Source: Escherichia phage HP3
Length of the DNA: 64,000 bases
Sequence record: NC_041919.1
Direction: 5' to 3' (one strand)
Shown: positions 1 to 64,000 of the stretch, piece after piece
Layout: the number at the start of each line of letters is the position of its first letter
Position numbering within the stretch: the stretch's first letter is position 1
Made by a program: the position numbers and the translations under genes
The notes under the pieces: model-generated
What the model was told of the DNA's origin: nothing
Seen by the model: the letters and a program-made list of their open reading frames with translations, nothing else
The model's database searches: none

Positions 1-3
1 TAA

Positions 4-384
4 ATGTTGCATTGGTGGTATTACTCGTCCACAGTTTTTCGTAATCGGAATGCAATGATGACAGACACTCAGCTTTTCGAATATCTTTATTTTTCGCCAA
101 AAACTATTAAAAATAAATTGGTGAATCATTTTGAAATTTTGGCAAATAACAACGTCTTGAGCGAATTTTATCCTAAGCAATACAAATTACAAAAAGGTGT
201 ATTCAAAGGATGCAGAGTTTTGTGTACTGCTCCTAATGCAAGATTAATGAATAAAATTCCATATTTTACCATGGAATTTATTGATGGACCTTTTAAAGGA
301 CTAATCACCCAAAGTTTAATGGCATATGATTCTGAGCCATTTTTAATTAAAGAACAGTCTTGGATAAATTTATTTTCTAATTGA
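4..384 (+). CDS. hypothetical protein (126 aa)
   Basis: Complete ORF in track, preceded by stop at 1-3; no recognisable motif. Confidence 0.4.
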   Translation: MLHWWYYSSTVFRNRNAMMTDTQLFEYLYFSPKTIKNKLVNHFEILANNNVLSEFYPKQYKLQKGVFKGCRVLCTAPNARLMNKIPYFTMEFIDGPFKGLITQSLMAYDSEPFLIKEQSWINLFSN

Positions 385-390
385 GGTTAT

Positions 391-753
391 ATGAAAGCAT
401 ATCAAATTCTTGAAGGCACGCATAAAGGTACTATTTATTTTGAAGATGGTATTCAAGCACGAATTATTGTTTCTAAAACCTTTAAAGAGGACTCTTTTGT
501 AGACCCAGAAATTTTCTACGGTTTGCATGCCCGTGAAATTGAAATTGAGCCACAGCCTACAGTTAAAATTGAAGGTGGTCAACACCTGAACGTTAACGTT
601 CTGCGTCGTGAAACTCTGGAAGATGCAGTTAAGCATCCGGAAAAATATCCGCAGCTGACCATCCGTGTATCCGGTTATGCAGTTCGCTTTAACTCTCTGA
701 CTCCGGAACAGCAGCGCGACGTTATCGCTCGTACCTTTACTGAGAGCTTGTAA
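391..753 (+). CDS. grcA: GrcA/YfiD-like autonomous glycyl-radical cofactor (120 aa)
   Basis: C-terminal half [59 protein letters not shown] matches the glycyl-radical domain of E. coli GrcA/PflB as I recall it; T4 is known to carry such a homolog. Confidence 0.85.
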
Positions 754-974
754 TGGCAAAGATAATTATTGAAGGTTCTAAAGATGTGTTAAATGCTTTC
801 GCAGAATGGTTTAGTAATTCAGGCGAACAGCAATTTAATGAAGCGTGGAATATGGGTGATATTAGTGGAATTTATCCTACGACAGAAATTTCTGTTCAGG
901 GATATGGCATTCATGAACCTATTCGTTTAGTTGAATACGATTTATGTACTGGTGAGGAAGTCAAATATGATTGA
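753..974 (+). CDS. hypothetical protein (73 aa)
   Basis: ORF with start overlapping upstream stop (TAATG); phage-typical packing. Confidence 0.5.
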   Translation: MAKIIIEGSKDVLNAFAEWFSNSGEQQFNEAWNMGDISGIYPTTEISVQGYGIHEPIRLVEYDLCTGEEVKYD

Positions 975-1233
975 AGATATTAAAGGTTATAAGCCACATA
1001 CCGACGAAAAAATCGGTAAAGTAAATGCTATTAAAGACGCTGAAGTTCGTTTAGGACTTATCTTTGATGCTTTATATGATGAATTCTGGGAAGCACTAGA
1101 TAATTGCGAAGACTTTGAACTCGCGAAGAATTATGCTGAAAGCCTCGATCAGTTAGCTATTGCTAAAACGAAACTCAAAGAAGCCAGTATGTGGGCTTGT
1201 CGTGCTGTGTTCCAACCAGAGGAAAAATACTAA
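967..1233 (+). CDS. hypothetical protein (88 aa)
   Basis: Internal ATG at 967 preceded by GAGGAAG SD; ATGA overlap with upstream stop; track ORF 931-1233 trimmed. Confidence 0.5.
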
Positions 1234-1511
1234 TGGCTCAATTAAGCGCAGGGTTTGGTTATGAGTATTATACTGCCCCTCGTCGTGTGTCTGCTGCTCC
1301 TAAGAAAATTCAAAGTCTTGATGACTTCCAGGAAGTAGTCCGTAACGCTTTCCAGGACTATGCACGGTATCTTAAAGAAGATTCACAGGACTGTCTCGAA
1401 GAAGATGAAATTGCTTACTATACGCAGCGTCTTGAACAGCTCAAAAATCTACATGAGGTTCGTGCCGAAGTTTCAAAGTCTATGAATAAATTGATTAGAT
1501 TTAAAGAATAA
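1233..1511 (+). CDS. hypothetical protein (92 aa)
   Basis: ATG at 1233 preceded by GAGGAAAAA SD; track ORF 1191-1511 trimmed. Confidence 0.5.
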
Positions 1512-1513
1512 CT

Positions 1514-1543
1514 GTTTACTTTTCCTCTTGACTGTGGTATAAT
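1514..1543 (+). promoter_or_regulatory. T4-type early promoter (GTTTAC -35, 18 nt spacer, TATAAT -10)
   Basis: GTTTAC 1514-1519, TATAAT 1538-1543, followed by AAGAGGAG SD and ATG 1571. Confidence 0.6.
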
Positions 1544-1570
1544 TTTTCTATCAGTTAAGAGGAGAATAAC

Positions 1571-2032
1571 ATGACTATCAACACAGAAGTTTTTATCCGT
1601 CGAAATAAGCTTCGTCGTCACTTTGAGTCGGAGTTTCGTCAAATTAACAATGAGATTCGTGAGGCATCAAAAGCAGCAGGGGTCTCATCGTTTCATCTAA
1701 AATATTCTCAGCATCTTCTTGATCGTGCAATTCAACGGGAGATTGATGAGACATATGTTTTTGAATTATTCCACAAAATAAAAGACCATGTTTTAGAAGT
1801 TAATGAATTCCTGAGTATGCCTCCGCGTCCTGACATTGATGAGGATTTTATTGATGGGGTTGAATACCGTCCTGGACGTTTAGAAATCACAGATGGAAAT
1901 CTTTGGCTTGGATTTACAGTTTGTAAACCTAATGCGAAGTTCAAAGACCCGTCGCTTCAATGCAGGATGGCAATTATCAATAGTCGTCGTTTACCAGGAA
2001 AGGCTTCTAAAGCAGTAATTAAAACTCAATGA
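1571..2032 (+). CDS. regB: RegB-like endoribonuclease (153 aa)
   Basis: 153 aa, same size as T4 RegB; strong SD; sits upstream of vs/tk block as in T4. Confidence 0.7.
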   Translation: MTINTEVFIRRNKLRRHFESEFRQINNEIREASKAAGVSSFHLKYSQHLLDRAIQREIDETYVFELFHKIKDHVLEVNEFLSMPPRPDIDEDFIDGVEYRPGRLEITDGNLWLGFTVCKPNAKFKDPSLQCRMAIINSRRLPGKASKAVIKTQ

Positions 2033-2039
2033 GGTAAGC

Positions 2040-2585
2040 ATGAGAAAAGCACTACTCGCTGGTCTATTGGCCATTTCAATGATGGCACATAGCTCCGAGC
2101 ATACTTTCAGTAATGTCCAACTCGATAACATGCGTTACGCGTATCAATTCGGGGAACAATTTTCTAAGGATGGAAAATATAAAACACACAAAAATATCCA
2201 CAAGAGCGGATTAGGTCATATAATGGCTGCTATTTTATGGCAAGAAAGCTCTGGCGGAGTTAATTTAAAATCTAAACCAAAGCATCATGCCTATGGAATG
2301 TTCCAAAATTATTTGCCTACTATGCGAGCGAGAGTCAAGGAACTTGGTTATAATATGACCGATGCTGAAATAAAAAGAATGTTGAATAAACGGTCCAATT
2401 CAGCTTCCTGGGCGTACATTGAACTTTCTTATTGGTTAAATATACATAAGGGCGATATAAGAAAAGCAATATCCTCTTATAATTCGGGATGGAATGTTAA
2501 AGCTGGTTCTAAATATGCTTCTGAAGTCCTAGAAAAGGCTAATTACCTTAAAAATAATAAACTTTTGGAAATAGTAAATGACTAA
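2040..2585 (+). CDS. exported protein (181 aa), vs.1 position
   Basis: N-terminal signal-peptide-like segment MRKALLAGLLAISMMAHS; synteny with T4 vs.1. Confidence 0.55.
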   Translation: MRKALLAGLLAISMMAHSSEHTFSNVQLDNMRYAYQFGEQFSKDGKYKTHKNIHKSGLGHIMAAILWQESSGGVNLKSKPKHHAYGMFQNYLPTMRARVKELGYNMTDAEIKRMLNKRSNSASWAYIELSYWLNIHKGDIRKAISSYNSGWNVKAGSKYASEVLEKANYLKNNKLLEIVND

Positions 2586-2919
2586 AATTTTGGTTTTATG
2601 TATAGGATTAATTTCATTTTCTGCGTTAGCAGATACATCATATACTGAAATTAGAGAGTATGTAAACCGTACTGCCGCGGATTATTGTGGGAAAAATAAA
2701 GCATGCCAAGCTGAATTTGCGCAGAAATTAATATATGCATATAAAGACGGAGAAAGAGATAAATCAAGCAGATACAAAAACGATACATTATTAAAACGAT
2801 ATGCTAAAAAGTGGAATACCTTAGAATGTTCAGTTGCGGAGGAGAAAGATAAAGCCGCTTGTCATTCAATGGTTGACCGTTTGGTAGATTCTTATAATCG
2901 AGGATTGAGTACTAGATGA
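2578..2919 (+). CDS. exported protein (113 aa), possibly Vs-like
   Basis: Signal-peptide-like N-terminus MTKILVLCIGLISFSALA; position between vs.1-like and tk block. Confidence 0.45.
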   Translation: MTKILVLCIGLISFSALADTSYTEIREYVNRTAADYCGKNKACQAEFAQKLIYAYKDGERDKSSRYKNDTLLKRYAKKWNTLECSVAEEKDKAACHSMVDRLVDSYNRGLSTR

Positions 2920-3383
2920 TTGTAAAATATATCAAGGGCGATATTGTCGCCCTTTTCGCTGAAGGTAAAAATATTGCGCATGGATGCAATTGTTTTCATA
3001 CTATGGGTTCAGGCGTAGCGGGTCAATTAACCAAAGCTTTCCCTAAAATTTTGGAAGCTGATAAATTACAGACTGAATGGGGTGATGTAACTAAACTCGG
3101 TTCTTACTCAGTCTATGAAAAATACTTTAGGACTCATAAAGCGTATTGCTTCAACCTTTATACTCAATTTCAACCAGGGCCAAATTTTGAGTATTCCGCT
3201 TTAATGAATTGTATGTTAGAATTAAATGAGTTTGGTGAAAATAAACTGATTAAACCTACAATCTATATGCCTAGGATTGGTGCAGGCATAGGTAAAGGGA
3301 ACTGGGATATTATTGAGGGGATTTTAGATACATATTCCTCTAAATTAGAAATTGTGATTGTTGATTGGGAACCGTTATTATGA
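2916..3383 (+). CDS. macro-domain-like protein (155 aa)
   Basis: KGDIV..NIAHGCNCFHTMGSGVAGQL and later PRIGAGIGKG resemble the macro-domain ADP-ribose-binding motifs (GDIT..NAAN..GGGV..G and P.IGTG.YG). Confidence 0.55.
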   Translation: MIVKYIKGDIVALFAEGKNIAHGCNCFHTMGSGVAGQLTKAFPKILEADKLQTEWGDVTKLGSYSVYEKYFRTHKAYCFNLYTQFQPGPNFEYSALMNCMLELNEFGENKLIKPTIYMPRIGAGIGKGNWDIIEGILDTYSSKLEIVIVDWEPLL

Positions 3384-3592
3384 ATATACATTATCCACAT
3401 CCATATGACCCAAAGAATAAGGCAGTAATTATTCGTCAATGGGAACGCATTTGCCGTACTAAATGTCCAATTAATAGTCCGCATGATGTAGATAAAGACT
3501 ACATTGGAACATTCGTTGAATATACCTTTATTGATAAGAAAGGTCGTAAACAGCATGTAGAAGAATACTGCTTAAAGGTTACATGGTTATGA
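3365..3592 (+). CDS. hypothetical protein (75 aa)
   Basis: Track ORF overlapping neighbours by a few codons. Confidence 0.45.
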   Translation: MGTVIMNIHYPHPYDPKNKAVIIRQWERICRTKCPINSPHDVDKDYIGTFVEYTFIDKKGRKQHVEEYCLKVTWL

Positions 3593-3795
3593 GCCAAACT
3601 AGTATTCTTAAAAATGCCCATTGTGAAAAGTGTAAATGGCCAGTTGTTTTTGCTTTATGCAACGATGAAATGGCTTGTGATTTCGATTATTGGTGCTATT
3701 GTTCTAATAAAGGATGCATCAATCATAAAGGTGAAGGATTTTATTCGGGATTTTATCCTTATCCAGATTTCGTTAAAGAAGGTAAACCGAAATGA
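3583..3795 (+). CDS. Cys-rich small protein (70 aa)
   Basis: Nine Cys incl. CEKCKW..CNDEMACDFDYWCYCSNKGC; possible metal-binding. Confidence 0.45.
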   Translation: MVMSQTSILKNAHCEKCKWPVVFALCNDEMACDFDYWCYCSNKGCINHKGEGFYSGFYPYPDFVKEGKPK

Positions 3796-3965
3796 ATAGT
3801 TTTGAGTTACAGTATGAAGTGTTACGTGAGCTTGATAATTTAATTGAACTCGCTGTCAATAAAGGTTTTGCCATTGGAATCGGTCAAAAAGATACTGGTC
3901 ATTTAACTATGGAAATATTTAAGCAAAAGCGAATTATTTTAAAACTCCTGGAAATTAATATATGA
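3792..3965 (+). CDS. hypothetical small protein (57 aa)
   Basis: ATG 3792 to TGA 3963-3965 read from sequence; below track size cut-off; fills gap and overlaps neighbours. Confidence 0.35.
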   Translation: MNSFELQYEVLRELDNLIELAVNKGFAIGIGQKDTGHLTMEIFKQKRIILKLLEINI

Positions 3966-4147
3966 GTCTGAGTAAAGAACAAAAAGATAAATTGTTTGAG
4001 CTTATCCATGAACTTCTAGATGAGCATACAGAAGCAAACACCTTTTATGATGAATACGGCCCGCTATCTCCCGAACAGCAAGAAGAATTTGCTGATCGGT
4101 TTGATAAGAAAGAAAACGAATTAATAGCTTATGTGAATATGCTTTAA
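3962..4147 (+). CDS. hypothetical protein (61 aa)
   Basis: Track ORF; acidic. Confidence 0.5.
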   Translation: MSLSKEQKDKLFELIHELLDEHTEANTFYDEYGPLSPEQQEEFADRFDKKENELIAYVNML

Positions 4148-4156
4148 GAAGGTGAT

Positions 4157-4738
4157 ATGGCGAGTTTAATTTTTACTTACGCAGCAATGAATGCTGGAAA
4201 ATCTGCTTCTCTTTTGACTGCTGCACATAATTATAAAGAACGCGGAATGGGTGTATTAGTTCTTAAGCCTGCTATTGATACTCGCGATTCTGTCTGTGAA
4301 GTCGTTTCTCGCATTGGAATTAAGCAGGAAGCGAATATTATTACGGATGATATGGATATTTTTGAGTTCTATAAATGGGCTGAAGCACAAAAAGATATTC
4401 ATTGTGTATTTGTAGATGAAGCTCAGTTTTTAAAAACTGAACAGGTGCATCAATTAAGTCGAATTGTTGATACATATAATGTTCCTGTTATGGCTTATGG
4501 GCTAAGGACTGATTTCGCTGGAAAATTATTTGAAGGTTCTAAAGAACTTTTGGCGATTGCAGATAAACTTATTGAACTAAAGGCAGTTTGTCATTGTGGT
4601 AAAAAAGCTATTATGACAGCTCGATTAATGGAAGATGGAACACCAGTTAAAGAAGGTAATCAAATCTGTATTGGTGATGAAATTTATGTTTCTTTGTGTA
4701 GAAAACATTGGAATGAATTAACTAAAAAGCTCGGTTAG
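4157..4738 (+). CDS. tk: thymidine kinase (193 aa)
   Basis: P-loop AAMNAGKS, 193 aa as T4 Tk, Cys cluster CHCGKKA near C-terminus. Confidence 0.93.
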   Translation: MASLIFTYAAMNAGKSASLLTAAHNYKERGMGVLVLKPAIDTRDSVCEVVSRIGIKQEANIITDDMDIFEFYKWAEAQKDIHCVFVDEAQFLKTEQVHQLSRIVDTYNVPVMAYGLRTDFAGKLFEGSKELLAIADKLIELKAVCHCGKKAIMTARLMEDGTPVKEGNQICIGDEIYVSLCRKHWNELTKKLG

Positions 4739-4747
4739 TGCAAAAGT

Positions 4748-4755
4748 TATAAATA
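4748..4755 (+). promoter_or_regulatory. T4 late-promoter consensus TATAAATA
   Basis: Exact TATAAATA 25 nt upstream of ATG 4781. Confidence 0.45.
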
Positions 4756-4780
4756 GGTTTATCTAACTAAAGGGGTATAT

Positions 4781-4993
4781 ATGCTACAATTAACTGAAAA
4801 GCAACTTCGCAATCTTACTGTTCTTCAATTAGATGAAATTCGTAGGGAAGTTGGAAATATCATTTCAGCTTTGCGTCGAGAAGTATCACTCAACCAATCT
4901 CCGGCAGACTATACTAGATTGCGAAATTTTGAAAAATACCTTGATAAAGTTAAGGCCGTGCATCGGCATAAAGTAAATACAGGACAAAAATGA
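4781..4993 (+). CDS. hypothetical protein (70 aa), rI-adjacent
   Basis: Track ORF with GGGG SD. Confidence 0.55.
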
Positions 4994-5005
4994 TAGGAGG
5001 CCTTT

Positions 5006-5299
5006 ATGGCCTTAAAAGCAACGGCACTATTTGCCATGCTAGGATTAGCGTTTGCTTTATCTCCACCAATTGAAGCGAATGTCGATCCTCATTTTGATAA
5101 ATTTATGGAATCTGGTATTAGGCACGTTTATATGCTTTTTGAAAATAAAAGCGTAGAATCGTCTGAACAATTCTATAGTTTTATGAGAACGACCTATAAA
5201 AATGACCCGTGCTCTTCTGATTTTGAATGTATAGAGCGAGGCGCGGAGATGGCACAATCATACGCTAGAATTATGAACATTAAATTGGAGACTGAATGA
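5006..5299 (+). CDS. rI: RI lysis-inhibition regulator-like periplasmic protein (97 aa)
   Basis: 97 aa with signal-anchor MALKATALFAMLGLAFALSPP; size/position as T4 rI between tk and nrdC block. Confidence 0.75.
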   Translation: MALKATALFAMLGLAFALSPPIEANVDPHFDKFMESGIRHVYMLFENKSVESSEQFYSFMRTTYKNDPCSSDFECIERGAEMAQSYARIMNIKLETE

Positions 5300-5682
5300 A
5301 ATTCAGCGACTTTTCACAAAGTGGAAAACCTTCAAAGGCAGATGAATACTTAGGTTTATTAATGGCTGCACAAGCTTATTTTCATTCTGCGCATTTTGAA
5401 ACTAAAAGTTATGCTAGACACAAAGCATACGATTTTATTTTCTCTGAGTTGCCAGATTTGATTGATAAATTTGGTGAGCAATATTTGGGGTATTCTGGTA
5501 GAAAATACACGCCTTCTATTCCAGATGCCAGTAAACTTCCTACCGACACAATTAAAATGATTGATCGCATACTAGACCAATCTAACAGCATTTATAAAGA
5601 AATGCCTCCAGCCATTCAAAGCACGATAGATGATATTACTGGGATGTTTTACCAGAGTAAATATCTTCTTTCCCTCGAATAA
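5296..5682 (+). CDS. hypothetical protein (128 aa)
   Basis: Track ORF, ATGA overlap with rI. Confidence 0.6.
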
Positions 5683-5686
5683 CATT

Positions 5687-5709
5687 AGTCTCCTTCGGGA
5701 GACTTTTTT
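5687..5709 (+). terminator. rho-independent terminator (UUCG tetraloop hairpin + T-run)
   Basis: AGTCTCC-TTCG-GGAGACT followed by TTTTTT. Confidence 0.8.
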
Positions 5710-5719
5710 CATTTTACCG

Positions 5720-5749
5720 GTTTACTTTCCATTTGAGCTGTGATACTAT
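5720..5749 (+). promoter_or_regulatory. T4-type early promoter
   Basis: GTTTAC 5720-5725, TACTAT 5744-5749. Confidence 0.55.
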
Positions 5750-5777
5750 ACAACTATCGGATAAAGAGGAGAACATC

Positions 5778-5966
5778 ATGAAAATTGAAGCACTTAATCA
5801 AGAAGGAAATATCTACGTCATCATTAATGGTGATTTTTTCGTCGACATGGATGAAGTTACTAGTGAAGAACTTGTAGAACTTCTTAAGAAACGTTATGAT
5901 ATGTGTGATGAAGCTGCAACTCATATGGCGTGTGCAATATTCTCTCTTTCATATGTGGTGGAATAA
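5778..5966 (+). CDS. hypothetical protein (62 aa)
   Basis: ATG 5778 after AAGAGGAG SD; track ORF 5733-5966 trimmed. Confidence 0.5.
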
Positions 5967-6169
5967 TGACTAGAATTGAACAAGCAGATAAAATTAAAGA
6001 ATTGGTAGCTTTAATTCGCAAAGCAGATGAGGAACTTAGTGACTTTGCTTGGTTTTCGGCAGGCATTGCAAATAAAGGTATTGAAAAATTTGAAGCTAAA
6101 GTTGATAATGCTTTAGAAGCGTTAGATATGTTTCTTGATGAAATTATCGATCATAATACGAGAGTTTAA
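5966..6169 (+). CDS. hypothetical protein (67 aa)
   Basis: ATG 5966 overlapping upstream stop; track ORF trimmed. Confidence 0.5.
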   Translation: MTRIEQADKIKELVALIRKADEELSDFAWFSAGIANKGIEKFEAKVDNALEALDMFLDEIIDHNTRV

Positions 6170-6171
6170 TT

Positions 6172-6366
6172 ATGCTAACACGTGAACAGTTTGAAAAAAT
6201 CATTAAATTAGCACGTGATATTGAAATAGATTCATACCAATTAGCAGTTGAGCATTGTGAAGGATATTCATACGACGGTATAGAAGCAGCTAAAAAGGAT
6301 TTGGATAAATCCAAAGCTAAGTTAGTTCAATATCTTGAAATGATTAGGTGGAATAATGAAAACTGA
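6172..6366 (+). CDS. hypothetical protein (64 aa)
   Basis: Track ORF. Confidence 0.5.
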   Translation: MLTREQFEKIIKLARDIEIDSYQLAVEHCEGYSYDGIEAAKKDLDKSKAKLVQYLEMIRWNNEN

Positions 6367-6529
6367 AAAGCAGATGTTTTTAATGAAGCTAATTGAAGAA
6401 TATGCTAATGCAGTTTCTGACTATGAGTATTCTGCTCGGGAAAGAGGTACAGCTTTCGCAAAGGAAGAAATGAAAATCATGGTTGATGCTCACACAAAGC
6501 TTCAGAATTTTATTGAAAACGTCATTTAA
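6356..6529 (+). CDS. hypothetical small protein (57 aa)
   Basis: ATG 6356 to TAA 6527-6529 read from sequence; below track cut-off. Confidence 0.35.
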   Translation: MKTEKQMFLMKLIEEYANAVSDYEYSARERGTAFAKEEMKIMVDAHTKLQNFIENVI

Positions 6530-6531
6530 TG

Positions 6532-6573
6532 GTTTACAAGTTGACAAGATTATGATATAGTAATCTTGTCAAC
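6532..6573 (+). promoter_or_regulatory. early promoter embedded in 13-bp perfect inverted repeat
   Basis: GTTTAC 6532-6537, TATAGT 6556-6561; arms GTTGACAAGATTA 6540-6552 / TAATCTTGTCAAC 6561-6573. Confidence 0.6.
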
Positions 6574-6696
6574 TGCCAAGGAGAAGAGAATGAAAGTTTT
6601 GTTTGTTGTGTATGTGATGATTCAATATAATTATCCAATGTTTACTTATAATCTGGTGAACAACATTATTGATATTATTCAAAGGAGTATGTAATT

Positions 6697-7254
6697 GTGG
6701 GTGAGTCGAAGAGAATCAATATGAAACGATTAGTATTAGAAGTTAGTCCGCTTTTTGGTGAATTAGCTATAGAAAAAGTAAATAATATGTATCGTTTGAC
6801 ACAAGAAGACGATATGCTATATTTTACGCCTAGTGAAATCATTCATTTAACCCAAATTGAATATCCTTATACTGATAAAATAGTAAGCATCAATGATGAG
6901 CACAAAATTCATTTTTATTCTTCATGCCCAGGATTTAATATTAAAAGTGAGTCAATGTGTTTATCAGTTATCCATTGGGATAGCTTTATAGCTAAGATTA
7001 AATATTTTTATTATTCTAATGAAAGAAAACATAGTTTAAAATGGCTCAAAAATTGCAATGCTATTATTACTAACGCTTGCAATCAGAATGATGAAACTGT
7101 TTTAAACGTATCAAAATGCTATGAAGATGGTGATGTCTTAACTATTCGTCAAATTGATGATTTTCGATCGTATATTGTCACATTTACCAAAGACGAAGCT
7201 ATTGCGCTAAAGACTTATCTCGATTCTGTCATTCCAACTATGATTTCAAAGTGA
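6697..7254 (+). CDS. hypothetical protein, paralog A1 (185 aa)
   Basis: GTG start with AAGGAG SD 9 nt upstream; C-terminus aligns with next ORF. Confidence 0.6.
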   Translation: MGESKRINMKRLVLEVSPLFGELAIEKVNNMYRLTQEDDMLYFTPSEIIHLTQIEYPYTDKIVSINDEHKIHFYSSCPGFNIKSESMCLSVIHWDSFIAKIKYFYYSNERKHSLKWLKNCNAIITNACNQNDETVLNVSKCYEDGDVLTIRQIDDFRSYIVTFTKDEAIALKTYLDSVIPTMISK

Positions 7255-7260
7255 GGAAAT

Positions 7261-7782
7261 ATGTTTATTTCAAGTGGAAGTGGTTTAATTCGTGTTGAAT
7301 TTAAAAATGACATCTTCCTTATTCAAGGAGATGATATTATTAAAATGAGTTATGATGAAATTAAGAAAATTTGTAATGCTCTTGAAAGTCATGGAAAAGT
7401 GAACGCTGTTATTGATATTGGTGATTTATGGGTGACACTTTATGAAGTATCCGAAGGATTTAATATTGAAGATGAAAACAACATCTTAGCTATTGATAAA
7501 AGAAGCGATTTGTTTGATGTGTTAAAAGTTTATGAACAGTCAAACGGTGGAAGAAAAGCTGTATTGATTTATCAAAAACCACATTCATGTGGAACTGCTT
7601 CAATCATTTCAGATATTGAAGATGAAACTGATACTTATATGTGTGTTTTAAAAGCTGGTGGTGACCGTCATCCGGATTTTATTTCTATTCGTCAAAACAA
7701 TGAAGAAATTTCATTATCAAAATCAGAAGCTGAAGCTATGATTAAGTATTTAACAACTGTTACACCTTCAATGAAAGGATAA
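7261..7782 (+). CDS. hypothetical protein, paralog A2 (173 aa)
   Basis: C-terminal EAEAMIKYLTTVTPSM vs A1 EAIALKTYLDSVIPTM. Confidence 0.6.
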   Translation: MFISSGSGLIRVEFKNDIFLIQGDDIIKMSYDEIKKICNALESHGKVNAVIDIGDLWVTLYEVSEGFNIEDENNILAIDKRSDLFDVLKVYEQSNGGRKAVLIYQKPHSCGTASIISDIEDETDTYMCVLKAGGDRHPDFISIRQNNEEISLSKSEAEAMIKYLTTVTPSMKG

Positions 7783-7784
7783 TT

Positions 7785-8246
7785 ATGATTATTAATGAAA
7801 ACTCTTGGCACTATAAATTATTCAAATTGTTTAACGATGAATGGCAACGACCTAAGACGCTGTGCGCATACTTTTGGTCTATTGTTATCCCTACATTTTT
7901 CGTTTCTTTTTTCGGATGTACTATACTCGTAGGTCTAACTATCATCTGCGCAGAAATCATACAGAAATGGCTTATTTTTGGTAGTTTATGGACTCTTATT
8001 CCATCAGCATTTATACTTGCCATTTTGCTTGTTTTACTTATTGTCGGTTCATTTGTTATTCCTGCACAACTGCGTGAAAAATATAAAGATTATAAATGGA
8101 AAAAGGATTATGCTTTACACGTAGAAAATATTGATAGGGCGTATAAAGGTTTACCTCCTATTCAACCCAAGAAATCGATTATCGTTGAATTTTTAAAAGC
8201 TCGTAAAGCTAAAGTATGTCCTGTTATTGAATATAAGGCTGAATGA
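7785..8246 (+). CDS. multi-pass membrane protein (153 aa)
   Basis: Two long hydrophobic segments FWSIVIPTFFVSFFGCTILVGLTIICAEI and LWTLIPSAFILAILLVLLIVGSFVI. Confidence 0.6.
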   Translation: MIINENSWHYKLFKLFNDEWQRPKTLCAYFWSIVIPTFFVSFFGCTILVGLTIICAEIIQKWLIFGSLWTLIPSAFILAILLVLLIVGSFVIPAQLREKYKDYKWKKDYALHVENIDRAYKGLPPIQPKKSIIVEFLKARKAKVCPVIEYKAE

Positions 8247-9256
8247 TGAAAACAGTAATGAAAAGCTATTTTGGTAGTCATCTTTATGGAACTTCTACCC
8301 CAGAATCTGATGTAGATTTTAAAGAAATCTTTGTTCCTCCTGCTCGTGATATTCTTATCGGAAATGTTAAAGAGCACATGAGTAAAAACACTAACAACAC
8401 ATCATCTAAAAACACTAAAGATGATATTGACCATGAACTATACAGTCTTAAATATTTCTTTAAATTAGCAGCAGATGGTGAAACTGTAGCGTTAGATATG
8501 CTTCACACTCCACCTGAACTAGTGGTTAAATCTGATTTGCCTGATGTGTGGAAGTTTATTCAAGACAACCGTTCTCGTTTTTATACGACTAACATGAAAT
8601 CCTATTTAGGATATGTCCGTAAGCAAGCTTCTAAATACGGCGTTAAGGGTTCTCGTTTGGCTGCATTACGTGATGTATTGAAAGTAGTTAATCAAATCCC
8701 TGAGCAATGGGTTGATTACCAAGAAGATGGTTCTATTAAGCAGCGTCGTACTAAAGTTGAAGATATTAAGCATCGTCTTCCAGAAAACGAATTCTGTGAA
8801 TGGGTGTTCCATAATCATGAGAAAACAGGCCCACAGACGTTCTACACAGTGTTGGGTCGTAAATATCAGACAACGCTTTCTCTTATTGAGCTTAAGCAGT
8901 CACTGAACAAATTAGATGCTGAATACGGTGAACGTGCTCGTAAGGCCGAAGCCAATGAAGGTATTGACTGGAAAGCTATGAGTCATGCTTGCCGTGGTGG
9001 ACTCCAACTATTGGAAATTTACAAAACTGGTGACTTGGTTTATCCACTCCAAGATGCTCCATTTATTCTCGACGTGAAGTTGGGTAAACATCCATTTAAA
9101 ACGGTTCAAGAGTTTTTGGAAGATGTGGTCGATCAAGTAGAAGCAGCATCTACTGAAGCTTCTAAGAACGGTATGCAGCAAAAAGTAGACATGGGTTTTT
9201 GGGATGACTTCCTTGAGAGGGTTTATCTTGAAAACCACCGAAGTTATTATAAATGA
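8243..9256 (+). CDS. nucleotidyltransferase-fold protein (337 aa)
   Basis: N-terminal FGSHLYGTSTPESDVDF fits the pol-beta-type G[GS]x9-13 DxD motif, third acidic residue in VALDML; ATGA overlap with upstream gene. Confidence 0.6.
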   Translation: MMKTVMKSYFGSHLYGTSTPESDVDFKEIFVPPARDILIGNVKEHMSKNTNNTSSKNTKDDIDHELYSLKYFFKLAADGETVALDMLHTPPELVVKSDLPDVWKFIQDNRSRFYTTNMKSYLGYVRKQASKYGVKGSRLAALRDVLKVVNQIPEQWVDYQEDGSIKQRRTKVEDIKHRLPENEFCEWVFHNHEKTGPQTFYTVLGRKYQTTLSLIELKQSLNKLDAEYGERARKAEANEGIDWKAMSHACRGGLQLLEIYKTGDLVYPLQDAPFILDVKLGKHPFKTVQEFLEDVVDQVEAASTEASKNGMQQKVDMGFWDDFLERVYLENHRSYYK

Positions 9257-9258
9257 TA

Positions 9259-9283
9259 GGGAGCCTTCGGGCTCCCTTTTTTT
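9259..9283 (+). terminator. rho-independent terminator
   Basis: GGGAGCC-TTCG-GGCTCCC + TTTTTTT. Confidence 0.85.
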
Positions 9284-9307
9284 ATTTCAAAAATTTTTCA
9301 CAAAATT

Positions 9308-9337
9308 GTTTACAAGCATAAAGCTTTATGGTACTAT
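9308..9337 (+). promoter_or_regulatory. T4-type early promoter with conserved leader
   Basis: GTTTAC 9308-9313, TACTAT 9332-9337; leader nearly identical to the one at 36377-36446. Confidence 0.6.
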
Positions 9338-9371
9338 ACAACTATCAACTGATACGGATTTGGAGAATAAA

Positions 9372-10340
9372 ATGAAAACTGTAACTATCAATAAGGGTAT
9401 CTACTTCGGTAAAGAAATCTCTGGAACTTTTGAGCTCTTAGGTGAATGGTTCCCAGATAATGCTCCGGTAGATGCACAAGGAGATGGTAAAGTTTTTGTT
9501 GAAATTGACGGTAAGCGTCGCGGTGTTTGGGTTTACAAATCAGACATTTCATATGATGGTGTAAAAGTTGAAGAAGTTAAAGAATCGTATGAAGATATGA
9601 AAACCCGCATTAATAAAAGATTTAATGTTATGGGAATGATGACGAATGGTATTATTAACGGAAACATTCGTTCATTAATTATCTCTGGTGCGGCGGGTAT
9701 TGGTAAAACGTATTCTTTAGATAAAGCTTTAAATAAAGCAAATGATATTGGATACATTGAATATAAAAGCATTAATGGTAAAATCTCTGGTATTGGTCTT
9801 TATGAGCAGCTTTGGAATAATCGTGAAGAGAATTCTGTACTTTTGATTGATGATGTGGATGTTTTCTCTGATATGGACATTCTTAATCTTCTGAAAGCTG
9901 CTCTGGACACCGGAGAGACCCGCAAAGTCTGCTGGAGCACTGCATCTTCTTACTTAGAAGAAAAAGGCATTGAGCGTGAGTTTGAATTTAAAGGAACGAT
10001 TGTTTTTATCACAAACGTTGACATTGACCGCGAATTAGACCGTGGTACTAAACTTGCTCCACATTTACAAGCATTAGTTTCCCGCTCGGTTTATTTAGAT
10101 TTGGGTGTTCACACTAATGAAGAAATTATGGTCAGGGTTGAAGATGTTATTCTTTCAACTGACATGATGCAAAAACGCGGTCTTTCTGATGAAGAAACTT
10201 ATAAAGCATTATCATGGATGAAAGTCAATGTTAATCGTTTACGCAATGTTTCACTGCGTACTGCACTTTATCTTGCTGACTTTATTATGACCGACAAAAA
10301 CGGTTGGGAAGAAATCGCTGAGGTTACTCTTCTGAAATAA
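9372..10340 (+). CDS. P-loop NTPase / AAA-like ATPase (322 aa)
   Basis: Walker A SGAAGIGKT, Walker B VLLIDDVD; ATG 9372 after GGAG SD; track ORF 9204-10340 trimmed. Confidence 0.7.
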   Translation: MKTVTINKGIYFGKEISGTFELLGEWFPDNAPVDAQGDGKVFVEIDGKRRGVWVYKSDISYDGVKVEEVKESYEDMKTRINKRFNVMGMMTNGIINGNIRSLIISGAAGIGKTYSLDKALNKANDIGYIEYKSINGKISGIGLYEQLWNNREENSVLLIDDVDVFSDMDILNLLKAALDTGETRKVCWSTASSYLEEKGIEREFEFKGTIVFITNVDIDRELDRGTKLAPHLQALVSRSVYLDLGVHTNEEIMVRVEDVILSTDMMQKRGLSDEETYKALSWMKVNVNRLRNVSLRTALYLADFIMTDKNGWEEIAEVTLLK

Positions 10341-10441
10341 TTCATAAGAGGCCTTCTATGACAAAAAGGCAGTTCAGAAATAGATTATATGGACTGCCAT
10401 CAAAAAGATGATTAGAATTAAACTGGTAAATGGAGGTAGTG

Positions 10442-10744
10442 ATGTTATACTCAAAGGCTCGTGAAATTTACGAAACTAAAATTAAAGACGCGGTTCATCA
10501 GTTCGCAACGACAATGCGTTGGACAAATGACTGGGAATACTCCAAGAATCATAAGAAGCCCTTGGTGACAAGAAAGGCTCATATGTTAGTGTTAATAGAC
10601 CGTGAGCAGATTAAAGCCCGAGAAGCCCTCCAGAATCATAAAAAGGCTGCCTTTGAATGGTTTATGGATAACACTGCTCCTGAGACTAAGAAAGCGGTAA
10701 GCGCATGGTTCAGTGGAAAAAATTGTGAAAGAAGTTTCTTTTAG
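10442..10744 (+). CDS. hypothetical protein (100 aa)
   Basis: ATG 10442 after GGAGG SD; track ORF trimmed. Confidence 0.5.
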   Translation: MLYSKAREIYETKIKDAVHQFATTMRWTNDWEYSKNHKKPLVTRKAHMLVLIDREQIKAREALQNHKKAAFEWFMDNTAPETKKAVSAWFSGKNCERSFF

Positions 10745-10746
10745 TG

Positions 10747-10776
10747 GTTTACAAGACTGTTCCTCTGTGGTACTAT
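10747..10776 (+). promoter_or_regulatory. T4-type early promoter
   Basis: GTTTAC 10747-10752, TACTAT 10771-10776; shares TGGTACTATACAACTATCAACTAC leader motif. Confidence 0.6.
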
Positions 10777-10804
10777 ACAACTATCAACTACGGAGGAACA
10801 CAAA

Positions 10805-11332
10805 ATGAACGCTAAAGATATTTTCAACCTGGTAAATTACAACGATGGTAAATTTAAATCTGAAGCACAAAGCAAGTTCTTTAATGACATCTCAATCGGA
10901 GGTGAAATCACGGTTGACGGAGGACAAATTTACAAATCTCGTTGGAATTGGATCGTTATTATCGATGAGATTGGTATTGTAGAAATTTACAAGAATACGA
11001 ATAAAAATCGTACATTACACTGGTCTCGTGATACTAACGAACAGTACAAAAAGGATAAAGCATCTAAATTATCTCGTGTAACTCAAGAAGATATTGAGTT
11101 CATCAAGAAAGATATTTTGATGTATGATAACTTAATTGCTGAAGAGCAAGCTGTTATTGATAAATTTGATGAGATTAAAGCTTCTCGTGAAATTCCTGAT
11201 TTTATGAAAGAATCAGTAAATGAACGATACACTCTCATTTCAGAGCGTATTGAAACTTACAAAAAGCAAAGAGCTGAACGCCAAAATACTCTTCGGAAGT
11301 TTGAAGAACGGTTAAAGACGGTACTCGCATAA
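10805..11332 (+). CDS. hypothetical protein (175 aa)
   Basis: Track ORF with GGAGG SD. Confidence 0.6.
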   Translation: MNAKDIFNLVNYNDGKFKSEAQSKFFNDISIGGEITVDGGQIYKSRWNWIVIIDEIGIVEIYKNTNKNRTLHWSRDTNEQYKKDKASKLSRVTQEDIEFIKKDILMYDNLIAEEQAVIDKFDEIKASREIPDFMKESVNERYTLISERIETYKKQRAERQNTLRKFEERLKTVLA

Positions 11333-11387
11333 CCGCTTTATACCAAGGATGGTATAATGGTTCTAAGCCCTTTTAATTGAGATTATT

Positions 11388-11795
11388 ATGAAACAGTTGA
11401 TAATTAAAAGATTGAATTTATTGATATGTTGTTTATGTGTAGTAGTTGCATATGGTTATTACGCAATTAATGATTATATGCATTATAAAGATTATGATGT
11501 TACTGTAGTTAATACCTTTACAGGAACTCAAGGAAAGGGGTCTAGTTTATCGTTTATTGCTGTATATGAACTCAAAGACGGTTATAGATTTAGCGAATAT
11601 ATTTCACCAGAGATGTATTCATCAATAGAAAAAGGCGATAATATTACTGTAAGTTTACGTCCTTTCGACGTAAAACAGACATTGTTTGATAATATTGTTT
11701 GGTTCTTTGGAATGGTATTAGTTCAATCTGTGTGTGGTGCTTATATAGTCTGTTCCATCTTATTCTGTATATTTAGTAAAATTGAAATTGAGTGA
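11388..11795 (+). CDS. membrane protein (135 aa)
   Basis: Hydrophobic N- and C-terminal segments. Confidence 0.5.
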   Translation: MKQLIIKRLNLLICCLCVVVAYGYYAINDYMHYKDYDVTVVNTFTGTQGKGSSLSFIAVYELKDGYRFSEYISPEMYSSIEKGDNITVSLRPFDVKQTLFDNIVWFFGMVLVQSVCGAYIVCSILFCIFSKIEIE

Positions 11796-11802
11796 GGAAA
11801 AT

Positions 11803-12690
11803 ATGTCAGTAGTAATTAATAATGTCAATGCAGTAATTAAATCTTTAGTTAATAAAAAATTGAATGAATGGACTGTACTTCGTCGTGGAGAGCCAGATAA
11901 ATTTTTTCATAGATTTAACCCAACTTTGGATTTGAATGTTATTGACAGAGATGTTCATGCTGAAATTTTAGATAAATTTAAAGTTGATATTGGGTTTGGA
12001 TTAGATAAACATTTACAACGAACAAACGGGTCTGGAATGGGTTTATCTAATCGCATCATGAAAGCCCTTAATAAAATTGGAGCGTTGTCTCGTATTAATG
12101 CGAGTGAAATCCTTCGCAATTATAATAAAGGATATGACCTTTATGGTCGATTAATGCCGAAATTATCATTTGACCAAATGATCGCAGATTTGTGGGAAAA
12201 TCAACGACGATTATTAGCATTAGGCGCTCGATTAGCTAAAGGTCTAGATAAACAAATGATTTTTAAGACCAATAATACAGAAGACCTTAAATGCTTTAAA
12301 TTTAGTATTCGTGGCGATGATTATTATATCAGAGCTCACTCTACAGATTATGTTAATATGGGGCATCATCTCTGTTTAGCTTTTGAAGTTTTAAAAGAAG
12401 CCGGAACATTAGAATATTCATCTGGTGCAAAATGCCCTATTGGTTCAAGTTGTATTTTAATTTATCGCCCGGATGAATCCAGTTCAACTAAATTGCCTAC
12501 AAAACCTGTACCAGTTCGTAGTAATGAAAAACATTCTGAGCAAATTGATTATTTTAATAAGCAAATTGAAGAGCTGAATATTTCTATTCAACAATATGAT
12601 GATGAAATTTTCAGACTATCTGGACTGAGTAGTAAAGCTAAATCTGAGCGTGAAAAGTTAATTAAAATTATCGATTTACTTAAATCTTAA
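11803..12690 (+). CDS. paralog family B member 1 (295 aa), C-terminal coiled coil
   Basis: ATG 11803 after TGAGGAAAAT; shared motif WENQRRLLALGARL; heptad-rich tail. Confidence 0.6.
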   Translation: MSVVINNVNAVIKSLVNKKLNEWTVLRRGEPDKFFHRFNPTLDLNVIDRDVHAEILDKFKVDIGFGLDKHLQRTNGSGMGLSNRIMKALNKIGALSRINASEILRNYNKGYDLYGRLMPKLSFDQMIADLWENQRRLLALGARLAKGLDKQMIFKTNNTEDLKCFKFSIRGDDYYIRAHSTDYVNMGHHLCLAFEVLKEAGTLEYSSGAKCPIGSSCILIYRPDESSSTKLPTKPVPVRSNEKHSEQIDYFNKQIEELNISIQQYDDEIFRLSGLSSKAKSEREKLIKIIDLLKS

Positions 12691-12698
12691 GGAACACC

Positions 12699-13721
12699 AT
12701 GAAAACTCGTTCTCAAATTGAAGATATGGTTCGTAATGCCAGCTATACTCGTGATGCTATGACATTTTTGTGCGAAAATAATTTAGACCTTGGTAAAGTT
12801 AATTGTTCCATTCACGCCTTTAAACATCTGAACAGCAGTGAATGGGTGCGTAATTTTAATGAAGCTGGGTATATTACTCAAATGACTGCTCGTGAACAGC
12901 TCACCGATTTCTGTAAAACTATTGATTATAAAAATCCTCTATTTGTTCAAGGTGTTGGTCAGAGTAAGGTCGATTTATCATCTGGATTTTTCAATCCAAA
13001 TCATTATCGTATTGAATGGAGATTTATTGCTCTATTCCGTAAACAATTAAAGCAAATTTTGTCTACTGCTAGTCGATTAAAAGGTTCTGATATTAACTTA
13101 AAGAATCTGAAATTTGATGGTTATACTCTTCAGATGGAAGTAAGACCATTAAAAGAAAATAACAGAACTGCACGAATTAGCTTTAAACCTAATACAAAAA
13201 ATTCTCTTTCAATTTGTGAATGCCTTAAATCACAGTTGACAGAAGCATTTAAGTATATGGATGTAGTTGCCGCGGTTCAGTCTAAGATTTTACCTCATTT
13301 TGAGCGAAATTGGGAACATACAACAACGTATGAACTTGATATGATCGTTTCATTTAAATACGATTTTTTGAGAAAGGACGAAGTCCCGCAAGAGAAAAAG
13401 CAGGAAGTGCAAGATATCTTAAATTTATCCAATTACTCATCAAACGATCCTAAATTTTGGATGTATAGTTCAGGTAATAAAGATACATGGAAATTCAATA
13501 AAGTGAATTTTCTTCCTGTTGAAAATCCGAGTCTTAAACCTGTTGAAAAATGGCACGCGGATGCGATTGAGAAGTCTATCAAGGCAGTAGATGATGAACT
13601 CGTTAAAGCAACTAATGAAGTGTTAGAAGCTGAAAAGATGCTAGAAAAAGCTCAAGAAAAAGTCAAAAATCTTACGAAGCAACGTTCTAAACTGAACAAC
13701 GCACTAAATGCACTAAACTAG
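12699..13721 (+). CDS. paralog family B member 2 (340 aa)
   Basis: Motif WRFIALFRKQLKQILSTASRL aligns with next ORF; coiled-coil tail. Confidence 0.65.
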   Translation: MKTRSQIEDMVRNASYTRDAMTFLCENNLDLGKVNCSIHAFKHLNSSEWVRNFNEAGYITQMTAREQLTDFCKTIDYKNPLFVQGVGQSKVDLSSGFFNPNHYRIEWRFIALFRKQLKQILSTASRLKGSDINLKNLKFDGYTLQMEVRPLKENNRTARISFKPNTKNSLSICECLKSQLTEAFKYMDVVAAVQSKILPHFERNWEHTTTYELDMIVSFKYDFLRKDEVPQEKKQEVQDILNLSNYSSNDPKFWMYSSGNKDTWKFNKVNFLPVENPSLKPVEKWHADAIEKSIKAVDDELVKATNEVLEAEKMLEKAQEKVKNLTKQRSKLNNALNALN

Positions 13722-13750
13722 TTTACTTTGCCACAAGGATGTGGTATAAT
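13721..13750 (+). promoter_or_regulatory. T4-type early promoter (duplicate of 59958-59987)
   Basis: GTTTAC 13721-13726, TATAAT 13745-13750; 30-nt block nearly identical to the 59958 copy. Confidence 0.65.
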
Positions 13751-13778
13751 GTTCTTACTTTCTACTGAGGAGATTAAT

Positions 13779-14780
13779 ATGACTCGTAACGAATATATCA
13801 AATCATTCAATAGCGTTATTGATGATAAAGTTAAACCTGTGTTTAGTCAGAATAGTGTTATTTCCATTATCAATCAATGGCTCAATAATATTGATGCAAG
13901 TATTGTTTCTTCAAGCAAATTTATTCATGAAGTTCATAAAATTTCTAGTCGCGAATATAAAGATGATATTAAGGAAACTTTTAAAGGTTCTCGTCTTCTT
14001 TCATATTTAGTTAATCAAGATATTCTTGGTAAATTTGGGAAAGAAATTAAACGAACTAAAGATGTAGTAGGATACAGTTGGTTCGGTGATGTTAATTCTT
14101 ATCATCTTAATAATAAAGAAGACCCTGAGAATATTTTTACTCGTCGTTGGATTAGTAATTTTAGACTTTTCAAGAAGCAAATTCTAAAATCAGCTTCTAA
14201 ATTATGCTATGGTGATTATCGTCAAATCCATCCTTGGGCTTCTGATATGATTATCATAAAAGAATATGAGCTTGATAAAAATAAAGCAGCTATTTTTGTG
14301 AATTATGAATTTTTTACACCAGAAGCTAATCAAAAGAACATTAATAAATTTTTCTCAATTGCTAGCGATATAACTCGTCAGTTAGAGACCGCATTACTTT
14401 GTATGGAAACAGTAGAAAATATTCATACTTATCCTTTTAAGAATATATGCGGTTGGGAAGGATATAAAATTGTAGTTAGTCTCCGTGAAGTAAAGTGTGC
14501 GTACTCACCGACTGATAAAGAAATTTACCAACAAAAATGTGATGAAATTGTGAATACTCCTAAAGAAGAAACTACCCTTGAGGAACTAATGGAATGTCTT
14601 GACGATTCGCCTGAACCAGTAGAAATTCGTCCAGAAGTTATTGCACTAGAAAAAGCTTATAAAGAAGTTCTAGAAATTTCTAATAAAGCGCAGAAAGAAT
14701 ATGAGCAGGCTAAAAAGATTTGGGAAGAATCCGTTAATCGTCTTGATCGTCTTGAACAAGCTTTACAGTTAATTAAGTAA
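13779..14780 (+). CDS. paralog family B member 3 (333 aa)
   Basis: ATG 13779 after GAGGAG SD; motif WISNFRLFKKQILKSASKL; coiled-coil tail. Confidence 0.65.
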   Translation: MTRNEYIKSFNSVIDDKVKPVFSQNSVISIINQWLNNIDASIVSSSKFIHEVHKISSREYKDDIKETFKGSRLLSYLVNQDILGKFGKEIKRTKDVVGYSWFGDVNSYHLNNKEDPENIFTRRWISNFRLFKKQILKSASKLCYGDYRQIHPWASDMIIIKEYELDKNKAAIFVNYEFFTPEANQKNINKFFSIASDITRQLETALLCMETVENIHTYPFKNICGWEGYKIVVSLREVKCAYSPTDKEIYQQKCDEIVNTPKEETTLEELMECLDDSPEPVEIRPEVIALEKAYKEVLEISNKAQKEYEQAKKIWEESVNRLDRLEQALQLIK

Positions 14781-14832
14781 TTTAAAGCCAAGGATGGCTC
14801 GGAGTATAAACCATTAACCAAGTGAGAAGAAT

Positions 14833-15762
14833 ATGAAAACTCGTAAACATTATATTGATTATTTTGACAGTCTTATTACTAAACACCGTAATTATCAGAT
14901 CGGGCACAGAGCAGTAATCAATAATATTCTTCGTGATTTCCTTCAATATGTTGGTCAGGAAAATCATATCTGTAAAGATACTCAAAACGCTTATTCTCAT
15001 TCGTTAGGCAATTTGCTTGAATGGTTTAAACGTTCTCGTATGTTATCTTCTACTGTAGCTCATGAGAACATTAAAAACTTTATGAAGCCGAGCTTCATTA
15101 AATCTGAGACATCTATAACCGATTTGGTTGAATTTACTATTGTTAATGATGTTAAAAAGACTCATTTGGCTGATTGGTTTTCTACCATTCCTGAAACTAA
15201 ATTTGCTGATAAATTTGCTTGTCAATTCAATGACCAAGTGAATATGCTTTTTAAGCATGCTCGCAAACTATTTACCGCGGGCGATGACCGTACAAATACA
15301 GTTCATGTTAAGGACTGGGTTATTGCTGATGAAGTAACACACAAGCCAGGTGGTTCATCAGTATTAATTAATATCCAGGTTCCTTATTATTACTCACGTA
15401 ATCTTGGCACCATGACAGCTAAAGAAATTAATAAGCACAACAAAACTATTCGTTCGTTGTCTTATAAACTCCGCATGATGTTAAAAATTATGGACGTAGT
15501 GGAAATGTATGACGAAACCGAAGATAATGGTTCAATGTTATACAGTTCACGCATTCTAATTAAACTGAAGAACCCTAATACATATAAGACAGTTGTAAAA
15601 GAGCCTAAAGTAGAAAAGGTTGATAATCTGAGTGAAGAACGTGAATATCTCAATGCCCGTTTGATTGAAGTTGAAGCCCAAATTGCAGAACACACCAAAT
15701 TGTTAAAAGCTCTTAATGCAAAAGCAAATGGTTTACGTAATGCTATTGAGGTATTGAAATGA
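14833..15762 (+). CDS. paralog family B member 4 (309 aa)
   Basis: Starts MKTR like member 2; motif FNDQVNMLFKHARKL; coiled-coil tail. Confidence 0.65.
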   Translation: MKTRKHYIDYFDSLITKHRNYQIGHRAVINNILRDFLQYVGQENHICKDTQNAYSHSLGNLLEWFKRSRMLSSTVAHENIKNFMKPSFIKSETSITDLVEFTIVNDVKKTHLADWFSTIPETKFADKFACQFNDQVNMLFKHARKLFTAGDDRTNTVHVKDWVIADEVTHKPGGSSVLINIQVPYYYSRNLGTMTAKEINKHNKTIRSLSYKLRMMLKIMDVVEMYDETEDNGSMLYSSRILIKLKNPNTYKTVVKEPKVEKVDNLSEEREYLNARLIEVEAQIAEHTKLLKALNAKANGLRNAIEVLK

Positions 15763-16148
15763 AAAAGCGTTTATTAGAAGACATTGCAGCTTCAAGTAAT
15801 TCCAGTTTAATTAAAATTATTATGGCTGGTGAGGAAGATGATATGGAAATGCGTGGAAAGATTCACGGCTGCGACGATTTAGATTTTAAACCTCCAGCAT
15901 GGGATGCTATTATGGCTATGGTTGAACGACGTGAAAGAGCTTCTAAAAACGTTCCTAATTGCCCTGAATGCGGTACTGAACAAGTTCAGTTGATTAACTG
16001 GCGTAAACCAGAGCTTGAATATAAATGCCGTCAATGTAAACATAAATTCAGTAAGCATGCTCCGGAAATGGTTAAATTGCCTGACTCTACTGAGTTCTTT
16101 AAAGAACTTGTGAGTGTTCAACCAATGCCTAATAATATTTTGGATTAA
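15759..16148 (+). CDS. zinc-ribbon protein (129 aa)
   Basis: CPECG...CRQC four-Cys ribbon. Confidence 0.55.
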
Positions 16149-16150
16149 AA

Positions 16151-16393
16151 ATGACCAAGCGTAAAGAATATATGGAGGCTGCTGAAAAGGCAGTCCGTGA
16201 ATTAGCAATAGCTTATTATAATGAACACGGTAAATTTCCTGATAGATACAGCGTGCTTAAATCTGCTTTAACTCGTTCATATAAAAATATGCTATCAGAA
16301 GTAAGTGATATTATATACAAACATAAAGAACAAACGGGCCAAAGTCTTGATTACGACGAGACTTTTAAACAAGTACTAGGAATTAAGGAATAA
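16151..16393 (+). CDS. hypothetical protein (80 aa)
   Basis: Track ORF. Confidence 0.55.
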
Positions 16394-16394
16394 T

Positions 16395-16658
16395 ATGTTT
16401 AAAGTATATGGTTATGATAGCAACATTCATAAATGCGTGTATTGCGATAATGCAAAACGTCTTTTGACTGTGAAGAAACAGCCGTTTGAATTTATCAACA
16501 TTATGCCGGAAAAAGGTGTTTTTGATGATGAGAAAATCGCTGAGCTTCTGACTAAACTAGGTCGTGATACTCAAATCGGCTTGACAATGCCTCAGGTATT
16601 TGCTCCTGATGGAAGTCATATTGGTGGATTTGACCAACTGCGAGAATATTTTAAATGA
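16395..16658 (+). CDS. nrdC: glutaredoxin/thioredoxin NrdC (87 aa)
   Basis: CVYC active site, 87 aa as T4 NrdC. Confidence 0.9.
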   Translation: MFKVYGYDSNIHKCVYCDNAKRLLTVKKQPFEFINIMPEKGVFDDEKIAELLTKLGRDTQIGLTMPQVFAPDGSHIGGFDQLREYFK

Positions 16659-16870
16659 TGCTCGAAGGAACTGACTATATTCATGATTACCGCGGAAGCG
16701 CGGTATATGTAGGTGATGAAGTTGCAGTTTATTATGGGTATGGAACTTTGATGACAGCCAAGGTTATTCAAATTAAAAATAATCGTGCTAAACTCGAAGT
16801 TTATTATTCTAATGGCGAAAAGTCTATTTCTAAGTGGAAATACGGCGATTGCATGGTCAAACTGGGGTAA
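16655..16870 (+). CDS. hypothetical protein (71 aa)
   Basis: Track ORF with ATGA overlap. Confidence 0.5.
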   Translation: MMLEGTDYIHDYRGSAVYVGDEVAVYYGYGTLMTAKVIQIKNNRAKLEVYYSNGEKSISKWKYGDCMVKLG

Positions 16871-16872
16871 AT

Positions 16873-17043
16873 ATGATTTACGATATTAATGTATCACGAG
16901 CTCCGTCAATGGTTACTATTCCAGCCGAAGAACTAGATCGTCTTCAGAAAATTGAAGAACTTCTTTGGGAAATTGAATGTGACCTGCCATCAGGACTAGA
17001 ATCTTGGATTGATTATGAAGAACTTAATAAGCTTCGGGGTTAA
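16873..17043 (+). CDS. hypothetical protein (56 aa)
   Basis: ATG 16873 right after upstream stop; track ORF 16834-17043 trimmed. Confidence 0.4.
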   Translation: MIYDINVSRAPSMVTIPAEELDRLQKIEELLWEIECDLPSGLESWIDYEELNKLRG

Positions 17044-17165
17044 ACCTTGGTGGGCGGCTAGATGGGAAACTGTAGAGCCAGAGCCGGAAGAACCGGTTTA
17101 CACTGATGAAGAAACAATATATAATGAACCAACGATAAATGACTTAATTGATATGGAGATGGGAC

Positions 17166-17651
17166 ATGATTACAGTAGATAAGTGGTTTAGAATTAATCG
17201 TGCTGATACAGGGCTGTGTAATTACTGGCCGGAACTTAGTGCAGGTACTGTCTTTAAAGTTCGTGAACTTGCAAAAGAATGTGAAGATGATATAGAGCCT
17301 GATACTGGAATTATTGAAATTGAACTTTCCGACGGAAAGATTATTAACATCTACGATAAGCCAATTACGTATTGGTGCTTGTGGAATACTGAATCCATTG
17401 AAAATGGCGAAATTGAAGAAGTTGTAGAGCGAACTAATCAAGTTGTTCAGAAGCCTAAAGCCGATTTTCAAGGTGAACGTATTTCATACGCATTAGCTAA
17501 ATTAGCTGCACAAGAAAATAACGATGGCTATGAAGGAAATTTGATGCAAGCTGCGGCAGAATATATTGAATGGCTTGAAACCCAAATTTCTTTTTCTGAC
17601 CAAAAGATTCGGCAATATAAGCGATTGAATCAAATGTTTTACAATACTTGA
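17166..17651 (+). CDS. hypothetical protein (161 aa) at the T4 pin position
   Basis: ATG 17166; 161 aa and position between nrdC and gene 49 are consistent with T4 Pin, but identity not verified. Confidence 0.5.
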   Translation: MITVDKWFRINRADTGLCNYWPELSAGTVFKVRELAKECEDDIEPDTGIIEIELSDGKIINIYDKPITYWCLWNTESIENGEIEEVVERTNQVVQKPKADFQGERISYALAKLAAQENNDGYEGNLMQAAAEYIEWLETQISFSDQKIRQYKRLNQMFYNT

Positions 17652-17692
17652 AAATAATAAATACCCTTATCTATTTAAGGTAAGGGTTTATT

Positions 17693-18166
17693 ATGTTATT
17701 GACTGGCAAATTATACAAAGAAGAAAAACAGAAATTTTATAATGCACAAAACGGTAAATGCTTAATTTGCCAACGAGAACTAAATCCTGATGTTCAAGCT
17801 AATCACCTTGACCATGATCATGAATTAAATGGACCAAAAGCAGGAAAGGTACGTGGATTGCTTTGTAATCTCTGCAATGCCGCAGAAGGTCAAATGAAGC
17901 ATAAATTTAATCGTTCTGGCTTAAAGGGACAAGGTGTTGATTATCTTGAATGGTTAGAAAATTTACTTACTTATTTAAAATCCGATTACACCCAAAATAA
18001 TATTCACCCTAACTTTATTGGAGATAAATCAAAGGAATTTTCTCGTTTAGGAAAAGAGGAAATGATGGCTGAGATGCTTCAAAGAGGATTTGAATATAAT
18101 GAATCTGACACTAAAACACAGTTAATAGCTTCATTTAAGAAGCAGCTTAGAAAGAGTTTAAAATGA
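17693..18166 (+). CDS. 49: endonuclease VII, Holliday junction resolvase (157 aa)
   Basis: 157 aa; Cys/His cluster CLICQ..HLDHDH..CNLCN typical of T4 endo VII. Confidence 0.9.
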   Translation: MLLTGKLYKEEKQKFYNAQNGKCLICQRELNPDVQANHLDHDHELNGPKAGKVRGLLCNLCNAAEGQMKHKFNRSGLKGQGVDYLEWLENLLTYLKSDYTQNNIHPNFIGDKSKEFSRLGKEEMMAEMLQRGFEYNESDTKTQLIASFKKQLRKSLK

Positions 18167-19980
18167 CAATTGAAAAAGAAATTGAAGGATTGATTCATAA
18201 AACTAATAAAGACCTTTTGAACGAGAATGCTAATAAAGATTCTCGTGTTTTTCCAACTCAACGGGACCTTATGGCTGGTATTGTGTCTAAACACATTGCC
18301 AAAAATATGGTCCCGTCTTTTATTATGAAAGCGCATGAAAGCGGAATTATTCATTTCCATGATATTGATTATTCCCCTGCTCTTCCATTTACTAATTGTT
18401 GTTTAGTAGATTTAAAAGGAATGCTTGAGAACGGATTTAAGCTTGGTAATGCGCAGATTGAAACTCCTAAATCAATCGGTGTTGCTACTGCAATTATGGC
18501 ACAAATTACTGCACAGGTTGCTTCCCATCAATATGGCGGAACGACTTTTGCGAATGTAGATAAAGTACTTTCTCCTTATGTTAAACGCACATATGCAAAA
18601 CATATTGAGGATGCAGAAAAATGGCAAATCGCTGATGCGTTGAATTATGCTCAATCTAAAACAGAAAAAGACGTATACGATGCATTCCAAGCTTATGAAT
18701 ATGAAGTAAATACTCTCTTTAGTTCAAACGGACAAACACCTTTTGTAACAATTACATTTGGTACGGGAACTGACTGGACTGAACGAATGATTCAGAAAGC
18801 AATTCTGAAAAATCGTATTAAAGGTCTTGGTCGTGATGGGATAACTCCTATTTTCCCTAAGCTTGTTATGTTTGTTGAAGAAGGTGTTAATCTTTATAAA
18901 GACGATCCGAACTATGATATTAAGCAGCTTGCTCTAGAGTGTGCAAGCAAAAGGATGTATCCTGATATTATTTCAGCTAAGAACAATAAAGCTATCACTG
19001 GTTCATCTGTTCCTGTTTCTCCAATGGGTTGCCGTAGTTTCTTGAGCGTATGGAAAGATTCGACTGGTAATGAAATTCTTGATGGACGTAATAATCTTGG
19101 TGTTGTAACACTGAATCTTCCTCGTATTGCGTTGGATTCTTATATTGGAACACAGTTCAATGAACAGAAATTTGTTAAATTATTCAATGAGCGAATGGAT
19201 TTATGTTTTGAAGCTTTGATGTGTAGAATTAGTTCCTTAAAAGGAGTTAAAGCGACTGTTGCTCCTATTCTTTACCAAGAAGGTGCATTCGGGGTTCGTC
19301 TTAAACCTGATGACGATATAATTGAGTTATTTAAAAATGGTAGAAGTTCAGTGTCTTTAGGATACATTGGTATTCACGAATTGAATATTCTTGTCGGTCG
19401 TGATATTGGACAGGAAATTTTAACTAAAATGAATGCTCGTCTTAAACAGTGGACTGAAAGAACTGGGTTTGCTTTTAGCTTGTATTCTACTCCTGCTGAA
19501 AACCTTTGCTATCGCTTCTGTAAACTTGATACAGAAAAATATGGAAGTGTAAAGGATGTTACTGATAAAGGCTGGTACACTAACAGTTTCCATGTTTCAG
19601 TAGAAGAAAATATTACTCCGTTTGAAAAGATTTCTCGCGAAGCCCCGTATCATTTCATTGCAACAGGTGGTCACATTTCTTATGTTGAACTTCCTGATAT
19701 GAAAAATAACTTAAAAGGTCTTGAGGCTGTATGGGATTATGCTGCACAACATTTAGATTATTTTGGTGTTAATATGCCAGTAGATAAATGTTTTACGTGT
19801 GGAAGTACCCATGAAATGACTCCTACTGAAAACGGGTTTGTTTGTTCTATTTGTGGAGAAACTGATCCTAAAAAGATGAACACAATAAGAAGAACATGCG
19901 GTTATTTGGGAAACCCGAACGAACGCGGATTTAATCTCGGTAAAAATAAAGAAATCATGCATAGGGTTAAACACCAATGA
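18163..19980 (+). CDS. nrdD: anaerobic ribonucleoside-triphosphate reductase NrdD (605 aa), intron-less
   Basis: 605 aa continuous ORF; C-terminal glycyl-radical motif RRTCGYLG and Cys cluster CFTCGS..CSICGE. Confidence 0.95.
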   Translation: MTIEKEIEGLIHKTNKDLLNENANKDSRVFPTQRDLMAGIVSKHIAKNMVPSFIMKAHESGIIHFHDIDYSPALPFTNCCLVDLKGMLENGFKLGNAQIETPKSIGVATAIMAQITAQVASHQYGGTTFANVDKVLSPYVKRTYAKHIEDAEKWQIADALNYAQSKTEKDVYDAFQAYEYEVNTLFSSNGQTPFVTITFGTGTDWTERMIQKAILKNRIKGLGRDGITPIFPKLVMFVEEGVNLYKDDPNYDIKQLALECASKRMYPDIISAKNNKAITGSSVPVSPMGCRSFLSVWKDSTGNEILDGRNNLGVVTLNLPRIALDSYIGTQFNEQKFVKLFNERMDLCFEALMCRISSLKGVKATVAPILYQEGAFGVRLKPDDDIIELFKNGRSSVSLGYIGIHELNILVGRDIGQEILTKMNARLKQWTERTGFAFSLYSTPAENLCYRFCKLDTEKYGSVKDVTDKGWYTNSFHVSVEENITPFEKISREAPYHFIATGGHISYVELPDMKNNLKGLEAVWDYAAQHLDYFGVNMPVDKCFTCGSTHEMTPTENGFVCSICGETDPKKMNTIRRTCGYLGNPNERGFNLGKNKEIMHRVKHQ

Positions 19981-20609
19981 ATTATGACAGAATCTATTCA
20001 AATCTAGTTAATTCTGCTGAACACCCATCTAAGCCCCGTCAAACTAAAGCCGGGTATGAACTTCATCATATAATTCCAAGAAGTATGGGTGGTTCAGATG
20101 ATTTAGACAACTTAGTATTTTTAACTTATAAGGCCCACTATACTGCTCACCATTTATTGGCTAAAATATATGGTGGAAAGATGTATGATGCATATTGGAT
20201 AATGAGTAATAGTAAGCATAGAAAAGTTACTTCTTCACAATACGCGTATGCAAAAGCTAAGAAATTTGAAAATCAGCGTGGCGCAAAAAGAAGCGATAAA
20301 ACTAAGAAGCTAATGAGCATAGCTAGGTCTAAAGTAACTCTTCCTGATGATTTTGGAAAAAGGATATCTGATGGGCTAACAGGAAGAACTTTGTCTACTA
20401 GTCATAAAGAGCATATCAAAAATAGTTCTAGAAATCGCTTTAACACCAAAACGGTTATTGGCTATTCACCAGACGGAAATACAATAGAACTAACTGGAGC
20501 AACTGAAATAAGAAATGCAGGATTTTTTCATTCTGCTGTTTATAAATGTTGCAAAGGAATTCAATCTATTCATAAGGGATATACTTGGAAATATAAAGAT
20601 GAATTATGA
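19977..20609 (+). CDS. HNH homing endonuclease (210 aa)
   Basis: HNH motif ELHHIIPRSMGGSDDLDNLVFLTYKAHYTAHH; C-terminal NUMOD-like DNA-binding repeats; starts in ATGA overlap with nrdD stop. Confidence 0.8.
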   Translation: MNYDRIYSNLVNSAEHPSKPRQTKAGYELHHIIPRSMGGSDDLDNLVFLTYKAHYTAHHLLAKIYGGKMYDAYWIMSNSKHRKVTSSQYAYAKAKKFENQRGAKRSDKTKKLMSIARSKVTLPDDFGKRISDGLTGRTLSTSHKEHIKNSSRNRFNTKTVIGYSPDGNTIELTGATEIRNAGFFHSAVYKCCKGIQSIHKGYTWKYKDEL

Positions 20610-21069
20610 TAGAATTTATCCATGCGATTTCGTTAACGGCCCTGGATGTAGGGTCGTTCTCTTCGTCACTGGATGTTTGCATAAATGCGAAGGTTGTTAT
20701 AATCGTAGTACTTGGAATGCTCGTAACGGACAGTTATTCACTATGAATACCGTTAAAGAACTTGCGTCCCATTTAAGCAAATCGTATATCCAAGGCCTTA
20801 CCTTAACCGGTGGTGACCCACTTTATCCACAGAACCGAGAAGAGATTTCAAATTTAGTTTCTTGGGTTAAAGCAAGATTTCCTGAGAAAGACATTTGGTT
20901 GTGGACAGGATATAAGTTTGAAGATATTAAACAACTAGAAATGCTTAAATATGTTGATGTTATTATTGATGGGAAGTATGAGAAAAATCTTCCGACCAAA
21001 AAGCTGTGGCGAGGATCAGATAATCAGCGACTTTGGTCAAATACCGATGGGGTGTGGACACATGATTAA
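20599..21069 (+). CDS. nrdG: anaerobic RNR activase NrdG (156 aa)
   Basis: Radical-SAM CxxxCxxC (CLHKCEGC); 156 aa as T4 NrdG; ATG 20599 inside track ORF 20515-21069. Confidence 0.9.
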   Translation: MNYDRIYPCDFVNGPGCRVVLFVTGCLHKCEGCYNRSTWNARNGQLFTMNTVKELASHLSKSYIQGLTLTGGDPLYPQNREEISNLVSWVKARFPEKDIWLWTGYKFEDIKQLEMLKYVDVIIDGKYEKNLPTKKLWRGSDNQRLWSNTDGVWTHD

Positions 21070-21184
21070 ATTGAATTACATTATGGATACTATAAATGAT
21101 ATGATTTTTCATTTTGGTCCAGAATTTTATTCGCAGTATAGTTTAGTGCTTATCAATGCTTGGTTAATCAATTAAGGGTAAAAT

Positions 21185-21400
21185 ATGTATAAATTTCGTA
21201 AAGGTTTAGCTGATTTTCTTACAACTGTAACGTTCTTTCTGTTTATGGCAGTTGGAGCTATTTTCCTTATTCCTTTTATTGCTATATTTTTCGTGATTAG
21301 TTTGATTTCTCCAGAAAAGAGTTTATCTTCTAGCGAGTTCAATGAGCGTCTGGATAAAATTACTAACAAGCTGAATTCTGTTCTTGATAAAAAGGCTTAA
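21185..21400 (+). CDS. small membrane protein (71 aa)
   Basis: Hydrophobic core FLFMAVGAIFLIPFIAIFFVISLI. Confidence 0.5.
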   Translation: MYKFRKGLADFLTTVTFFLFMAVGAIFLIPFIAIFFVISLISPEKSLSSSEFNERLDKITNKLNSVLDKKA

Positions 21401-21402
21401 TT

Positions 21403-21714
21403 ATGATTAGTTTTGAGCGGTATGTGGTAGAGAGTTGGAAGGGTTTTGATATGTTCGGTAATGACTATTATTTTTACGAATGTAGTCTAAATCCTAGTTT
21501 TTGGGCTGGACGTGAACGAGATCTCGAAGAAATTAATGCTCGTGCCGAATTGTTAGGTGAACTGCCTACGGTTTATTTTACCTTTGATGCATCTGGATTT
21601 GTTATCCAGGTTTATTTTCCTGAAGAAAACTCTGGTGAGGATTCTGTTAACCCGCCATACTGGGCTTATCAAGGAATTATTTCTCGTGGAACAAAACTCG
21701 AACTTAAAGAATAA
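21403..21714 (+). CDS. hypothetical protein (103 aa)
   Basis: Track ORF. Confidence 0.55.
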   Translation: MISFERYVVESWKGFDMFGNDYYFYECSLNPSFWAGRERDLEEINARAELLGELPTVYFTFDASGFVIQVYFPEENSGEDSVNPPYWAYQGIISRGTKLELKE

Positions 21715-21715
21715 G

Positions 21716-22009
21716 ATTGAAATCTATGGCATCCCCGAAGAAGTAGGTCGTTGTCCTGGATGTCAATCAGTTACAAAACTTCTAAAGGAGCTCAATGCTC
21801 CTTTTACTTTCTATAAAGTTCTTACAAATAATGGTAAGATTGAGTATGATCGTCCACTGATTGTATCTCTTGCTAAACGTGCTGGATTCACATCTCTTAA
21901 CATTCGTTATCCAGTCATTTTCATTAATGATTCTAGACAAAAGAACATTAAACACTTCAAAGAAACTCTCATTTCACTTGGATATGATAGAGATATCATA
22001 GAAGATTAA
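21716..22009 (+). CDS. glutaredoxin-like (NrdH-like) protein, start codon uncertain
   Basis: KIEIYGIPEEVGRCPGCQ redoxin motif; no in-frame ATG near the conserved N-terminus (candidates ATT 21716 or GTG 21686). Confidence 0.45.
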   Translation: MEIYGIPEEVGRCPGCQSVTKLLKELNAPFTFYKVLTNNGKIEYDRPLIVSLAKRAGFTSLNIRYPVIFINDSRQKNIKHFKETLISLGYDRDIIED

Positions 22010-22012
22010 GAC

Positions 22013-22033
22013 GGGCCCTCTGGGCCTTTCTTT
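22013..22033 (+). terminator. possible terminator hairpin
   Basis: GGCCC-TCT-GGGCC followed by T-rich run. Confidence 0.4.
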
Positions 22034-22107
22034 CTCACATTCTGTATATTACCATTCTAAGTTATCGTTCCCTTCTTATCATTCCCTAAAATATTTTTCA
22101 CAAAGTT

Positions 22108-22137
22108 GTTTACAACAAGTTCAAACCGTGGTATTAT
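22108..22137 (+). promoter_or_regulatory. T4-type early promoter
   Basis: GTTTAC 22108-22113, TATTAT 22132-22137, A/T-rich upstream element. Confidence 0.55.
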
Positions 22138-22167
22138 TAACATATGAATTGCCTTTGAGGAATTGAT

Positions 22168-22344
22168 ATGGTTGATAAAGAGATTAAAAGAGATCAGTAT
22201 TATCGTGTTAATGGACATATCGTTATTGTTACAGCAGTAGATGATTTTGAGGTTCACTATACTTTACTTAAATGGAATAAACGCTTGATTTGCGATCGTG
22301 CTGCATTTAGTTCAGTTGCTAAGGAAATTAAACTCCATGGGTAA
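22168..22344 (+). CDS. hypothetical small protein (58 aa)
   Basis: ATG 22168 after GAGG SD, read from sequence; below track cut-off. Confidence 0.4.
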   Translation: MVDKEIKRDQYYRVNGHIVIVTAVDDFEVHYTLLKWNKRLICDRAAFSSVAKEIKLHG

Positions 22345-22630
22345 AACGTATCGTCGTAAAGACTTGAAAGTTCGTGATTATGACTATTTCGGAAAGCGTA
22401 AAGCTCCTGATGGTGTAAGTCATAAAGATATGGTTGAAAACATTTTTCGCTCAGATAAATGGCGTAGAATGAAAGGTATTGATTCAGAAGTTAAAGATGA
22501 GTTAAATCGTCAATTACGCGGTGAAGTAAGAAAGTTGAAAAAATCAGTTTACATTGACGATGATTTTGATTATAATACTTCTCAACGAGTTGCTAAACGT
22601 AAATCAAACGAGTGTTATCGTTATAGCTGA
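22337..22630 (+). CDS. basic protein (97 aa)
   Basis: ATG 22337 inside track ORF 22298-22630; Lys/Arg-rich. Confidence 0.5.
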   Translation: MGKTYRRKDLKVRDYDYFGKRKAPDGVSHKDMVENIFRSDKWRRMKGIDSEVKDELNRQLRGEVRKLKKSVYIDDDFDYNTSQRVAKRKSNECYRYS

Positions 22631-22637
22631 GGAAAAT

Positions 22638-22769
22638 ATGAATATCAAACGAATGCTTTTTAAGCAGGGGTTATATACTTTAAATGTTACTCCAAAAGGC
22701 GATACAACTAAGTGGTCAGTAAATGACTGGATTAAATTTATTGATGAAAATGGCAATTGGGAAATTTAA
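22638..22769 (+). CDS. hypothetical small protein (43 aa)
   Basis: ATG 22638 after TGAGGAAAAT; track ORF 22554-22769 trimmed. Confidence 0.3.
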   Translation: MNIKRMLFKQGLYTLNVTPKGDTTKWSVNDWIKFIDENGNWEI

Positions 22770-22970
22770 ATGAATCCTGAATCTAAATTATCGCAGCGAA
22801 TTGCTGAAGAACGCGCCAAATTTTTCCAGAACATGAAACACAATGGTATTGAGGATGAAGTTTTTCTAAATTGGTTCTGGAATAATAAGTACACAGCATG
22901 TGAAGGAGCTTTGTCATTGTCAGTCGCAATGATGTACGAAGGCTGGAAGGGTGCCAAAAAGTTTAGCTAA
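22770..22970 (+). CDS. hypothetical protein (66 aa)
   Basis: Track ORF. Confidence 0.5.
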   Translation: MNPESKLSQRIAEERAKFFQNMKHNGIEDEVFLNWFWNNKYTACEGALSLSVAMMYEGWKGAKKFS

Positions 22971-22988
22971 GGGCTTCGGCCCTTTTTT
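22969..22988 (+). terminator. rho-independent terminator
   Basis: AAGGGC-TTCG-GCCCTT + TTTT. Confidence 0.8.
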
Positions 22989-23023
22989 GGATAATAAAAT
23001 TTTAACGTAATTGAGGATAATGT

Positions 23024-23350
23024 ATGACTATTCAAATTAAAAACGCCATCAATTCTTACGCATATGATAAAGTAGTTTCTTTGCTAGAAAAAGGCGATAT
23101 TGTAACTCCTCAAATTTTGGATAAATGGGAAAAAGAGCTTCATCAGACGATGAAACAGAATGATCAGAAGATTGGACGCAATACTGTCCGTGAATTGTTG
23201 GTTCAATATATCTTGTCAGAATTTGATGTTAAAGCTTTTGGTGTAGAATCTAAAGCTTATCAAAAGCATGAAATTTCCGATAAAACTATTCGTCGCATGA
23301 AAAATCAACGCAAGAAAAAATTTGCTGACCTGAAAATTACTAAGGCATAA
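23024..23350 (+). CDS. hypothetical protein (108 aa)
   Basis: Track ORF with GAGGATAATG SD context. Confidence 0.55.
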   Translation: MTIQIKNAINSYAYDKVVSLLEKGDIVTPQILDKWEKELHQTMKQNDQKIGRNTVRELLVQYILSEFDVKAFGVESKAYQKHEISDKTIRRMKNQRKKKFADLKITKA

Positions 23351-23352
23351 TT

Positions 23353-23568
23353 ATGAATGAAGCTCTTATTAACGATTTACGTCTTGCTGGGTATGAAGTA
23401 AATACAAACGGCAGTGGTTTAACTCAAATTGAAGGAAATGGATTCATTCTTGAGTATGAATTTAGCCAATGGTGGTTATATGCCAATTACGGCGAATTGA
23501 TTGAATATGTTGACCAATTTGATTCACTAGATGCAGCTCTTGAAGCGGCTAAGTTGATGAATGTATGA
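23353..23568 (+). CDS. hypothetical protein (71 aa)
   Basis: Track ORF. Confidence 0.5.
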   Translation: MNEALINDLRLAGYEVNTNGSGLTQIEGNGFILEYEFSQWWLYANYGELIEYVDQFDSLDAALEAAKLMNV

Positions 23569-23834
23569 AATTTATTAATATTTCTATTACTATTGAAAAT
23601 TATGGCATTTTCTATGTTGACCAATACATGAAAATTTCATTTTTCCCAAATAAGACTGGTGTTGGATATTGGGAAAGCCATGTTTCTGAATTAAATGAAA
23701 GTGAATATGTTAGTACACATGAAAAGTTTTTAGACTTTTTATATCATGCTGATCTAACTAGTCATTATATAGATATTCATGAATTTAAAAAGATGATGGA
23801 GAAAGTATTCCAAGCATACTGCTTACTTAGATAA
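23565..23834 (+). CDS. hypothetical protein (89 aa)
   Basis: Track ORF with ATGA overlap. Confidence 0.5.
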   Translation: MKFINISITIENYGIFYVDQYMKISFFPNKTGVGYWESHVSELNESEYVSTHEKFLDFLYHADLTSHYIDIHEFKKMMEKVFQAYCLLR

Positions 23835-23847
23835 CTGATATCCTCTA

Positions 23848-23883
23848 TGCTTTAAGATAGATCTTCAAATATTATGATATAAT
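23848..23883 (+). promoter_or_regulatory. possible MotA-box middle promoter within an 8-bp inverted repeat
   Basis: TGCTTTA at 23848-23854; TATTAT 23870-23875 / TATAAT 23878-23883; ATAGATCT...AGATCTAT arms; spacing not ideal. Confidence 0.3.
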
Positions 23884-23912
23884 AGATCTATGAATTGAGC
23901 TAAGAGGTGAAA

Positions 23913-24470
23913 ATGTCAGAAACTAAGCCTAAATATAATTACGTAAACAATAAAGAGCTTTTACAAGCTATTATTGATTGGAAAACAGAATTAGCAAATA
24001 ATAAAGACCCAAATAAAGTAGTTCGTCAGAATGATACTATCGGATTAGCCATTATGCTTATTGCAGAAGGCTTATCTAAACGTTTCAACTTTTCAGGATA
24101 CACCCAGTCTTGGAAACAAGAAATGATTGCAGATGGTATAGAAGCTTCTATTAAGGGGCTTCACAATTTTGATGAAACGAAATATAAAAACCCGCATGCA
24201 TATATAACTCAAGCTTGTTTTAATGCATTCGTCCAACGTATTAAAAAAGAACGTAAGGAAGTTGCAAAGAAATACAGTTACTTCGTTCACAATGTCTATG
24301 ACAGTCGTGACGACGATATGGTTGCGTTAGTAGATGAAACTTTTATTCAAGACATCTACGATAAAATGACGCATTACGAAGAATCAACCTATAGAACACC
24401 GGGGGCTGAAAAGAAAAGTGTTGTAGACGATTCTCCTAGTTTGGATTTTTTATATGAGGCTAACGATTAA
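23913..24470 (+). CDS. 55: late-transcription sigma factor gp55 (185 aa)
   Basis: Starts [20 protein letters not shown] as T4 gp55; 185 aa. Confidence 0.93.
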
Positions 24471-24672
24471 CCTCTCCGGATTCTTGGAAGAAATACCTGA
24501 AGTTGAAGCTATTCCCTATTTACTTAAAATGTATCTCAGGGAAGTTTTAGCTCTTGACATTGATATTGATCCAGAAAATCCGTATGATACCGCTTTTAAA
24601 TCTAATGGTGTAGAATTAAACTATCGGTATCATTTAACAGATGATGATTTTTATTTTATATTAGAGAAATAA
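24454..24672 (+). CDS. hypothetical protein (72 aa)
   Basis: Track ORF. Confidence 0.5.
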
Positions 24673-24673
24673 T

Positions 24674-24991
24674 ATGACTGATAAACCCGAAATTAATGAT
24701 GAAGTGAAAAAGCTTATTTCTTCTATTGAAGAAAAGAACCGTCTTGAAGCAGAAAGAAAAGCAAATAAGTTATTGTCTAAAAATAAACGCGAACTGAATC
24801 GTCTTTATAAGCACGCTCAGATCGCAGCTGAAAATAATAATTTTGCTCAATACGAATATGCTATCAAGAAAAGTCGGGATATTCTAAAACAGCCATATAA
24901 CGATGAACTCATCAGTATTCTTTGGAAGACTACTAGATCGCAGATTGAGGATATGATTGATGCTTACACACGTAAAATTCAAGCGTCTTAA
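24674..24991 (+). CDS. hypothetical protein (105 aa)
   Basis: Track ORF. Confidence 0.55.
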   Translation: MTDKPEINDEVKKLISSIEEKNRLEAERKANKLLSKNKRELNRLYKHAQIAAENNNFAQYEYAIKKSRDILKQPYNDELISILWKTTRSQIEDMIDAYTRKIQAS

Positions 24992-25163
24992 AATTAATGC
25001 AGGATTTACTGAATCTTTGAATGGTCATCTTTGTGTGAAAATTTCTGAAAAAGAATACCATGATAGTTCAATTAAAGAAGTTAATCCTCCTATTGTAAGA
25101 GCAGACCCTAATATGAAAGTGTGGGTTGATTCTTATCAAGTCAAAAAATGGTGGCAGTTATGA
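24957..25163 (+). CDS. hypothetical protein (68 aa)
   Basis: Track ORF. Confidence 0.4.
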   Translation: MMLTHVKFKRLKINAGFTESLNGHLCVKISEKEYHDSSIKEVNPPIVRADPNMKVWVDSYQVKKWWQL

Positions 25164-25336
25164 AAGATGAACACCCAGACTTCTGAAATAGATTATAATA
25201 AAATTCGTTCCTCTAAAGTAGAAATGATGAGACGCTTTAAAGAGTCTTACGATAAAGCTAAAGCAGAAGGAACTATAACATATAGGCGCAGAAAATTTAG
25301 AAGCTCTAATGAGCCTTTGTATGGCGTATTATGTGG

Positions 25337-25356
25337 ATAGGAGCTTCGGCTCCTAT
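25337..25356 (+). terminator. hairpin, possible terminator
   Basis: ATAGGAGC-TTCG-GCTCCTAT, no long T-run. Confidence 0.4.
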
Positions 25357-25358
25357 AT

Positions 25359-25382
25359 TGCTTTATAAATTTTTGGTAAAAT
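25359..25382 (+). promoter_or_regulatory. MotA-box middle promoter for a-gt
   Basis: TGCTTTA 25359-25365, 11 nt, TAAAAT 25377-25382. Confidence 0.45.
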
Positions 25383-25406
25383 AAACCAAAACAAAGAGGA
25401 TATTAA

Positions 25407-26609
25407 ATGAAAGTATGTATTTTTATGGCTCGAGGTCTTGAAGGTTGTGGTGTAACAAAATTCTCACTCGAGCAACGTGATTGGTTTATTAAGAATGGTC
25501 ATGAAGTAACTTTGGTTTATGCTAAAGATAAATCATTTACTCGTACAAGTTCTCATGACCACAAATCATTTTCAATTCCAGTTATTTTAGCTAAAGAATA
25601 CGATAAAGCACTTAAGCTGGTAAATGATTGTGATATTCTAATTATTAATTCTGTTCCTGCTACTTCCGTTCAAGAAGCCACGATTAATAACTATAAAAAA
25701 CTTTTAGATAATATTAAACCTTCTATTCGTGTTGTAGTTTATCAGCATGATCATTCTGTTCTTTCTTTGCGTCGAAATTTGGGATTAGAAGAAACTGTTC
25801 GTCGAGCTGATGTTATTTTTAGTCATTCTGATAATGGCGATTTTAATAAAGTTCTGATGAAAGAATGGTATCCAGAAACTGTTTCTCTGTTTGATGATAT
25901 TGAAGAAGCACCAACAGTATATAATTTTCAGCCTCCTATGGATATTGCGAAAGTTCGATCAACCTACTGGAAAGATGTTTCTGAAATTAACATGAATATC
26001 AATCGTTGGATTGGTCGTACGACTACATGGAAAGGTTTTTACCAGATGTTTGATTTTCACGAAAAATTCTTAAAACCTGCTGGTAAATCCACTGTAATGG
26101 AAGGTCTTGAACGTTCCCCTGCTTTTATTGCAATTAAGGAAAAAGGTATTCCGTATGAATATTACGGTAATCGTGAGATCGATAAAATGAATCTCACGCC
26201 GAATCAACCGGCACAAATCCTAGATTGTTATATTAATAGTGAAATGCTTGAACGAATGAGTAAATCTGGCTTTGGATATCAGTTGAGTAAACTTAACCAG
26301 AAATACTTACAACGCTCACTAGAATATACTCATCTTGAATTAGGTGCTTGCGGTACAATTCCTGTTTTCTGGAAATCTACTGGCGAAAATTTAAAATTCC
26401 GTGTTGATAATACTCCTTTGACCTCGCATGATAGCGGTATCATTTGGTTTGATGAAAATGACATGGAATCAACATTCGAGCGTATTAAAGAACTGTCATC
26501 TGACCGAGCTCTTTATGACCGTGAGCGAGAAAAAGCATATGAATTTTTGTATCAGCATCAAGATTCAAGCTTCTGCTTTAAAGAACAGTTTGACATTATT
26601 ACAAAATAA
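25407..26609 (+). CDS. a-gt: DNA alpha-glucosyltransferase (400 aa)
   Basis: 400 aa; N-terminus CIFMARGLEGCGVTKFSLEQRDWFIKNGHEV as I recall for T4 AGT. Confidence 0.92.
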   Translation: MKVCIFMARGLEGCGVTKFSLEQRDWFIKNGHEVTLVYAKDKSFTRTSSHDHKSFSIPVILAKEYDKALKLVNDCDILIINSVPATSVQEATINNYKKLLDNIKPSIRVVVYQHDHSVLSLRRNLGLEETVRRADVIFSHSDNGDFNKVLMKEWYPETVSLFDDIEEAPTVYNFQPPMDIAKVRSTYWKDVSEINMNINRWIGRTTTWKGFYQMFDFHEKFLKPAGKSTVMEGLERSPAFIAIKEKGIPYEYYGNREIDKMNLTPNQPAQILDCYINSEMLERMSKSGFGYQLSKLNQKYLQRSLEYTHLELGACGTIPVFWKSTGENLKFRVDNTPLTSHDSGIIWFDENDMESTFERIKELSSDRALYDREREKAYEFLYQHQDSSFCFKEQFDIITK

Positions 26610-26625
26610 AGGGCTTCGGCCCTTT
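26608..26625 (+). terminator. terminator hairpin
   Basis: AAAGGGC-TTCG-GCCCTTT. Confidence 0.6.
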
Positions 26626-26650
26626 AGCTTTATACGGAGTTTGATATAAT
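26626..26650 (+). promoter_or_regulatory. MotA-box-like middle promoter for gene 47
   Basis: AGCTTTA 26626-26632, 12 nt, TATAAT 26645-26650; same cassette as 58071-58113. Confidence 0.45.
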
Positions 26651-26785
26651 GATATTTCTTGGATATGTGATACTTTTTCTCGCGTTTTATCTATTCACTA
26701 GAGCATGTTGGATTGGGTTCTTTAGCACTCCAGATGGATTTATTTCAATAATTTTATTTTGCATTTCAATGACGGTTCTTGATAT

Positions 26786-27805
26786 ATGAAAATTTTAAAT
26801 TTAGGTGATTGGCATTTAGGTGTTAAAGCTGATGATGAATGGATTCGCGGTATTCAAATTGATGGAATTAAGCAAGCGATAGAATATTCTAAGAAAAATG
26901 GAATTACTGTATGGATTCAATACGGTGATATTTTTGATGTACGAAAAGCGATCACGCATAAAACTATGGAGTTTGCCCGTGAAATAGTTCAAATGCTTGA
27001 TGACGCTGGAATCACATTACATACTATTGTAGGAAATCACGATCTCCACTACAAAAATGTAATGCATCCAAATGCCTCTACTGAGCTTTTGGCTAAATAT
27101 CCTAATGTTAAAGTATATGATAAGCCTACTACAGTAGATTTTGACGGATGTTTAATTGATTTAATTCCTTGGATGTGTGAAGAAAATACTGGTGAAATTC
27201 TTGAGCACATCAAAACTTCATCTGCTTCTTTTTGTGTTGGTCACTGGGAACTGAATGGATTTTATTTTTATAAAGGAATGAAATCTCATGGTCTTGAACC
27301 TGATTTCCTTAAGACTTATAAAGAAGTGTGGTCTGGTCACTTCCATACTATCTCTGAGGCTGCTAACGTCAGATATATTGGGACACCATGGACACTAACT
27401 GCAGGTGACGAGAATGACCCTCGCGGGTTCTGGATGTTTGATACAGAAACAGAACGAATGGAATTTATTCCAAACAATACTACCTGGCATCGTAGAATTC
27501 ATTATCCATTTAAAGGAAAAATTGACTATAAAGATTTTACAAATCTATCAGTACGTGTTATAGTAACTGAAGTAGACAAAAATCTAACGAAGTTCGAATC
27601 TGAACTAGAAAAAGTTGTGCATTCATTACGAGTTGTGTCAAAGATTGATAACTCTGTCGAGTCAGATGACAGTGAAGAAGTTGAAGTCCAATCGCTTCAG
27701 ACATTAATGGAAGAGTATATTAATGCAATTCCAGACATCACTGATTCTGACCGTGAAGCACTTATTCAATATGCAAATCAGCTATATGTAGAGGCAACAC
27801 AATGA
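26786..27805 (+). CDS. 47: recombination nuclease subunit gp47 (Mre11-like, 339 aa)
   Basis: Phosphoesterase motifs DWHLG, GDIFD, GNHD; 339 aa as T4 gp47. Confidence 0.93.
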   Translation: MKILNLGDWHLGVKADDEWIRGIQIDGIKQAIEYSKKNGITVWIQYGDIFDVRKAITHKTMEFAREIVQMLDDAGITLHTIVGNHDLHYKNVMHPNASTELLAKYPNVKVYDKPTTVDFDGCLIDLIPWMCEENTGEILEHIKTSSASFCVGHWELNGFYFYKGMKSHGLEPDFLKTYKEVWSGHFHTISEAANVRYIGTPWTLTAGDENDPRGFWMFDTETERMEFIPNNTTWHRRIHYPFKGKIDYKDFTNLSVRVIVTEVDKNLTKFESELEKVVHSLRVVSKIDNSVESDDSEEVEVQSLQTLMEEYINAIPDITDSDREALIQYANQLYVEATQ

Positions 27806-28065
27806 CTTTTGATGAATTTAAAAATGTTATGATGAGTCAGCATTTTGAATGCGAAGTAAAAGATGATATTGGGCATAAAGAAATTATTGAATATTGGTTT
27901 GAACCGTTAGAGGTTGAAGATAATTGTATTAAAAAGGTTACAGTCTGCACTGACTGGGCTGTATCTTTTAACTTCAACATTTTAGATAATGACACACCTA
28001 AATCATTACGAGATATGGCCGTATCTTGTATTAAGGATGCATACTGTGAAGTTTTCGACATTTGA
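27802..28065 (+). CDS. hypothetical protein (87 aa)
   Basis: Track ORF with ATGA overlap. Confidence 0.5.
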   Translation: MTFDEFKNVMMSQHFECEVKDDIGHKEIIEYWFEPLEVEDNCIKKVTVCTDWAVSFNFNILDNDTPKSLRDMAVSCIKDAYCEVFDI

Positions 28066-28252
28066 CATTAATGATGAATTCATAGCAAACATTGATTATA
28101 CCGAAGAAGATTCTAGATATGTTGGAATAATTTATATTACATCGAAAACAGCACAAGGCGTTGTTTGCATGGCTGAATTTGATGAATACTTTTTAGATTA
28201 TGATGATATGATAGAATGGTCTAAAAGATACATTAAAAGGAATCTTTTGTGA
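28046..28252 (+). CDS. hypothetical protein (about 68 aa)
   Basis: In-frame GTG 28046 after AAGGATG SD within track ORF 27989-28252. Confidence 0.35.
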   Translation: MKFSTFDINDEFIANIDYTEEDSRYVGIIYITSKTAQGVVCMAEFDEYFLDYDDMIEWSKRYIKRNLL

Positions 28253-29931
28253 AGAATTTTAAACTAAACCGAGTTAGGTATCAAAATATAATGTCAGTAG
28301 GTGGAAATCCTATTGACATTCAACTAGATAAGGTTCAAAAAACTCTTATTACTGGACGAAATGGCGGTGGTAAGTCTACTATGTTAGAAGCCATCACATT
28401 TGGGCTTTTTGGCAAGCCATTTCGTGATGTAAAGAAAGGTCAATTAATAAACAGCACAAATAAGAAAGAACTTTTAGTTGAACTGTGGATGGAATATGAT
28501 GAGAAAAAGTACTATATCAAAAGAGGACAAAAACCAAACGTTTTCGAAATCACCGTTAACGGTACACGTCTTAATGAATCTGCCAGCAGTAAAGATTTCC
28601 AAGCAGAATTTGAACAGCTTATCGGAATGTCATATGCCAGTTTCAAGCAGATTGTTGTCCTTGGTACAGCAGGGTATACCCCTTTCATGGGTTTGTCGAC
28701 CCCTGCGCGAAGAAAGCTTGTGGAAGACCTGCTTGAGGTAGGAACATTAGCTGAAATGGATAAGCTTAATAAAGCACTAATACGTGAATTAAATTCACAA
28801 AACCAAGTGCTTGATGTTAAAAAAGATAGTATTATCCAACAAATTAAAATATATAATGATAACGTTGAACGCCAGAAAAAATTAACGGGTGACAACCTTA
28901 CTCGTCTACAAAATATGTATGATGATTTGGCAAAAGAAGCTAGAACGCTAAAATCGGAAATAGAAGAAGCTAATGAAAGATTAGTTAATATTGTTTTAGA
29001 TGAAGACCCGACTGATGCATTTAATAAAATCGGTCAAGAAGCAGTTTTAATTAAATCAAAAATTGACTCGTATAATAAAGTCATTAATATGTATCACGAA
29101 GGTGGATTATGTCCAACCTGTTTGTCACAATTAAGTTCCGGTGATAAAGTTGTTTCTAAAATTAAAGATAAAGTTTCTGAATGTACGCATTCGTTTGAAC
29201 AGCTTTCAACGCACCGTGATAATTTAAAAGTTCTTGTTGATGAATACCGAGATAATATTAAAACCCAGCAGTCGTTGGCAAATGATATTCGCAATAAAAA
29301 GCAATCTCTAATCACGACAGTAGATAAAGCTAAAAAAGTTAAAGCAGCTATAGAAAAAGCATCATCCGAGTTTATTGACCATGCTGATGAAATAGCACTG
29401 CTTCAAGAAGAACTTGATAAAATTGTTAAGACAAAAACTAATTTAGTAATGGAAAAATACCACCGAGGAATTTTGACTGATATGCTCAAAGATTCTGGTA
29501 TTAAAGGTGCTATTATTAAAAAGTACATTCCATTATTTAATAAGCAGATTAACCATTATCTTAAAATAATGGAAGCGGATTATGTGTTTACATTAGATGA
29601 AGAATTTAATGAGACAATTAAATCCCGTGGTCGTGAAGATTTTAGTTATGCTTCATTTAGTGAAGGTGAAAAGGCACGAATTGATATTGCTCTTTTATTT
29701 ACTTGGCGTGATATTGCTTCTATCGTATCTGGTGTTAGTATTAGTACATTAATTCTTGATGAAGTGTTTGATGGGTCATTTGATGCCGAAGGTATTAAAG
29801 GTGTAGCTAATATTATAAATTCAATGAAAAACACTAATGTTTTTATAATTTCGCATAAAGACCATGACCCGCAAGAATATGGTCAGCATCTTCAAATGAA
29901 GAAAGTTGGTCGATTTACTGTAATGGTTTAA
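28249..29931 (+). CDS. 46: recombination ATPase gp46 (Rad50/SbcC-like, 560 aa)
   Basis: Walker A GRNGGGKST, central coiled coil with CPTC zinc hook, Walker B LILDEVFD; GTG start. Confidence 0.93.
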   Translation: MKNFKLNRVRYQNIMSVGGNPIDIQLDKVQKTLITGRNGGGKSTMLEAITFGLFGKPFRDVKKGQLINSTNKKELLVELWMEYDEKKYYIKRGQKPNVFEITVNGTRLNESASSKDFQAEFEQLIGMSYASFKQIVVLGTAGYTPFMGLSTPARRKLVEDLLEVGTLAEMDKLNKALIRELNSQNQVLDVKKDSIIQQIKIYNDNVERQKKLTGDNLTRLQNMYDDLAKEARTLKSEIEEANERLVNIVLDEDPTDAFNKIGQEAVLIKSKIDSYNKVINMYHEGGLCPTCLSQLSSGDKVVSKIKDKVSECTHSFEQLSTHRDNLKVLVDEYRDNIKTQQSLANDIRNKKQSLITTVDKAKKVKAAIEKASSEFIDHADEIALLQEELDKIVKTKTNLVMEKYHRGILTDMLKDSGIKGAIIKKYIPLFNKQINHYLKIMEADYVFTLDEEFNETIKSRGREDFSYASFSEGEKARIDIALLFTWRDIASIVSGVSISTLILDEVFDGSFDAEGIKGVANIINSMKNTNVFIISHKDHDPQEYGQHLQMKKVGRFTVMV

Positions 29932-29986
29932 TTTATAAGAGATTATGCTTTAATTTATTAGAGTATAATCTCTATGGAGGAAAAAC

Positions 29987-30175
29987 ATGGAATATTCAAC
30001 TGGACAGCATTTATTAACTTTTCCTGAAATAAAACGATATATTCTGAGAAATAATTTTTCTAATGAAGAGCATATAGTTACTGAATCTATGCTTAGGAAT
30101 GCATTTAAAGCAGAATATACAAAAATAATGTCCAATAGAAATGAAGCTTGGACTGTTACTGATTATTATGACTAA
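29987..30175 (+). CDS. hypothetical protein (62 aa)
   Basis: Track ORF with GGAGG SD. Confidence 0.5.
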   Translation: MEYSTGQHLLTFPEIKRYILRNNFSNEEHIVTESMLRNAFKAEYTKIMSNRNEAWTVTDYYD

Positions 30176-30184
30176 AGGTGTATT

Positions 30185-30574
30185 ATGACTAAAATTACTG
30201 TGAATTATACTGTTGATGTAAAAGATATTCAGCCAAAACACGTGCGTTCTGAATCAAATCCACAAAACCAAAATAAAATTCGTCGAGCATGGGTTTTGTC
30301 TCTTTCTGATAACGCAATGGAAGTTATTCAGAACAAAATTAAATCTGCACCTGCTCGTCATGCGTATTATGAAGCTATCGATCGTGAAGTAAGTAATAAA
30401 TGGATTGAACTAATGCGCAAACATACTACAGAATCCCTAAACGCCGGTGCTAAATTTATTATGACTTCATGTGGTGAACGCCTTGAAGATGATTATTGTG
30501 GTAATGCAGATGAACGTCTGATTGTTGCTGCACAAATTGTTGCCGAAACAATCGCAACTGATTTTAATCGTTAA
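30185..30574 (+). CDS. rpbA: RNA polymerase-binding protein RpbA-like (129 aa)
   Basis: 129 aa, between 46 and 45 as T4 rpbA. Confidence 0.7.
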
Positions 30575-30629
30575 TTGCTTTATTAAATTAGTTATAAAAT
30601 TAAATCTCATTTGAATTGAAGGAAATTAC

Positions 30630-31316
30630 ATGAAACTGTCTAAAGATACACTGAATATTTTGAAAAATTTCGCTACTATTAACTCTGGCATTATGCTTAA
30701 ATCCGGTCAATTTATTATGACTCGCGCAGTTAATGGTACAACTTACGCGGAAGCAAATATTTCTGACGTTATTGATTTTGATGTAGCAATTTACGATTTG
30801 AACGGTTTTCTCGGTATTCTGTCGCTAGTTAATGATGATGCAGAAATTTCCCAGTCAGAAGATGGAAATATTAAAATTGCTGATGCTCGTTCAACAATTT
30901 TTTGGCCAGCAGCCGATCCGAGTACAGTAGTTGCTCCTAATAAACCAATTCCATTTCCGGTAGCATCTGTTGTTACTGAAATTAAAGCTGAAGACCTTCA
31001 ACAACTGTTGCGTGTATCTCGTGGTCTGCAAATTGATACAATTGCTATCACGGTAAAAGAAGGTAAAATCGTAATTAACGGTTTTAATAAAGTAGAAGAT
31101 TCTGCTCTGACCCGTGTTAAATATTCTTTGACTCTTGGTGATTATGATGGTGAAAATACATTTAATTTCATTATCAATATGGCAAATATGAAAATGCAAC
31201 CAGGAAATTATAAACTTCTGCTCTGGGCAAAAGGTAAACAAGGTGCTGCTAAATTTGAAGGTGAACACGCGAATTATGTGGTAGCTCTTGAAGCTGATTC
31301 TACCCACGATTTTTAA
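30630..31316 (+). CDS. 45: sliding clamp gp45 (228 aa)
   Basis: 228 aa; N-terminus MKLSKDTLNILKNFATINSGIMLK as T4 gp45. Confidence 0.95.
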   Translation: MKLSKDTLNILKNFATINSGIMLKSGQFIMTRAVNGTTYAEANISDVIDFDVAIYDLNGFLGILSLVNDDAEISQSEDGNIKIADARSTIFWPAADPSTVVAPNKPIPFPVASVVTEIKAEDLQQLLRVSRGLQIDTIAITVKEGKIVINGFNKVEDSALTRVKYSLTLGDYDGENTFNFIINMANMKMQPGNYKLLLWAKGKQGAAKFEGEHANYVVALEADSTHDF

Positions 31317-31317
31317 T

Positions 31318-31335
31318 AAAGGGCTTCGGCCCTTT
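31318..31335 (+). terminator. terminator hairpin
   Basis: AAAGGGC-TTCG-GCCCTTT. Confidence 0.6.
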
Positions 31336-31367
31336 ATAATTTACACTAAAACTTGAATGAGGAAATT

Positions 31368-32327
31368 ATGATTACCGTAAATGAAAAAGAACACATTCTT
31401 GAACAGAAATATCGTCCATCTACTATCGATGAATGTATTCTTCCCGCCTTTGATAAAGAAACCTTTAAATCTATTACAAGTAAAGGTAAGATTCCACATA
31501 TTATTCTTCATTCTCCTTCTCCAGGAACAGGTAAAACAACTGTAGCAAAAGCATTGTGTCATGATGTAAATGCTGATATGATGTTTGTGAATGGATCAGA
31601 TTGTAAAATTGATTTCGTTCGCGGTCCTTTGACTAATTTTGCCAGCGCCGCTTCATTTGATGGTCGTCAAAAAGTAATCGTTATTGATGAATTTGACCGC
31701 TCAGGATTAGCAGAGTCTCAGCGACATCTTCGTTCCTTTATGGAAGCTTATAGTTCAAACTGTAGTATTATTATTACTGCTAACAATATTGATGGTATTA
31801 TTAAACCACTTCAGTCACGCTGCCGAGTTATTACGTTCGGTCAACCGACCGATGAAGATAAAATTGAAATGATGAAGCAGATGATTCGTCGATTGACTGA
31901 AATCTGTAAGCATGAAGGAATTGCTATAGCTGATATGAAAGTTGTAGCAGCTTTGGTTAAAAAGAATTTTCCTGATTTTCGTAAAACTATTGGCGAGCTC
32001 GATAGTTATTCATCTAAAGGTGTTTTGGATGCTGGTATTTTATCACTGGTTACTAACGATCGTGGTGCTATTGATGATGTTCTTGAGTCTCTCAAAAATA
32101 AAGATGTTAAACAACTCAGAGCTTTAGCACCAAAATATGCAGCTGATTATTCGTGGTTCGTAGGTAAACTTGCCGAAGAAATCTATTCACGTGTAACTCC
32201 GCAGAGTATTATTCGTATGTACGAAATTGTCGGCGAAAATAATCAGTATCATGGTATTGCAGCTAATACTGAATTGCATTTAGCTTATCTTTTCATTCAG
32301 TTAGCATGTGAAATGCAGTGGAAGTGA
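31368..32327 (+). CDS. 44: clamp loader large subunit gp44 (319 aa)
   Basis: Starts [17 protein letters not shown]; Walker [11 protein letters not shown]; ATG 31368 inside track ORF. Confidence 0.95.
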
Positions 32328-32328
32328 T

Positions 32329-32892
32329 ATGAGCTTATTTGAAGATGATATTCAATTAAACGAGCATCAAGTTGCTTGGTATTCAAAAGATTGGACAGCT
32401 GTCCAATCCGCTGCTGATTCTTTTAAAGAAAAAGCTGAAAATGAGTTTTTTGAAATAATTGGAGCTATTAATAATAAAACTAAATGCTCTATTGCTCAAA
32501 AAGATTATTCAAAATACATGGTTGAGAATGCATTATCACAATTTCCAGAGTGCATGCCAGCTGTATATGCTATGAATTTAATCGGTTCTGGATTAAGTGA
32601 TGAAGCTCATTTTAATTATCTGATGGCTGCTGTTCCTCGGGGTAAAAGATATGGTAAATGGGCAAAACTGGTTGAAGATTCCACCGAAGTATTGATTATT
32701 AAGTTACTTGCTAAGCGGTATCAAGTTAATACAAATGATGCAATTAACTATAAATCAATTCTTACTAAAAATGGAAAACTATCTTTAGTATTAAAAGAAC
32801 TAAAAGGTTTAGTCACGGATGATTTTTTGAAAGAAGTGACTAAGAACGTAAAAGAACAGAAACAACTCAAAAAACTAGCATTGGAATGGTAA
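32329..32892 (+). CDS. 62: clamp loader small subunit gp62 (187 aa)
   Basis: Starts [14 protein letters not shown]; 187 aa; overlaps gp44 stop. Confidence 0.93.
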
Positions 32893-32893
32893 A

Positions 32894-33262
32894 ATGATTG
32901 AAATTACTCTTAAAAAACCTGAAGATTTTCTGAAAGTAAAAGAAACTTTGACTCGTATGGGAATTGCTAATAATAAAGATAAAGTTCTGTATCAGTCCTG
33001 TCATATTCTTCAGAAAAAAGGACTATACTATATCGTTCATTTTAAAGAAATGCTTCGTATGGATGGTCGCCAAGTTGAAATGACAGAAGAAGATGAAGTT
33101 CGTCGTGATTCGATTGCATGGCTGTTAGAAGATTGGGGACTGATTGAAATCGTTCCTGGTCAAAGAACTTTTATGAAAGATTTAACTAATAATTTCCGAG
33201 TTATTTCTTTTAAACAAAAACATGAATGGAAACTCGTTCCTAAATATACGATTGGTAATTAA
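32894..33262 (+). CDS. regA: translational repressor RegA (122 aa)
   Basis: 122 aa; position between 62 and 43. Confidence 0.9.
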   Translation: MIEITLKKPEDFLKVKETLTRMGIANNKDKVLYQSCHILQKKGLYYIVHFKEMLRMDGRQVEMTEEDEVRRDSIAWLLEDWGLIEIVPGQRTFMKDLTNNFRVISFKQKHEWKLVPKYTIGN

Positions 33263-33263
33263 T

Positions 33264-33485
33264 ATGACTGCTATAACTCCGCAAGAATACATGGCGTCTC
33301 TTAAAGAAAAATATAATCTTTCTGCAACAGAAACACTTTTCGATTTACCAGAAAACCTTCAACTAAAATTTCAGGTAGAATTTCAAAAATTAATTCACCC
33401 AGAACAAAAACACTTTACTGCAGTCGTTAAGTCAATTAATGCAGATGGAATGACAATTTTTCACCGACAAATAGTACTAATTTAA
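33264..33485 (+). CDS. hypothetical protein (73 aa)
   Basis: ATG 33264 inside track ORF 33222-33485. Confidence 0.5.
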   Translation: MTAITPQEYMASLKEKYNLSATETLFDLPENLQLKFQVEFQKLIHPEQKHFTAVVKSINADGMTIFHRQIVLI

Positions 33486-33487
33486 GC

Positions 33488-33509
33488 AAGGGGCTTCGGC
33501 CCCTTATTT
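33488..33509 (+). terminator. rho-independent terminator
   Basis: AAGGGGC-TTCG-GCCCCTT + ATTT. Confidence 0.7.
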
Positions 33510-33526
33510 GGAGTATAATATATCAA

Positions 33527-33563
33527 GAGCCTAATAACTCGGGCTATAAACTAAGGAATATCT
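33527..33563 (+). promoter_or_regulatory. gene 43 translational operator-like hairpin adjacent to SD
   Basis: GAGCC-UAAUAACUC-GGGCU hairpin immediately 5' of AAGGAA SD and ATG 33564; T4 gp43 is known to autoregulate via such an operator. Confidence 0.5.
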
Positions 33564-36260
33564 ATGAAAGAATTTTATATCTCTATTGAAACAGTCGGAA
33601 ATAACATTGTTGAACGTTATATTGATGAAAACGGAAAGGAACGTACTCGTGAAGTAGAATATCTTCCGACTATGTTTAGGCATTGTAAGGAAGAGTCAAA
33701 ATACAAAGACATCTATGGTAAAAACTGCGCTCCTCAAAAATTTCCATCAATGAAAGATGCTCGAGATTGGATGAAACGAATGGAAGACATCGGTCTCGAA
33801 GCTCTCGGTATGAACGATTTTAAACTCGCTTATATCAGTGATACATATGGTTCAGAAATTGTTTATGACCGAAAATTTGTTCGTGTAGCTAACTGTGACA
33901 TTGAGGTTACTGGTGATAAATTTCCTGACCCAATGAAAGCAGAATATGAAATTGATGCTATTACTCATTATGATTCAATTGATGATCGTTTTTATGTTTT
34001 CGACCTTTTGAATTCAATGTACGGTTCAGTATCAAAATGGGATGCAAAGTTAGCTGCTAAGCTTGACTGTGAAGGTGGTGATGAAGTTCCTCAAGAAATT
34101 CTTGACCGAGTAATTTATATGCCATTCGATAATGAGCGTGATATGCTCATGGAATATATCAATCTCTGGGAACAGAAACGACCTGCTATTTTTACTGGTT
34201 GGAATATTGAGGGATTTGACGTTCCGTATATCATGAATCGTGTTAAAATGGTTCTCGGTGAACGTAGTATGAAACGCTTCTCTCCAATCGGTCGAGTAAA
34301 ATCTAAACTAATTCAAAATATGTACGGTAGCAAAGAAATTTATTCTATTGATGGCGTATCTATTCTTGATTATTTAGATTTGTACAAGAAATTCGCTTTT
34401 ACTAATTTGCCGTCATTCTCTTTGGAATCAGTTGCTCAACATGAAACCAAAAAAGGTAAATTACCGTATGATGGTCCTATTAATAAACTTCGTGAGACTA
34501 ATCATCAACGATACATTAGTTATAACATCATTGACGTAGAATCAGTTCAAGCAATTGATAAAATTCGCGGGTTTATCGATCTAGTTTTAAGTATGTCTTA
34601 TTATGCTAAAATGCCTTTTTCTGGTGTAATGAGTCCTATTAAAACTTGGGATGCTATTATTTTTAACTCATTGAAAGGTGAACATAAGGTTATTCCTCAA
34701 CAAGGTTCGCATGTTAAACAGAGTTTTCCGGGTGCATTTGTGTTTGAACCTAAACCAATTGCTCGTCGATATATTATGAGTTTTGACTTGACGTCTCTGT
34801 ATCCGAGCATTATTCGTCAGGTTAACATTAGTCCTGAGACTATTCGTGGACAATTTAAAGTTCATCCAATTCATGAATATATCGCAGGAACAGCTCCTAA
34901 GCCAAGTGAAGAATATTCTTGTTCTCCGAATGGATGGATGTATGATAAGCATCAAGAAGGTATCATTCCAAAGGAAATCGCTAAAGTATTTTTCCAGCGT
35001 AAAGACTGGAAAAAGAAAATGTTCGCTGAAGAAATGAATGCCGAAGCTATTAAAAAGATTATTATGAAAGGCGCAGGGTCTTGTTCAACTAAACCAGAAG
35101 TTGAACGATATGTTAAGTTCAGTGATGATTTCTTAAATGAACTGTCGAATTATACTGAATCTGTTCTCAATAGTTTGATTGAAGAATGTGAAAAAGCTGC
35201 TACACTTGCTAACACAAATCAGCTGAACCGTAAAATTCTCATTAACAGTCTTTATGGTGCTCTTGGTAATATTCATTTCCGTTACTATGATTTGCGAAAT
35301 GCTACTGCTATCACAATTTTTGGCCAAGTTGGTATTCAGTGGATTGCTCGTAAAATTAATGAATATCTGAATAAAGTATGCGGAACTAATGGCGAAGATT
35401 TCATTGCAGCAGGTGATACTGATTCGGTATATGTTTGTGTAGATAAAGTTATTGAAAAAGTTGGTCTTGACCGATTCAAAGAGCAGAACGATTTGGTTGA
35501 ATTTATGAATCAGTTCGGTAAGAAAAAGATGGAACCTATGATTGATGTTGCATATCGTGAGTTATGTGATTATATGAATAACCGCGAGCATCTGATGCAT
35601 ATGGACCGTGAAGCTATTTCTTGCCCTCCACTTGGTTCAAAGGGTATTGGTGGATTTTGGAAAGCGAAAAAGCGTTATGCTCTGAACGTTTATGATATGG
35701 AAGATAAACGATTTGCTGAACCGCATCTAAAAATCATGGGTATGGAAACTCAGCAGAGTTCAACACCAAAAGCAGTACAAGAAGCTCTCGAAGAAAGTAT
35801 TCGTCGTATTCTTCAGGAAGGTGAAGAGTCTGTCCAAGAATATTACAAGAACTTCGAGAAAGAATATCGTCAACTCGACTATAAAGTTATTGCTGAAGTA
35901 AAAACTGCGAACGATATAGCGAAATATGATGATAAAGGTTGGCCAGGATTTAAATGTCCGTTCCATATTCGTGGTGTGCTAACTTATCGTCGAGCTGTTA
36001 GCGGTTTAGGTGTAGCTCCAATTTTGGATGGAAATAAAGTAATGGTTCTTCCATTGCGTGAAGGAAATCCATTTGGTGACAAATGCATTGCTTGGCCGTC
36101 GGGTACAGAACTTCCAAAAGAAATTCGTTCTGACGTACTGTCTTGGATTGACTACTCAACTTTGTTCCAAAAATCGTTTGTTAAACCGCTTGCGGGCATG
36201 TGTGAATCGGCTGGTATGGACTATGAAGAAAAAGCTTCGTTAGACTTCCTGTTTGGCTGA
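33564..36260 (+). CDS. 43: DNA polymerase gp43 (898 aa)
   Basis: 898 aa; exo motifs and family-B polymerase motifs DxxSLYPS, YGDTDS. Confidence 0.97.
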   Translation: MKEFYISIETVGNNIVERYIDENGKERTREVEYLPTMFRHCKEESKYKDIYGKNCAPQKFPSMKDARDWMKRMEDIGLEALGMNDFKLAYISDTYGSEIVYDRKFVRVANCDIEVTGDKFPDPMKAEYEIDAITHYDSIDDRFYVFDLLNSMYGSVSKWDAKLAAKLDCEGGDEVPQEILDRVIYMPFDNERDMLMEYINLWEQKRPAIFTGWNIEGFDVPYIMNRVKMVLGERSMKRFSPIGRVKSKLIQNMYGSKEIYSIDGVSILDYLDLYKKFAFTNLPSFSLESVAQHETKKGKLPYDGPINKLRETNHQRYISYNIIDVESVQAIDKIRGFIDLVLSMSYYAKMPFSGVMSPIKTWDAIIFNSLKGEHKVIPQQGSHVKQSFPGAFVFEPKPIARRYIMSFDLTSLYPSIIRQVNISPETIRGQFKVHPIHEYIAGTAPKPSEEYSCSPNGWMYDKHQEGIIPKEIAKVFFQRKDWKKKMFAEEMNAEAIKKIIMKGAGSCSTKPEVERYVKFSDDFLNELSNYTESVLNSLIEECEKAATLANTNQLNRKILINSLYGALGNIHFRYYDLRNATAITIFGQVGIQWIARKINEYLNKVCGTNGEDFIAAGDTDSVYVCVDKVIEKVGLDRFKEQNDLVEFMNQFGKKKMEPMIDVAYRELCDYMNNREHLMHMDREAISCPPLGSKGIGGFWKAKKRYALNVYDMEDKRFAEPHLKIMGMETQQSSTPKAVQEALEESIRRILQEGEESVQEYYKNFEKEYRQLDYKVIAEVKTANDIAKYDDKGWPGFKCPFHIRGVLTYRRAVSGLGVAPILDGNKVMVLPLREGNPFGDKCIAWPSGTELPKEIRSDVLSWIDYSTLFQKSFVKPLAGMCESAGMDYEEKASLDFLFG

Positions 36261-36272
36261 TAGAATAAATCT

Positions 36273-36294
36273 AGGGACCTCCGGGTCCCTTTTT
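36273..36294 (+). terminator. rho-independent terminator
   Basis: AGGGACC-TCCG-GGTCCCT + TTTT. Confidence 0.8.
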
Positions 36295-36376
36295 CATACA
36301 AGTAATATAAATCTATACTTATGAAAAACAGATGATTCTGGACATTTAGAATTCCCTAAAAAATTTTCACAAAACT

Positions 36377-36406
36377 GTTTACATCTCTGTTCTTCCATGG
36401 TACTAT
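36377..36406 (+). promoter_or_regulatory. T4-type early promoter with conserved leader (copy of 9308-9374)
   Basis: GTTTAC 36377-36382, TACTAT 36401-36406. Confidence 0.6.
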
Positions 36407-36443
36407 ACAACTATCAACTACTGATACGGATTTGGAGAATAAA

Positions 36444-36680
36444 ATGAAAATTGTTATGGGTTGCTTAGCAGTTTGTTTAGTTGCATTAGCAGCAGTTCCA
36501 TTTGTTAGTGTTGAAAATGATACTCAACCTGTGATTGAATCTAGCACTGTTATTCACACTAATGGTAAAATATCAGTTAAAATTGATGATAATCTTCATG
36601 TGAATACAAATGGATCTTTAGGTGTGCAAATGGGTAATACCTGCATAAGCACTACTGGAGTAATTACTACTTGTATTTGA
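36444..36680 (+). CDS. secreted small protein (78 aa)
   Basis: ATG 36444 after GGAG SD; signal-peptide-like MKIVMGCLAVCLVALAAVPFVSV. Confidence 0.5.
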   Translation: MKIVMGCLAVCLVALAAVPFVSVENDTQPVIESSTVIHTNGKISVKIDDNLHVNTNGSLGVQMGNTCISTTGVITTCI

Positions 36681-36690
36681 GGAAATTATT

Positions 36691-37071
36691 ATGAAAATCG
36701 CTATTTTGGTTATTGCATTAGGTCTTACTGGTTGTGTAGCTCAAGGACCGGTAGTAAATCAGTCTGATGTAGGAAAAATTGTAAACTGTTCAAGCAAATT
36801 TTATAATCCTAATGTCAAGTGTTATAAAGAAGCTCCAAAACAGACAGTAGAACAAATGCAGGCGAATTTTGACGAGGCTATTCGTCCAGATGAATCTGCT
36901 CAAGCATATCGTAATTCGGATGTAATTACACGCGAAGAAAAAATTGAAAACTACTGCGCCGAGCTTTGGGCTAATTGGGCCAATAATTACCAATGGCGTA
37001 CTGGTAAAAATGCTCCGATGGAGTATGTAGTGAATTCTTATAATTCATGTGTAAAAAATTTGACTAAGTGA
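36691..37071 (+). CDS. lipoprotein (126 aa)
   Basis: Lipobox LTGC after hydrophobic leader. Confidence 0.6.
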   Translation: MKIAILVIALGLTGCVAQGPVVNQSDVGKIVNCSSKFYNPNVKCYKEAPKQTVEQMQANFDEAIRPDESAQAYRNSDVITREEKIENYCAELWANWANNYQWRTGKNAPMEYVVNSYNSCVKNLTK

Positions 37072-37078
37072 GGAAAAT

Positions 37079-37330
37079 ATGGAAACTTTAGTAACAGGTT
37101 CAATTTTTATGGTTTTAGTTTCAGGTGTGTTGGCTATTATTATATACATGCTTCCATGGTTTATCGCCTTGATGCGTGGGTCAAAATCGACAGTAGGAAT
37201 CTTTTTCACATCTTTACTGTTTAACTGGTCAATTATTGGTTGGTTTATTACATTTATTTGGTCAATTGCGGGTGAAACTAAAAAGTCTGCACAGCCAAAT
37301 CAAGTAATTATCATCAGAGAGAAGGAATGA
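37079..37330 (+). CDS. imm: superinfection immunity membrane protein Imm (83 aa)
   Basis: 83 aa, two TM segments; position upstream of gene 42. Confidence 0.8.
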   Translation: METLVTGSIFMVLVSGVLAIIIYMLPWFIALMRGSKSTVGIFFTSLLFNWSIIGWFITFIWSIAGETKKSAQPNQVIIIREKE

Positions 37331-37476
37331 AAAGCAAAATTATAGCAGTGTTGCTTTTAATCTTGATGATTATAATAAGTATATACTATAGTGTAACGGT
37401 TCCTCTTATGATTCCAACTATTATTTTAGGTTGGAGTTTATTACTGTTACAAGTTAAATATGAATGTATCAATTGA
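37327..37476 (+). CDS. small membrane peptide (49 aa)
   Basis: ATGA overlap with imm; hydrophobic; read from sequence, below track cut-off. Confidence 0.35.
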   Translation: MKSKIIAVLLLILMIIISIYYSVTVPLMIPTIILGWSLLLLQVKYECIN

Positions 37477-37483
37477 GGTTTAA

Positions 37484-38224
37484 ATGATTAGTGACTCTAT
37501 GACAGTTGAAGAAATCCGTCTTCATTTGGGGCTTGCATTAAAAGAAAAAGATTTCGTAGTTGATAAAACTGGTGTTAAAACTATTGAAATTATTGGCGCA
37601 TCATTTGTAGCAGATGAACCGTTTATTTTTGGCGCTCTTAATGATGAATACATTCAGCGTGAACTTGAATGGTATAAATCTAAGAGTTTGTTTGTTAAAG
37701 ATATTCCAGGTGAAACACCAAAGATTTGGCAGCAGGTAGCATCTTCTAAAGGCGAAATTAACTCGAATTATGGTTGGGCTATTTGGTCAGAAGATAACTA
37801 TGCCCAGTATGATATGTGTTTAGCTGAACTTGGTCAAAATCCTGATTCTCGACGTGGTATCATGATTTATACTCGTCCATCTATGCAGTTTGACTACAAT
37901 AAAGATGGTATGTCAGATTTCATGTGTACTAATACAGTACAGTACTTGATTCGTGATAAGAAAGTCAATGCGGTAGTAAGCATGCGCTCAAATGACGTGG
38001 TCTTCGGATTCCGTAATGATTATGCATGGCAAAAATACGTATTAGATAAATTAGTATCTGATTTGAATGCAGGCGATTCAACTCGTCAGTATAAAGCAGG
38101 TTCTATTATATGGAATGTTGGAAGTCTTCATGTATATTCTCGTCATTTTTATTTGGTTGATCATTGGTGGAATACTGGCGAAACTCATATTGTGAAAAAA
38201 GACTATAAAGGTGAGTGGAAATGA
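37484..38224 (+). CDS. 42: dCMP hydroxymethylase gp42 (246 aa)
   Basis: 246 aa; thymidylate-synthase-like fold position; synteny. Confidence 0.9.
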   Translation: MISDSMTVEEIRLHLGLALKEKDFVVDKTGVKTIEIIGASFVADEPFIFGALNDEYIQRELEWYKSKSLFVKDIPGETPKIWQQVASSKGEINSNYGWAIWSEDNYAQYDMCLAELGQNPDSRRGIMIYTRPSMQFDYNKDGMSDFMCTNTVQYLIRDKKVNAVVSMRSNDVVFGFRNDYAWQKYVLDKLVSDLNAGDSTRQYKAGSIIWNVGSLHVYSRHFYLVDHWWNTGETHIVKKDYKGEWK

Positions 38225-39063
38225 TTCAATTCGTAATTCCAAGTTATCAACGTGTCGGGGCAGTTTCTGCCCTTAATATGTTTCCGACTGATTATGAACC
38301 CCATATTGTGGTGCGTGAACACGAAGAAAAAGCTTATTATGATGCTTATGGGTCTAGAGCTAAAATTGTAACTATTCCTGATGATGTTAATGGAATTGCC
38401 GGTACTCGTAAAGCAATTACTGATATGTATGCAGGTCAACGAATCTGGATGATTGATGATGATACTACTATTCGTATGAGTTCAATACGAAAGAGAGACG
38501 ATAAACGGCGTGTAGATAAAATTAATCAATTAACTCGTGAACAGTTCTATGAATTAATTCAATACGTTGAAGATGCCATGGATTGCGGGTATTATCACGG
38601 TCATGCTCGTCTACCAATTTTTAAAATTACTTCATCTTGGGGCAATTATCGTGAAAACTCATATGGATTCACGAATACATGGTATGACCTCGGAAAACTT
38701 ACGACAGAACAAATTGGGTATGGAAAAATTGATTTATGCGAAGATATGTATGCATTTCTCAATTTAATTAATCAAGGTTATCCGCATTTGGCCTTGTTCA
38801 AATATCTAGTTGTATCTGGAAAATCACACGCTCCCGGTGGGTGTAGTTCAATTCGTAGTAATTCTAAACATAATAGAGCGCTTGAGCAAATCAATAGAGA
38901 GTTTCCAGAGCAAGCTCGTTGGAAAACATCGAATATTGAAAAACGAAAATCGTTGGGTGAAGAAGACGAGCCATTAAAGGTTCTTCGCATGTGTGTTTCG
39001 CGTAAAGAAAAATCAGAAGCATTTCATAAGTTTAATGCTATTCATCCAATAGCAGTTGATTAA
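38215..39063 (+). CDS. GT-A-type glycosyltransferase at the beta-gt locus (282 aa)
   Basis: DxD motif IWMIDDDTT; not the 351-aa T4 beta-gt; may correspond to the beta-alpha-glucosyltransferase of T2/T6-type phages. Confidence 0.55.
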   Translation: MEMIQFVIPSYQRVGAVSALNMFPTDYEPHIVVREHEEKAYYDAYGSRAKIVTIPDDVNGIAGTRKAITDMYAGQRIWMIDDDTTIRMSSIRKRDDKRRVDKINQLTREQFYELIQYVEDAMDCGYYHGHARLPIFKITSSWGNYRENSYGFTNTWYDLGKLTTEQIGYGKIDLCEDMYAFLNLINQGYPHLALFKYLVVSGKSHAPGGCSSIRSNSKHNRALEQINREFPEQARWKTSNIEKRKSLGEEDEPLKVLRMCVSRKEKSEAFHKFNAIHPIAVD

Positions 39064-39140
39064 TGCCTAAATTTATTGTGTTATAATTACTATATCTTTA
39101 ACCAGTGAGGAAAATATAATGATGCCTATGGAAAAAATGA

Positions 39141-40322
39141 ATGTCTATTGCAGATTTAAAATCCCGTTTGATTAAAGCTTCCACTTCTAAAATGACTGCT
39201 GAACTGACTACATCTAAATTCTTTAATGAAAAGGATGTAATTCGTACAAAAATTCCAATGCTTAATATCGCTATTTCTGGTGCGATTGATGGCGGTATGC
39301 AGTCTGGTTTAACTATTTTTGCAGGGCCTTCTAAACACTTTAAATCAAATATGTCTTTGACTATGGTTGCGGCATATTTGAACAAATATCCTGACGCGGT
39401 TTGTCTATTCTATGATAGCGAATTTGGTATTACTCCAGCTTATTTGCGATCCATGGGAGTTGACCCGGAACGTGTAATTCATACGCCAATTCAATCAGTT
39501 GAACAGCTGAAAATTGATATGGTGAATCAGCTTGAAGCTATTGAGCGTGGTGAAAAAGTTATTGTATTCATCGATTCAATTGGTAATATGGCTTCTAAGA
39601 AAGAAACTGAAGATGCCTTGAATGAAAAATCTGTGGCAGATATGACTCGTGCTAAATCACTGAAGTCATTATTCCGTATCGTTACTCCTTATTTTAGCAT
39701 TAAAAATATTCCATGCGTTGCGGTTAACCATACAATTGAAACAATTGAAATGTTTAGTAAAACCGTGATGACAGGTGGTACAGGCGTAATGTATTCGGCT
39801 GATACCGTATTCATTATCGGTAAGCGTCAGATTAAAGATGGTTCTGATCTTCAGGGGTATCAATTTGTTCTAAATGTAGAAAAATCTCGTACCGTTAAAG
39901 AAAAAAGTAAATTCTTTATTGATGTTAAATTTGACGGTGGTATCGATCCTTATTCTGGATTGTTAGATATGGCTCTAGAATTAGGATTTGTAGTAAAACC
40001 TAAGAATGGTTGGTATGCTCGTGAATTTCTTGACGAAGAAACCGGCGAGATGATTCGCGAAGAAAAATCTTGGCGTGCAAAAGATACTAACTGCACTACA
40101 TTCTGGGGTCCTTTATTTAAGCATCAACCATTCCGAGATGCTATTAAACGTGCTTATCAGTTAGGTGCTATTGATAGTAATGAAATTGTTGAAGCTGAAG
40201 TTGATGAATTGATTAACTCAAAGGTTGAAAAATTTAAATCTCCAGAAAGTAAAAGTAAATCAGCTGCTGATTTAGAAACTGACCTCGAACAGTTAAGTGA
40301 TATGGAAGAATTTAATGAATAA
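39141..40322 (+). CDS. uvsX: recombinase UvsX (393 aa)
   Basis: RecA-like Walker A GPSKHFKS; N-terminus MSIADLKSRLIKASTSK. Confidence 0.95.
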   Translation: MSIADLKSRLIKASTSKMTAELTTSKFFNEKDVIRTKIPMLNIAISGAIDGGMQSGLTIFAGPSKHFKSNMSLTMVAAYLNKYPDAVCLFYDSEFGITPAYLRSMGVDPERVIHTPIQSVEQLKIDMVNQLEAIERGEKVIVFIDSIGNMASKKETEDALNEKSVADMTRAKSLKSLFRIVTPYFSIKNIPCVAVNHTIETIEMFSKTVMTGGTGVMYSADTVFIIGKRQIKDGSDLQGYQFVLNVEKSRTVKEKSKFFIDVKFDGGIDPYSGLLDMALELGFVVKPKNGWYAREFLDEETGEMIREEKSWRAKDTNCTTFWGPLFKHQPFRDAIKRAYQLGAIDSNEIVEAEVDELINSKVEKFKSPESKSKSAADLETDLEQLSDMEEFNE

Positions 40323-40659
40323 AGATGATTTAGACTTAGATCTAGAAATTATCGATGAATCCCCCTCTTCGGAGGGGGAAGAAGAAAGAAAAGAACGTCT
40401 TTTTAATGAGTCTCTTAAGATAATTAAATCCGCTATGGAAAATGTTATCCAGGAGATTGTCATTAAACTAGAAGATGGTTCTACACACATTGTGTATGTG
40501 ACAAAATTAGATTGGGTTGATGGAAAAGTCGTAATGGACTTTGCTGTTCTTGACCAAGAAAGAAAAGCTGAGTTAGCTCCTCATGTAGAAAAATGTATTA
40601 CAATGCAACTACAAGATGCATTTAATAAAAGGTCAAAGAAAAAGTTTAAATTCTTTTAA
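40315..40659 (+). CDS. 40: gp40-like protein (114 aa)
   Basis: ATG 40315 overlapping uvsX end; position between uvsX and 41. Confidence 0.6.
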   Translation: MNKDDLDLDLEIIDESPSSEGEEERKERLFNESLKIIKSAMENVIQEIVIKLEDGSTHIVYVTKLDWVDGKVVMDFAVLDQERKAELAPHVEKCITMQLQDAFNKRSKKKFKFF

Positions 40660-40668
40660 GGAGTAAGT

Positions 40669-42096
40669 GTGGTAGAAATTATTCTTTCTCATCTCATATT
40701 TGATCAAGCTTATTTTTCAAAAGTTTGGCCATATATGGATTCAGAATATTTTGAAAGTGGTCCAGCTAAAAATACATTCAAATTAATTAAATCTCATGTC
40801 AATGAGTATCATAGCGTTCCATCTATTAATGCGTTAAATGTTGCATTAGAAAATAGTTCATTTACTGAAACAGAATATTCTGGTGTAAAAACACTTATTT
40901 CAAAACTGGCTGATTCTCCGGAAGACCACAGCTGGTTAGTAAAAGAAACAGAAAAATATGTTCAGCAAAGGGCGATGTTTAATGCTACGTCTAAAATAAT
41001 CGAAATTCAAACTAATGCTGAGCTTCCTCCGGAAAAACGAAATAAGAAAATGCCAGATGTAGGTGCTATTCCTGACATCATGCGCCAAGCATTATCAATT
41101 TCATTTGATAGCTACGTTGGTCATGATTGGATGGATGACTATGAAGCGCGTTGGCTATCTTATATGAATAAAGCTCGTAAGGTTCCATTTAAACTCAGAA
41201 TTCTAAACAAAATTACTAAAGGCGGAGCTGAAACTGGAACACTGAACGTTTTAATGGCTGGTGTTAACGTTGGTAAGTCATTAGGACTTTGTTCATTAGC
41301 AGCAGATTATTTGCAGCTTGGTCATAACGTTCTTTATATCTCCATGGAAATGGCAGAAGAAGTCTGTGCTAAACGTATTGATGCTAATATGCTTGATGTT
41401 TCTCTTGATGACATTGATGACGGGCATATTTCTTACGCTGAGTATAAAGGAAAAATGGAAAAATGGCGCGAGAAATCTACTCTCGGTCGTTTAATCGTTA
41501 AACAGTATCCTACTGGTGGAGCAGACGCTAATACATTTCGATCACTTTTAAACGAATTGAAGCTCAAGAAGAATTTTGTTCCAACAATCATTATTGTCGA
41601 CTATCTAGGTATTTGTAAATCTTGTCGCATCCGAGTTTATTCAGAAAATAGTTACACAACTGTTAAAGCTATTGCAGAGGAATTGCGTGCTCTGGCTGTT
41701 GAAACCGAAACTGTTCTTTGGACTGCAGCACAGGTTGGTAAACAAGCTTGGGATTCTTCTGATGTTAACATGAGTGATATCGCAGAATCTGCCGGTCTTC
41801 CAGCAACAGCTGATTTTATGCTTGCGGTCATTGAAACCGAGGAGTTAGCAGCTGCTGAACAACAACTTATTAAGCAAATCAAATCACGATATGGTGATAA
41901 GAATAAATGGAATAAGTTTTTGATGGGTGTTCAAAAAGGAAATCAGAAATGGGTAGAAATTGAACAAGATTCTACTCCAACTGAAGTGAGTGAGGTAGCA
42001 GGTTCACAACAGATACAAGCTGAGCAGAATCGCTATCAAAGAAACGAATCGACTCGAGCTCAGTTAGATGCTTTGGCAAATGAATTAAAATTTTAG
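40669..42096 (+). CDS. 41: replicative helicase gp41 (475 aa)
   Basis: Starts (GTG) MVEIILSHLIFDQAYF; Walker A GVNVGKS; 475 aa. Confidence 0.95.
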   Translation: MVEIILSHLIFDQAYFSKVWPYMDSEYFESGPAKNTFKLIKSHVNEYHSVPSINALNVALENSSFTETEYSGVKTLISKLADSPEDHSWLVKETEKYVQQRAMFNATSKIIEIQTNAELPPEKRNKKMPDVGAIPDIMRQALSISFDSYVGHDWMDDYEARWLSYMNKARKVPFKLRILNKITKGGAETGTLNVLMAGVNVGKSLGLCSLAADYLQLGHNVLYISMEMAEEVCAKRIDANMLDVSLDDIDDGHISYAEYKGKMEKWREKSTLGRLIVKQYPTGGADANTFRSLLNELKLKKNFVPTIIIVDYLGICKSCRIRVYSENSYTTVKAIAEELRALAVETETVLWTAAQVGKQAWDSSDVNMSDIAESAGLPATADFMLAVIETEELAAAEQQLIKQIKSRYGDKNKWNKFLMGVQKGNQKWVEIEQDSTPTEVSEVAGSQQIQAEQNRYQRNESTRAQLDALANELKF

Positions 42097-42133
42097 TTTA
42101 CAAGCTGACAAGACTATGGTATAGTAGTCTTGT
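42096..42133 (+). promoter_or_regulatory. early promoter embedded in inverted repeat (copy of 6532-6573)
   Basis: GTTTAC 42096-42101, TATAGT 42120-42125; arms ACAAGACTA / TAGTCTTGT. Confidence 0.6.
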
Positions 42134-42154
42134 TGGTTAAATGAGGAGATTGTT

Positions 42155-42337
42155 ATGGAATTGGTAAAGGTAGTTTTTATGGGGTGGTTTAAGAATGAAA
42201 GCATGTTTACTAAAGAGATCACAATGATGAAAGATGACGTTCAATGGGCTACTACTCAATATGCTGAAGTTAATAAAGCACTAGTTAAAGCTTTCATTGA
42301 TGACAAGAAGGTATGTGAAGTGGATTGCCGAGGATAA
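42155..42337 (+). CDS. dmd: Dmd antitoxin-like protein (60 aa)
   Basis: 60 aa directly downstream of gene 41 as T4 dmd. Confidence 0.75.
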   Translation: MELVKVVFMGWFKNESMFTKEITMMKDDVQWATTQYAEVNKALVKAFIDDKKVCEVDCRG

Positions 42338-42338
42338 T

Positions 42339-42596
42339 ATGCATATCGTTTTATTTAAACCTACTCCGTATAATGTCAGGAAAAATACTCAATTCAAAGC
42401 ACTTATTGCAGATACGTGGGAATTAGTATTAGATATTCCGGCAGAAGAAAGCCCTCCATTTGGTCGAGTGGAATTTATTAAGTTTGCTGTGCGCCCTACA
42501 AAGCGACAGATTCGTCAATGCAAAAGATACTTTCGTAAAATCGCCAAGTTAGAGAAACAGTTTGTAACATGTGATTACGCAAAAGTTTTAAAATAA
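42339..42596 (+). CDS. hypothetical protein (85 aa), 61.4 position
   Basis: ATG 42339 overlapping dmd stop. Confidence 0.5.
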   Translation: MHIVLFKPTPYNVRKNTQFKALIADTWELVLDIPAEESPPFGRVEFIKFAVRPTKRQIRQCKRYFRKIAKLEKQFVTCDYAKVLK

Positions 42597-42598
42597 CT

Positions 42599-42628
42599 GT
42601 TTACTTTTATTGGAAATTGAGATACTAT
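42599..42628 (+). promoter_or_regulatory. T4-type early promoter
   Basis: GTTTAC 42599-42604, TACTAT 42623-42628, then GAGGAG SD. Confidence 0.55.
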
Positions 42629-42656
42629 ATAAACATAAACTACTGAGGAGATTATC

Positions 42657-42950
42657 ATGAAAAAATTTATCTTTGCTGCAATTTTTGCTTTATCTTCTTG
42701 CGCTGCTCAGCCTGCTATGGCGGGTTATGACAAAGATTTGTGCGAATGGTCTATGACTGCGGATCAGACTGAAGTTGAAACTCAAATTGAAGCAGATATT
42801 ATGAATATCGTTGAACGTGATCGTCCTGAAATGAAAGCTGAAGTGCAAAAACAGCTTAAGTCTGGTGGTGTAATGCAGTATAATTATGTTCTGTATTGCG
42901 ATAAAAACTTTAATAATAAAAATATCATCGCTGAAGTGGTAGGTGAATAA
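42657..42950 (+). CDS. sp: periplasmic spackle protein Sp (97 aa)
   Basis: 97 aa with signal peptide MKKFIFAAIFALSSCAAQPAMA. Confidence 0.8.
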   Translation: MKKFIFAAIFALSSCAAQPAMAGYDKDLCEWSMTADQTEVETQIEADIMNIVERDRPEMKAEVQKQLKSGGVMQYNYVLYCDKNFNNKNIIAEVVGE

Positions 42951-43576
42951 TGCTTTATCAAATGCACAAGTGTAAAGACACGTACAAATATAAAGGTGCC
43001 CAGTGTTATATCATTAATCGTGAAAACGCAGGTCCAGGCCATTCGCATCAATCACGGTTTGTATTCGTTAAAAATAATGAAATTATAGCAGTTGCTAATT
43101 ATATGCTTGTGACCAATGATGTTAATCCGGTGCCTTTCACATATGACAATCTAATGGACTTGGCATATGATTATAATTGGTTTAATCATGACAATTTAGT
43201 TCATATTGAAGGCGTAGGATTTGACATCTCTTATTCTAGTTATTCGTTGTGCCCTATGAGCCGAGCTCATAAAGAGCCTGAATATTTTTCATTTCGTCGG
43301 CGTGTAGACTTTAAACGCAGTACAGAGTATGTCGGTGGAATCTTTGTTAAAGATAATCGAATTACTCGCATTATTTATCCTTTGGGCTTTGGTCAAAAAG
43401 ATATTGATGTTGATTTAGACTTTACTGAAAGCAGCATTAATCATATTGCTTCTGTGTATTTTGATATTGATCACAAAATTGTAATATGTGGATATGAATT
43501 ACCATCCGAAAAACAGTCTAAAGTAAATGTTTCTATTGATGACCAAATTTTTAATGCTTTTATGAATAGAGGTTAA
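42950..43576 (+). CDS. hypothetical protein (208 aa), 61.2 position
   Basis: Track ORF; synteny with T4 61.2. Confidence 0.6.
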   Translation: MLYQMHKCKDTYKYKGAQCYIINRENAGPGHSHQSRFVFVKNNEIIAVANYMLVTNDVNPVPFTYDNLMDLAYDYNWFNHDNLVHIEGVGFDISYSSYSLCPMSRAHKEPEYFSFRRRVDFKRSTEYVGGIFVKDNRITRIIYPLGFGQKDIDVDLDFTESSINHIASVYFDIDHKIVICGYELPSEKQSKVNVSIDDQIFNAFMNRG

Positions 43577-43577
43577 T

Positions 43578-43742
43578 ATGAAAACATTTAAAGAATTTAT
43601 TAAAGAAGATATGGTCGCTGGAGATTCAGGTGGTAATCCTGAAAATATCTCTACTGGAACAACATCAGGCGCTGTAGTAAATAAAGGTCCTGAACAGATT
43701 CCTAAAAAGAAAAAAGAGGAATCTAAAGAAAAAGAAGAGTAA
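43578..43742 (+). CDS. hypothetical small protein (54 aa), 61.1 position
   Basis: ATG 43578 to TAA 43740-43742 read from sequence; Lys/Glu-rich tail. Confidence 0.45.
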   Translation: MKTFKEFIKEDMVAGDSGGNPENISTGTTSGAVVNKGPEQIPKKKKEESKEKEE

Positions 43743-43744
43743 AA

Positions 43745-44773
43745 ATGTCATCAATACCTTGGATTGATAATGAGTTTGCGTATCGTGCATTAGCTCATTT
43801 ACCTAAATTCACACAAGTAAATAATAGTTCAACTTTTAAATTACGGTTTAGATGCCCAGTGTGTGGAGATTCAAAAACCGACCAAAATAAAGCCCGTGGA
43901 TGGTATTATGGTGATAATAATGAAGGAAATATTCATTGTTATAACTGTAACTATCATGCACCAATCGGAATATATTTAAAGGAGTTTGAACCTGATTTAT
44001 ATCGTGAGTATATCTTTGAAATAAGAAAAGAAAAAGGTAAAAGTCGTCCAGTAGAAAAACCTAAAGAACTTCCTAAACAACCTGAGAAGAAAATAATTAA
44101 ATCTCTTCCGTCATGCGTTAGATTAGATAAACTGGCGGAAGACCATCCAATTATAAAATATGTAAAAGCTCGTTGTATTCCAAATGATAAATGGAAATAT
44201 CTTTGGTTTACAACCGAATGGCCTAAATTAGTTAATAGCATAGCACCAGGAACATACAAAAAGGAAATTTCTGAGCCTCGTCTTGTTATTCCAATTTATA
44301 ATGCTAATGGAAAAGCTGAGTCTTTTCAAGGACGTGCATTAAAGAAAGATGCTCCTCAAAAATATATCACCATTAAAGCTTATCCTGAGGCAACAAAAAT
44401 ATATGGAGTCGAACGAGTTAAAGATGGTGATGTATATGTTCTAGAAGGACCTATAGATTCACTTTTTATTGAAAATGGTATAGCTATTACGGGTGGTCAA
44501 TTAGACCTAGAAGTTGTTCCATTTAAAGATAGACGAGTGTGGGTTTTAGATAATGAACCTCGTCACCCTGACACTATCAAACGAATGACTAAATTAGTTG
44601 ATGCAGGAGAAAGAGTTATGTTTTGGGATAAATCTCCCTGGAAATCAAAAGATGTTAATGATATGATTAGAAAGGAAGGTGCAACCCCTGAACAAATTAT
44701 GGAATATATGAAAAATAATATTGCCCAAGGGTTGATGGCTAAAATGCGGTTATCTAAATATGCCAAGATTTAA
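43745..44773 (+). CDS. 61: DNA primase gp61 (342 aa)
   Basis: Zinc-binding CPVCGDS...CYNC; 342 aa. Confidence 0.95.
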   Translation: MSSIPWIDNEFAYRALAHLPKFTQVNNSSTFKLRFRCPVCGDSKTDQNKARGWYYGDNNEGNIHCYNCNYHAPIGIYLKEFEPDLYREYIFEIRKEKGKSRPVEKPKELPKQPEKKIIKSLPSCVRLDKLAEDHPIIKYVKARCIPNDKWKYLWFTTEWPKLVNSIAPGTYKKEISEPRLVIPIYNANGKAESFQGRALKKDAPQKYITIKAYPEATKIYGVERVKDGDVYVLEGPIDSLFIENGIAITGGQLDLEVVPFKDRRVWVLDNEPRHPDTIKRMTKLVDAGERVMFWDKSPWKSKDVNDMIRKEGATPEQIMEYMKNNIAQGLMAKMRLSKYAKI

Positions 44774-44970
44774 ATTAACCCAACTAAAGCAAATGCTAGA
44801 TCTACGAATGTATCAAGAGTAATTACTGGAATATTAACACCATGAGCAATAGCAATTGGTGATAAAACAAAATTCCAGAGTAAAATTCCTACCATAGCAG
44901 AAATAGTAAAAGCTATACGTTTTTTATTACCTTTTATGGCATTAACAAGTGCCATTAATTTTTGTGCCAT
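44770..44970 (-). CDS. small membrane protein (66 aa), opposite strand
   Basis: Minus-strand ORF with AGGAGG SD (complement of 44975-44980) upstream of its ATG; hydrophobic segments; convergent with gene 61. Confidence 0.55.
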   Translation of the reverse strand: MAQKLMALVNAIKGNKKRIAFTISAMVGILLWNFVLSPIAIAHGVNIPVITLDTFVDLAFALVGLI

Positions 44971-45014
44971 ATGTCCTCCTTTAAATTAATATTTATCACA
45001 AATTTCATAAATTT

Positions 45015-45044
45015 GTTTACTTTCTCAGCTTGTTATGGTATTAT
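45015..45044 (+). promoter_or_regulatory. T4-type early promoter
   Basis: GTTTAC 45015-45020, TATTAT 45039-45044. Confidence 0.55.
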
Positions 45045-45069
45045 AAAATAAATTGCTGAGGATGATATA

Positions 45070-46409
<1,340 letters not shown>

Positions 46410-46469
46410 TTGCTTACATACTCAAATGATATAATTATTTAACTTATTAATGAATTGAAAGGAAAAATA

Positions 46470-46988
46470 ATGGCTTACTTTAACGAATGTAGTCAACTGA
46501 TCGAAGGCGCTGATAAAGCTCAAAATGAATACTGGGATATTCTCGGTGATGAAAAAGACCCGCTGCAAGTTATGCTTGATATGCAGAAATCTTTGCAGGT
46601 TCGTTTAGCTAAAGATAAACCTGAATATAACCGTCATCCTGATGATTTGGCTACTGCAGGCGAAGTTGTCGATTGGCTGCGTAATCAGAAAGATTACATT
46701 GATGATGAATTCCGCGAACTATTGACTTCTCTTGGTGGTATGAGCAATGGTGAAAAAGATGCATCTGCTGTATGGAAGCCTTGGAAGTCGCAGCATGGTG
46801 AACGTCGTGAAACTCTAATTACTGATTTGTCACCACAAGACCAATTGGAAATTAAATTCGAAATGATTGATATTCTTCATTTCGTTCTGAACATGTTCCA
46901 AGGTCTCGGTCTTACGGCTGAAGAAATCTTTAAACTTTATTATCTGAAAAATGCTGAAAACTTCGCTCGTCAAGACCGAGGTTATTAA
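46470..46988 (+). CDS. 56: dCTPase/dUTPase gp56 (172 aa)
   Basis: MAYFNECSQLIEG start resembling T4 gp56; ATG 46470 inside track ORF. Confidence 0.85.
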   Translation: MAYFNECSQLIEGADKAQNEYWDILGDEKDPLQVMLDMQKSLQVRLAKDKPEYNRHPDDLATAGEVVDWLRNQKDYIDDEFRELLTSLGGMSNGEKDASAVWKPWKSQHGERRETLITDLSPQDQLEIKFEMIDILHFVLNMFQGLGLTAEEIFKLYYLKNAENFARQDRGY

Positions 46989-47188
46989 TGGCTCGTTTAA
47001 ATAAACGCCAGCTTAAGAAAGCCCACAAGAAACGTATTGACCAGCTATTTAAAAATTATGACAAGGAGCTCACATACGAGCTCCTATCTAATCAGCTCCA
47101 CAAAGCTTACACAATTAAAACTGGACATATACAATTAGGTAAGGTGCATGAAGAAGCCTTAAAATTAATTATAGAGCATTCAAAATGA
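46988..47188 (+). CDS. basic small protein (66 aa)
   Basis: Track ORF. Confidence 0.5.
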   Translation: MARLNKRQLKKAHKKRIDQLFKNYDKELTYELLSNQLHKAYTIKTGHIQLGKVHEEALKLIIEHSK

Positions 47189-47212
47189 AATTTGATTTTT
47201 ATGCATGGCAAA

Positions 47213-47233
47213 AAGCCGGGAGACCGGCTTTTT
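47213..47233 (+). terminator. rho-independent terminator
   Basis: AAGCCGG-GAGA-CCGGCTT + TTT. Confidence 0.7.
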
Positions 47234-47372
47234 GAGCATTTGGTTCTGATGGATATAATATTAGAGCTCATTGGAAGTTTAATGCTCCAGCCGATTATTC
47301 TCCGGTAATTATTAACGGTGATGTTGTTATATTAACTAAAATTGGGTATTTTAACGTTCCGCAAGAATTTAT

Positions 47373-47380
47373 TATAAATA
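47373..47380 (+). promoter_or_regulatory. T4 late promoter TATAAATA for soc
   Basis: Exact TATAAATA about 30 nt upstream of soc ATG. Confidence 0.7.
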
Positions 47381-47409
47381 GTCATGTAATTTAAATAAAG
47401 GAGAATTAC

Positions 47410-47655
47410 ATGACTAGTACTCGCGGTTATGTTAATATTAAAACATTTGAGCAAAAATTAGATGGAAATAAGAAAATTGAAGGAAAGGAAATTTCTGTAG
47501 CTTTCCCTCTTTATTCTGACGTTCACAAAATTTCTGGCGCTCATTATCAGATATTCCCTTCAGAAAAAGCAGCATATTCTACAGTATATGAAGAAAATCA
47601 ACGTACTGAATGGATTACTGCAAACGAAGATTTGTGGAAAGTAACTGGTGAATAA
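47410..47655 (+). CDS. soc: small outer capsid protein Soc (81 aa)
   Basis: TSTRGYVNIKTFEQKLDGNKKIEGKEISVAFPLYSDVHKISGAHYQ matches T4 Soc as I recall it. Confidence 0.93.
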   Translation: MTSTRGYVNIKTFEQKLDGNKKIEGKEISVAFPLYSDVHKISGAHYQIFPSEKAAYSTVYEENQRTEWITANEDLWKVTGE

Positions 47656-47660
47656 ATTCA

Positions 47661-47685
47661 AGGACTCCTTCGGGAGTCCTTTTTT
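47661..47685 (+). terminator. rho-independent terminator
   Basis: AGGACTCC-TTCG-GGAGTCCT + TTTTT. Confidence 0.85.
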
Positions 47686-47695
47686 CATTTTACCG

Positions 47696-47725
47696 GTTTA
47701 CTTTCCAAAATGAGTATGGTATAAT
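47696..47725 (+). promoter_or_regulatory. T4-type early promoter (cassette shared with 5687-5749)
   Basis: GTTTAC 47696-47701, TATAAT 47720-47725. Confidence 0.6.
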
Positions 47726-47751
47726 AAAATTATCTTATAGAGGAGAGCACT

Positions 47752-47964
47752 ATGTTAAATCGCTGGATTAAACCAAATGAAGACCTCCAGAAGGTTCTTG
47801 ATAAAGCTATCTCTGATAAATGGGGTATGAAAAGCTGGGATTGTGATATCGTCACGCATTCATTCATGATGCATGCAGATGGTTCAGTCGAGTTCAATGC
47901 TGAAATGCGATACACTGATTGGGGTGGATTTCAAAGAGTCGAATTTCAAAGAGGCTTTTTGTAA
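47752..47964 (+). CDS. hypothetical protein (70 aa)
   Basis: Track ORF with GAGGAG SD. Confidence 0.5.
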   Translation: MLNRWIKPNEDLQKVLDKAISDKWGMKSWDCDIVTHSFMMHADGSVEFNAEMRYTDWGGFQRVEFQRGFL

Positions 47965-48302
47965 TGTTTATCTTTAATTGGTTTAAAAGTTTCTTTACGG
48001 ATTTTTTCTCTACAACTCCCGGAGAAGGTGTAGTTCCTATTTCAAATGACTACCTTCCTTTAACTGTAGTTGAATATGTTTATATGGGAGATGGAACAGT
48101 AGAAGCGGTTACTATGACTTATGAAGAAGCCCAGGAATATTATAAAAATCCTTGGCGTTGGTCAACACCTACATCATCTAATACGCAGAATACACAGTCT
48201 AGTTCTGATTCATATGATACTAATGTTCCTGTTCATGTGTGGACGGGCGATTCATGTGGAAGTTCTTGTGATTCTAGTTGTTCATCTACATCTTGTGATT
48301 GA
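47964..48302 (+). CDS. membrane-anchored protein with Ser/Cys-rich tail (112 aa)
   Basis: ATG 47964 overlapping upstream stop; tail [17 protein letters not shown]. Confidence 0.5.
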
Positions 48303-48310
48303 GGAAAATT

Positions 48311-48796
48311 ATGGAAGCGATTTTGTTTGAAATGTATATTAGCAGTAATAGTTTGTCATTTGCTAAAGATGTTCCAATTACTGTAGCAGTAATGATTGAT
48401 AAGGGTTATTGTGACCCAATGTATCTCGTAGAAAATTTCGTTTCAATGCCAGTTCCAGAAGATGCTGAAATAAAACTTAAAAAGATTGGTATTATTGAAA
48501 CTGTACCAAATATTCCATTTAGAGCAATTGAAGCATTTACTAAATCCGAATACATTAATGTTAGCGCAGAACAATATAATGATAAGCCTTTATCTTTTTA
48601 TTCGTACGATTCACTATATAGTTGGAAAATAGATAAAGGAAATAAATTTATAATTGCAAGTGAAGATGCGTTATCATACTTTATTTCTTCTGTATGGAAT
48701 AGTTTACATCCAAATTTGCTAAAAATTCATGAATTTGATGATGCTCCTACTGTTGTTTTAGGTAAAACAAATGAAAGTTCTGAAGAAAATGTTTGA
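48311..48796 (+). CDS. hypothetical protein (161 aa)
   Basis: ATG 48311 after TGAGGAAAAT. Confidence 0.55.
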
Positions 48797-48974
48797 ATGG
48801 TTCAATAGACCAAACTCAATGTATATTGATGATGGCTGGGTTGAACAAGCAAATAAAGAAATGCAGAACGAATCGGAAGAATGGATGAAATCAATGATTA
48901 GTGCTGAGAAAGAAAAGAAATTAGAACGCTCAGCGCTTAAATTGATGAGAGACATCTATGGTGATAAATCATGA
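48771..48974 (+). CDS. hypothetical protein (67 aa)
   Basis: Track ORF. Confidence 0.4.
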
Positions 48975-49135
48975 ACAAAGATATGACGTTAGAAGAGGCC
49001 AAGGCTAAAGCAAATGAAGCACTGGATTTGCTTCTTAAAATTGGCAGTAAAATGATGGAAGAAAATGAGAAATATATCCAGGAAAACAAAATTCCTGACG
49101 GCCCATTAGTAGGCAAAAGGAAATCACATGATTGA
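48971..49135 (+). CDS. hypothetical small protein (54 aa)
   Basis: ATG 48971 to TGA 49133-49135 read from sequence; below track cut-off. Confidence 0.35.
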
Positions 49136-49610
49136 AGTAGCAAAACATTATTCAATAGAATTTATGTCTAAAGAAGGTAAATCAGTAAATGCACTTGATA
49201 AAAAATGCTCATTAATTATTCCTTTAGCAGAAAATCCGGATCTTTTAATTAAAGATATAAAAGAAAGAAAATATCCAGAAAATGTTATTCTAATTATAAA
49301 GCATACTGAAGATATTTTACAGAATACTGATTCACCGTTTTCTTCTTCTGAAGCTTTAACTATTAAAGGCTATAAAAGAGCTCATGAATATGGTCTTTTT
49401 GCCCTGTTTGAAGACGATAAAGTTAAATTAGCACTTAATTTAGCAGGTCAACCTTCTAAAAGTAAAACATTCATTATTGAAGATATTAAAGATATAAATG
49501 CATTTGTTAAGATGGTCTGGGCTCATTTTGATGTTGGACTACGCTGGAGAATGTCCGAAGAAGAAAGAAAGATTATTGAAGCTAATCGTCATTTTGGTTT
49601 TTATCGCTAG
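49128..49610 (+). CDS. hypothetical protein (160 aa)
   Basis: Track ORF. Confidence 0.55.
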
Positions 49611-49618
49611 GAATTAAT

Positions 49619-49801
49619 ATGGATTTATTTGAGATGTTAGAAGATAATCATTCTACGAATAACCAGAATGATTCTAGTGATTATAAGAAAGAGTACCGTA
49701 TAGTATTACAGAATTATGGAATTGAAGCCCCAGATGCTCTTCTAGAAGAACTAGCTTCATACCATCTTGACCCTCCGCCCTGGGCTCCCTGGGCAAAATA
49801 A
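49619..49801 (+). CDS. hypothetical protein (60 aa)
   Basis: Track ORF. Confidence 0.45.
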   Translation: MDLFEMLEDNHSTNNQNDSSDYKKEYRIVLQNYGIEAPDALLEELASYHLDPPPWAPWAK

Positions 49802-49812
49802 TTCAAAAAGTT

Positions 49813-49842
49813 GTTTACTTTCCTTTCTAACGATGATATGAT
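49813..49842 (+). promoter_or_regulatory. T4-type early promoter
   Basis: GTTTAC 49813-49818, TATGAT 49837-49842. Confidence 0.55.
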
Positions 49843-49869
49843 AGCTTCTGAAGTATACGGGAGGCTATC

Positions 49870-50493
49870 ATGATTATTAATCTCGCAGATGTTGAACAGT
49901 TATCTATAAAAGCTGAAAGCGTTGATTTTCAATATGATATGTATAAAAAGGTCTGTGAAAAATTTACTGACTTTGAACAGTCAATTCTTTGGCAATGTAT
50001 GGAAGCCAAAAAGAATGAAGCTCTTCATAGGCAGTTGAATAAAATCGTTAAAAAGCATTTAACTAAATCGCCTTATCAGCTATATCGTGGTATATCAAAA
50101 TCGACAAAAGAACTCATTAAAGATTTACAAGTCGGAGAAGTGTTTTCAACGAACAGAGTAGATTCATTTACTACTAGTTTGCACACAGCATGTGGTTTTT
50201 CTTATGTTGAGTATTTCACTGAAATAATATTTCGCTTAAAAACTGATAAAGCTTTTAATTATTCTGACCATATCAGCGATATTATACTTTCTTCTCCTAA
50301 TACTGAATTTAAGTATACATATGAAGATACTGATGGATTAGATTCAGAGCGTACTGATAACTTAATGATGATTGTGCGTGAACAAGAATGGATGATTCCA
50401 ATTGGAAAGTATAGAATAACTTCTATTTCAAAAGAAAAATTACACGATTCATTTGGAACATTTAAAGTTTATGATATTGAGGTAGTTGAATGA
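49870..50493 (+). CDS. modB: ADP-ribosyltransferase, ModB-like (207 aa)
   Basis: R-S-EXE signature: YRG, TTS, EQEW; 207 aa. Confidence 0.65.
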   Translation: MIINLADVEQLSIKAESVDFQYDMYKKVCEKFTDFEQSILWQCMEAKKNEALHRQLNKIVKKHLTKSPYQLYRGISKSTKELIKDLQVGEVFSTNRVDSFTTSLHTACGFSYVEYFTEIIFRLKTDKAFNYSDHISDIILSSPNTEFKYTYEDTDGLDSERTDNLMMIVREQEWMIPIGKYRITSISKEKLHDSFGTFKVYDIEVVE

Positions 50494-51092
50494 AATATTC
50501 AGCAATGCAATTAAAAGATTTTAAAATCAAATCAATGGATGCATCTGTGCGTGCTTCTATTCGTGAAGAATTACTTTCTGAAGGATTTAATTTATCTGAA
50601 ATTGAACTTTTAATTCATTGTATTACTAATAAACCAGACGATCATTCTTGGTTAAATGAAATAGTCAAATCTCGTTTGGAACCAAACGATAAACCTCTTT
50701 GGAGAGGTGTTCCAGCTGAGACTAAGCAGGTGTTAAATCAAGGAATTGATATTATTACATTTGATAAAGTCGTATCAGCTTCATATGATAAAAATATAGC
50801 TCTACATTTTGCTTCTGGATTAGAATACAACACACAAGTTATTTTTGAATTCAAAGCTCCTATGGTGTTTAATTTCCAGGAGTATGCTATAAAAGCTTTA
50901 CGTTGTAAAGAATATAGTCCGAGTTTTAAGTTTCCGGATAGCCATCGCTATCGTAATATGGAATTAGTTTCAGATGAACAAGAAGTAATGATACCAGCTG
51001 GAAGTGTATTTAGAATTGCGGATAGATACGAGTATAAAAAGTATTCAACATACACTATCTATACTCTTGATTTTGAAGGATTTAATCTATAA
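50490..51092 (+). CDS. modA: ADP-ribosyltransferase, ModA-like (200 aa)
   Basis: R-S-EXE signature: WRG, SAS, EQEV; 200 aa; tandem with previous. Confidence 0.65.
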   Translation: MKYSAMQLKDFKIKSMDASVRASIREELLSEGFNLSEIELLIHCITNKPDDHSWLNEIVKSRLEPNDKPLWRGVPAETKQVLNQGIDIITFDKVVSASYDKNIALHFASGLEYNTQVIFEFKAPMVFNFQEYAIKALRCKEYSPSFKFPDSHRYRNMELVSDEQEVMIPAGSVFRIADRYEYKKYSTYTIYTLDFEGFNL

Positions 51093-51148
51093 TGGAAGGA
51101 CTTAGATTCATTATACCATGAAAGTTTTAAAGCATTTTTCATAAAGTT

Positions 51149-51178
51149 GTTTACAAGCTGAAGTAAAAATGTTATAGT
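51149..51178 (+). promoter_or_regulatory. T4-type early promoter
   Basis: GTTTAC 51149-51154, TATAGT 51173-51178. Confidence 0.55.
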
Positions 51179-51208
51179 ATAAGTAGTTAACCCGTCCGTG
51201 AGAAAAAT

Positions 51209-51955
51209 ATGAAACTGTCTAAAAATCAAATTCGTAAAATTACACGTCGTCTAGAGCATACTCAGGCATCTGCTAAAAGACGTTCTAAAGATTTTAACTT
51301 AGACTTCAATTACATTAAGAACATTTTAGATCAGAAAGTTTGCGCTTACTCAGGAGAACCTTTTGATAATCGTATTGAAGGAGAGAAATTATCATTAGAA
51401 CGTTTTGATAATAACGTTGGATACATTAAAGGGAATGTTATTGCAGTAAAGAAAAAGTACAATACATTTCGTTCTGATTATACTTTAGAAGAGTTGATTG
51501 AAAAGCGTGATTTATTTGCTTTGCGAATTGGTCGTTCATCTGCGAAAAAAGTTCATAAACTAAATTTAGATGAAAAGAAATGGGCTAAAATCAAAAAGAC
51601 TTATAATCAAATTAAAGCTATACAGAAAAAACGTGAAAACCGAATTGAACACATTTCTCAGCTTTCTAAATCAAAACAGACCTCTGACATTAAGCTAAGG
51701 ATTATAGCACTTAAAGCACGTATTGATGGTTCTCGCATAGCAGAAGGCGCTGAAGTTGTTAAATTGAACGTTCTTCTTAAAGGCTCGGATTGGAAAATTG
51801 TGAAAAAGCTGTCAGAAGCAGAAATGCAATATGATATGTGTGATAAAATTATTCAAGGTGTAGAGCGGTATCAAAATTTGTCTTTTATTGATAAACTTAA
51901 ACTGAAAAGAGGATACCCGCTAAATTGTTCAATTTTTAAACTTATCCGAGGATAA
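51209..51955 (+). CDS. hypothetical protein (248 aa) at the srd position
   Basis: Track ORF; basic N-terminus; identity as Srd not verifiable by eye. Confidence 0.55.
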   Translation: MKLSKNQIRKITRRLEHTQASAKRRSKDFNLDFNYIKNILDQKVCAYSGEPFDNRIEGEKLSLERFDNNVGYIKGNVIAVKKKYNTFRSDYTLEELIEKRDLFALRIGRSSAKKVHKLNLDEKKWAKIKKTYNQIKAIQKKRENRIEHISQLSKSKQTSDIKLRIIALKARIDGSRIAEGAEVVKLNVLLKGSDWKIVKKLSEAEMQYDMCDKIIQGVERYQNLSFIDKLKLKRGYPLNCSIFKLIRG

Positions 51956-51956
51956 T

Positions 51957-52268
51957 ATGGTTTATGTATATGCGATAGTTTACCGAGACAAAGACGGATT
52001 TACGGCGCCAGTTCCACTTGATGAACATCGTCCTGCTGTATTTTTTGAAAGGGAGATTGCTGATAAAGTATTTACTACTCTTAAAGAGCAGTATCGACTA
52101 GCTTTAGGTAAAGGAATTCCAAGATTAGTTGAGACTCCACGTAAATTTTGGTTTAATAAAATAGAAGTTAAACATGTTAAGCCTGATGTAGATACACAAA
52201 GATTATATCAACGAATTCTAGATACTGGGCGTATTGTTAGTATTCCAATTGCAGGGACTTTCCGATGA
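51957..52268 (+). CDS. hypothetical protein (103 aa), dda.1 position
   Basis: Track ORF overlapping dda start. Confidence 0.5.
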   Translation: MVYVYAIVYRDKDGFTAPVPLDEHRPAVFFEREIADKVFTTLKEQYRLALGKGIPRLVETPRKFWFNKIEVKHVKPDVDTQRLYQRILDTGRIVSIPIAGTFR

Positions 52269-53584
52269 CATTTGATGATTTGACAGAAGGCCAGAAAAAT
52301 GCCTTTAACATCGTTATGAGGGCTATTAAAGAAAAGAAACATCATGTAACTATTAATGGACCTGCTGGTACCGGTAAGACTACTCTTACTAAGTTCATCA
52401 TTGAAGCTTTAATATCTACGGGTGAAACTGGTATTATTTTAGCAGCTCCTACTCATGCAGCTAAAAAGATTCTTTCAAAACTATCAGGGAAAGAAGCAAG
52501 TACTATTCATAGCATTCTTAAAATTAACCCAGTAACATATGAAGAAAACGTTCTTTTTGAACAAAAAGAAGTACCGGATTTAGCTAAATGCAGAGTATTA
52601 ATCTGCGACGAAGTGTCAATGTATGATAGAAAGCTATTTAAAATTCTGCTTTCAACTATCCCGCCGTGGTGTACTATAATTGGAATAGGTGATAATAAGC
52701 AGATTAGACCTGTTGACCCAGGAGAAAACACTGCTTATATCAGTCCATTCTTTACACACAAAGATTTTTATCAGTGTGAACTTACTGAAGTTAAACGCAG
52801 TAATGCTCCTATTATTGATGTAGCTACTGACGTTCGTAACGGTAAGTGGATTTATGATAAAATTGTTGACGGGCATGGAGTACGTGGATTTACAGGTGAT
52901 ACCGCTTTACGCGATTTTATGGTAAATTATTTTTCAATCGTAAAATCACTAGATGATTTGTTTGAAAATCGCGTAATGGCATTTACGAATAAATCTGTTG
53001 ACAAGTTAAATAGCATTATTCGTAAAAAGATTTTTGAAACTGATAAAGATTTTATTGTCGGTGAAATTATTGTAATGCAGGAACCATTAATTAAAACATA
53101 TAAAATTGATGGAAAGCCTGTGCCAGAAATTATTTTTAATAACGGACAATTAGTTCGTATTATAGAAGCAGAGTATACATCGACGTTTGTTAAAGCTCGT
53201 GGTGTTCCTGGAGAATACTTAATTCGTCATTGGGATTTAACAGTAGAAACTTATGGCGATGATGAATATTATCGTGAAAAGATTAAAATAATTTCATCTG
53301 ATGAAGAACTGTATAAGTTTAACCTATTTTTAGGTAAAACGGCAGAAACTTATAAAAATTGGAACAAAGGCGGAAAAGCTCCATGGAGTGATTTTTGGGA
53401 TGCTAAATCACAGTTTAGTAAAGTGAAAGCACTTCCTGCATCAACATTCCATAAAGCACAGGGCATGTCTGTAGACCGTGCTTTCATTTATACGCCTTGT
53501 ATTCATTATGCAGATGCTGAATTGGCTCAACAACTTCTTTATGTTGGTGTTACCCGTGGTCGTTATGATGTGTTTTATGTATGA
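52265..53584 (+). CDS. dda: DNA helicase Dda (439 aa)
   Basis: Walker A GPAGTGKTT, Walker B ICDEVSM; 439 aa. Confidence 0.95.
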   Translation: MTFDDLTEGQKNAFNIVMRAIKEKKHHVTINGPAGTGKTTLTKFIIEALISTGETGIILAAPTHAAKKILSKLSGKEASTIHSILKINPVTYEENVLFEQKEVPDLAKCRVLICDEVSMYDRKLFKILLSTIPPWCTIIGIGDNKQIRPVDPGENTAYISPFFTHKDFYQCELTEVKRSNAPIIDVATDVRNGKWIYDKIVDGHGVRGFTGDTALRDFMVNYFSIVKSLDDLFENRVMAFTNKSVDKLNSIIRKKIFETDKDFIVGEIIVMQEPLIKTYKIDGKPVPEIIFNNGQLVRIIEAEYTSTFVKARGVPGEYLIRHWDLTVETYGDDEYYREKIKIISSDEELYKFNLFLGKTAETYKNWNKGGKAPWSDFWDAKSQFSKVKALPASTFHKAQGMSVDRAFIYTPCIHYADAELAQQLLYVGVTRGRYDVFYV

Positions 53585-53605
53585 TTAAATTTGAGGAAGC
53601 TATTC

Positions 53606-53851
53606 GTGGAAATAACTAAAGATCAGTTTTATCTTCTTCAAGATAAAGTAAGCGAAATTTATGAAATTGCTTATAGCAAAAATCGTGAAACTGTAAAAAT
53701 AGAATCTAGTAAGTTGATGCTTCAATTAGAAGAAATTGAACGAGATTTAATTGCGTTAGAATTCTTTTGTGGTGAAGTGAAAACTGTTACAATCAATGAT
53801 TATATTTTAGGCGAAATTAGCTATCTTTATAAGGCGATTATTAATGATTGA
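53606..53851 (+). CDS. hypothetical protein (81 aa), paralog of next ORF
   Basis: GTG 53606 after GAGGAAG SD; LEEIERDL / INDYILGEI align with next ORF. Confidence 0.5.
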   Translation: MEITKDQFYLLQDKVSEIYEIAYSKNRETVKIESSKLMLQLEEIERDLIALEFFCGEVKTVTINDYILGEISYLYKAIIND

Positions 53852-54086
53852 ATTGAGTTGGTACCAGTTTAAATCTCTTATGACAAATGTTAAAACTGTC
53901 ATTGAAGAAAATCAGGGTCCTGAAAATATTACTATTCGCGAAAAAGCTTTAAAGATAGTATACAGTCTTGAAGAAATACAAAAAGATATTGAATCTATGG
54001 CAAAATTTATTGATGAACCTATTAATAAAGTTTATATTCAAGATTATACTGTAGGTCAAATTCGCGATTTAGCAAGGAAAATTTAA
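53844..54086 (+). CDS. hypothetical protein (80 aa)
   Basis: LEEIQKDI / IQDYTVGQI similar to previous ORF. Confidence 0.5.
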   Translation: MIELSWYQFKSLMTNVKTVIEENQGPENITIREKALKIVYSLEEIQKDIESMAKFIDEPINKVYIQDYTVGQIRDLARKI

Positions 54087-54769
54087 TGTTTGATTTTATT
54101 ATAGATTTTGAAACAATGGGAAGTGGTGAAAAAGCAGCTGTTATTGATTTAGCTGTAATTGCTTTTGACCCTAATCCAGAAGTAGTTGAAACATTTGATG
54201 AATTAGTTTCACGCGGCATTAAAATCAAGTTTGATTTAAAAAGCCAAAAAGGACATCGTCTTTTTACTAAAAGCACTATCGAATGGTGGAAGAATCAATC
54301 TCCTGAAGCTCGAAAAAATATTGCACCATCAGATGAAGATGTAAGCACTATCGATGGTATTGCAAAATTTAATGATTACATCAATGCACATAATATCGAT
54401 CCTTGGAAATCTCAAGGCTGGTGCCGTGGAATGTCGTTTGATTTTCCAATTTTAGTCGATCTTATTCGTGATATTCAACGTTTTAATGGTGTTTCTGAGA
54501 ATGAGCTTGACACATTTAAGTTAGAACCATGTAAATTCTGGAATCAGCGTGATATTCGTACCAGAATTGAAGCACTTCTGCTTGTTCGTGATATGACCAC
54601 GTGTCCTCTTCCAAAAGGAACTTTAGATGGATTCGTTGCGCATGATTCTATTCATGACTGTGCGAAAGACATCCTGATGATGAAGTACGCTTTGCGATAT
54701 GCTATGGGTCTTGAAGATGCTCCATCAGAGGAAGATTGCGATCCTCTATCTCTTCCAACAAAACGATAA
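54086..54769 (+). CDS. dexA: exonuclease A DexA (227 aa)
   Basis: 227 aa; DEDD-like acidic motifs; downstream of dda. Confidence 0.85.
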   Translation: MFDFIIDFETMGSGEKAAVIDLAVIAFDPNPEVVETFDELVSRGIKIKFDLKSQKGHRLFTKSTIEWWKNQSPEARKNIAPSDEDVSTIDGIAKFNDYINAHNIDPWKSQGWCRGMSFDFPILVDLIRDIQRFNGVSENELDTFKLEPCKFWNQRDIRTRIEALLLVRDMTTCPLPKGTLDGFVAHDSIHDCAKDILMMKYALRYAMGLEDAPSEEDCDPLSLPTKR

Positions 54770-54775
54770 AAAGTT

Positions 54776-54805
54776 GTTTACTTCCTCGGTTAGTTGTGGT
54801 ATTAT
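54776..54805 (+). promoter_or_regulatory. T4-type early promoter
   Basis: GTTTAC 54776-54781, TATTAT 54800-54805. Confidence 0.55.
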
Positions 54806-54832
54806 AACACCATAGCTACTGAGGATAATAAA

Positions 54833-55333
54833 ATGAAAATTTATCGTGTTGAATCATCGTTTAGTATTCTTGATTATGAAGATGCTATAACAATACGTCG
54901 AAATCTTTGTGTTCAAATAACGCCGTACAGGAGTATAATAGATTCATGGAGCGAAGAGTGGCTATTACACGTAGGTTATGACAGACCTAATTTTATGCAT
55001 CATAGCGATAATAATAAAAGAATTCCTTTACCACACGAAGATAAACTATTAGTTAAAAACGCTAATATAGTAATTAATACTAAGTTCAAGAAAGATTATG
55101 TTGGAGTAGAATATCATATTCCAGGATGGTTTATAGGTCTTTATCATTTTGCTTTCGCTAGTGAATATGATATGATGAGATGGTTCACACGAGAAGAGCG
55201 TGAAGAATTAGCTTCGAAAGGATTTTATCTTGCTGTATACGAAGTACCAGATGACCAAGTTATCATTGGCGGGCATCAAGTAATGTTCCGTAAATCCCAT
55301 GCTGAACTTGTAGATTTTATTGAAATGAGATAA
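54833..55333 (+). CDS. hypothetical protein (166 aa)
   Basis: ATG 54833 after GAGGA SD; track ORF trimmed. Confidence 0.55.
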   Translation: MKIYRVESSFSILDYEDAITIRRNLCVQITPYRSIIDSWSEEWLLHVGYDRPNFMHHSDNNKRIPLPHEDKLLVKNANIVINTKFKKDYVGVEYHIPGWFIGLYHFAFASEYDMMRWFTREEREELASKGFYLAVYEVPDDQVIIGGHQVMFRKSHAELVDFIEMR

Positions 55334-55335
55334 TT

Positions 55336-55881
55336 ATGAAATTTAATTATAATCCTGAATACACACCGAATCCGGCAGCTAAACTGATTGATTTTGACGT
55401 TGTAAGTACTTATGTATGCCCTGTTAAACCACTGGAAATTAAGGAACCTACTATGACTACCGCTATTGAAATCGGCAAAACCTACAAACTGGTTGAACCT
55501 AAAATTAAAACTAATGCCTTGATTTCTGGTCATAAAACTCTGACTGATGTTTTTGGCGAAGGCGAATTTATTGTTGAAGAATTTGCCAAAAGTGAGTGGT
55601 TTGACAAATCTTACGTCATCCACGGTCGCCGGTTAGATAATAACAAAATAAAGAAAAACCTGGTTTATGAAGATGAGTTCATCCTGTTCCAAGAAGTTGA
55701 AGAACAAGACCCTACAGACCTGTTGTGTGCTGCTGTGTCTATCCGTCGTCCTTTTGATAATCCTATCTGTGGTTGGGTAACAGACCAGTGGATTGAAGAT
55801 GGTGTTGAGCTTCTGAACGTTGTCCATGCAGGAGATTTTAGTGTAGTACCTCGTAGTGCGGTGGTAGCTATTTTGAATTAA
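55336..55881 (+). CDS. hypothetical protein, paralog C1 (181 aa)
   Basis: VTDQWIEDGVELLNVVH aligns with next ORF. Confidence 0.6.
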   Translation: MKFNYNPEYTPNPAAKLIDFDVVSTYVCPVKPLEIKEPTMTTAIEIGKTYKLVEPKIKTNALISGHKTLTDVFGEGEFIVEEFAKSEWFDKSYVIHGRRLDNNKIKKNLVYEDEFILFQEVEEQDPTDLLCAAVSIRRPFDNPICGWVTDQWIEDGVELLNVVHAGDFSVVPRSAVVAILN

Positions 55882-55883
55882 TA

Positions 55884-55918
55884 GTTTACAAACTCTTGGG
55901 ACCAGAGTATAATGGTCC
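55884..55918 (+). promoter_or_regulatory. early promoter with -10 inside inverted repeat
   Basis: GTTTAC 55884-55889, TATAAT 55908-55913; GGACCA 55899-55904 / TGGTCC 55913-55918. Confidence 0.55.
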
Positions 55919-55957
55919 TGTGGAGTATAAAATCTTTTTAACAAGTGAGAGATAACT

Positions 55958-56449
55958 ATGATTATTAATATTGGTGAAATTGCTCGTGTATCTGATAAAT
56001 CCCGTTCTAAAGCAGCAGGAAAATTGGTCGAAATTGTAAGCATTCAGCTTAAACACGGCGTTAAAGATGAAGATTCTGAAGTAAAAGTGCGTATCATTCC
56101 TAAAGATGGAAAGTCTAAACCTCAGTTTGGTTATGTTCGCGCGAAATTTCTTGAATCTGCGTTTTTGAAAGCTGTTCCCGCTAAAGGAATTGAAACGATT
56201 GATACTTCGCATGTAGGTGTAGACTTTAAGTGGAAACTCGGTCAAGCTATTAAGTTCATTGCTCCTTATGAGTTTGAATTTATCGAAGGTGGACAACCAC
56301 TTCCTCGGCGTACTCGCGCTATGTGCGCATACATTACTGATCAATGGGTAGAAGATGGCGTTAAGTTATACAACGCGGTATTTTTAGGAACATACAAAGT
56401 CATTCCTGAAAGTTGGATTAAACACTACAGCAAAGCTCGCTATGCATAA
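55958..56449 (+). CDS. hypothetical protein, paralog C2 (163 aa)
   Basis: ITDQWVEDGVKLYNAVF. Confidence 0.6.
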   Translation: MIINIGEIARVSDKSRSKAAGKLVEIVSIQLKHGVKDEDSEVKVRIIPKDGKSKPQFGYVRAKFLESAFLKAVPAKGIETIDTSHVGVDFKWKLGQAIKFIAPYEFEFIEGGQPLPRRTRAMCAYITDQWVEDGVKLYNAVFLGTYKVIPESWIKHYSKARYA

Positions 56450-56471
56450 AGTTTAAAATTTTTTCATAAAA

Positions 56472-56510
56472 CTATATACATCAGTAGTTGATTATGGTAC
56501 TATATCAATA
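56472..56510 (+). promoter_or_regulatory. promoter-stem-loop element (11-bp inverted repeat around a -10)
   Basis: CAGTAGTTGAT 56472-56482 / ATCAACTACTG 56500-56510 flanking TACTAT 56488-56493; -35 degenerate. Confidence 0.45.
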
Positions 56511-56620
56511 TCAACTACTGATACAGAAAACAACTTGGAGAATAAAATGGATAATTCGTTAAAGGTGCGCTGATACTCTTCTGAAACGCATCGCTCCAAT
56601 GTTCAATTAATGAGGAAATT

Positions 56621-56839
56621 ATGATGAAACGTAAAATTATTCAGAATTGCACTAATGATGAATTTGAAGATGTGTTATTCGATCCAGATTTGGTAGTAGT
56701 TCAAAAGGAACACACTGCTAAGTTTACTCACTTGACTTCGGTTTATGTGTATGAAAAGGTTGGGGATAAACAACCAATTTACGGTGTATTTCGTGAAATC
56801 ACTGAAGATGGTACAACTTACTGGAAGGAAATTTATTAA
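56621..56839 (+). CDS. hypothetical protein (72 aa)
   Basis: Track ORF after TGAGGAAATT. Confidence 0.5.
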
Positions 56840-57252
56840 TGGCTATTAAATTTGAAGTTAATAAATGGTATCAATTTAAAAATAAACAAGCTCAAGAAAA
56901 TTTTATTAAAGACCATACTGATAACGGAATCTATGCACGCCGTTTAGGTATGCATCCTTTTAAAATTTTAGATGTGGATGCTCTTGGGCGTCCTATTAAA
57001 ATTATGTCATTTGCTGGAAATTTAGTACTATCTTCTGGTAAAGATATTTTGGATGAAGATTTTATTTGGCTTTCATCGAATGAAGCTGAATTCTTTAATG
57101 AAGTTGAAAATCCATACCAGGCAGCTGAAGAGCAGGAAGAATCTGCACCGATAATTGATCAATCTAAATTCCCTGTAATGAAAGTTACTATTGAAAATGA
57201 TGAACAGGCATGGTCCTTGTATCAGATGTTGAAAGCTCACTTTAAGGAATAA
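56839..57252 (+). CDS. hypothetical protein (137 aa)
   Basis: Track ORF. Confidence 0.55.
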
Positions 57253-57254
57253 TT

Positions 57255-57431
57255 ATGCCGCTTTATGATTATAAATGTCAATCAAAAGACTGCGCAAAAG
57301 AATACGAAAAAATCAAGAAAATTTCTGAAAGAGATACTGATGTATGTCCTGATTGTCATCGGATTGCTGTTCGGTTAGTTTCCGCTCCTAGACATGTGAA
57401 TGGTGGTTTTTACGACTTGCTTAAAGGGTGA
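57255..57431 (+). CDS. FmdB-like zinc-ribbon protein (58 aa)
   Basis: YDYKCQSKDC...CPDC pattern; read from sequence, below track cut-off. Confidence 0.45.
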   Translation: MPLYDYKCQSKDCAKEYEKIKKISERDTDVCPDCHRIAVRLVSAPRHVNGGFYDLLKG

Positions 57432-57433
57432 TT

Positions 57434-57805
57434 ATGTTTAAAATCGGTAAGAAATATCGCATTCGCGAAGGTGAAGAAAAGAAATATCTATTTTCTGCTA
57501 TTTATAGGAATGGTTCTATTAGTAATGTAATATCTACAAGCGAATTTATCGTTGAAGATATGAAAGGTAATAACGTTACAATGATTAGTACAGCATCTGG
57601 AAATGACGGAAAAATTCTTCACAGTTTTCAGAGTAATGTTCTAATATATGATGAAGAATTTAATCTATTCGAAGAAGTTCCCGAAGATTTTGATTTTGAA
57701 TGCACTATCACTATGAAATCTGGTGACCCTCTTTCTTTTACAGTTAAAGATGAAAGAAGCCGCTTGAGAGTTATTAGTCTTCTTCAAGCCATTAAATTTA
57801 AGTGA
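57434..57805 (+). CDS. hypothetical protein (123 aa)
   Basis: ATG 57434 within track ORF 57428-57805. Confidence 0.5.
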   Translation: MFKIGKKYRIREGEEKKYLFSAIYRNGSISNVISTSEFIVEDMKGNNVTMISTASGNDGKILHSFQSNVLIYDEEFNLFEEVPEDFDFECTITMKSGDPLSFTVKDERSRLRVISLLQAIKFK

Positions 57806-57810
57806 AAATT

Positions 57811-58071
57811 ATGAAATATATTAATCGTTCTATCGCAGCATTAGTATTAGCAGTGTCTTTAATAGGATGTACTGATGCTGATAATGCAACCAAAGTTTTG
57901 TCTTCAAGTGGTTTTACTAATATTGAAATCACTGGATATAATTGGTTCGGTTGCTCTGAAAATGATTTCCAGCATACTGGATTTCGTGCTATTGGACCTA
58001 CTGGGCAGAAAGTAGAAGGAACAGTATGTTCTGGACTATTCTTCAAGGATTCGACTATTCGTTTTAAATAA
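57811..58071 (+). CDS. lipoprotein (86 aa)
   Basis: Lipobox LIGC after hydrophobic leader. Confidence 0.55.
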   Translation: MKYINRSIAALVLAVSLIGCTDADNATKVLSSSGFTNIEITGYNWFGCSENDFQHTGFRAIGPTGQKVEGTVCSGLFFKDSTIRFK

Positions 58072-58088
58072 AAGGCCTTCGGGCCTTT
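58071..58088 (+). terminator. terminator hairpin
   Basis: AAAGGCC-TTCG-GGCCTTT. Confidence 0.6.
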
Positions 58089-58113
58089 AGCTTTATGATT
58101 ACCGGAGTATAAT
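58089..58113 (+). promoter_or_regulatory. MotA-box-like middle promoter for gene 39
   Basis: AGCTTTA 58089-58095, 12 nt, TATAAT 58108-58113. Confidence 0.45.
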
Positions 58114-58140
58114 ATTCCCGAAACCAAACGAGGATAAGTG

Positions 58141-59958
58141 ATGATTAAGAATGAAATTAAAATTCTGAGCGATATTGAACATATCAAAAAGCGTAGCGGC
58201 ATGTATATTGGCTCTTCTGCTAATGAAATGCATGAGCGCTTTCTGTTTGGTAAATGGGAAAGTGTTCAGTATGTACCTGGTCTTGTTAAGCTTATTGATG
58301 AAATTATCGATAACTCAGTAGATGAAGGTATTCGTACTAAGTTTAAATTCGCAAATAAAATTAATGTTACTATTAAAAACAATCAAGTAACAGTTGAAGA
58401 TAACGGTCGCGGTATTCCACAAGCGATGGTCAAAACACCTACCGGTGAAGAAATTCCTGGTCCTGTTGCTGCATGGACTATTCCAAAAGCAGGTGGTAAC
58501 TTTGGTGATGATAAAGAACGTGTCACCGGTGGTATGAATGGTGTTGGTTCTAGTTTGACAAACATTTTTTCTGTGATGTTTGTCGGTGAAACTGGTGATG
58601 GTCAAAATAATATTGTAGTTCGTTGTTCAAATGGCATGGAAAATAAATCATGGGAAGATATTCCTGGAAAATGGAAAGGAACTCGTGTTACTTTCATTCC
58701 TGATTTTATGTCATTTGAAACTAATGAGCTGTCTCAGGTTTATCTTGACATTACACTGGACCGTCTCCAGACACTCGCAGTAGTTTATCCTGATATTCAA
58801 TTTACCTTTAATGGTAAAAAGGTTCAGGGCAATTTTAAGAAATATGCACGCCAATATGATGAGCATGCTATTGTTCAAGAACAAGAAAATTGTTCTATTG
58901 CGGTTGGTCGTTCACCGGATGGTTTTCGTCAATTAACATACGTTAATAACATTCATACTAAGAATGGTGGCCATCACATTGACTGTGTTATGGATGATAT
59001 TTGTGAAGACCTTATTCCACAAATCAAACGTAAGTTCAAAATTGATGTGACTAAAGCACGCGTTAAAGAATGTTTGACTATCGTTATGTTTGTCCGTGAT
59101 ATGAAAAACATGCGATTTGATTCTCAAACTAAAGAGCGTTTGACTTCTCCATTTGGTGAAATCCGTAGTCATATTCAACTTGATGCTAAAAAGATTTCAC
59201 GTGCTATTCTAAATAATGAAGCAATTCTAATGCCGATTATTGAAGCTGCTTTGGCTCGTAAATTGGCGGCAGAAAAAGCAGCAGAAACTAAAGCAGCTAA
59301 AAAGGCTTCTAAAGCTAAGGTTCATAAACATATCAAAGCGAATCTTTGTGGTAAAGATGCTGACACTACTCTTTTCTTGACTGAGGGTGATTCGGCTATC
59401 GGATATCTTATTGATGTTCGTGATAAAGAACTTCATGGTGGTTATCCATTGCGCGGTAAAGTTCTCAACAGTTGGGGTATGTCATATGCTGATATGCTTA
59501 AAAACAAAGAATTGTTTGATATTTGCGCAATCACTGGATTAGTTCTCGGTGAAAAAGCTGAAAACTTGAATTATCATAATATCGCTATTATGACTGATGC
59601 TGACCATGATGGTCTAGGAAGCATTTATCCTTCTCTGCTCGGGTTTTTTAGTAATTGGCCAGAACTGTTTGAGCAAGGAAGAATTCGTTTTGTCAAAACT
59701 CCTGTAATCATCGCTCAGGTCGGTAAAAAACAAGAATGGTTTTATACAGTCGCTGAATATGAGAGTGCTAAAGATGCTCTACCTAAACATAGCATCCGTT
59801 ATATTAAAGGACTTGGCTCTTTGGAAAAATCTGAATATCGTGAGATGATTCAAAATCCAGTATATGATGTTGTTAAACTTCCTGAGAACTGGAAAGAGCT
59901 TTTTGAAATGCTCATGGGAGATAATGCTGACCTTCGTAAAGAATGGATGAGCCAGTAG
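58141..59958 (+). CDS. 39: topoisomerase II ATPase subunit, single continuous ORF (605 aa)
   Basis: GHKL ATPase motifs (EIIDNSVDE, DNGRGIP, GGMNGVGSS); 605 aa without interruption. Confidence 0.93.
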   Translation: MIKNEIKILSDIEHIKKRSGMYIGSSANEMHERFLFGKWESVQYVPGLVKLIDEIIDNSVDEGIRTKFKFANKINVTIKNNQVTVEDNGRGIPQAMVKTPTGEEIPGPVAAWTIPKAGGNFGDDKERVTGGMNGVGSSLTNIFSVMFVGETGDGQNNIVVRCSNGMENKSWEDIPGKWKGTRVTFIPDFMSFETNELSQVYLDITLDRLQTLAVVYPDIQFTFNGKKVQGNFKKYARQYDEHAIVQEQENCSIAVGRSPDGFRQLTYVNNIHTKNGGHHIDCVMDDICEDLIPQIKRKFKIDVTKARVKECLTIVMFVRDMKNMRFDSQTKERLTSPFGEIRSHIQLDAKKISRAILNNEAILMPIIEAALARKLAAEKAAETKAAKKASKAKVHKHIKANLCGKDADTTLFLTEGDSAIGYLIDVRDKELHGGYPLRGKVLNSWGMSYADMLKNKELFDICAITGLVLGEKAENLNYHNIAIMTDADHDGLGSIYPSLLGFFSNWPELFEQGRIRFVKTPVIIAQVGKKQEWFYTVAEYESAKDALPKHSIRYIKGLGSLEKSEYREMIQNPVYDVVKLPENWKELFEMLMGDNADLRKEWMSQ

Positions 59959-59987
59959 TTTACTTTACCACAAGGATGTGGTATAAT
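59958..59987 (+). promoter_or_regulatory. T4-type early promoter (duplicate of 13721-13750)
   Basis: GTTTAC 59958-59963 overlapping gene 39 stop, TATAAT 59982-59987. Confidence 0.6.
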
Positions 59988-60012
59988 TAATTGGGCAAAT
60001 GAGGATATTGAA

Positions 60013-60216
60013 ATGAAATCATATAAAGTAAATTTAGAACTTTTTGATAAAGCAGTTCATCGAGAATATAGAATCATTCAACGCTTTTTCGATATGGGAG
60101 AAGCCGAAGAATTTAAAAACCGCTTTAAAGATATTAGAGATAAAATTCAATCCGACACTGCAACTAAAGATGAATTACTAGAAGTTGCTGAAGTTATTAA
60201 GCGTAATATGAATTAA
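60013..60216 (+). CDS. hypothetical protein (67 aa)
   Basis: Track ORF with GAGGA SD. Confidence 0.5.
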
Positions 60217-60226
60217 TGAGGAAATT

Positions 60227-62404
60227 ATGATTATCACCACTGAAAAAGAAACAATTCTTGGCAATGGTTCTAAATCAAAAGCATTTAGCATCACAGCATC
60301 TCCTAAAGTATTTAAAATTCTGTCATCTGATTTGTATACAAACAAGATTCGTGCAGTAGTCCGTGAATTAATTACTAATATGATTGATGCCCATGCACTT
60401 AATGGAAATCCTGAAAAATTTATCATACAAGTTCCAGGACGATTAGATCCGCGATTTGTTTGTCGAGATTTTGGTCCGGGTATGAGTGATTTTGATATTC
60501 AGGGTGATGATAATTCTCCTGGGTTATATAATTCATACTTCAGTTCATCTAAGGCTGAATCTAATGACTTTATTGGCGGGTTTGGTTTAGGTTCTAAATC
60601 TCCGTTTAGTTATACTGATACATTTAGTATTACTTCGTATCATAAAGGTGAAATTCGTGGTTATGTAGCTTACATGGATGGTGATGGTCCACAGATTAAA
60701 CCTACATTCGTAAAAGAAATGGGTCCAGATGATAAAACTGGTATTGAAATCGTAGTTCCAGTTGAAGAAAAAGACTTTAGAAACTTTGCTTATGAAGTTT
60801 CTTATATCATGCGACCATTCAAAGATTTGGCTATCATTAATGGTCTTGACCGCGAAATTGATTATTTTCCGGATTTTGATGACTATTACGGTGTAAATCC
60901 AGAAAGATACTGGCCTGATCGTGGTGGATTATATGCTATCTATGGCGGTATTGTTTATCCTATCGATGGTGTTATTAGAGACCGTAACTGGCTAAGCATT
61001 CGCAATGAAGTGAATTACATTAAGTTTCCAATGGGTTCACTTGATATTGCTCCATCTCGCGAGGCTCTTTCACTGGATGATCGTACTCGTAAAAATATTA
61101 TTGAACGAGTTAAAGAACTCAGTGAGAAAGCATTTAATGAAGATGTAAAACGATTTAAAGAATCCACATCTCCCCGTCATACATATCGTGAATTGATGAA
61201 GATGGGATATTCTGCTCGAGATTATATGATTAGTAATTCAGTCAAATTTACGACTAAAAATCTGTCATATAAGAAGATGCAAAGCATGTTTGAACCTGAT
61301 AGTAAGTTATGCAATGCAGGAGTTGTGTATGAAGTAAATCTTGACCCTCGACTGAAGCGCATTAAGCAAAGTCATGAAACTTCAGCCGTTGCATCAAGTT
61401 ATCGTCTGTTTGGTATTAATGCAACAAAAATTAATATCGTTATTGATAATATTAAAAATCGTGTTAATATTGTCCGTGGATTAGCACATGCGTTAGATGA
61501 TAGTGAATTTAATAACACTTTGAATATTCATCACAACGAACGCCTTCTGTTTATTAATCCAGAAGTAGAATCGCAGATTGATTTGCTTCCTGATATTATG
61601 GCGATGTTTGAAAGTGATGAAGTTAACATTCATTATTTGTCAGAAATCGAAGCTTTAGTTAAAAGCTATATTCCAAAGGTAGTTAAAAGTAAAGCTCCTC
61701 GTCCTAAAGCTGCTACAGCATTTAAGTTTGAAATTAAAGACGGGCGCTGGGAAAAAGAGGAATTATTTACGCTCACATCAGAAGCAGATGAAATTACTGG
61801 GTATGTAGCGTATATGCATCGTTCTGATATTTTCTCTATGGATGGTACTACATCTCTTTGTCATCCATCTATGAATATTTTGATTCGTATGGCTAATCTT
61901 ATTGGCATTAATGAGTTTTATGTTATTCGTCCGCTTTTGCAGAAAAAGGTAAAAGAACTCGGTCAGTGCCAATGTATTTTTGAAACTCTGCGTGATTTAT
62001 ATGTAGATGCTTTTGATGATGTAGATTATGATAAGTACGTAGGTTATTCAAGTTCAGCTCAACGATATATTGATAAAATTATCAAGTATCCTGAACTAGA
62101 TTTTATGATGAAGTACTTCAGTACAGATGAAGTTTCTGAAGAATATACACGACTCGCTAATATAGTTAGTTCATTGCGCGGTGTATATTTTAATGGTGGA
62201 AAAGATACCATCGGTCATGACATCTGGACAGTAACTAATCTCTTTGATGAATTATCACGTAATGCTTCAAAAAATAGTGATAAAATGGTTGCTGAGTTTA
62301 CCAAGAAATTCCGTATTGTTTCCGACTTCATCGGTTATCGTAACTCTTTGAGTGATGATGAAGTTTCCCAAATCGCTAAAACTATGAAGGCCCTTGCGGC
62401 CTAA
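60227..62404 (+). CDS. rIIA: rIIA membrane-associated protein (725 aa)
   Basis: 725 aa; immediately upstream of 312-aa rIIB. Confidence 0.9.
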
Positions 62405-62415
62405 TAAGGAAAATT

Positions 62416-63354
62416 ATGTACAATATTAAATGCCTGACCAAAAACGAACAAGCTGAAATTGTTAAGCTGTATTCAAGTGGTAATTACACCCAACAGGAAT
62501 TGGCTGATTGGCAAGGTGTATCGGTTGACACAATCCGTCGTGTTTTGAAAAATGCTGAAGAAGCTAAACGCTCTAAAGTTACTATTAGCGGTGATATTAC
62601 AGTTAAAGTTAATAGCGATGTAGCTATTGCTCCAGTTGCTAAATCTGACATTATTTGGAATGCATCTAAAAAATTCATTTCAATTACTGTTGACGGTGTA
62701 ACTTATAACGCAACTCCTAATACTCATTCAAACTTCCAGGAAATTCTTAATCTGCTTGTAGCGGATAAGTTGGAAGAAGCGGCACAAAAAATTAATGTTC
62801 GTCGCGCTGTTGAAAAATATATTTCTGGTGATGTTCGAATTGAAGGCGGAAGCTTGTTCTATCAAAATATCGAATTACGGTCTGGTCTGGTTGATCGTAT
62901 TCTCGATTCGATGGAAAAAGGTGAAAACTTTGAATTTTATTTTCCGTTCTTGGAAAATCTGCTGGAAAACCCAAGCCAAAAAGCGGTATCTCGACTCTTT
63001 GATTTCTTGGTAGCAAATGATATTGAAATTACAGAAGATGGTTACTTCTATGCTTGGAAAGTAGTTCGTGACAACTACTTTGACTGTCACTCAAACACCT
63101 TTGATAACAGTCCGGGTAAAGTAGTTAAAATGCCACGTACTCGTGTGAATGACGATGATACACAAACTTGTTCTCGTGGTCTGCATGTGTGTTCTAAATC
63201 TTATATTCGTCACTTTGGCAGTTCAACTAGTCGAGTTGTAAAAGTTAAAGTACATCCGCGTGATGTAGTATCAATTCCGATTGATTACAACGATGCTAAA
63301 ATGCGTACCTGCCAATACGAAGTAGTTGAAGACGTTACTGAACAATTTAAATAA
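62416..63354 (+). CDS. rIIB: rIIB protein (312 aa)
   Basis: 312 aa; synteny with rIIA. Confidence 0.9.
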   Translation: MYNIKCLTKNEQAEIVKLYSSGNYTQQELADWQGVSVDTIRRVLKNAEEAKRSKVTISGDITVKVNSDVAIAPVAKSDIIWNASKKFISITVDGVTYNATPNTHSNFQEILNLLVADKLEEAAQKINVRRAVEKYISGDVRIEGGSLFYQNIELRSGLVDRILDSMEKGENFEFYFPFLENLLENPSQKAVSRLFDFLVANDIEITEDGYFYAWKVVRDNYFDCHSNTFDNSPGKVVKMPRTRVNDDDTQTCSRGLHVCSKSYIRHFGSSTSRVVKVKVHPRDVVSIPIDYNDAKMRTCQYEVVEDVTEQFK

Positions 63355-63368
63355 GGGCTTCGGCCCTT
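63353..63368 (+). terminator. terminator hairpin
   Basis: AAGGGC-TTCG-GCCCTT. Confidence 0.55.
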
Positions 63369-63382
63369 AACTAAGGAAAATT

Positions 63383-63577
63383 ATGTTAGGTTATCAAGCA
63401 CGAGTAAAAGAAGAATACGATCAATTAATGCTCAAAATTAATGCACTGAGCAAATTTTTAGAAAGCGCAAAGTTTCTAACAGTTAATGCAGTTGAGCAAG
63501 AACTGTTACTTTCGCAGTTTATCTCAATGAAATCTTATGCTGAATGTCTAGAGAAAAGAATTGCACAATTCAAATAA
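63383..63577 (+). CDS. hypothetical protein (64 aa)
   Basis: Track ORF. Confidence 0.5.
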   Translation: MLGYQARVKEEYDQLMLKINALSKFLESAKFLTVNAVEQELLLSQFISMKSYAECLEKRIAQFK

Positions 63578-63580
63578 AAT

Positions 63581-63600
63581 AAGGGCTTCGGCCCTTTTGT
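63581..63600 (+). terminator. rho-independent terminator
   Basis: AAGGGC-TTCG-GCCCTT + TTGTTTT. Confidence 0.75.
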
Positions 63601-63663
63601 TTTAAGAGAAATTATGATTTATTATATGAATACTAGTGATTCAGACATAAAAGGAAAGTTTAA

Positions 63664-64000
63664 ATGCAGAAAACGAATCCGGGGTTACAGAGACTATTTC
63701 AGATTCCGACATTTACCCTATCGAACAGTGACTTGACTAGTGAAATGAAGGTCAAAATTGTTGATACTGCAAGATACTCTTTAAAACAAAACCCAAATCA
63801 GGATAAGGCAGAAGTTATCGAAAGATGCCGTATCGCTGTGTACGCAGAGTTTTTTGTAGCAGATTGGCTGAGCGGGTATGTTAACAAAGGTCAAGAAGAT
63901 GTCGATGATCCGTACACATATGCATGGGATGTATTGGCGCATCCAAGATACTGCGGGCTTCGTGTAGAAGTTAAGACACATCAAACTGACTCACGTTGGA
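63664..64000 (+). CDS. denB: probable endonuclease IV DenB, 5' partial (runs off window)
   Basis: ATG 63664 after AAGGAAAG SD; frame open to window end; position after rIIB as in T4. Confidence 0.5.
   Translation, partial: MQKTNPGLQRLFQIPTFTLSNSDLTSEMKVKIVDTARYSLKQNPNQDKAEVIERCRIAVYAEFFVADWLSGYVNKGQEDVDDPYTYAWDVLAHPRYCGLRVEVKTHQTDSRW

Follow-up and report, generated by a model that had tools for sequence, protein, structure and literature searches.

mobC of Escherichia phage HP3 starts at the nrdD/nrdG junction with codons that resemble both nrdG and its own endonuclease family

In Escherichia phage HP3, the genes for the large subunit and the activase of the anaerobic ribonucleotide reductase (RNR) are separated by an open reading frame (ORF) that overlaps both of them (Table 1; positions refer to the window, the whole 64-kb stretch of DNA that was analysed). 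By sequence and position this ORF is the mobC gene of phage T4 (formerly ORF 55.10) rather than a new element; mobC has been catalogued in T4 for decades. The window region is 100% identical in DNA to HP3.1 and matches T4 over 1.8 kb at 97.8% identity, in a stretch that T4 has annotated as mobC, and the two MobC proteins share 209 of 210 residues, the sole difference being residue 142 (serine in HP3, asparagine in T4). T4 mobC, too, lies between nrdD and nrdG, overlaps the nrdD stop in an ATGA and comes with the 24-nt repeat, and this synteny together with the near-identity places the HP3 gene in the T4 mobC orthologue group. The first-pass annotation of this DNA had implied that T4 is without the insert, which is wrong, since T4 carries both mobC and the repeat. 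Its remark that nrdD has no intron was correct: HP3 nrdD is an uninterrupted ORF of 605 codons, whereas in T4 two exons are joined around the I-TevII intron. When MobC, SegH and the second HNH endonuclease described below were used as tblastn queries, no family member besides mobC was found in the 64-kb window.

Table 1. Genes and sequence features at the nrdD/nrdG junction of phage HP3
Feature	Position	Strand	Basis
nrdD, anaerobic ribonucleotide reductase large subunit	18163..19980	+	605-aa ORF; Pfam NRDD, E=1.3e-171
ATGA overlap of nrdD stop (TGA) and mobC start (ATG), CAATGA	19977..19980	+	in insert-free phages the nrdG ATG overlaps the nrdD stop likewise
mobC, free-standing HNH homing-endonuclease gene, 210 aa	19977..20609	+	orthologue of T4 mobC (NP_049689)
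Upstream copy of 24-nt direct repeat, mobC codons 1-8, MNYDRIYS	19977..20000	+	repeat search
HNH (beta-beta-alpha-metal) catalytic core, residues 25-58 (GYELHHIIPRSMGGSDDLDNLVFLTYKAHYTAH)	20049..20150	+	Pfam HNH above cutoff
Putative C-terminal DNA-binding module, I-HmuI NUMOD-like helix-turn-helix, ...HKGYTWKY	20439..20597	+	weak matches below threshold
Overlap of mobC 3' end (..K D E L stop) and nrdG start, 11 nt, ATGAATTATGA	20599..20609	+	ORFs
Downstream copy of 24-nt direct repeat, true nrdG start, MNYDRIYP	20599..20622	+	ORFs; mismatch search; repeat search
Probable co-converted tract travelling with mobC, first ~310 nt of nrdG	20599..20910	+	30-nt bin identities
nrdG, anaerobic RNR activase, 156 aa	20599..21069	+	Pfam Fer4_12, E=2e-50; Radical_SAM; T4 annotation

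MobC matches the Pfam HNH model (PF01844; HH...N...H motif) with 26.9 bits against a cutoff of 21.4. Its HNH region aligns to those of a group II intron maturase, Cas8f-HNH and the colicin and pyocin DNases, and residues 28–58 align with the HNH motifs of solved nucleases, which places the protein in the HNH superfamily. The phrog_655 'homing endonuclease' profile matches residues 1–209 (E=3.9e-43), and this full-length match, with the N-terminal motif of the family at residue 1, makes MobC a member of the Mob/MobE-like group. The C-terminus may bind DNA, as suggested by weak matches, both below threshold, to PF22083 (E=0.043) and to residues 118–171 of I-HmuI (PDB 1u3e; E=0.34). I-HmuI of Bacillus phage SPO1 likewise combines an HNH nuclease with a C-terminal helix-turn-helix, ending in ...HKGYTFRYK where MobC has ...HKGYTWKYK; unlike MobC, it is an intron-encoded nicking enzyme. 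The GYxWKY ending is common to MobC, other family members and the second HNH cassette. T4 MobE, a free-standing HNH enzyme encoded between nrdA and nrdB, belongs to the same family and has an N-terminus of the same kind. Like mobC, its gene is promoter-less, starts on the stop codon of the upstream RNR gene and has an RNR operon as its target. However, MobE has a zinc-finger-type C-terminus (CPHCGK...) instead of the MobC ending, and its N-terminal codons are unlike those of the downstream nrdB (MSTVFNT), so that no repeat is formed. A table in a 2010 review lists MobE as active and cutting nrdB, and enters the activity of MobC as 'ND' and its target as 'unknown'. A homologue in the Klebsiella phage RCIP0052, which is 44% identical to MobC, adjoins an nrdG that is 58% identical to that of HP3, and the association of such endonucleases with nrdG may therefore be long-standing.

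Read from left to right, mobC consists of an ATG on the nrdD stop codon, about 20 nt of nrdG-type DNA, the endonuclease body and a 3' end whose last 11 nt also belong to another, complete nrdG 5' end, which travels with the cassette. The first codons of mobC (ATGAATTATGACAGAATCTAT) and of nrdG (ATGAATTATGATAGAATTTAT) both encode MNYDRIY and agree at 19 of 21 nucleotides, or at 21 of 24 if the next codon is included. With a spacing of 622 nt they form the longest direct repeat of the region. A search for the 21-mer with up to three mismatches found only these two sites in the 64-kb window and none in any of 100 shuffled sequences. The seven-residue repeat described by the first-pass annotation is thus real, and so is the complete nrdG start that it placed downstream of the endonuclease ORF. 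Within HP3, any nucleotide identity of the two copies beyond that of the peptides is uninformative, because two genes that encode one and the same peptide in AT-rich DNA would be expected to show 19 of 21 matches with two synonymous differences; what is informative is how the copies compare with the nrdG alleles of other genomes. A promoter and terminator scan of positions 19400–21300 revealed seven promoter-like sites against 7.6 expected from shuffles, and hence no enrichment. Embedded promoters are mentioned in the 2010 review.

In the insert-free phages RB51 and U5, the ATG of nrdG overlaps the nrdD stop at the very position that the mobC ATG takes in HP3 (in RB51, nrdG starts at 2078 and nrdD ends at 2081 of L002; U5 has the same arrangement). 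This comparison bears out the earlier presumption that nrdG once started on the nrdD stop. Among approximately 844 phage records, mobC occupies the junction in 30, a second HNH cassette in 32 and segH in 73, and the remaining sampled rows are empty. Presence or absence at one precise site, with the empty sites of RB51 and U5 intact, is the behaviour of a homing gene, and the junction appears to be a three-way hotspot for these elements. SegH, a GIY-YIG endonuclease, replaces mobC in LZ2, T6 and about 70 other records, and its stop codon overlaps the nrdG ATG. It differs from MobC in its nuclease family and in that it comes with a recoded nrdD 3' end instead of duplicated nrdG codons. The second HNH cassette (Ozark, PST, UFV-AREG1, ValerieMcCarty03), which is sometimes annotated as 'mobC', shares with mobC its PHROG (655), the junction and a ...GY(N/T)WKY..EL ending 11 nt into the regenerated nrdG start. 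Its endonuclease has 279 residues and is merely 38% identical to MobC over 60 residues. Moreover, it has lost about 19 native N-terminal residues and begins instead with 13 codons of the resident nrdG (7 in MobC), with no internal start codon after the truncated N-terminus; its paralogue P0165 carries its own methionine and 19 residues in place of these 13 codons. In Ozark and ValerieMcCarty03, which represent two genera, the first 40 nt are those of the respective local nrdG allele. The length of the repeat varies with the cassette, being 21–24 nt with mobC and 40 nt with the second HNH cassette; segH has no repeat. The right boundary is common to all. In phage SHFML-11, a segH-type nrdD end is joined to a mobC cassette at a shared 10-nt sequence (CATGCATAGG), which may reflect a short-homology exchange at this site.

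The first-pass annotation took the seven shared residues as a mark of nrdG origin. They are not diagnostic, because the HNH family has an intrinsic N-terminus of the form MNYx[KR]IYxxLIxxA. Among 156 family representatives, 85 start with MNY, 25 with MNY.RIY and one, encoded between baseplate genes, with the exact MNYDRIY. Alignment of 125 N-termini gave the consensus M-N-Y-Q-[K/R]-I-Y-[D/N]-x-L-I-x-[K/R]-A, which residues 1–14 of MobC fit in register; at six of the seven shared positions MobC has the most or second most common residue of the family, and only the aspartate at position 4 is rare (1/125). Similar starts are also found beside unrelated genes, as in the MobE of phage LZ7 between nrdA and nrdB (MNYQNVY) and in an endonuclease of UPEC03 (MNYKRIY). 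One of the observations that the first-pass annotation had named as counting against its reading has thus been made. Since its residues are common in the family and the exact heptapeptide also occurs far from any nrdG, identity at the protein level is weak evidence of descent. Where a homing endonuclease and the adjoining gene product share a short N-terminal sequence, this can thus be a family motif rather than a duplication. The 5' repeat of mobC appears to be nrdG-like DNA and at once a family-typical N-terminus.

Comparison of alleles across genomes was more telling. In Klebsiella Jiaodaviruses such as Boboto, nucleotides 1–20 of mobC (ATGAATTTCGAC, encoding MNF) are identical at all 20 positions to the local nrdG allele, that of KP179 (ATGAATTTCGACAGAATCTA, MNF...), and the downstream nrdG start of these mobC-carrying phages is of the T4 type. 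In T4 and HP3, nucleotides 1–17 of mobC (ATGAATTATGAC) agree at 17 of 17 positions with the U5-type allele, and nucleotides 10–20 of HP3 mobC at 11 of 11 with that of KP179. Over 21 nt, the upstream copy of HP3 matches its own downstream copy and U5 at 19 positions each and KP179 at 18, with mismatches at different positions. These lineage-specific matches therefore place a junction with host-lineage DNA inside the ORF. Together with the Ozark-type fusion, the Jiaodavirus match supports that part of the first-pass annotation which saw a captured nrdG start; the heptapeptide itself does not, being equally the family's own N-terminus.

A tract of foreign type also extends into nrdG. In 30-nt bins computed on T4 nrdG (98.9% identical to HP3 nrdG), nucleotides 1 to ~310 are Jiaodavirus-like and unlike insert-free Tequatroviruses, with a breakpoint at about nt 300–330: nucleotides 121–330 are 92% identical to KP179 and 62% to RB51, and nucleotides 331–471 are ~100% identical to RB51 and ~66% to KP179. 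On the other side of mobC, the last 300 nt of nrdD are near-identical to insert-free RB51 (28–30 of 30 per bin). The donor-type tract spans 120 nt in Boboto and 30–60 nt for the second HNH cassette. Flanking markers are thus co-converted with the endonuclease gene, as for homing genes.

We consider it likely that mobC is a promoter-less cassette at the nrdD-nrdG junction whose left end is an in-register joint of two look-alike 5' ends, that of the Mob family and that of nrdG. The shared heptapeptide would then be partly a coincidence of two conserved N-termini and partly a true inheritance, with the first codons derived from the resident nrdG, because the left joint lies between the family 5' end (MNYx[K/R]IY...) and the nrdG 5' end (MNYDRIY...). 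Pure coincidence, with the boundary at or upstream of the ATG, only ATGA duplicated and no nrdG codons in mobC, seems unlikely. It would explain the frequency of MNY.RIY in the family, the baseplate-context MNYDRIY and the like starts of MobE and the UPEC03 endonuclease; moreover, the RCIP0052 homologue next to nrdG retains a canonical MNYQKIY and its own 26-nt spacer. Yet it leaves unexplained the full matches of Jiaodavirus and Tequatrovirus mobC starts to local alleles and the rare aspartate. Furthermore, codons 1–7 co-vary with the nrdG allele of the flanking lineage in three Jiaodavirus records, and the sister cassette at the same site is clearly built on nrdG codons.

That sister cassette, with its 13 nrdG codons, truncated native N-terminus and lack of an internal start, is a precedent for the simple capture proposed by the first-pass annotation, in which an endonuclease fragment without a start codon happened to become linked in frame to nrdG codon 7, all seven codons come from nrdG and the family motif is irrelevant. 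We regard this as improbable for MobC, since residues 1–14 keep the exact family register (Y7, L10, V11, A14) without extension or truncation, and residue 1 falls at phrog_655 position 27, the point at which the other cassette, past its extension, enters the canonical motif; a random joint would seldom keep such a register. Gene conversion between the nearby copies after insertion could also leave the same nucleotide pattern: mobC would have brought its own MNYx[K/R]IY start and the 5' ends, 622 nt apart, would have been homogenised later. T4-type phages are highly recombinogenic, and short patchwork conversion tracts do occur in the nrdG 5' region, where SHFML-11 switches alleles within 40 nt. 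However, the upstream copy resembles U5- or KP179-type alleles at least as closely as it resembles its own downstream copy, and the two copies of Boboto show 4 mismatches in 21 positions although the upstream copy is identical (20/20) to the local empty-site allele, which makes homogenisation very improbable. The direct repeat flanking the insert might also recall a transposon with a target-site duplication. We rejected this explanation as having next to no chance of being correct: the cassette encodes a protein of an HNH homing-endonuclease family and no transposase, the repeat search detected no inverted repeats at the termini of the cassette, and the length of the repeat depends on the cassette.

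Under the in-register joint that we favour, the left junction would be a recombination joint, and the cassette would bring a replacement nrdG 5' end with about 310 nt of nrdG co-converted. Translation would be coupled from nrdD to mobC to nrdG through the overlapping stop and start codons. During co-infection, MobC might cut genomes that lack mobC, within or close to the nrdG 5' end, and repair off the mobC-carrying genome would copy mobC with 120–310 nt of flanking nrdG; both steps are suggested by the mosaics. Where the upstream gene differs, for example between Tequatroviruses with nrdD and Jiaodaviruses with an extra 225-nt ORF, the nrdG-like 5' stretch may serve as the sole left homology arm. 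The duplication could then stem from one-sided repair, in which the resident nrdG to the left of the break is kept and the donor provides the endonuclease and a whole nrdG 5' end. For the direction of transfer between genera and for the initial insertion event, this scenario draws on a handful of genomes.

The mobC gene itself being known, the anatomy of its junction across relatives is a modest new detail. Neither the codon duplication nor an activity of MobC in cleavage or homing is described in reviews and reference-list mentions of mobC, nrdG and segH; the primary paper on the nrdD/nrdG junction, Sandegren et al. 2005 (NAR 33:6203), may report parts of this account or disagree with them. 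The junction anatomy points to endonuclease ORFs that are translated from the start codon of a resident target gene, provides evidence for transfer between phage genera in which 20–40 nt of the target gene are all that serves as a homology arm on the left, and yields concrete predictions for the MobC cleavage site.

A more far-reaching idea, which we put forward tentatively and hold to be possible rather than probable, is that the nrdG codons present twice are a relic of the way in which free-standing homing endonuclease genes first invade a target. A break in the nrdG 5' end would have been repaired homologously on its right side from an 'endonuclease + nrdG' donor, and on its left side by an in-frame illegitimate or micro-homology joint. 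If so, the length of the duplication would mark the position of cleavage, at about nt 21–24 of nrdG for MobC; for the second HNH cassette it would be about nt 40, where nrdG encodes the conserved VNGPG motif. Such endonucleases would be obligately start-less cassettes and translated from the initiation region of the target gene, and the MNYxRIY likeness of Mob-family and NrdG N-termini would have made nrdG an easy landing site.

Judged by its sequence, the HNH ORF between nrdD and nrdG in phage HP3 is T4 mobC, a member of the Mob/MobE-like family of HNH homing endonucleases. Across the region, HP3 matches Escherichia phages HP3.1 and HP3.2 at 100% identity and T4 at 97.8%; the T4 counterpart, also sited between nrdD and nrdG, bears the annotation mobC ('homing endonuclease, H-N-H family') and encodes a protein differing in one residue. 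The mobC gene itself was already known; a 2010 review of T4 mobile elements places it at nrdG/nrdD among the free-standing HNH genes, describes it as lacking a promoter and carried on host transcripts, and enters 'ND' for its activity and 'unknown' for its target. Pfam assigned all three of the close-packed ORFs. The HNH core of MobC is intact by Pfam and by alignment to HNH nucleases, and its C-terminus weakly matches a putative I-HmuI-like DNA-binding module. The contrast with T4 that the first-pass annotation had implied at this junction does not hold, as T4 carries the same mobC and the same repeat at the mobC and nrdG starts. It was right that nrdD is unbroken here; in T4 the gene is interrupted by a group I intron that encodes I-TevII, so that intron and mobC have been inherited independently of each other in the HP3 lineage.

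Features of the nrdD-nrdG junction in HP3 and in the junction loci of related phages (L numbers)
Feature	Source	Coordinates	Strand	Description
nrdD	HP3 window	18163-19980	+	605 aa, without intron; Pfam NRDD, E=1.3e-171
mobC (HNH ORF)	HP3 window	19977-20609	+	210 aa; Pfam HNH, 26.9 bits (cutoff 21.4)
nrdG	HP3 window	20599-21069	+	156 aa; Pfam Fer4_12/Radical_SAM, E=2e-50
Terminator-like hairpin	HP3 window	20517-20546		GCAGGATTTTTTCATTCTGC plus T-rich tail, towards the 3' end of mobC, ~60 nt upstream of the nrdG start
First ~310 nt of nrdG	HP3 window	20599-20910		~92% Klebsiella Jiaodavirus-like, ~62% insert-free Tequatrovirus-like
Second HNH cassette	L003, Ozark	2078-2917		279 aa, nrdD-nrdG junction
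Second HNH cassette	L006, ValerieMcCarty03	2438-3274		279 aa, nrdD-nrdG junction
segH start	L007, LZ2	1450-1600		ATG CAT AGG (MHR), the nrdD codons M-H-R
segH start	L008, T6	1060-1260		ATG CAT AGG (MHR), the nrdD codons M-H-R
MobC homologue	L009, RCIP0052	1201-2330		44% identical to MobC
mobC cassette	L013, SHFML-11	820-1600		segH-type nrdD end
Empty junction	L014, U5	461-520		PCCFVNG nrdG allele
Small extra ORF	L004, Boboto	2047-2271		between nrdD and nrdG
Small extra ORF	L005, KP179	1748-1966		between nrdD and nrdG

The junction anatomy showed that mobC sits precisely in the translational position of nrdG. The nrdD stop shares an ATGA with the mobC ATG; in RB51 and U5, which carry no insert, an identical ATGA, again with ...GGGTTAAACACCA in front of it, joins the nrdD stop to the nrdG ATG, in line with the proposal that the nrdG ATG formerly lay there. 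The 3' end of mobC, including its stop, overlaps nrdG for 11 nt, and a complete second nrdG 5' end is present 622 nt downstream of the mobC start, in agreement with the suggested renewal of the nrdG start. Over their first 24 nt the two starts are identical at 21 positions, forming the longest direct repeat found in the region by a repeat search. The shared opening heptapeptide, MNYDRIY, was likewise borne out (19 of 21 nt identical); the 21-mer, allowing up to three mismatches, occurs only at these two starts in 64 kb and never in 100 shuffles.

Among ~844 phage records of this junction, 30 carry mobC (27 of Tequatrovirus type and three Klebsiella Jiaodaviruses), 32 a second, 279-aa HNH cassette (Ozark, PST, UFV-AREG1 and others; ten are Klebsiella phages) and 73 the GIY-YIG gene segH, and of 60 rows sampled at even spacing, 40 (two-thirds) are empty junctions of Tequatrovirus type. 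Such patchy occupancy, present in some phages and absent from others, is the pattern that homing endonuclease genes show at a hotspot.

The claim that the seven codons were captured from nrdG stands in part. An exhaustive, profile-free search yielded 13,297 relatives, and we examined 156 representatives with an HNH motif near the N-terminus, drawn from the best 150 of the 13,297 and from an earlier homologue search. Their N-termini read MNY in 85, MNY..IY in 57, MNY.RIY in 25 and exactly MNYDRIY in one, P0069, which lies nowhere near nrdG, its neighbours being gp5-lysozyme-type and gp6-type baseplate genes. LZ7 MobE, in an nrdA/nrdB context, starts with MNYQNVY, and the UPEC03 endonuclease, adjoining an unrelated gene, with MNYKRIY. 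MobC residues 1-14 (MNYDRIYSNLVNSA) are in register with the aligned family consensus, M-N-Y-Q-[K/R]-I-Y-[D/N]-x-L-I-x-[K/R]-A. Six of the seven residues would thus be supplied by the family anyway, D4 alone being unusual (1 of 125 aligned family N-termini); by the first-pass annotation's own criterion, the heptapeptide in itself is no proof of capture from nrdG, and the N-terminal identity, to be read with caution, may reflect the family motif. Random in-frame capture is disfavoured by this perfect register.

Pure coincidence, with mobC containing no nrdG DNA, is disfavoured in turn, since the first ~20 nt of mobC were shown to be nrdG-type DNA that differs with host genus. Boboto, which together with Wolf_ER13 and Shark_ER15 represents the mobC-bearing Jiaodaviruses, starts its mobC with ATGAATTTCGACAGAATCTAT followed by TCAAAT; nt 1-20 match the local Jiaodavirus nrdG allele at 20/20 positions (insert-free KP179 nrdG starts ATGAATTTCGACAGAATCTACCCTTCT, MNFDRIYPS), and the nrdG downstream has a T4-type start, ATGAATTATGATAGAATTTATCCATGC. 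T4/HP3 mobC matches a Tequatrovirus nrdG allele (U5 type) at 17/17 over nt 1-17 and the KP179 allele at 11/11 over nt 10-20. Because mobC 5' ends match the nrdG alleles of each genus, the joint between host-lineage and cassette DNA falls within mobC codons 1-7. DNA upstream of the mobC ATG is unrelated between the two genera, and therefore the short nrdG-like stretch is the sole available left homology arm for inter-genus transfer. The two copies could also have been homogenised by later gene conversion, a less good fit, since the upstream copy is at least as close to the alleles of other lineages as to its own downstream copy. The junction anatomy rules out a transposon-style duplication.

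In two genera, the second HNH cassette carries the first 13 codons (40 nt) of resident nrdG in place of its native N-terminus, which has been lost. The Ozark endonuclease gene opens with 40 nt from an nrdG allele of Tequatrovirus (MNYDRFYPCDFVN), that of ValerieMcCarty03 with a stretch matching the Jiaodavirus allele at 40/40 nt (MNFDRIYPSDFVN), and in both the nrdG codons lead into DKL(A/S)...; neither has another in-frame start ahead of the HNH motif, and a cassette-type nrdG start (MNYDRIYPCCFVNG) follows. The P0165 paralogue (RB68 type) has its own Met and ~19 residues in place of the 13 nrdG codons, and position 27 of the phrog_655 profile corresponds to MobC residue 1 and to residue ~24 of the second-cassette protein. 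This endonuclease has thus lost its native start and is translated from the resident nrdG start, an unambiguous case of borrowed nrdG codons. The annotation of phage PST names this gene 'mobC'. In contrast, nrdG is not duplicated at segH, whose start (MHRYYIIYKITN) is placed at the end of a recoded nrdD 3' end and whose stop shares bases with the nrdG ATG. Its start codons are identical to the nrdD codons M-H-R, found 12 nt ahead of the stop in the standard nrdD allele, and its cassette carries a recoded NrdD C-terminus (...KEMVKRVKHA vs ...KEIMHRVKHQ). This could be the mirror image of the nrdG case, with capture and replacement affecting nrdD instead. Moreover, the unrelated 177-kb Klebsiella phage RCIP0052 encodes a MobC homologue (MNYQKIY...KGYTWRFE) with a canonical family start, immediately upstream of an nrdG (MNYIRIYNMDVVNGKG) 58% identical to that of HP3; a 26-nt spacer of its own accompanies it, and nrdD is not the gene directly in front. 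This shows that the tie of the clade to nrdG is long-standing, and offers a plausible donor-type arrangement.

A complete replacement nrdG 5' end was shown to travel with mobC, with co-conversion of flanking nrdG. The T4/HP3 nrdD flank is essentially identical to RB51, while nrdG nt 121-330 are 92% identical to KP179 vs 62% to RB51, and nt 331-471, the last ~140 nt, are again about 100% RB51-like (bins taken on T4 nrdG, 98.9% identical to that of HP3). Donor-type (T4-like) sequence covers the first ~120 nt of Boboto nrdG and 30-60 nt behind the second cassette. As all divergence is confined to the nrdG side, these tracts suggest that cleavage and repair are centred on the 5' part of nrdG and that a Jiaodavirus-like donor passed mobC, along with ~310 nt of nrdG, to the T4 lineage. 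In the Shigella phage SHFML-11 type, mobC does not overlap nrdD and follows its stop after a 12-nt spacer because the joint was made through a segH-type nrdD end at a shared 10-nt CATGCATAGG; the 5' end of its nrdG changes from one allele to another inside 40 nt and is a patchwork of three alleles within ~70 nt.

We propose as the most likely mechanism that MobC cleaves genomes lacking the insert within or close to the 5' end of nrdG, and that one-sided homologous repair, with its right side in nrdG and a short-homology joint on the left, would produce exactly this 'duplication', in which case the repeat length would mark the break position. In-register recombination between two look-alike 5' ends, MNYx[K/R]IY of the Mob family and MNYDRIY of NrdG, probably created the left joint and continues to re-use it, and expression would pass from nrdD to mobC to nrdG by termination-reinitiation coupling. 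While mobC is well catalogued and the codon-sharing junction is a modest mechanistic footnote, we found no description of this anatomy or its cross-genus behaviour in the accessible literature, whose scope did not include the key 2005 paper on this junction.

Two further features of the junction were observed. Jiaodaviruses carry an extra small ORF (225 nt) between nrdD and nrdG that is absent from Tequatroviruses and MazG-like by annotation in one record. Furthermore, the insert-free junctions of U5 and ESh24 carry the rare PCCFVNG nrdG allele, otherwise found downstream of the second HNH cassette and, in T6, of segH; these junctions may either preserve an ancestral, resistant allele or have arisen by precise excision via the direct repeat.

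Follow-up and report, generated by a model that had tools for sequence, protein, structure and literature searches.

Bacteria have three canonical start codons, and GTG is among them. In phage T4, nrdH (NP_049686.1; NC_000866, complement 41805..42113) is annotated from such a codon, preceded by AAGGA in the context taAGGAatagttGTGaaacaaaataagATTgaa (AAGGA-N6-GTG), and only this GTG (or an ATT) can start the T4 gene because the frame is closed by a TAA three codons 5' of the GTG. That nrdH starts at GTG is already known, being annotated in T4, in Escherichia phage HP3.1, and in many other genomes, and the T4 annotation indicates that a non-ATG start is a trait of the family that is already on record in the reference annotation. 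A literature search returned no paper giving the N-terminus of T4 NrdH, nor any profiling of T4 initiation sites. In E. coli, GUG starts 14% of genes, at 10%–100% of the efficiency of AUG, and AUU initiates at 1%–2% of AUG, with infC and pcnB as its only confirmed cases (bioRxiv 10.1101/063800).

We analyzed the nrdH locus in a 64,000-nt stretch of phage DNA (hereafter, the window), for which an earlier note had described a glutaredoxin-like gene, resembling T4 nrdH, without a canonical start codon. Over 661 bases surrounding the junction between this gene and the 103-residue open reading frame that precedes it (ORF103), the window, a T4-like coliphage, is 100% identical to Escherichia phage HP3.1 (Tequatrovirus) and 95%–99% identical to ∼400 other T4-like phages. 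The gene order is nrdD, HNH endonuclease, nrdG, a 37-aa ORF, 55.8, ORF103, nrdH, terminator, and 55.6 (Table 1). T4 has the same neighborhood (nrdD, homing endonuclease, nrdG, 55.8, nrdH, and 55.6, with the same terminator) but lacks ORF103, so that nrdH directly follows 55.8 and there is no gene overlap. The two loci also differ in the spacer between the Shine-Dalgarno (SD) element and the GTG, which is 6 nt in T4 and 10 nt here, and in the N-terminal extension of NrdH, which, with the start included, comprises 5 codons in T4 (VKQNK) compared with 10 here (VEQNSNLKNK).

Table 1. Features of the nrdH locus, with positions in the window
Feature	Position	Strand	Basis or remark
HNH homing endonuclease	19977-20609		between nrdD and nrdG
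nrdG	20599-21069		5' of the 37-aa ORF
37-aa ORF			between nrdG and 55.8
55.8	21185-21400		5' of ORF103
ORF103 (103 aa; phrog_2749; RB69ORF082c-like)	21403-21714	+	ORF list, phrog match
Frame-2 open stretch 5' of the GTG	21557-21685	+	non-coding in frame 2
Invariant run, 42 nt	21670-21711	+	12 distinct sequences compared
Putative SD element of nrdH, AAGGA	21671-21675	+	within ORF103 codons Gln90-Gly91
nrdH (107 aa + stop)	21686-22009	+	translation, homology
Putative GTG initiation codon of nrdH	21686-21688	+	conserved, SD upstream
ORF103 (frame 1)/nrdH (frame 2) overlap, 29 nt	21686-21714	+	
ATT, codon Ile11 of NrdH	21716-21718	+	rejected as start
Intrinsic terminator-like hairpin GGGCCC-TCT-GGGCC with T-rich tail	22013-22037	+	after nrdH
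55.6			3' of the terminator

Upstream of this region, the endonuclease ORF opens with a copy of nrdG codons 1–7 (MNYDRIY; 19977–19997 compared with 20599–20619). The two 21-nt stretches have two differences, both synonymous, and 11 nt at the start of nrdG are shared with the endonuclease ORF; from the copy and the overlap, it appears that the mobile endonuclease gene duplicated or captured the nrdG initiation region. At the other end of the locus, the hairpin proper after nrdH spans 22013–22027 and is followed by a T-run, and the record of phage e11/2 labels the same spot as a terminator. A second terminator-like hairpin, AAAGGAGCTCAATGCTCCTTT, with a T-rich tail lies at 21784–21804 inside the nrdH coding sequence, as a consensus match only. 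A promoter scan inside ORF103 gave nothing relevant.

The predicted protein is 97% identical to T4 NrdH over 100 residues, and the earlier identification of the gene as glutaredoxin-like and T4 nrdH-like is borne out. It matches phrog_22 (thioredoxin domain), and its 97-aa core passes the Pfam Glutaredoxin model (PF00462) marginally, with 24.2 bits against a cut-off of 22.9; the 150-aa ORF that results when frame 2 is read from further upstream scores 22.6 bits against the same cut-off. The nearest solved structure is the T4 glutaredoxin NrdC (1ABA; E = 7e-4), in an alignment that places NrdH residue 12 opposite 1ABA residue 3, and an NCBIfam scan with the NrdH and ORF103 proteins found no family at E ≤ 0.01. 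The redoxin core, K-IEIYGIPEEVGRCPGCQ, which is without any Met, begins with AAG at 21713–21715 followed by ATT at 21716–21718, and the CPGC motif, encoded at 21752–21763 after β-strand 1, is intact. Because the variable sites in the nrdH-only part (12 distinct sequences) split 15/7/44 over codon positions 1/2/3, nrdH is to be read as a gene under purifying selection and not as a decaying one. Taken together, the matches identify it as a T4-type phage nrdH, with a product predicted to have a glutaredoxin fold. Bacterial NrdH-redoxins are marked by C-[VM]-Q-C and WSGFRP motifs. The protein encoded here has CPGC, lacks WSGFRP, and hits no NCBIfam model, and it does not reach the curated NCBIfam family of bacterial NrdH-redoxins, the class Ib ribonucleotide reductase reductants; "nrdH" is the T4 gene name and should not be taken as orthology to bacterial NrdH.

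The GTG at 21686 is in the nrdH frame, 30 nt 5' of the codons for IEIYG with no stop between, and is the sole in-frame ATG, GTG, or TTG within 45 nt 5' of the core. The nrdH frame holds no ATG from 21590 to the stop; a far-upstream in-frame ATG at 21587 falls where frame 2 shows non-coding evolution. Much of the earlier description of the junction is accurate: the 103-aa ORF ends with TAA at 21712–21714, the ATT at 21716 begins 2 nt past the last base of that stop, there is no ATG near the N-terminus, GTG 21686 is in frame, and frame 2 is open to 21557. The same note listed GTG 21686 among the candidate starts but discounted it as being without an SD, and on this ground it was mistaken, as it was in regarding the gene as devoid of a canonical start codon. 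AAGGA at 21671–21675 is separated from the GTG by a spacer of 10 nt, inside the ∼5–13 nt expected of an SD, and its duplex with the 16S 3' end has a computed energy of −5.4 kcal/mol, which is among the best 8% of window positions. The corresponding SD energies of the neighboring genes are −5.0 (55.8), −3.2 (ORF103), −3.3 (nrdG), and −6.2 kcal/mol (55.6), and the ATT at 21716, at −0.9 kcal/mol, equals the window median, that is, background. GTG 21686 corresponds to the annotated start in HP3.1, fFiEco06, e11/2, wV7, moha, CT01, and Mizar; the Mizar record annotates the AGGA found here as a ribosome_binding_site, and a ribosome-binding site together with the GTG is annotated at these positions in the curated records of Mizar and KLB31.

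We put the probability at roughly 0.9 that GTG 21686, served by the AAGGA element, is the start of nrdH by ordinary SD-dependent initiation, and we infer that this codon is the one used in vivo. It should be noted that a spacer of 10 nt is toward the upper limit of what is usual. Initiation at this GTG would produce a 107-aa glutaredoxin-fold protein, the first 10 residues of which (fMet-EQNSNLKNK) would form a short extension ahead of the first β-strand, IEIYG. The last 15 codons of ORF103 would then contain both the ribosome-binding site of nrdH and its first 10 codons, and ribosomes terminating on ORF103 probably help to load the nrdH start by translational coupling.

Substitution patterns were analyzed in 12 distinct ORF103-bearing sequences, which diverge from one another at up to 13% of sites, with 113 of the 607 sites of the ORF103-nrdH locus variable. 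The longest invariant run is the 42-nt stretch that starts one base ahead of the SD, takes in spacer, GTG, and extension codons, and reaches up to the ORF103 stop; the SD and GTG 21686 are thus invariant in 12/12 distinct relatives carrying ORF103. Third positions of ORF103 codons are variable at 36/89 sites upstream of this run compared with 0/14 inside it, and the corresponding chance, (53/89)^14 ≈ 7e-4, is indicative only, the 12 sequences being phylogenetically related. Conservation of the SD and the GTG in ORF103-bearing genomes is also partly confounded by the coding constraint on ORF103, which weakens the case for the GTG to that extent. Changes inside the NrdH extension are all synonymous when read in frame with nrdH: AAT/AAC occurs both in Mosigvirus and in T4-type genomes, and ESh36 has CAA/CAG. 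The metagenomic contig L044 (Logan assembly ERR10879660, 866–900) carries one additional G within the SD region (CAAGGGAATT), and this 1-nt insertion puts the last 10 ORF103 codons in a third frame and scrambles the C-terminus, with the GTG and the NrdH extension unchanged save for a synonymous TCG to TCA; the insertion could be an assembly error.

A 59-nt query across the junction is matched at 100% identity by 136 phage records and at ≥95% by 410 of 421. With junction queries that carried ATG at the GTG or the ATT position, no record reached 99%, and with the GTG-to-ATG query, which covered the same 59 nt, the identity bands shift by exactly one mismatch. Together, these two results indicate that no close relative has ATG at either candidate position, and they exclude the sequencing error that the earlier note had considered. 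That note had also pointed to an orthologous junction with a simple ATG as a finding that would remove the problem; such junctions are found in distant genera only (L024–L032), with none among ∼419 close relatives.

The presence of ORF103 is polymorphic: ∼422 of 831 matching records carry it, and both forms, with and without the ORF, are found in Tequatrovirus as well as in Mosigvirus. Genomes without it (T4, ESh36, Mosigvirus AV118, and sequences L014–L016) all keep the SD-GTG-nrdH arrangement. In a MAFFT alignment, the AAGGAAT...GTG.AAC elements of T4 and ESh36 align with the same elements of the window; for T4, the gaps are 4 and 15 nt long. The AV118 junction reads AAGGAATAATTGTGGAACACAACAAGATT, in which AAGGAATAATTGTGGAACA matches GTGGAACA of the window, GTGGAACA being common to both. 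In the genomes without ORF103, the last codons of 55.8 (AAG GAA TAG/TAA) themselves constitute the nrdH SD, and this suggests a deletion or insertion of ORF103 whose breakpoint was the AAGGAAT common to both forms.

The genomes read from Tequatro-, Mosig-, Gapriver-, Dhaka-, and Kanagawavirus, as well as Yersinia phage P8, have a GTG in frame and preceded by an SD at −15, −21, or −30 nt from the IEIYG codons, and all changes in the distance between the GTG and the core across these lineages are multiples of 3. The SD energy is −5.4 to −8.6 kcal/mol in the eleven scorable junctions, as against +0.4 to −3.3 kcal/mol at the core codon, and the sole exception in the five named genera's comparison is the single record of Pectobacterium phage PM2. 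Gaprivervirus UPEC01, Yersinia phage P8, L020–L022, and Dhakavirus ABTNLsp5 have AAGGAG-N9-GTG with the GTG at −21 nt (−8.0 kcal/mol), and the Kanagawavirus sequences CIP9, PEi20, and KLB31 have AAGGTGGT-N7-GTG, also at −21 nt (−8.6 kcal/mol). In L019, AGGGGG-N8-GTG places the GTG at −15 nt, where the energy is not computable as the contig begins too close. L023 (IMG/VR UViG 2974666281, ∼786–801) has neither ATG nor GTG before VEIYG, and its in-frame candidates are only a TTG at −15 nt (−5.6 kcal/mol) and a TTG at −6 nt, making it another non-ATG start of nrdH. The more distant genera (L024–L032) have a plain ATG 1–2 codons 5' of the core, with energies of +0.2 to −3.7 kcal/mol.

Frame 2 upstream of GTG 21686 is open back to another GTG at 21557, which would yield the 150-aa ORF. 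In the ORF103-only part (21403–21670), 36 of 46 variable sites among the 12 distinct sequences are third positions of ORF103 codons and, equivalently, fall on codon position 2 of frame 2; because of this distribution, frame 2 upstream of the GTG is to be regarded as non-coding, and the frame-2 "protein" of this stretch differs heavily between near-identical phages. In the Gaprivervirus-like genomes (L020–L022, UPEC01, and Yersinia phage P8), frame 2 is closed by TGA or TAA two codons 5' of the GTG, and the long frame-2 ORF is therefore not conserved. A start of this ORF at 21557 or at the ATG at 21587 was rejected, given that the frame evolves as non-coding.

ORF103 matches phrog_2749 with E = 3.7e-49 and has no Pfam or NCBIfam family. 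Its AlphaFold model (pLDDT 80.9, pTM 0.73) is a small α/β domain in which the last strand, residues 87–92, contains the Gln-Gly pair encoded by CAAGGA, that is, by the SD, and in which residues 96–103, the C-terminal tail, are disordered; a search of the PDB with the model found no fold match better than E = 2. A homologue search returned 4 clusters with lengths of 97–105 aa, among which there was no fusion and no Pfam domain. The family is predicted to be well folded and consistently adjoins nrdH in many Tevenvirinae genera. In the 29-nt overlap there is a single variable site among the 12 distinct sequences, a T/C at 21712 that is synonymous in nrdH (AAT/AAC) and turns the ORF103 stop into a sense codon, the stop being moved 6 nt downstream in Mosigvirus. 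The overlap would pair the predicted disordered C-terminal tail of ORF103 with a non-structural N-terminal extension of NrdH, and it may be tolerated because two structurally unconstrained tails are paired; the same pairing may be the reason why the ORF103 stop always lies beside the first core codon.

The position of this stop is also among the points in favor of ATT 21716 as the start, whether alone or next to another, with reinitiation after the TAA at 21712–21714 yielding a 97-aa NrdH that would begin (M)IEIYGIPEEVGR rather than (f)MEQNSNLK. The ORF103 stop and the ATT are 1 nt apart, the stop lies within a few nucleotides of this codon in every ORF103-bearing lineage (TAAgATT, TAAaATC, ATTGA), so that a minor reinitiation product might arise there alongside the product from the GTG, and the 97-aa protein would begin where T4 NrdC does, as judged from the 1ABA alignment given above; the RefSeq record of phage PP01 is the sole public record annotated in this way. 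However, the ATT has no SD, its energy being that of the background, and AUU is the inefficient codon described at the outset. The ATT of T4-type genomes lies 17 nt from the nearest upstream stop and 21 nt from the SD, so that it cannot be served whereas the GTG is ideally placed. Moreover, Dhakavirus has ATC at this codon and other genera, which have their own upstream start, have ATA, GTT, or GTG, a GTG, TTG, or ATG is always available upstream, and a start at the ATT leaves both the invariant SD-GTG block and the synonymous-only changes in the extension unexplained. The unusual initiation codon proposed in the earlier note thus has neither an SD nor conservation as AUU. We consider a start at the ATT distinctly unlikely and read the codon, from its conservation, as the Ile/Val codon of the first β-strand and not as a start.

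A programmed +1 frameshift from ORF103 into the nrdH frame within 21686–21714, giving an ORF103-NrdH fusion, would be in keeping with the overlap and the +1 position of nrdH relative to ORF103, with the invariance of the overlap, and with the continuous 199-aa ORF of Pectobacterium phage PM2. It is contradicted by T4, ESh36, AV118, and L014–L016, which lack ORF103 yet keep SD-GTG-nrdH (AAGGA-N6-GTG in T4 and AV118), nrdH being autonomous there, and the closed frame 2 of the Gaprivervirus-like genomes also speaks against it. No known +1 slippery motif of the CUU-UGA or CUU-AGG type was found on reading the overlap, the fold of 21640–21750 has a z-score of −0.03 and hence no stable structure, the ORF103 homologues found are all of unfused length, and PM2 is represented by one record only, in which the junction is shorter by 1 nt and includes an A7 homopolymer. 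Frameshifting, likewise raised in the earlier note, is therefore very improbable. The absence of an ATG near the N-terminus could finally reflect gene decay, or the loss of a real ATG through an error of assembly or sequencing, but the identity of the junction across the 136 independent phage records, the lack of any record with ATG at either candidate position, the intact ORF with its CPGC, the close match to T4 NrdH, and the third-position bias of the substitutions all speak against this, and we give decay or error hardly any credence.

PM2 (NC_028940; L037, 243–842) deserves separate mention, since GTG is out of frame in this phage, which counts against the assignment of the start to GTG. 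Its ORF103 homologue and NrdH form one continuous ORF, annotated nrdH, and its junction, ctaGTGgaaaaaaatatcctaaaATT, with the A7 run at about 42,213–42,242 of NC_028940, would with one more A in the homopolymer (A8) be restored to two genes, the ORF103 TAA then preceding the ATT by 1 nt and the GTG being in frame. An independent PM2-like genome was sought in the phage collection and in IMG/VR, which returned only PM2 itself, and the continuous ORF reflects either a sequencing error in the homopolymer or a genuine, lineage-specific fusion. A further proposal, which we hold to be unlikely, is that ORF103 and NrdH are a functionally linked pair, with the conserved overlap enforcing translational coupling and possibly with a minor reinitiation product at the ATT; the PM2 fusion would in that case be real, and ORF103 would be an uncharacterized partner of this redoxin, whose gene belongs to the phage's anaerobic ribonucleotide reductase cluster.

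Annotated starts of nrdH vary among public records. The start is placed at the ATT-equivalent position in PP01 (NC_054930; L008, 737; 97 aa), at an internal ATG just after CPGC in UPEC01 (L034, 888) and Yersinia phage P8 (L035, 789), where the resulting 82-aa product has lost the active site, and at an ATG 39 nt 5' of the core in MY742 (L038, 560). The comparative series would fix the correct nrdH start across the Tevenvirinae group, and its practical value lies in annotation. The biological weight of the finding is small, as T4-like phages routinely have a GTG start whose SD is hidden in the final part of the gene before it.

In comparison with the E. coli genes that start at AUU, infC and pcnB, the locus is alike in having an in-frame ATT, here at the first residue of the folded domain, but differs in that this ATT is without an SD and is not conserved as ATT, and in that every ATT-bearing lineage has an upstream SD and GTG. 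The resemblance to prfB-type +1 frameshifting lies in the +1 position of the downstream frame and in an SD-like element upstream of the overlap; unlike in prfB, a shift site of the CUU-UGA type is missing, 37 nt separate the SD from the ORF103 stop, and the downstream nrdH is autonomous, with the same SD and GTG, where the upstream ORF is missing. The closest counterparts are the nrdH genes of HP3.1, fFiEco06, e11/2, wV7, and Mizar, Tequatrovirus and Mosigvirus genomes with an RB69ORF082c-like ORF, in which the overlap is annotated as 29 nt (35 nt in Mosigvirus moha): their junctions are identical or nearly so, the 324-nt coding sequence runs from the same GTG, and nothing material differs from the locus described here.

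Follow-up and report, generated by a model that had tools for sequence, protein, structure and literature searches.

The closest described counterparts of the locus analyzed here are those of phages T2 and T6, in which ba-gt makes gentiobiosyl-hmC, a form reported to account for 72% of the hmC in T6 and 5% in T2 (PMC6024577; PMC13216743); bare hmC is given as about 25% in both phages (bioRxiv 10.64898/2026.02.25.707755). T6 lacking ba-gt is described with alpha-glucosyl-hmC only, presumably at about 75% of its cytosines (PMC11078745; bioRxiv 10.64898/2026.02.25.707755); it shows greater sensitivity to the glycosylase Brig1 (PMC11078745), and its DNA becomes a substrate of BapA (bioRxiv 10.64898/2026.02.25.707755). 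Among Tequatrovirus phages of the Durham collection, HPLC/MS found about one-third 5-hmdC and two-thirds alpha-5-gentiobiosyl-mdC in Solly and NR1, and hmC, alpha-glucosyl and gentiobiosyl forms stand at about 1:2:2 in EL, BGP and Geo (PMC13390438). The beta-glucosyl form went undetected by HPLC/MS in Durham phages with the same gene set as HP3, and the disaccharide is attributed by the authors to a TAGT syntenic with the beta-gt of T4 (PMC13390438). The TAGT enzyme is reported to adopt a GT-A fold, with TarP as its closest cellular relative (PMC13216743), and the arrangement of alpha-gt with TAGT has already been described and is the commonest state in Tequatrovirus (PMC13216743; PMC13390438).

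Based on our analysis of a 64,000-nt stretch of Escherichia phage HP3 (NC_041919.1; hereafter the window), we propose that the gene at 38221-39063 encodes a ba-gt of the T2/T6 type: an inverting, GT-A/GT2-like enzyme that would add a second glucose to the one placed by a-gt, yielding gentiobiosyl-hmC. We put the probability of this reading at about 95%. Orthology, gene order, family, fold class, the presence of alpha-gt and the absence of beta-gt come directly from our analysis; for the chemistry and protective role of the enzyme we rely on published work on T2, T6 and phages close to them. In T2, T6 and many relatives the gene, its position, fold class and product are already on record, and since alpha-gt with TAGT is usual in Tequatrovirus, the locus carries little weight as a discovery. 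HP3-type phages are used therapeutically, and a predicted DNA modification helps to forecast their sensitivity to modification-dependent defences.

Gene order and distribution

On the program-made ORF list, ba-gt is the one substantial ORF in the interval from gene 42 to uvsX (Table 1), and this position is that of T2 and T6, where the order runs gene 43, imm.1, imm, gene 42, ba-gt, uvsX, gene 40, gene 41. The counterpart interval in the T4 record holds b-gt (1056 nt, 351 aa) together with segA, as the initial annotation had stated. Neither the T4 beta-gt nor the SegA protein has a homologue in the window by tblastn, where the best E-values were 1.2 and 4.8, and the full genome of Escherichia phage HP3.1 likewise gave no match to them at E<=1. 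The a-gt gene, whose product would make the alpha-glucosyl-hmC acceptor, co-occurs with ba-gt; this product matches the T4 DNA alpha-glucosyltransferase 1XV5 at E 5e-277 over residues 1-400, as well as 1Y6F, in agreement with the initial view that this gene is retained.

Table 1. Positions of ba-gt, its flanking genes, a-gt and associated sequence elements in the window.
Feature	Position	Strand	Size or relation	Basis
ba-gt (ggt / TAGT), beta-glucosyl-HMC-alpha-glucosyltransferase	38221..39063	+	280 aa plus stop	Pfam, PHROG, T2/T6 identity, annotated ATG
gene 42, dCMP hydroxymethylase	37484..38224	+		97% identical to T4 gp42 over 245 aa
uvsX, downstream flank of ba-gt	39141..40322	+		90.5% identical to T4 UvsX
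a-gt, DNA alpha-glucosyltransferase	25407..26609	+		match to PDB 1XV5/1Y6F, T4 alpha-GT; a-gt in HP3.1 annotation
Shine-Dalgarno-like GGTGAG	38210..38215	+	5 nt upstream of ATG 38221	read from sequence
DDD codons GAT GAT GAT, D79-D80-D81 of ba-gt, DxD-type motif	38455..38463	+		invariant in 10/10 homologues
E174-D175 codons (LCEDMY), candidate catalytic-base 'ED' motif	38740..38745	+		D175 invariant, E174 nearly invariant
ba-gt/uvsX spacer, without segA	39064..39140	+	77 nt	tblastn with SegA

The whole window is 99.99% identical to HP3.1 (OK275722.1, genus Tequatrovirus), with two small indels and one mismatch, and the 2 kb at 37400-39400 are identical to it throughout (100%); the same 2 kb have at least 95% identity with more than 400 further T-even-type phage records. 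When the phage collection was searched by tblastn with the ba-gt protein, 687 records matched, 473 of them at 90% identity or higher, more than 400 at 95% or higher and 43 at 99% or higher; the protein of phage JEP6 is 100% identical to that of the window. T4 beta-gt matched 126 phage records, 29 at no less than 90% identity. Judged by these sequence counts, the ba-gt arrangement is the usual state and T4 is the exception. In Shigella phage JK23 and Klebsiella phage Hyena_ER38, the feature annotated beside ba-gt is a homing or "intron-like" endonuclease and not gene 42. Homing endonuclease genes thus seem to have settled repeatedly between gene 42 and uvsX: segA did so in T4, and the window has no such gene there.

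Two small ORFs lie upstream, both on the plus strand. The one between imm and gene 42 (37327-37476) encodes a strongly hydrophobic protein of 49 residues (MKSKIIAVLLLILMIIISIYY...) and overlaps the imm stop codon by 4 nt; at the protein level it is 98% identical in T4 and 86-88% identical in T2 and T6. No annotation covers this ORF in HP3.1, the T4 RefSeq record or either T6 record, and T2 PV958097 lists it as hypothetical. The other, between gene 43 and imm.1 (36432-36680), encodes 82 aa (78 aa in the HP3.1 annotation) with a signal-peptide-like N-terminus, and tblastn at E<=1e-3 found nothing like it in the T4, T2 and T6 loci. At this place T4 has a 183-nt gap only and T2 a different small ORF; going by the sequences compared, it is another variable slot of the region.

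Translation start of ba-gt

A single 282-aa ORF at 38215-39063 had been proposed between gene 42 and uvsX. That it is the only intact ORF there holds; its start does not, and the protein is two residues shorter. The sequence across the junction of gene 42 and ba-gt reads GGTGAGTGGAAATGA. The GTG at 38215 falls within the Shine-Dalgarno-like GGTGAG, and the ATG at 38221 overlaps the stop codon of gene 42 as ATGA (38221-38224). The corresponding ATG is the annotated start of ba-gt in HP3.1, T2 and T6 (AP018814), and M-IQFVIPSY is the N-terminus of every homologue in our alignment. Because of the placement of GTG inside the ribosome-binding-like element, the overlap with gene 42, the annotations and the homologue N-termini, translation almost certainly begins at ATG 38221, giving 280 aa. 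We rejected the GTG start (282 aa) as two codons too early. The ATGA overlap suggests that ba-gt is translationally coupled to gene 42.

Scanning 37300-39300 gave 13 sigma-70 promoter-like sites where 9.1 were expected and 1 terminator-like site where 0.8 was expected, both at chance level. Within ba-gt, codons 13-21 (38257-38283, +) contain a G+C-rich hairpin (GGGGCAGTTTCTGCCCT) with a T-rich run behind it, which T2 and T6 share; because terminator-like sites occur at chance level, we claim no function for it. In the spacer between ba-gt and uvsX there is a TGCCTAA followed after about 10 nt by TATAAT (around 39065-39086, +), which is absent from the list of the sigma-70 scan. Lying ahead of uvsX, this element resembles a MotA-dependent middle promoter of the T4 type.

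Protein family, fold and candidate active site

By tblastn and direct alignment, the ba-gt protein is 96.4% identical to the T2 enzyme and 95.7% identical to the T6 enzyme, in each case over all 280 residues. The alignment with the T2/T6 beta-alpha-glucosyltransferase that had been put forward at the outset is thus positive along the whole protein. Pfam assigns it to one family only, PF20691 (TET-associated glycosyltransferase, TAGT), with 40 bits against a gathering score of 27.5 and coverage of profile positions 2-205 of 205, and PHROGs gives phrog_842, "beta-glucosyl-HMC-alpha-glucosyltransferase" (E 2e-88). BLASTP revealed no similarity between this protein and T4 beta-gt (best E 4.1), and the Pfam search gave no match to PF09198, the family of T4 beta-gt. 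The HP3.1 record labels the gene "glucosyl transferase," and RefSeq relatives carry the exact enzyme name as their annotation.

No solved structure was found at E<=1 when the PDB was searched with the ba-gt sequence, and the evidence on the fold of the protein is therefore drawn from a model. A word-index homologue search yielded 11 clusters only, so the alignment is shallow (10 sequences) and the AlphaFold2 model built from it is of medium confidence (mean pLDDT 68.7, pTM 0.70): confidence is high over the first 80 residues (pLDDT 82-94) and low in the conserved loops 125-151 and 194-210 (pLDDT below 50). When the model was compared with the PDB by Foldseek, GT-A nucleotide-sugar enzymes headed the list, namely TarS and TarP of S. 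aureus, E. coli K4 chondroitin polymerase (K4CP), AvpGT and glucosyl-3-phosphoglycerate synthase (GpgS), at E 6e-4 to 5e-3 and a probability of about 1.0, with modest TM-scores of up to 0.43. On this medium-confidence model, ba-gt would adopt a GT-A fold with a DxD-type motif; the two-Rossmann-domain fold of GT-B enzymes is not what the top structural matches indicate, since these are GT-A enzymes. Of the two observations that would have spoken against the initial assignment, a full-length alignment with T4 beta-gt and the lack of any glycosyltransferase fold, neither holds: the protein does not align with T4 beta-gt (E as given above), and the model points to such a fold.

The stretch IWMIDDDTT, initially singled out as a DxD motif of GT-A type, is present as I75-T83 in the 280-aa numbering, and the structural matches of the model to GT-A/GT2 enzymes are in line with that classification. 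Its three aspartates, the Arg of PSYQR (R11) and the Asp of LCEDMY (D175) are invariant in 10 of 10 aligned homologues, down to 31% identity. By analogy with known enzymes, D79-D81 would form the site for metal and UDP-glucose, and E174-D175 is the probable catalytic base, as judged from inverting GT2 enzymes.

The sequenced copies of ba-gt in T2 and T6 differ at some of these places. There are two sequenced T6 stocks, each with a different lesion in the gene. In MH550421 (4138-4980, minus strand, locus-piece numbering), codon 10 has changed from CAG to the amber codon TAG, and the CDS is annotated from a downstream Met as 261 aa; the window equivalent, 38248-38250, is intact. In AP018814 (3001-3840, locus-piece numbering), one GAT of (GAT)3 is lost, leaving 279 aa; the equivalent run in the window is intact. 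In laboratory stocks, selection on the gene may have relaxed, or the trinucleotide run may have slipped, giving rise to such lesions. Position 11 is His in each of the three T2 records, whereas the window codes for Arg there (38251-38253); R11 belongs to the PSYQR motif, located where the nucleotide-binding domain starts. From the sequence comparison, R11H may be a candidate cause of the long-known difference in gentiobiosyl level, 5% in T2 as against 72% in T6, and we found no mention of it as such in the portions of the enzyme literature consulted. If R11H does explain the T2 level, HP3, with Arg11, is predicted to be T6-like.

Predicted glucosylation and comparison with known systems

From these results and from what is reported for relatives, we suggest the following pathway for HP3. 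Gp42 would make hm-dCMP, and replication would incorporate hmC into the DNA. The alpha-gt would then attach a glucose to hmC in alpha linkage, drawing it from UDP-glucose, and ba-gt would add a second glucose, again with UDP-glucose as donor, in beta-1,6 linkage onto the 6-OH of the alpha-glucose, producing gentiobiosyl-hmC. This beta-1,6 transfer by the HP3 enzyme is expected through its relatives, from the T6 ba-gt deletions and from HPLC/MS of phages whose enzyme is about 97% identical. Because beta-gt is absent, hmC missed by alpha-gt would stay unglucosylated, as about 25% does in T2 and T6, and beta-glucosyl-hmC would not be made. The second glucose would hide alpha-glucosyl-hmC from defences directed at it, the glycosylase Brig1 among them. 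By analogy, HP3 DNA probably contains hmC, alpha-glucosyl-hmC and gentiobiosyl-hmC, without beta-glucosyl-hmC. The initial annotation had anticipated a pattern unlike that of T4, perhaps with a second sugar as in T2 and T6, and the orthology with the enzymes of these two phages and the shared gene order argue for it. The extent of the second glucosylation is unreadable from the sequence because the T2 and T6 enzymes, with their 5% and 72%, differ at few positions. By analogy with T6, HP3 is predicted to be susceptible to GmrSD/BrxU, with partial protection against Brig1 and BapA.

The slot that ba-gt fills is exactly that of T4 beta-gt, and some phages are reported to have a TAGT homologue without alpha-GT or beta-GT (PMC13216743), which would fit an enzyme that stands in for beta-gt and places a first sugar directly on the hmC left bare by alpha-gt. 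We hold this to be extremely improbable: about 25% bare hmC is reported to persist in T2 and T6 despite ba-gt, deletion of ba-gt in T6 costs the second glucose only, and beta-glucosyl-mdC is undetected in the Durham phages with the same gene set; moreover, the two enzymes have no relation in sequence (E 4.1), and the model sets a GT-A fold against GT-B. A TAGT member with a changed donor or linkage, so that the disaccharide of HP3 is other than gentiobiose, could be imagined from its ten substitutions relative to T2 and eleven plus a stop codon relative to T6 MH550421, with S202-H203 beside the APGGCSS loop, and from the report that the partner of a TAGT homologue may be alpha-GT or beta-GT or be missing altogether (PMC13216743), so that specificity does vary in the family. 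The protein is nevertheless about 96% identical to characterised enzymes and keeps all invariant family residues; near-identical proteins are widespread (43 records at 99% identity or above, JEP6 at 100%); and gentiobiosyl-mdC is reported as measured in relatives at 97% identity (PMC13390438), the ba-gt proteins of Solly and NR1 being 97.1% and 96.8% identical to that of the window. A changed specificity of this kind is accordingly very unlikely in our judgment.

We also consider it improbable that ba-gt is inactive or nearly so, whether decayed or at a low T2-like level, with the DNA essentially alpha-glucosyl-hmC plus hmC. Lesions in the gene are tolerated in the laboratory stocks T6 MH550421 and T6 AP018814, and T2 is reported to make only 5% of the gentiobiosyl form (PMC6024577), but HP3 has an unbroken ORF that shares R11 and D79-D81 with the other aligned family members, and ba-gt is conserved at a minimum of 95% identity in more than 400 phage records. 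That the substitutions relative to T2 and T6 (e.g., S202-H203, K95/R97) shift the extent or specificity of the second glycosylation is a very unlikely proposal; if it were true, the pattern of the HP3 lineage would be unlike those of T2, T6 and the Durham phages. We therefore retain the reading of ba-gt as the T2/T6-type enzyme of the second glucose and compare it on that basis with the known systems.

Like HP3, T2 and T6 have ba-gt in ATGA overlap with gene 42, in the slot before uvsX and with alpha-gt as partner. The invariant DDD motif of the T2/T6 family is kept in HP3, whereas one Asp is deleted in T6 AP018814. Of the ten substitutions that separate HP3 from the T2 enzyme and the eleven that, besides the stop codon, separate it from T6 MH550421, none falls at an invariant family position. 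R11 is kept in HP3 and replaced by H in T2. Seven substitutions (N19, V50, I89, K95, R97, I101, S202-H203) are common to the two comparisons, and S202-H203 adjoin the conserved APGGCSS loop. HP3 ba-gt has neither of the lesions found in the sequenced T6 stocks.

T4 b-gt (PF09198; GT-B; PDB 1JG7) occupies the same slot downstream of gene 42 as HP3 ba-gt. HP3 ba-gt would resemble the T4 enzyme in modifying glucosyl-hmC DNA, in giving a product with beta-linked glucose and in using UDP-glucose. They differ in their acceptor, which would be the glucose of alpha-glucosyl-hmC for ba-gt and hmC itself for T4 b-gt, and in fold, GT-A on our model for HP3 ba-gt versus GT-B, with no sequence similarity between them (E 4.1). 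Alongside b-gt, T4 has segA, a homing endonuclease gene, in this slot; the slot of HP3 lacks it.

Among cellular enzymes, TarS/TarP and K4 chondroitin polymerase resemble the ba-gt model in the N-terminal, nucleotide-sugar-binding half with its DxD motif (Foldseek E 6e-4 to 1e-3, probability 1.0), at 12-21% identity and with TM-scores of up to 0.43. Cellular GT-A enzymes of the GT2 family are inverting, which fits the formation of a beta linkage from UDP-alpha-glucose. Their acceptor is teichoic acid or a polysaccharide, whereas that of ba-gt is a sugar on DNA.

Follow-up and report, generated by a model that had tools for sequence, protein, structure and literature searches.

The adjacent genes motB.1 and motB of Escherichia phage HP3 (NC_041919.1) are very likely partial paralogs: one C-terminal domain (CTD) is common to both products, the N-terminal barrels differ and a promoter-early stem-loop (PeSL) cassette stands between the two genes. 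The analysis was carried out on a window of 64,000 nucleotides, the whole stretch of DNA considered; coordinates refer to this window and all features described below lie on its + strand. The window comes from a Tequatrovirus and is 100% identical to Escherichia phage HP3.1 across the compared stretch. This match, the annotated relatives (HP3.1, ESCO58 and T4) and synteny with T4 identify the locus as motB.2-motB.1-PeSL-motB in the early non-essential dexA–gene 39 interval of a T4-like coliphage. The context gene motB.2 (54833–55333; annotated in HP3.1, ESCO58 and T4) is at least 90% identical to its T4 counterpart at the DNA level, ends with a stop codon 2 nt ahead of the motB.1 start and is preceded by a promoter-like site with a hairpin (54777–54805).

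Both the paralogy of motB.1 and motB and the promoter-hairpin type of cassette are real, and both are already in print for T4-type phages (PMC7827196, PMC1524935, PMC2839356, PMC4122927), so that as a discovery the finding counts for little. The T4 genes motB.1 and motB (PF17613; PMC6070864, PMC7827196) are the same genes in the same position as those in the window, and MotB has been detected as an early protein in published work. Patterson-West et al. 2021 described a common CTD and differing N-terminal domains for MotB and MotB.1 and proposed a duplication (PMC7827196). New here are the covariation of the cassette stem in related phages, the single promoterless KOW+CTD gene that outgroup phages have next to motB.2, and the truncation of motB.1 in the T4 reference sequence.

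A C-terminal domain common to MotB.1 and MotB

Both open reading frames were found as the earlier note had given them. The first (55336–55881) encodes the HP3-type variant of MotB.1, a protein of 181 aa which is present in the open reading frame list, is annotated as 'MotB domain-containing protein', matches phrog_2333 (E=2.8e-89) and has 233 homologues. The second (55958–56449) encodes MotB (163 aa), which is ∼90% identical to T4 MotB and matches Pfam family PF17613 over its full length (329.6 bits, E=3.9e-99).

The note had also proposed that the two proteins share a conserved C-terminal block, and BLASTP, Pfam, PHROG and hhalign all place this similarity far beyond chance. Pairwise BLASTP aligned MotB.1 aa 142–174 with MotB aa 120–152 (16/33 identical, E=5e-11). 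The PF17613 (motB) profile recognized MotB.1 aa 140–176 with 34.6 bits (cut-off 25; E=2.1e-8), the match spanning only positions 117–153 of the 162 in the profile, and PHROG 1671 (MotB) matched MotB.1 aa 122–179 with an E-value of 1.2e-16. When alignments of MotB sequences only and MotB.1 sequences only were compared by hhalign, 37 columns were matched with 98.3% probability (E=1.8e-14). An earlier profile comparison (alignments A3 and A4; 100% probability over the full length) was discarded as circular, the same KOW+CTD intermediates being present in both sets, and was redone with clean sets. The core blocks that align significantly are MotB.1 aa 142–178 (55759–55869) and MotB aa 120–156 (56315–56425). 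The motif ITDQW[VI]EDGV.L.N.V, as originally worded, holds for both proteins except for its initial isoleucine, found only in MotB (ITDQWVEDGVKLYNAV; MotB.1 has VTDQWIEDGVELLNVV); the core consensus of the two reads ...GW[VI]TDQW[IV]EDGV.L.N.V..G.[FY].V[VI]P.S.

Structure prediction extends the likeness to the whole domain. In the AlphaFold2 (AF2) models the CTD of MotB.1 (aa ∼125–181; 55708–55878) has five β-strands (133–138, 141–154, 157–164, 167–172 and 176–180; pLDDT ∼90), and the same five are predicted in the CTD of MotB (aa ∼88–157; 56219–56428; strands 97–108, 117–132, 135–142, 145–150 and 154–157), where the β1–β2 hairpin is longer. The CTD that HHpred assigned to the OB-fold (PMC7827196) appears in the AF2 models as a five-stranded domain with weak resemblance to Tudor, KOW and SH3 folds. 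Searches of the PDB by sequence gave nothing meaningful for MotB or MotB.1 (E≥0.36). Fold searches with both models retrieved tandem Tudor, KOW and SH3-like proteins with E-values above 1e-3 (best ∼2e-3) and TM-scores of at most 0.41, matches that are weak owing to the flexible link between the two domains and that were taken merely to indicate the class of fold.

Different N-terminal domains

The N-terminal domain of MotB (aa 1–67; 55958–56158) is a KOW/SH3-like barrel, with AF2 strands at residues 8–11, 23–30, 41–46, 56–61 and 65–67; the KOW assignment is that of Patterson-West et al. 2021 (PMC7827196). The KOW signature V-S-x-x-S-R-S-K-A-A-G-K is present in MotB and absent from MotB.1. The latter begins with a disordered extension (aa 1–41; pLDDT ∼42), which contains a D-x-D-[VI]-x-x-x-Y...KPL motif (aa 18–34; 55387–55437) found elsewhere in the family between barrel and CTD or between KOW and CTD. 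The extension is followed by a small β-barrel of the GoF/Frd.2 type, LSm/SH3-like (aa ∼44–122; 55465–55701), modelled with strands at 49–52, 77–85, 92–99, 105–111 and 118–120 (pLDDT 80–91) and with a helix (aa 60–73) between strands 1 and 2.

Kim et al. 2025 reported an LSm-like fold for the N-terminal domain of T4 MotB.1 (PMC12152347). The AF2 model of the HP3 domain likewise shows the bent, five-stranded antiparallel sheet expected of that GoF/MotB.1/Frd.2 family, with weak links to GoF at the sequence level. MotB.1 aa 44–125 weakly match phrog_622 (E=2.9e-4), which is the best-matching family of the GoF protein in the window, and T4 MotB.1 matches the same family with E=1.3e-3. In the other direction, the product of a GoF-like ORF at 57428–57805 (125 aa) matches phrog_622 (1e-28) and also phrog_2333, the MotB.1 family (1.9e-4). 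By sequence, then, the link between the MotB.1 N-terminal domain and GoF is weak but reciprocal. The GoF gene and this second, GoF-like ORF lie 1–1.5 kb downstream in the window.

The MotB.1 of the window has 181 aa and that of the T4 reference 119 aa; the window form differs from the T4 one in the sequence of its N-terminal barrel and carries an extension of 41 aa. The N-terminal domains of the two are highly diverged, although both fall within phrog_2333, and the helix at aa 60–73 is an addition of the window model. At the DNA level, identity between the window and T4 is 25–55% over 55345–55700 and at least 90% in the flanks; the MotB.1 N-terminal coding region is a DNA cassette swapped relative to T4. 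The exchange breakpoints fall within motB.1 and where motB.2 ends, away from the PeSL.

Extent and history of the duplication

The claim that the gene pair arose by tandem duplication stands in part: the adjacent genes are paralogous through their C-terminal module, but duplication of a whole gene is not demonstrable. From the sequence comparisons, demonstrable homology between MotB and MotB.1 is confined to the C-terminal domain of ∼55–60 aa. The duplication is old: at the nucleotide level the common block is 52% identical, and 14 of 37 third codon positions agree.

A whole-gene tandem duplication from a two-barrel ancestor, in which the N-terminal halves have diverged past sequence recognition, would account for several features of the models. 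Each consists of two small β-barrels with a flexible linker between them, the N-terminal one being SH3-like in both proteins, and both models weakly match the same tandem-Tudor and KOW structures. Foldseek aligns the MotB.1 model with a 163-aa MotB over 173 columns (E=4.7e-7), and in a greedy hhalign alignment the two proteins run collinear over their full length, beginning at residue 1. However, hhalign restricted to the N-terminal domains gave a probability of 2.9%, the sequence links of the MotB.1 N-terminal domain go to the GoF family and not to KOW, and its coding region is a discrete swapped cassette. Among family members, moreover, the CTD is found with KOW, with one GoF-type barrel or with two GoF-type barrels. 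We therefore consider duplication of the whole gene rather unlikely. Comparison of the N-terminal with the C-terminal domain, within MotB and within MotB.1, gave no significant match indicative of an internal repeat.

That the genes are unrelated and resemble each other by a chance or convergent match of a short motif can practically be dismissed: only ∼37 residues align with high confidence without bridging sequences, but E-values of 2.1e-8 to 5e-17 across four independent tests already refute this reading, secondary structure agrees over the whole CTD in the AF2 models, and intermediates (P0132, P0135 and P0136 in alignment A2) bridge the rest of the domain.

For the partial paralogy that we favour, single-copy outgroups suggest a history. 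In Edwardsiella and Enterobacter relatives, one KOW+CTD gene follows a motB.2-like gene at a distance of 9 nt and lacks a promoter in front of it, and the core of its CTD is closer to MotB.1 (∼83%) than to MotB (∼54%; hand-counted from aligned cores). The ancestor was probably such a single gene, with KOW and a short CTD, located right after motB.2 and subsequently duplicated. The copy adjacent to motB.2 would have retained the conservative CTD and received a GoF-type barrel in place of its N-terminal domain, while the other copy, which lies behind its own promoter cassette, would have kept KOW and diverged in the CTD with a longer hairpin; exchange of GoF-type N-terminal cassettes between phages is probably ongoing. 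The direction given to these steps is an inference from few outgroup loci. The proposal that the second copy has 'acquired' its promoter is plausible: two-copy relatives carry the promoter and single-copy outgroups do not. The exchange of cassettes at the level of domains, with KOW or GoF-type barrels on one conserved CTD, makes a compact example of the diversification of phage early genes.

The PeSL cassette between motB.1 and motB

Promoter-early stem-loop cassettes were described in T4-type phages by Arbiol et al. 2010 (PMC2839356) and Comeau et al. 2014 (PMC4122927). [quoted passage not shown] Like other PeSLs it has the upstream stop codon, the AT-rich lead, the promoter consensus TTTACW-N17-TAYWAT of T4/PST PeSLs, the stem-loop and the Shine-Dalgarno sequence with ATG. 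The promoter is of the early sigma-70 type and was correctly located by the earlier note (55884–55913). It consists of a GTTTACA −35 region (GTTTAC at 55884–55889, or TTTACA at 55885–55890), a 17-nt spacer and a TATAAT −10 box (55908–55913), and agrees with the consensus at 11 of 12 positions.

The cassette differs from that of T4 by 1 nt, a promoter is annotated at the same place in wV7, and the promoter is kept in all two-copy relatives. Three of these relatives (L020, L023 and L024) have TGTACA-N17-TATAAT between motB.1 and motB; their spacer contains a small hairpin. No experimental mapping of the motB promoter was found in the papers searched. The activity of promoter and hairpin at motB is predicted from the consensus, from conservation and by analogy with tested PeSLs of RB49 and phi1, the only elements for which promoter and terminator activity was tested (with lacZ fusions).

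A promoter within an inverted repeat is not peculiar to motB; this one belongs to the known PeSL type, which occurs in several copies. Other hairpin-embedded early promoters are found in the window at 6533, 42097 and 54777, and weaker ones at 13722, 27536, 31312 and 59959. Four early promoter sites in the window have a hairpin of −11.5 kcal/mol or lower; the corresponding figure for random windows is 0.6%. PeSLs are described as repeated elements of hyperplastic regions with gene exchange, and this one too lies in a hyperplastic region, adjoining the swapped motB.1 cassette. Its stem-loop overlaps the −10 box, which is among the two most frequent positions in PeSLs, and the stems include G-T pairs. 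It departs from that description in the location of the exchange breakpoints, none of which coincides with the PeSL.

A conserved hairpin around the −10 box

The −10 box is enclosed by a stem-loop (55897–55920) with arms at 55897–55904 and 55913–55920 and an 8-nt loop, in agreement with the earlier observation of a promoter embedded in an inverted repeat (GGACCA at 55899–55904, TGGTCC at 55913–55918). Judged from the window alone the 6-bp repeat has no significance, since 851 nt contain 20 short pairs of this kind, this one included. The hairpin is credible because comparison with relatives reveals a conserved, covarying helix of eight pairs. In 12 distinct variants, which represent ∼3–4 independent lineages, all 96 of 96 cells pair and five of the eight pairs show compensatory changes; control registers obtained by sliding pair at 31–46%. 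RNAalifold predicted the same helix, and the cassette RNA folds with −23.7 kcal/mol (z=−3.6). The stem sequence is wholly different between the Tequatrovirus type and the L014–L021 group, which we take to be Mosigvirus, and the register is kept. A search of 55200–56700 with the Rfam covariance models gave no match at E-values up to 1.

The inverted repeat might instead act in DNA, as a protein-binding palindrome or a cruciform that tunes the promoter, or might merely have been inherited by chance, no RNA hairpin being formed. The repeat does overlap the −10 box, where structure or binding could affect RNA polymerase, and 6-bp arms are unremarkable when the window is considered by itself. Complete pairing and compensatory changes speak against this, as does the retention of the register through replacement of the stem sequence between phage groups. 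In addition, all 14 non-Watson-Crick cells are G·U when read on the + strand, A·C being absent, as expected of a sense RNA and not of the symmetry of a duplex; ∼9 independent changes all fall on the wobble side, with a chance of ∼0.002 by hand count. Action in DNA, or mere inheritance, is therefore very improbable, and the stem covariation points to an RNA hairpin in the sense strand. Such support for a PeSL stem in sense RNA bears on the insulation of early transcription units.

The hairpin shares with rho-independent terminators a GC-rich stem directly after a stop codon, but differs in having no U-run after the stem. As a canonical intrinsic terminator it was rejected: the stem is followed by GUGGAGUAUAAAA and the terminator scan was negative here. 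Directly 3′ of the hairpin, at approximately the expected transcription start, lies a GGAG (55922–55925), which is kept in most relatives (GGAT in two) and presumably resembles a RegB-type cleavage motif.

The −10 box of this predicted strong early promoter thus occupies part of both the loop and the 3′ arm. The conserved hairpin would form in sense RNA that reads through from upstream and would most likely attenuate, terminate or 3′-stabilise the motB.2-motB.1 transcript, with RNA polymerase starting anew just downstream of it for motB.

Possible roles of the gene pair

T4 MotB binds DNA non-specifically and perturbs H-NS; co-purification with H-NS/StpA and toxicity on expression are known only for this protein (PMC6070864, PMC7827196). 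The common CTD is probably a nucleic-acid or partner-binding module, the N-terminal barrel setting specificity. Conservation and architecture allow a wider reading, in which the hairpin is a bifunctional switch and not just a passive attenuator, and MotB and MotB.1 cooperate through their CTDs; taken jointly, the two parts appear quite unlikely. In the first, the same 24 nt may be both motB promoter DNA and the 3′-end structure of the motB.2-motB.1 sense RNA, and GGAG may be a processing site, with the ratio of the paralogs set post-transcriptionally. In the second, a heteromer, for example, may carry two arms to H-NS-coated DNA, KOW for binding DNA and the LSm-like barrel for binding RNA.

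Truncation of motB.1 in the T4 reference sequence

In the T4 reference (AF158101/NC_000866) motB.1 encodes 119 aa, one extra G cutting the gene short midway through the conserved C-terminal motif. In 13 other T4-type records the extra G is absent and MotB.1 has 143 aa. Neither published MotB.1 paper mentions the extra G; Kim et al. 2025 used the 119-aa T4 form, and their paper does not take up its relation to the MotB-type CTD (PMC12152347). Since the published plasmid work used reference-derived sequence, the MotB.1 studied there very probably lacked three of the five strands of the CTD.

The motB.1–motB locus

Over the 2.6 kb around motB.1 and motB, identity is 100% to Escherichia phage HP3.1 and 98–99% to many other Tequatrovirus genomes. 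According to the annotation of these relatives and of T4, the gene order is dda, dexA.2, dexA.1, dexA, motB.2, motB.1, motB, cef, goF, 39.2 and gene 39. The ORF at 55336-55881 is motB.1 (181 aa) and that at 55958-56449 is motB (163 aa), which matches Pfam motB (PF17613) over its full length (E=3.9e-99); both lie on the + strand. MotB is a non-specific DNA-binding protein that co-purifies with H-NS and StpA and alters H-NS footprints (PMC7827196). For T4 MotB.1, an LSm-like fold of the N-terminal domain has been described, and no phenotype was found upon deletion of motB.1 (Kim et al. 2025, PMC12152347). MotB has been detected as an early protein.

T4 MotB and MotB.1 are known to have a conserved C-terminal domain (CTD) in common and different N-terminal domains, and it has been suggested that one of the genes might derive from the other by duplication (Patterson-West et al. 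2021, PMC7827196); earlier, Nolan et al. (2006, PMC1524935) had listed an ORF of RB69 as a paralogous duplicate of the motB next to it. Since both this paralogy and the type of promoter cassette between the genes are already published, the interest of the pair is low; stem covariation, outgroup gene order and a discrepancy in the T4 reference are small additions.

MotB and MotB.1 are paralogous through a single domain

The earlier note had attributed a C-terminal block common to the two ORFs to tandem duplication. The shared domain is correctly observed and statistically solid: MotB.1 aa 142-174 and MotB aa 120-152 have 16 identities in 33 positions (BLASTP, E=5e-11), and MotB.1 is matched by the Pfam motB model at aa 140-176 (34.6 bits; cut-off 25) and by the PHROG MotB profile at aa 122-179 (E=1.2e-16). 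When clean alignments of 101 MotB-type and 187 non-KOW MotB.1-type proteins were rebuilt without common bridging sequences (KOW being the barrel type of the MotB N-terminus), hhalign aligned the two families over 37 columns (98.3% probability, E=1.8e-14), with E=5.4e-17 for the CTDs alone.

Structure prediction is in agreement with this result. The AlphaFold2 models, made from 48- and 54-sequence alignments, place in MotB.1 (pLDDT 77.5) a disordered segment (aa 1-41), a beta-alpha-beta-beta-beta-beta N-terminal domain (aa 49-120) and a five-strand CTD (aa 133-180). In the MotB model (pLDDT 81.2) a disordered linker (aa 70-83) separates the N-terminal barrel (aa 8-67) from the CTD (aa 97-157); each has five strands, and the first hairpin of the CTD is longer than in MotB.1. 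Given the matching five-strand CTDs, the whole domain is therefore equivalent beyond the 37-residue core, as confirmed by three sequences bridging both types (P0132, P0135 and P0136). A Foldseek search of viral models with the MotB.1 model retrieved a 163-aa MotB (E=4.7e-7, 173 columns); fold comparison of both models with the PDB gave only weak matches, to tandem Tudor and KOW proteins.

The duplication reading was right in part. Paralogy holds through the CTD; the genes are probably not whole-gene copies. Profile comparison of the N-terminal domains alone was not significant (2.9% probability). Instead, MotB.1 aa 44-125 matches the GoF family (phrog_622, E=2.9e-4), as does T4 MotB.1 (E=1.3e-3), and a GoF-like ORF at 57428-57805 matches the MotB.1 PHROG (E=1.9e-4), weak reciprocal links that suggest relatedness of the MotB.1 N-terminal half to GoF. 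This ORF of 125 aa, which has 39.2 on one side and gene 39 on the other, matches phrog_622 (E=1e-28) and, weakly, Pfam FRD2. It is a second GoF-type paralog and has no counterpart of that size at the matching position of the T4 reference. Counting goF and the N-terminal domain of MotB.1 as well, three GoF-type barrels lie within 2.5 kb.

MotB.1-type proteins have been sorted into categories by their distinct N-terminal domains (Patterson-West et al. 2021, PMC7827196). In our family search (1.84 billion representatives, yielding 17 clusters, plus a profile search) the conserved module DPTDLLC..PF..CGWVTDQWIEDGVELLNVVH.G.F.VVPRS is preceded by one of four types of N-terminus. T4-type and HP3-type MotB.1 have one GoF-type barrel, proteins of about 250 aa have two, and in a 246-aa form a barrel is combined with a different N-terminal domain; in proteins of 125-165 aa from phages of Klebsiella, Enterobacter and Edwardsiella, the N-terminus is a MotB-like KOW domain. 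A short motif, D-x-D-[VI]-x-x-M/x-Y...P, changes place among these proteins, occurring in the N-terminal extension of the window MotB.1, at the barrel–CTD junction of P0127 and at the KOW–CTD junction of KOW-type proteins. DNA identity to T4 is at least 90% through dexA and motB.2, 25-55% over 55345-55700 (motB.1 N-terminal extension and domain), 70-87% over the motB.1 CTD and about 98% from 55880 on. On this profile, the N-terminal domain of motB.1 is a swapped cassette. A second, smaller low-identity patch (56240-56360; 44-48 of 60 identical) lies inside motB and corresponds to the extended beta1-beta2 hairpin of its CTD (EFEFIEGGQPLPRRTRAM in the window, EFNFIKDDGRVVYTRAM in T4), a variable surface loop.

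Gene order in relatives

Among 44 loci taken from collections of viruses and metagenomes, motB.1 lies directly upstream of motB in all Tequatrovirus-like and related phages. Edwardsiella/Enterobacter-type relatives carry a single KOW+CTD gene, which begins 9 nt downstream of a motB.2-like gene and has no promoter ahead of it; in Klebsiella loci, a short 57-aa ORF precedes the single gene instead. By hand count of aligned cores, the single-copy CTD is nearer to MotB.1 than to MotB (about 83% versus about 54% identity). The duplication is old, because the window motB.1 and motB cores are 52% identical in nucleotides and agree at 14 of 37 third codon positions. Five loci (L020, L024, L040, L043 and L046) have three MotB-family genes in series: motB.1 (164 aa), motB (about 160 aa) and a second KOW+CTD motB (139 aa); in all of these except L043 the motB.2-like gene follows the motB genes rather than preceding them.

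A covarying stem-loop encloses the -10 box of the motB promoter

As the earlier note had claimed, motB has an early promoter of its own (55884-55913) embedded in an inverted repeat. The promoter consists of GTTTACA, a 17-nt spacer and TATAAT; the repeat is GGACCA/TGGTCC, its arms 8 nt apart. Taken alone, this repeat is no evidence, since 20 short inverted pairs, itself included, occur within 851 nt. Intergenic sequences of relatives retain the promoter and a helix around the -10 box, although the helix sequence differs: GGGACCA/TGGTCC[CT] in Tequatrovirus; GGGGCCA/TGGTCCC, GGGGTCA/TGACCCC and GGGGTCG/TGGCCCC in a second group; and GAGAGCCAT/ATGGCTCTC in a third. In alignment A5, which compares 12 distinct variants, the helix of eight pairs (55897-55904 with 55913-55920) is paired in 96 of 96 cells, with both-sided changes at five of the eight pairs, compared to 31-46% of cells when the same partners are slid by 1-3 columns; RNAalifold independently predicts the same helix. 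The 14 cells that depart from Watson-Crick pairing are without exception G·U on the + strand, never A·C, which is the signature expected of an RNA helix in the sense strand. As it is situated upstream of the expected transcription start (about 55920-55922), the helix can form only in read-through RNA from motB.2/motB.1. For the intergenic RNA the fold energy is -23.7 kcal/mol (z=-3.6), and no Rfam family was matched; a classical terminator is ruled out, as no U-tract lies 3' of the stem. In the minimum-energy fold a second hairpin (55931-55952; AUCUUUU...GAGAGAU) pairs the motB Shine-Dalgarno region; its conservation is not obvious in L014-L021, relatives with the GAGAGCCAT-type stem.

Promoter-early stem-loops (PeSLs) occupy intergenic regions. 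An AT-rich lead that includes the stop codon of the upstream gene is followed by an early promoter of sigma-70-like type (TTTACW-N17-TAYWAT in T4/PST), with a stem-loop within or overlapping it, and, at the end, by a Shine-Dalgarno sequence and start codon; these cassettes are enriched in hyperplastic regions, their stem-loop acting as a terminator or attenuator and their repeats as recombination sites (Arbiol et al. 2010, PMC2839356; Comeau et al. 2014, PMC4122927). The 55879-55957 region agrees with PeSLs in every sequence-level feature, and its promoter-in-hairpin is a standard cassette of this type.

Of 21 early-promoter-like sites on the + strand of the window, four (6533, 42097, 54777 ahead of motB.2, and 55885) have fold energies of ≤-11.5 kcal/mol, a value reached by 0.6% of random 37-nt windows (0 of 3000 at -17.4). 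At 6533-6580 and 42097-42144, TTTACA-17-TATAGT sites lie inside near-identical 15-bp perfect hairpins (AGTTGACAAGATTAT.../AGCTGACAAGACTAT...; -19.8 and -18.6 kcal/mol), which look like repeated PeSL copies and could serve as recombination sites. Almost identical cassettes at 13722-13751 and 59959-59988, TAGTTTACTTT[G/A]CCACAAGGATGTGGTATAAT, with the hairpin within the spacer, are a second PeSL subclass with copies 46 kb apart.

The T4 reference motB.1

The T4 reference (AF158101.6, NC_000866.4) has GGATTGGAAGATGG versus GGATTGAAGATGG in the window. This one extra G in motB.1 (record positions 7291-7650 of the T4 locus L003; equivalent to window 55786-55790) changes WIEDGV to WIGRWR-stop, and the annotated MotB.1 is 119 aa. 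The G is confined to these two records and absent from 13 other T4-type records; those without it, with a 143-aa MotB.1, include T4T, T4 'wild', GT7, 147, RB55, RB59 and MT984581, the last annotated with a 143-aa protein ending ...WIEDGVELLNVVHAGEYSVVPRSAVVAILN. A 143-aa MotB.1-type protein was found on 256 contigs. Judging from these records, the T4 reference motB.1 is truncated. Constructs in the published MotB.1 papers were derived from NC_000866.4 coordinates, with the protein given as 13.8 kDa; the experiments on MotB.1 were done with this reference-derived form, and neither paper mentions the extra G or the truncation.

The motB–cef spacer

Between motB and cef, a large imperfect inverted repeat (56480-56522; 20-nt arms, 85% complementary, 3-nt loop) with neither promoter match nor U-tract may be a hairpin for the processing or termination of RNA. 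The spacer also contains, at 56546-56610, an 8-codon ORF (MDNSLKVR) and, farther along, the last 13 codons (ADTLLKRIAPMFN-stop) of a small gene, pieces which match both ends of an 89-aa ORF that a metagenomic relative (L043 2693-2962) retains in full. About 200 nt of this gene have been deleted in the window; judged by spacer length (also ~170 nt) and the lack of a gene, T4 apparently has the same deletion.
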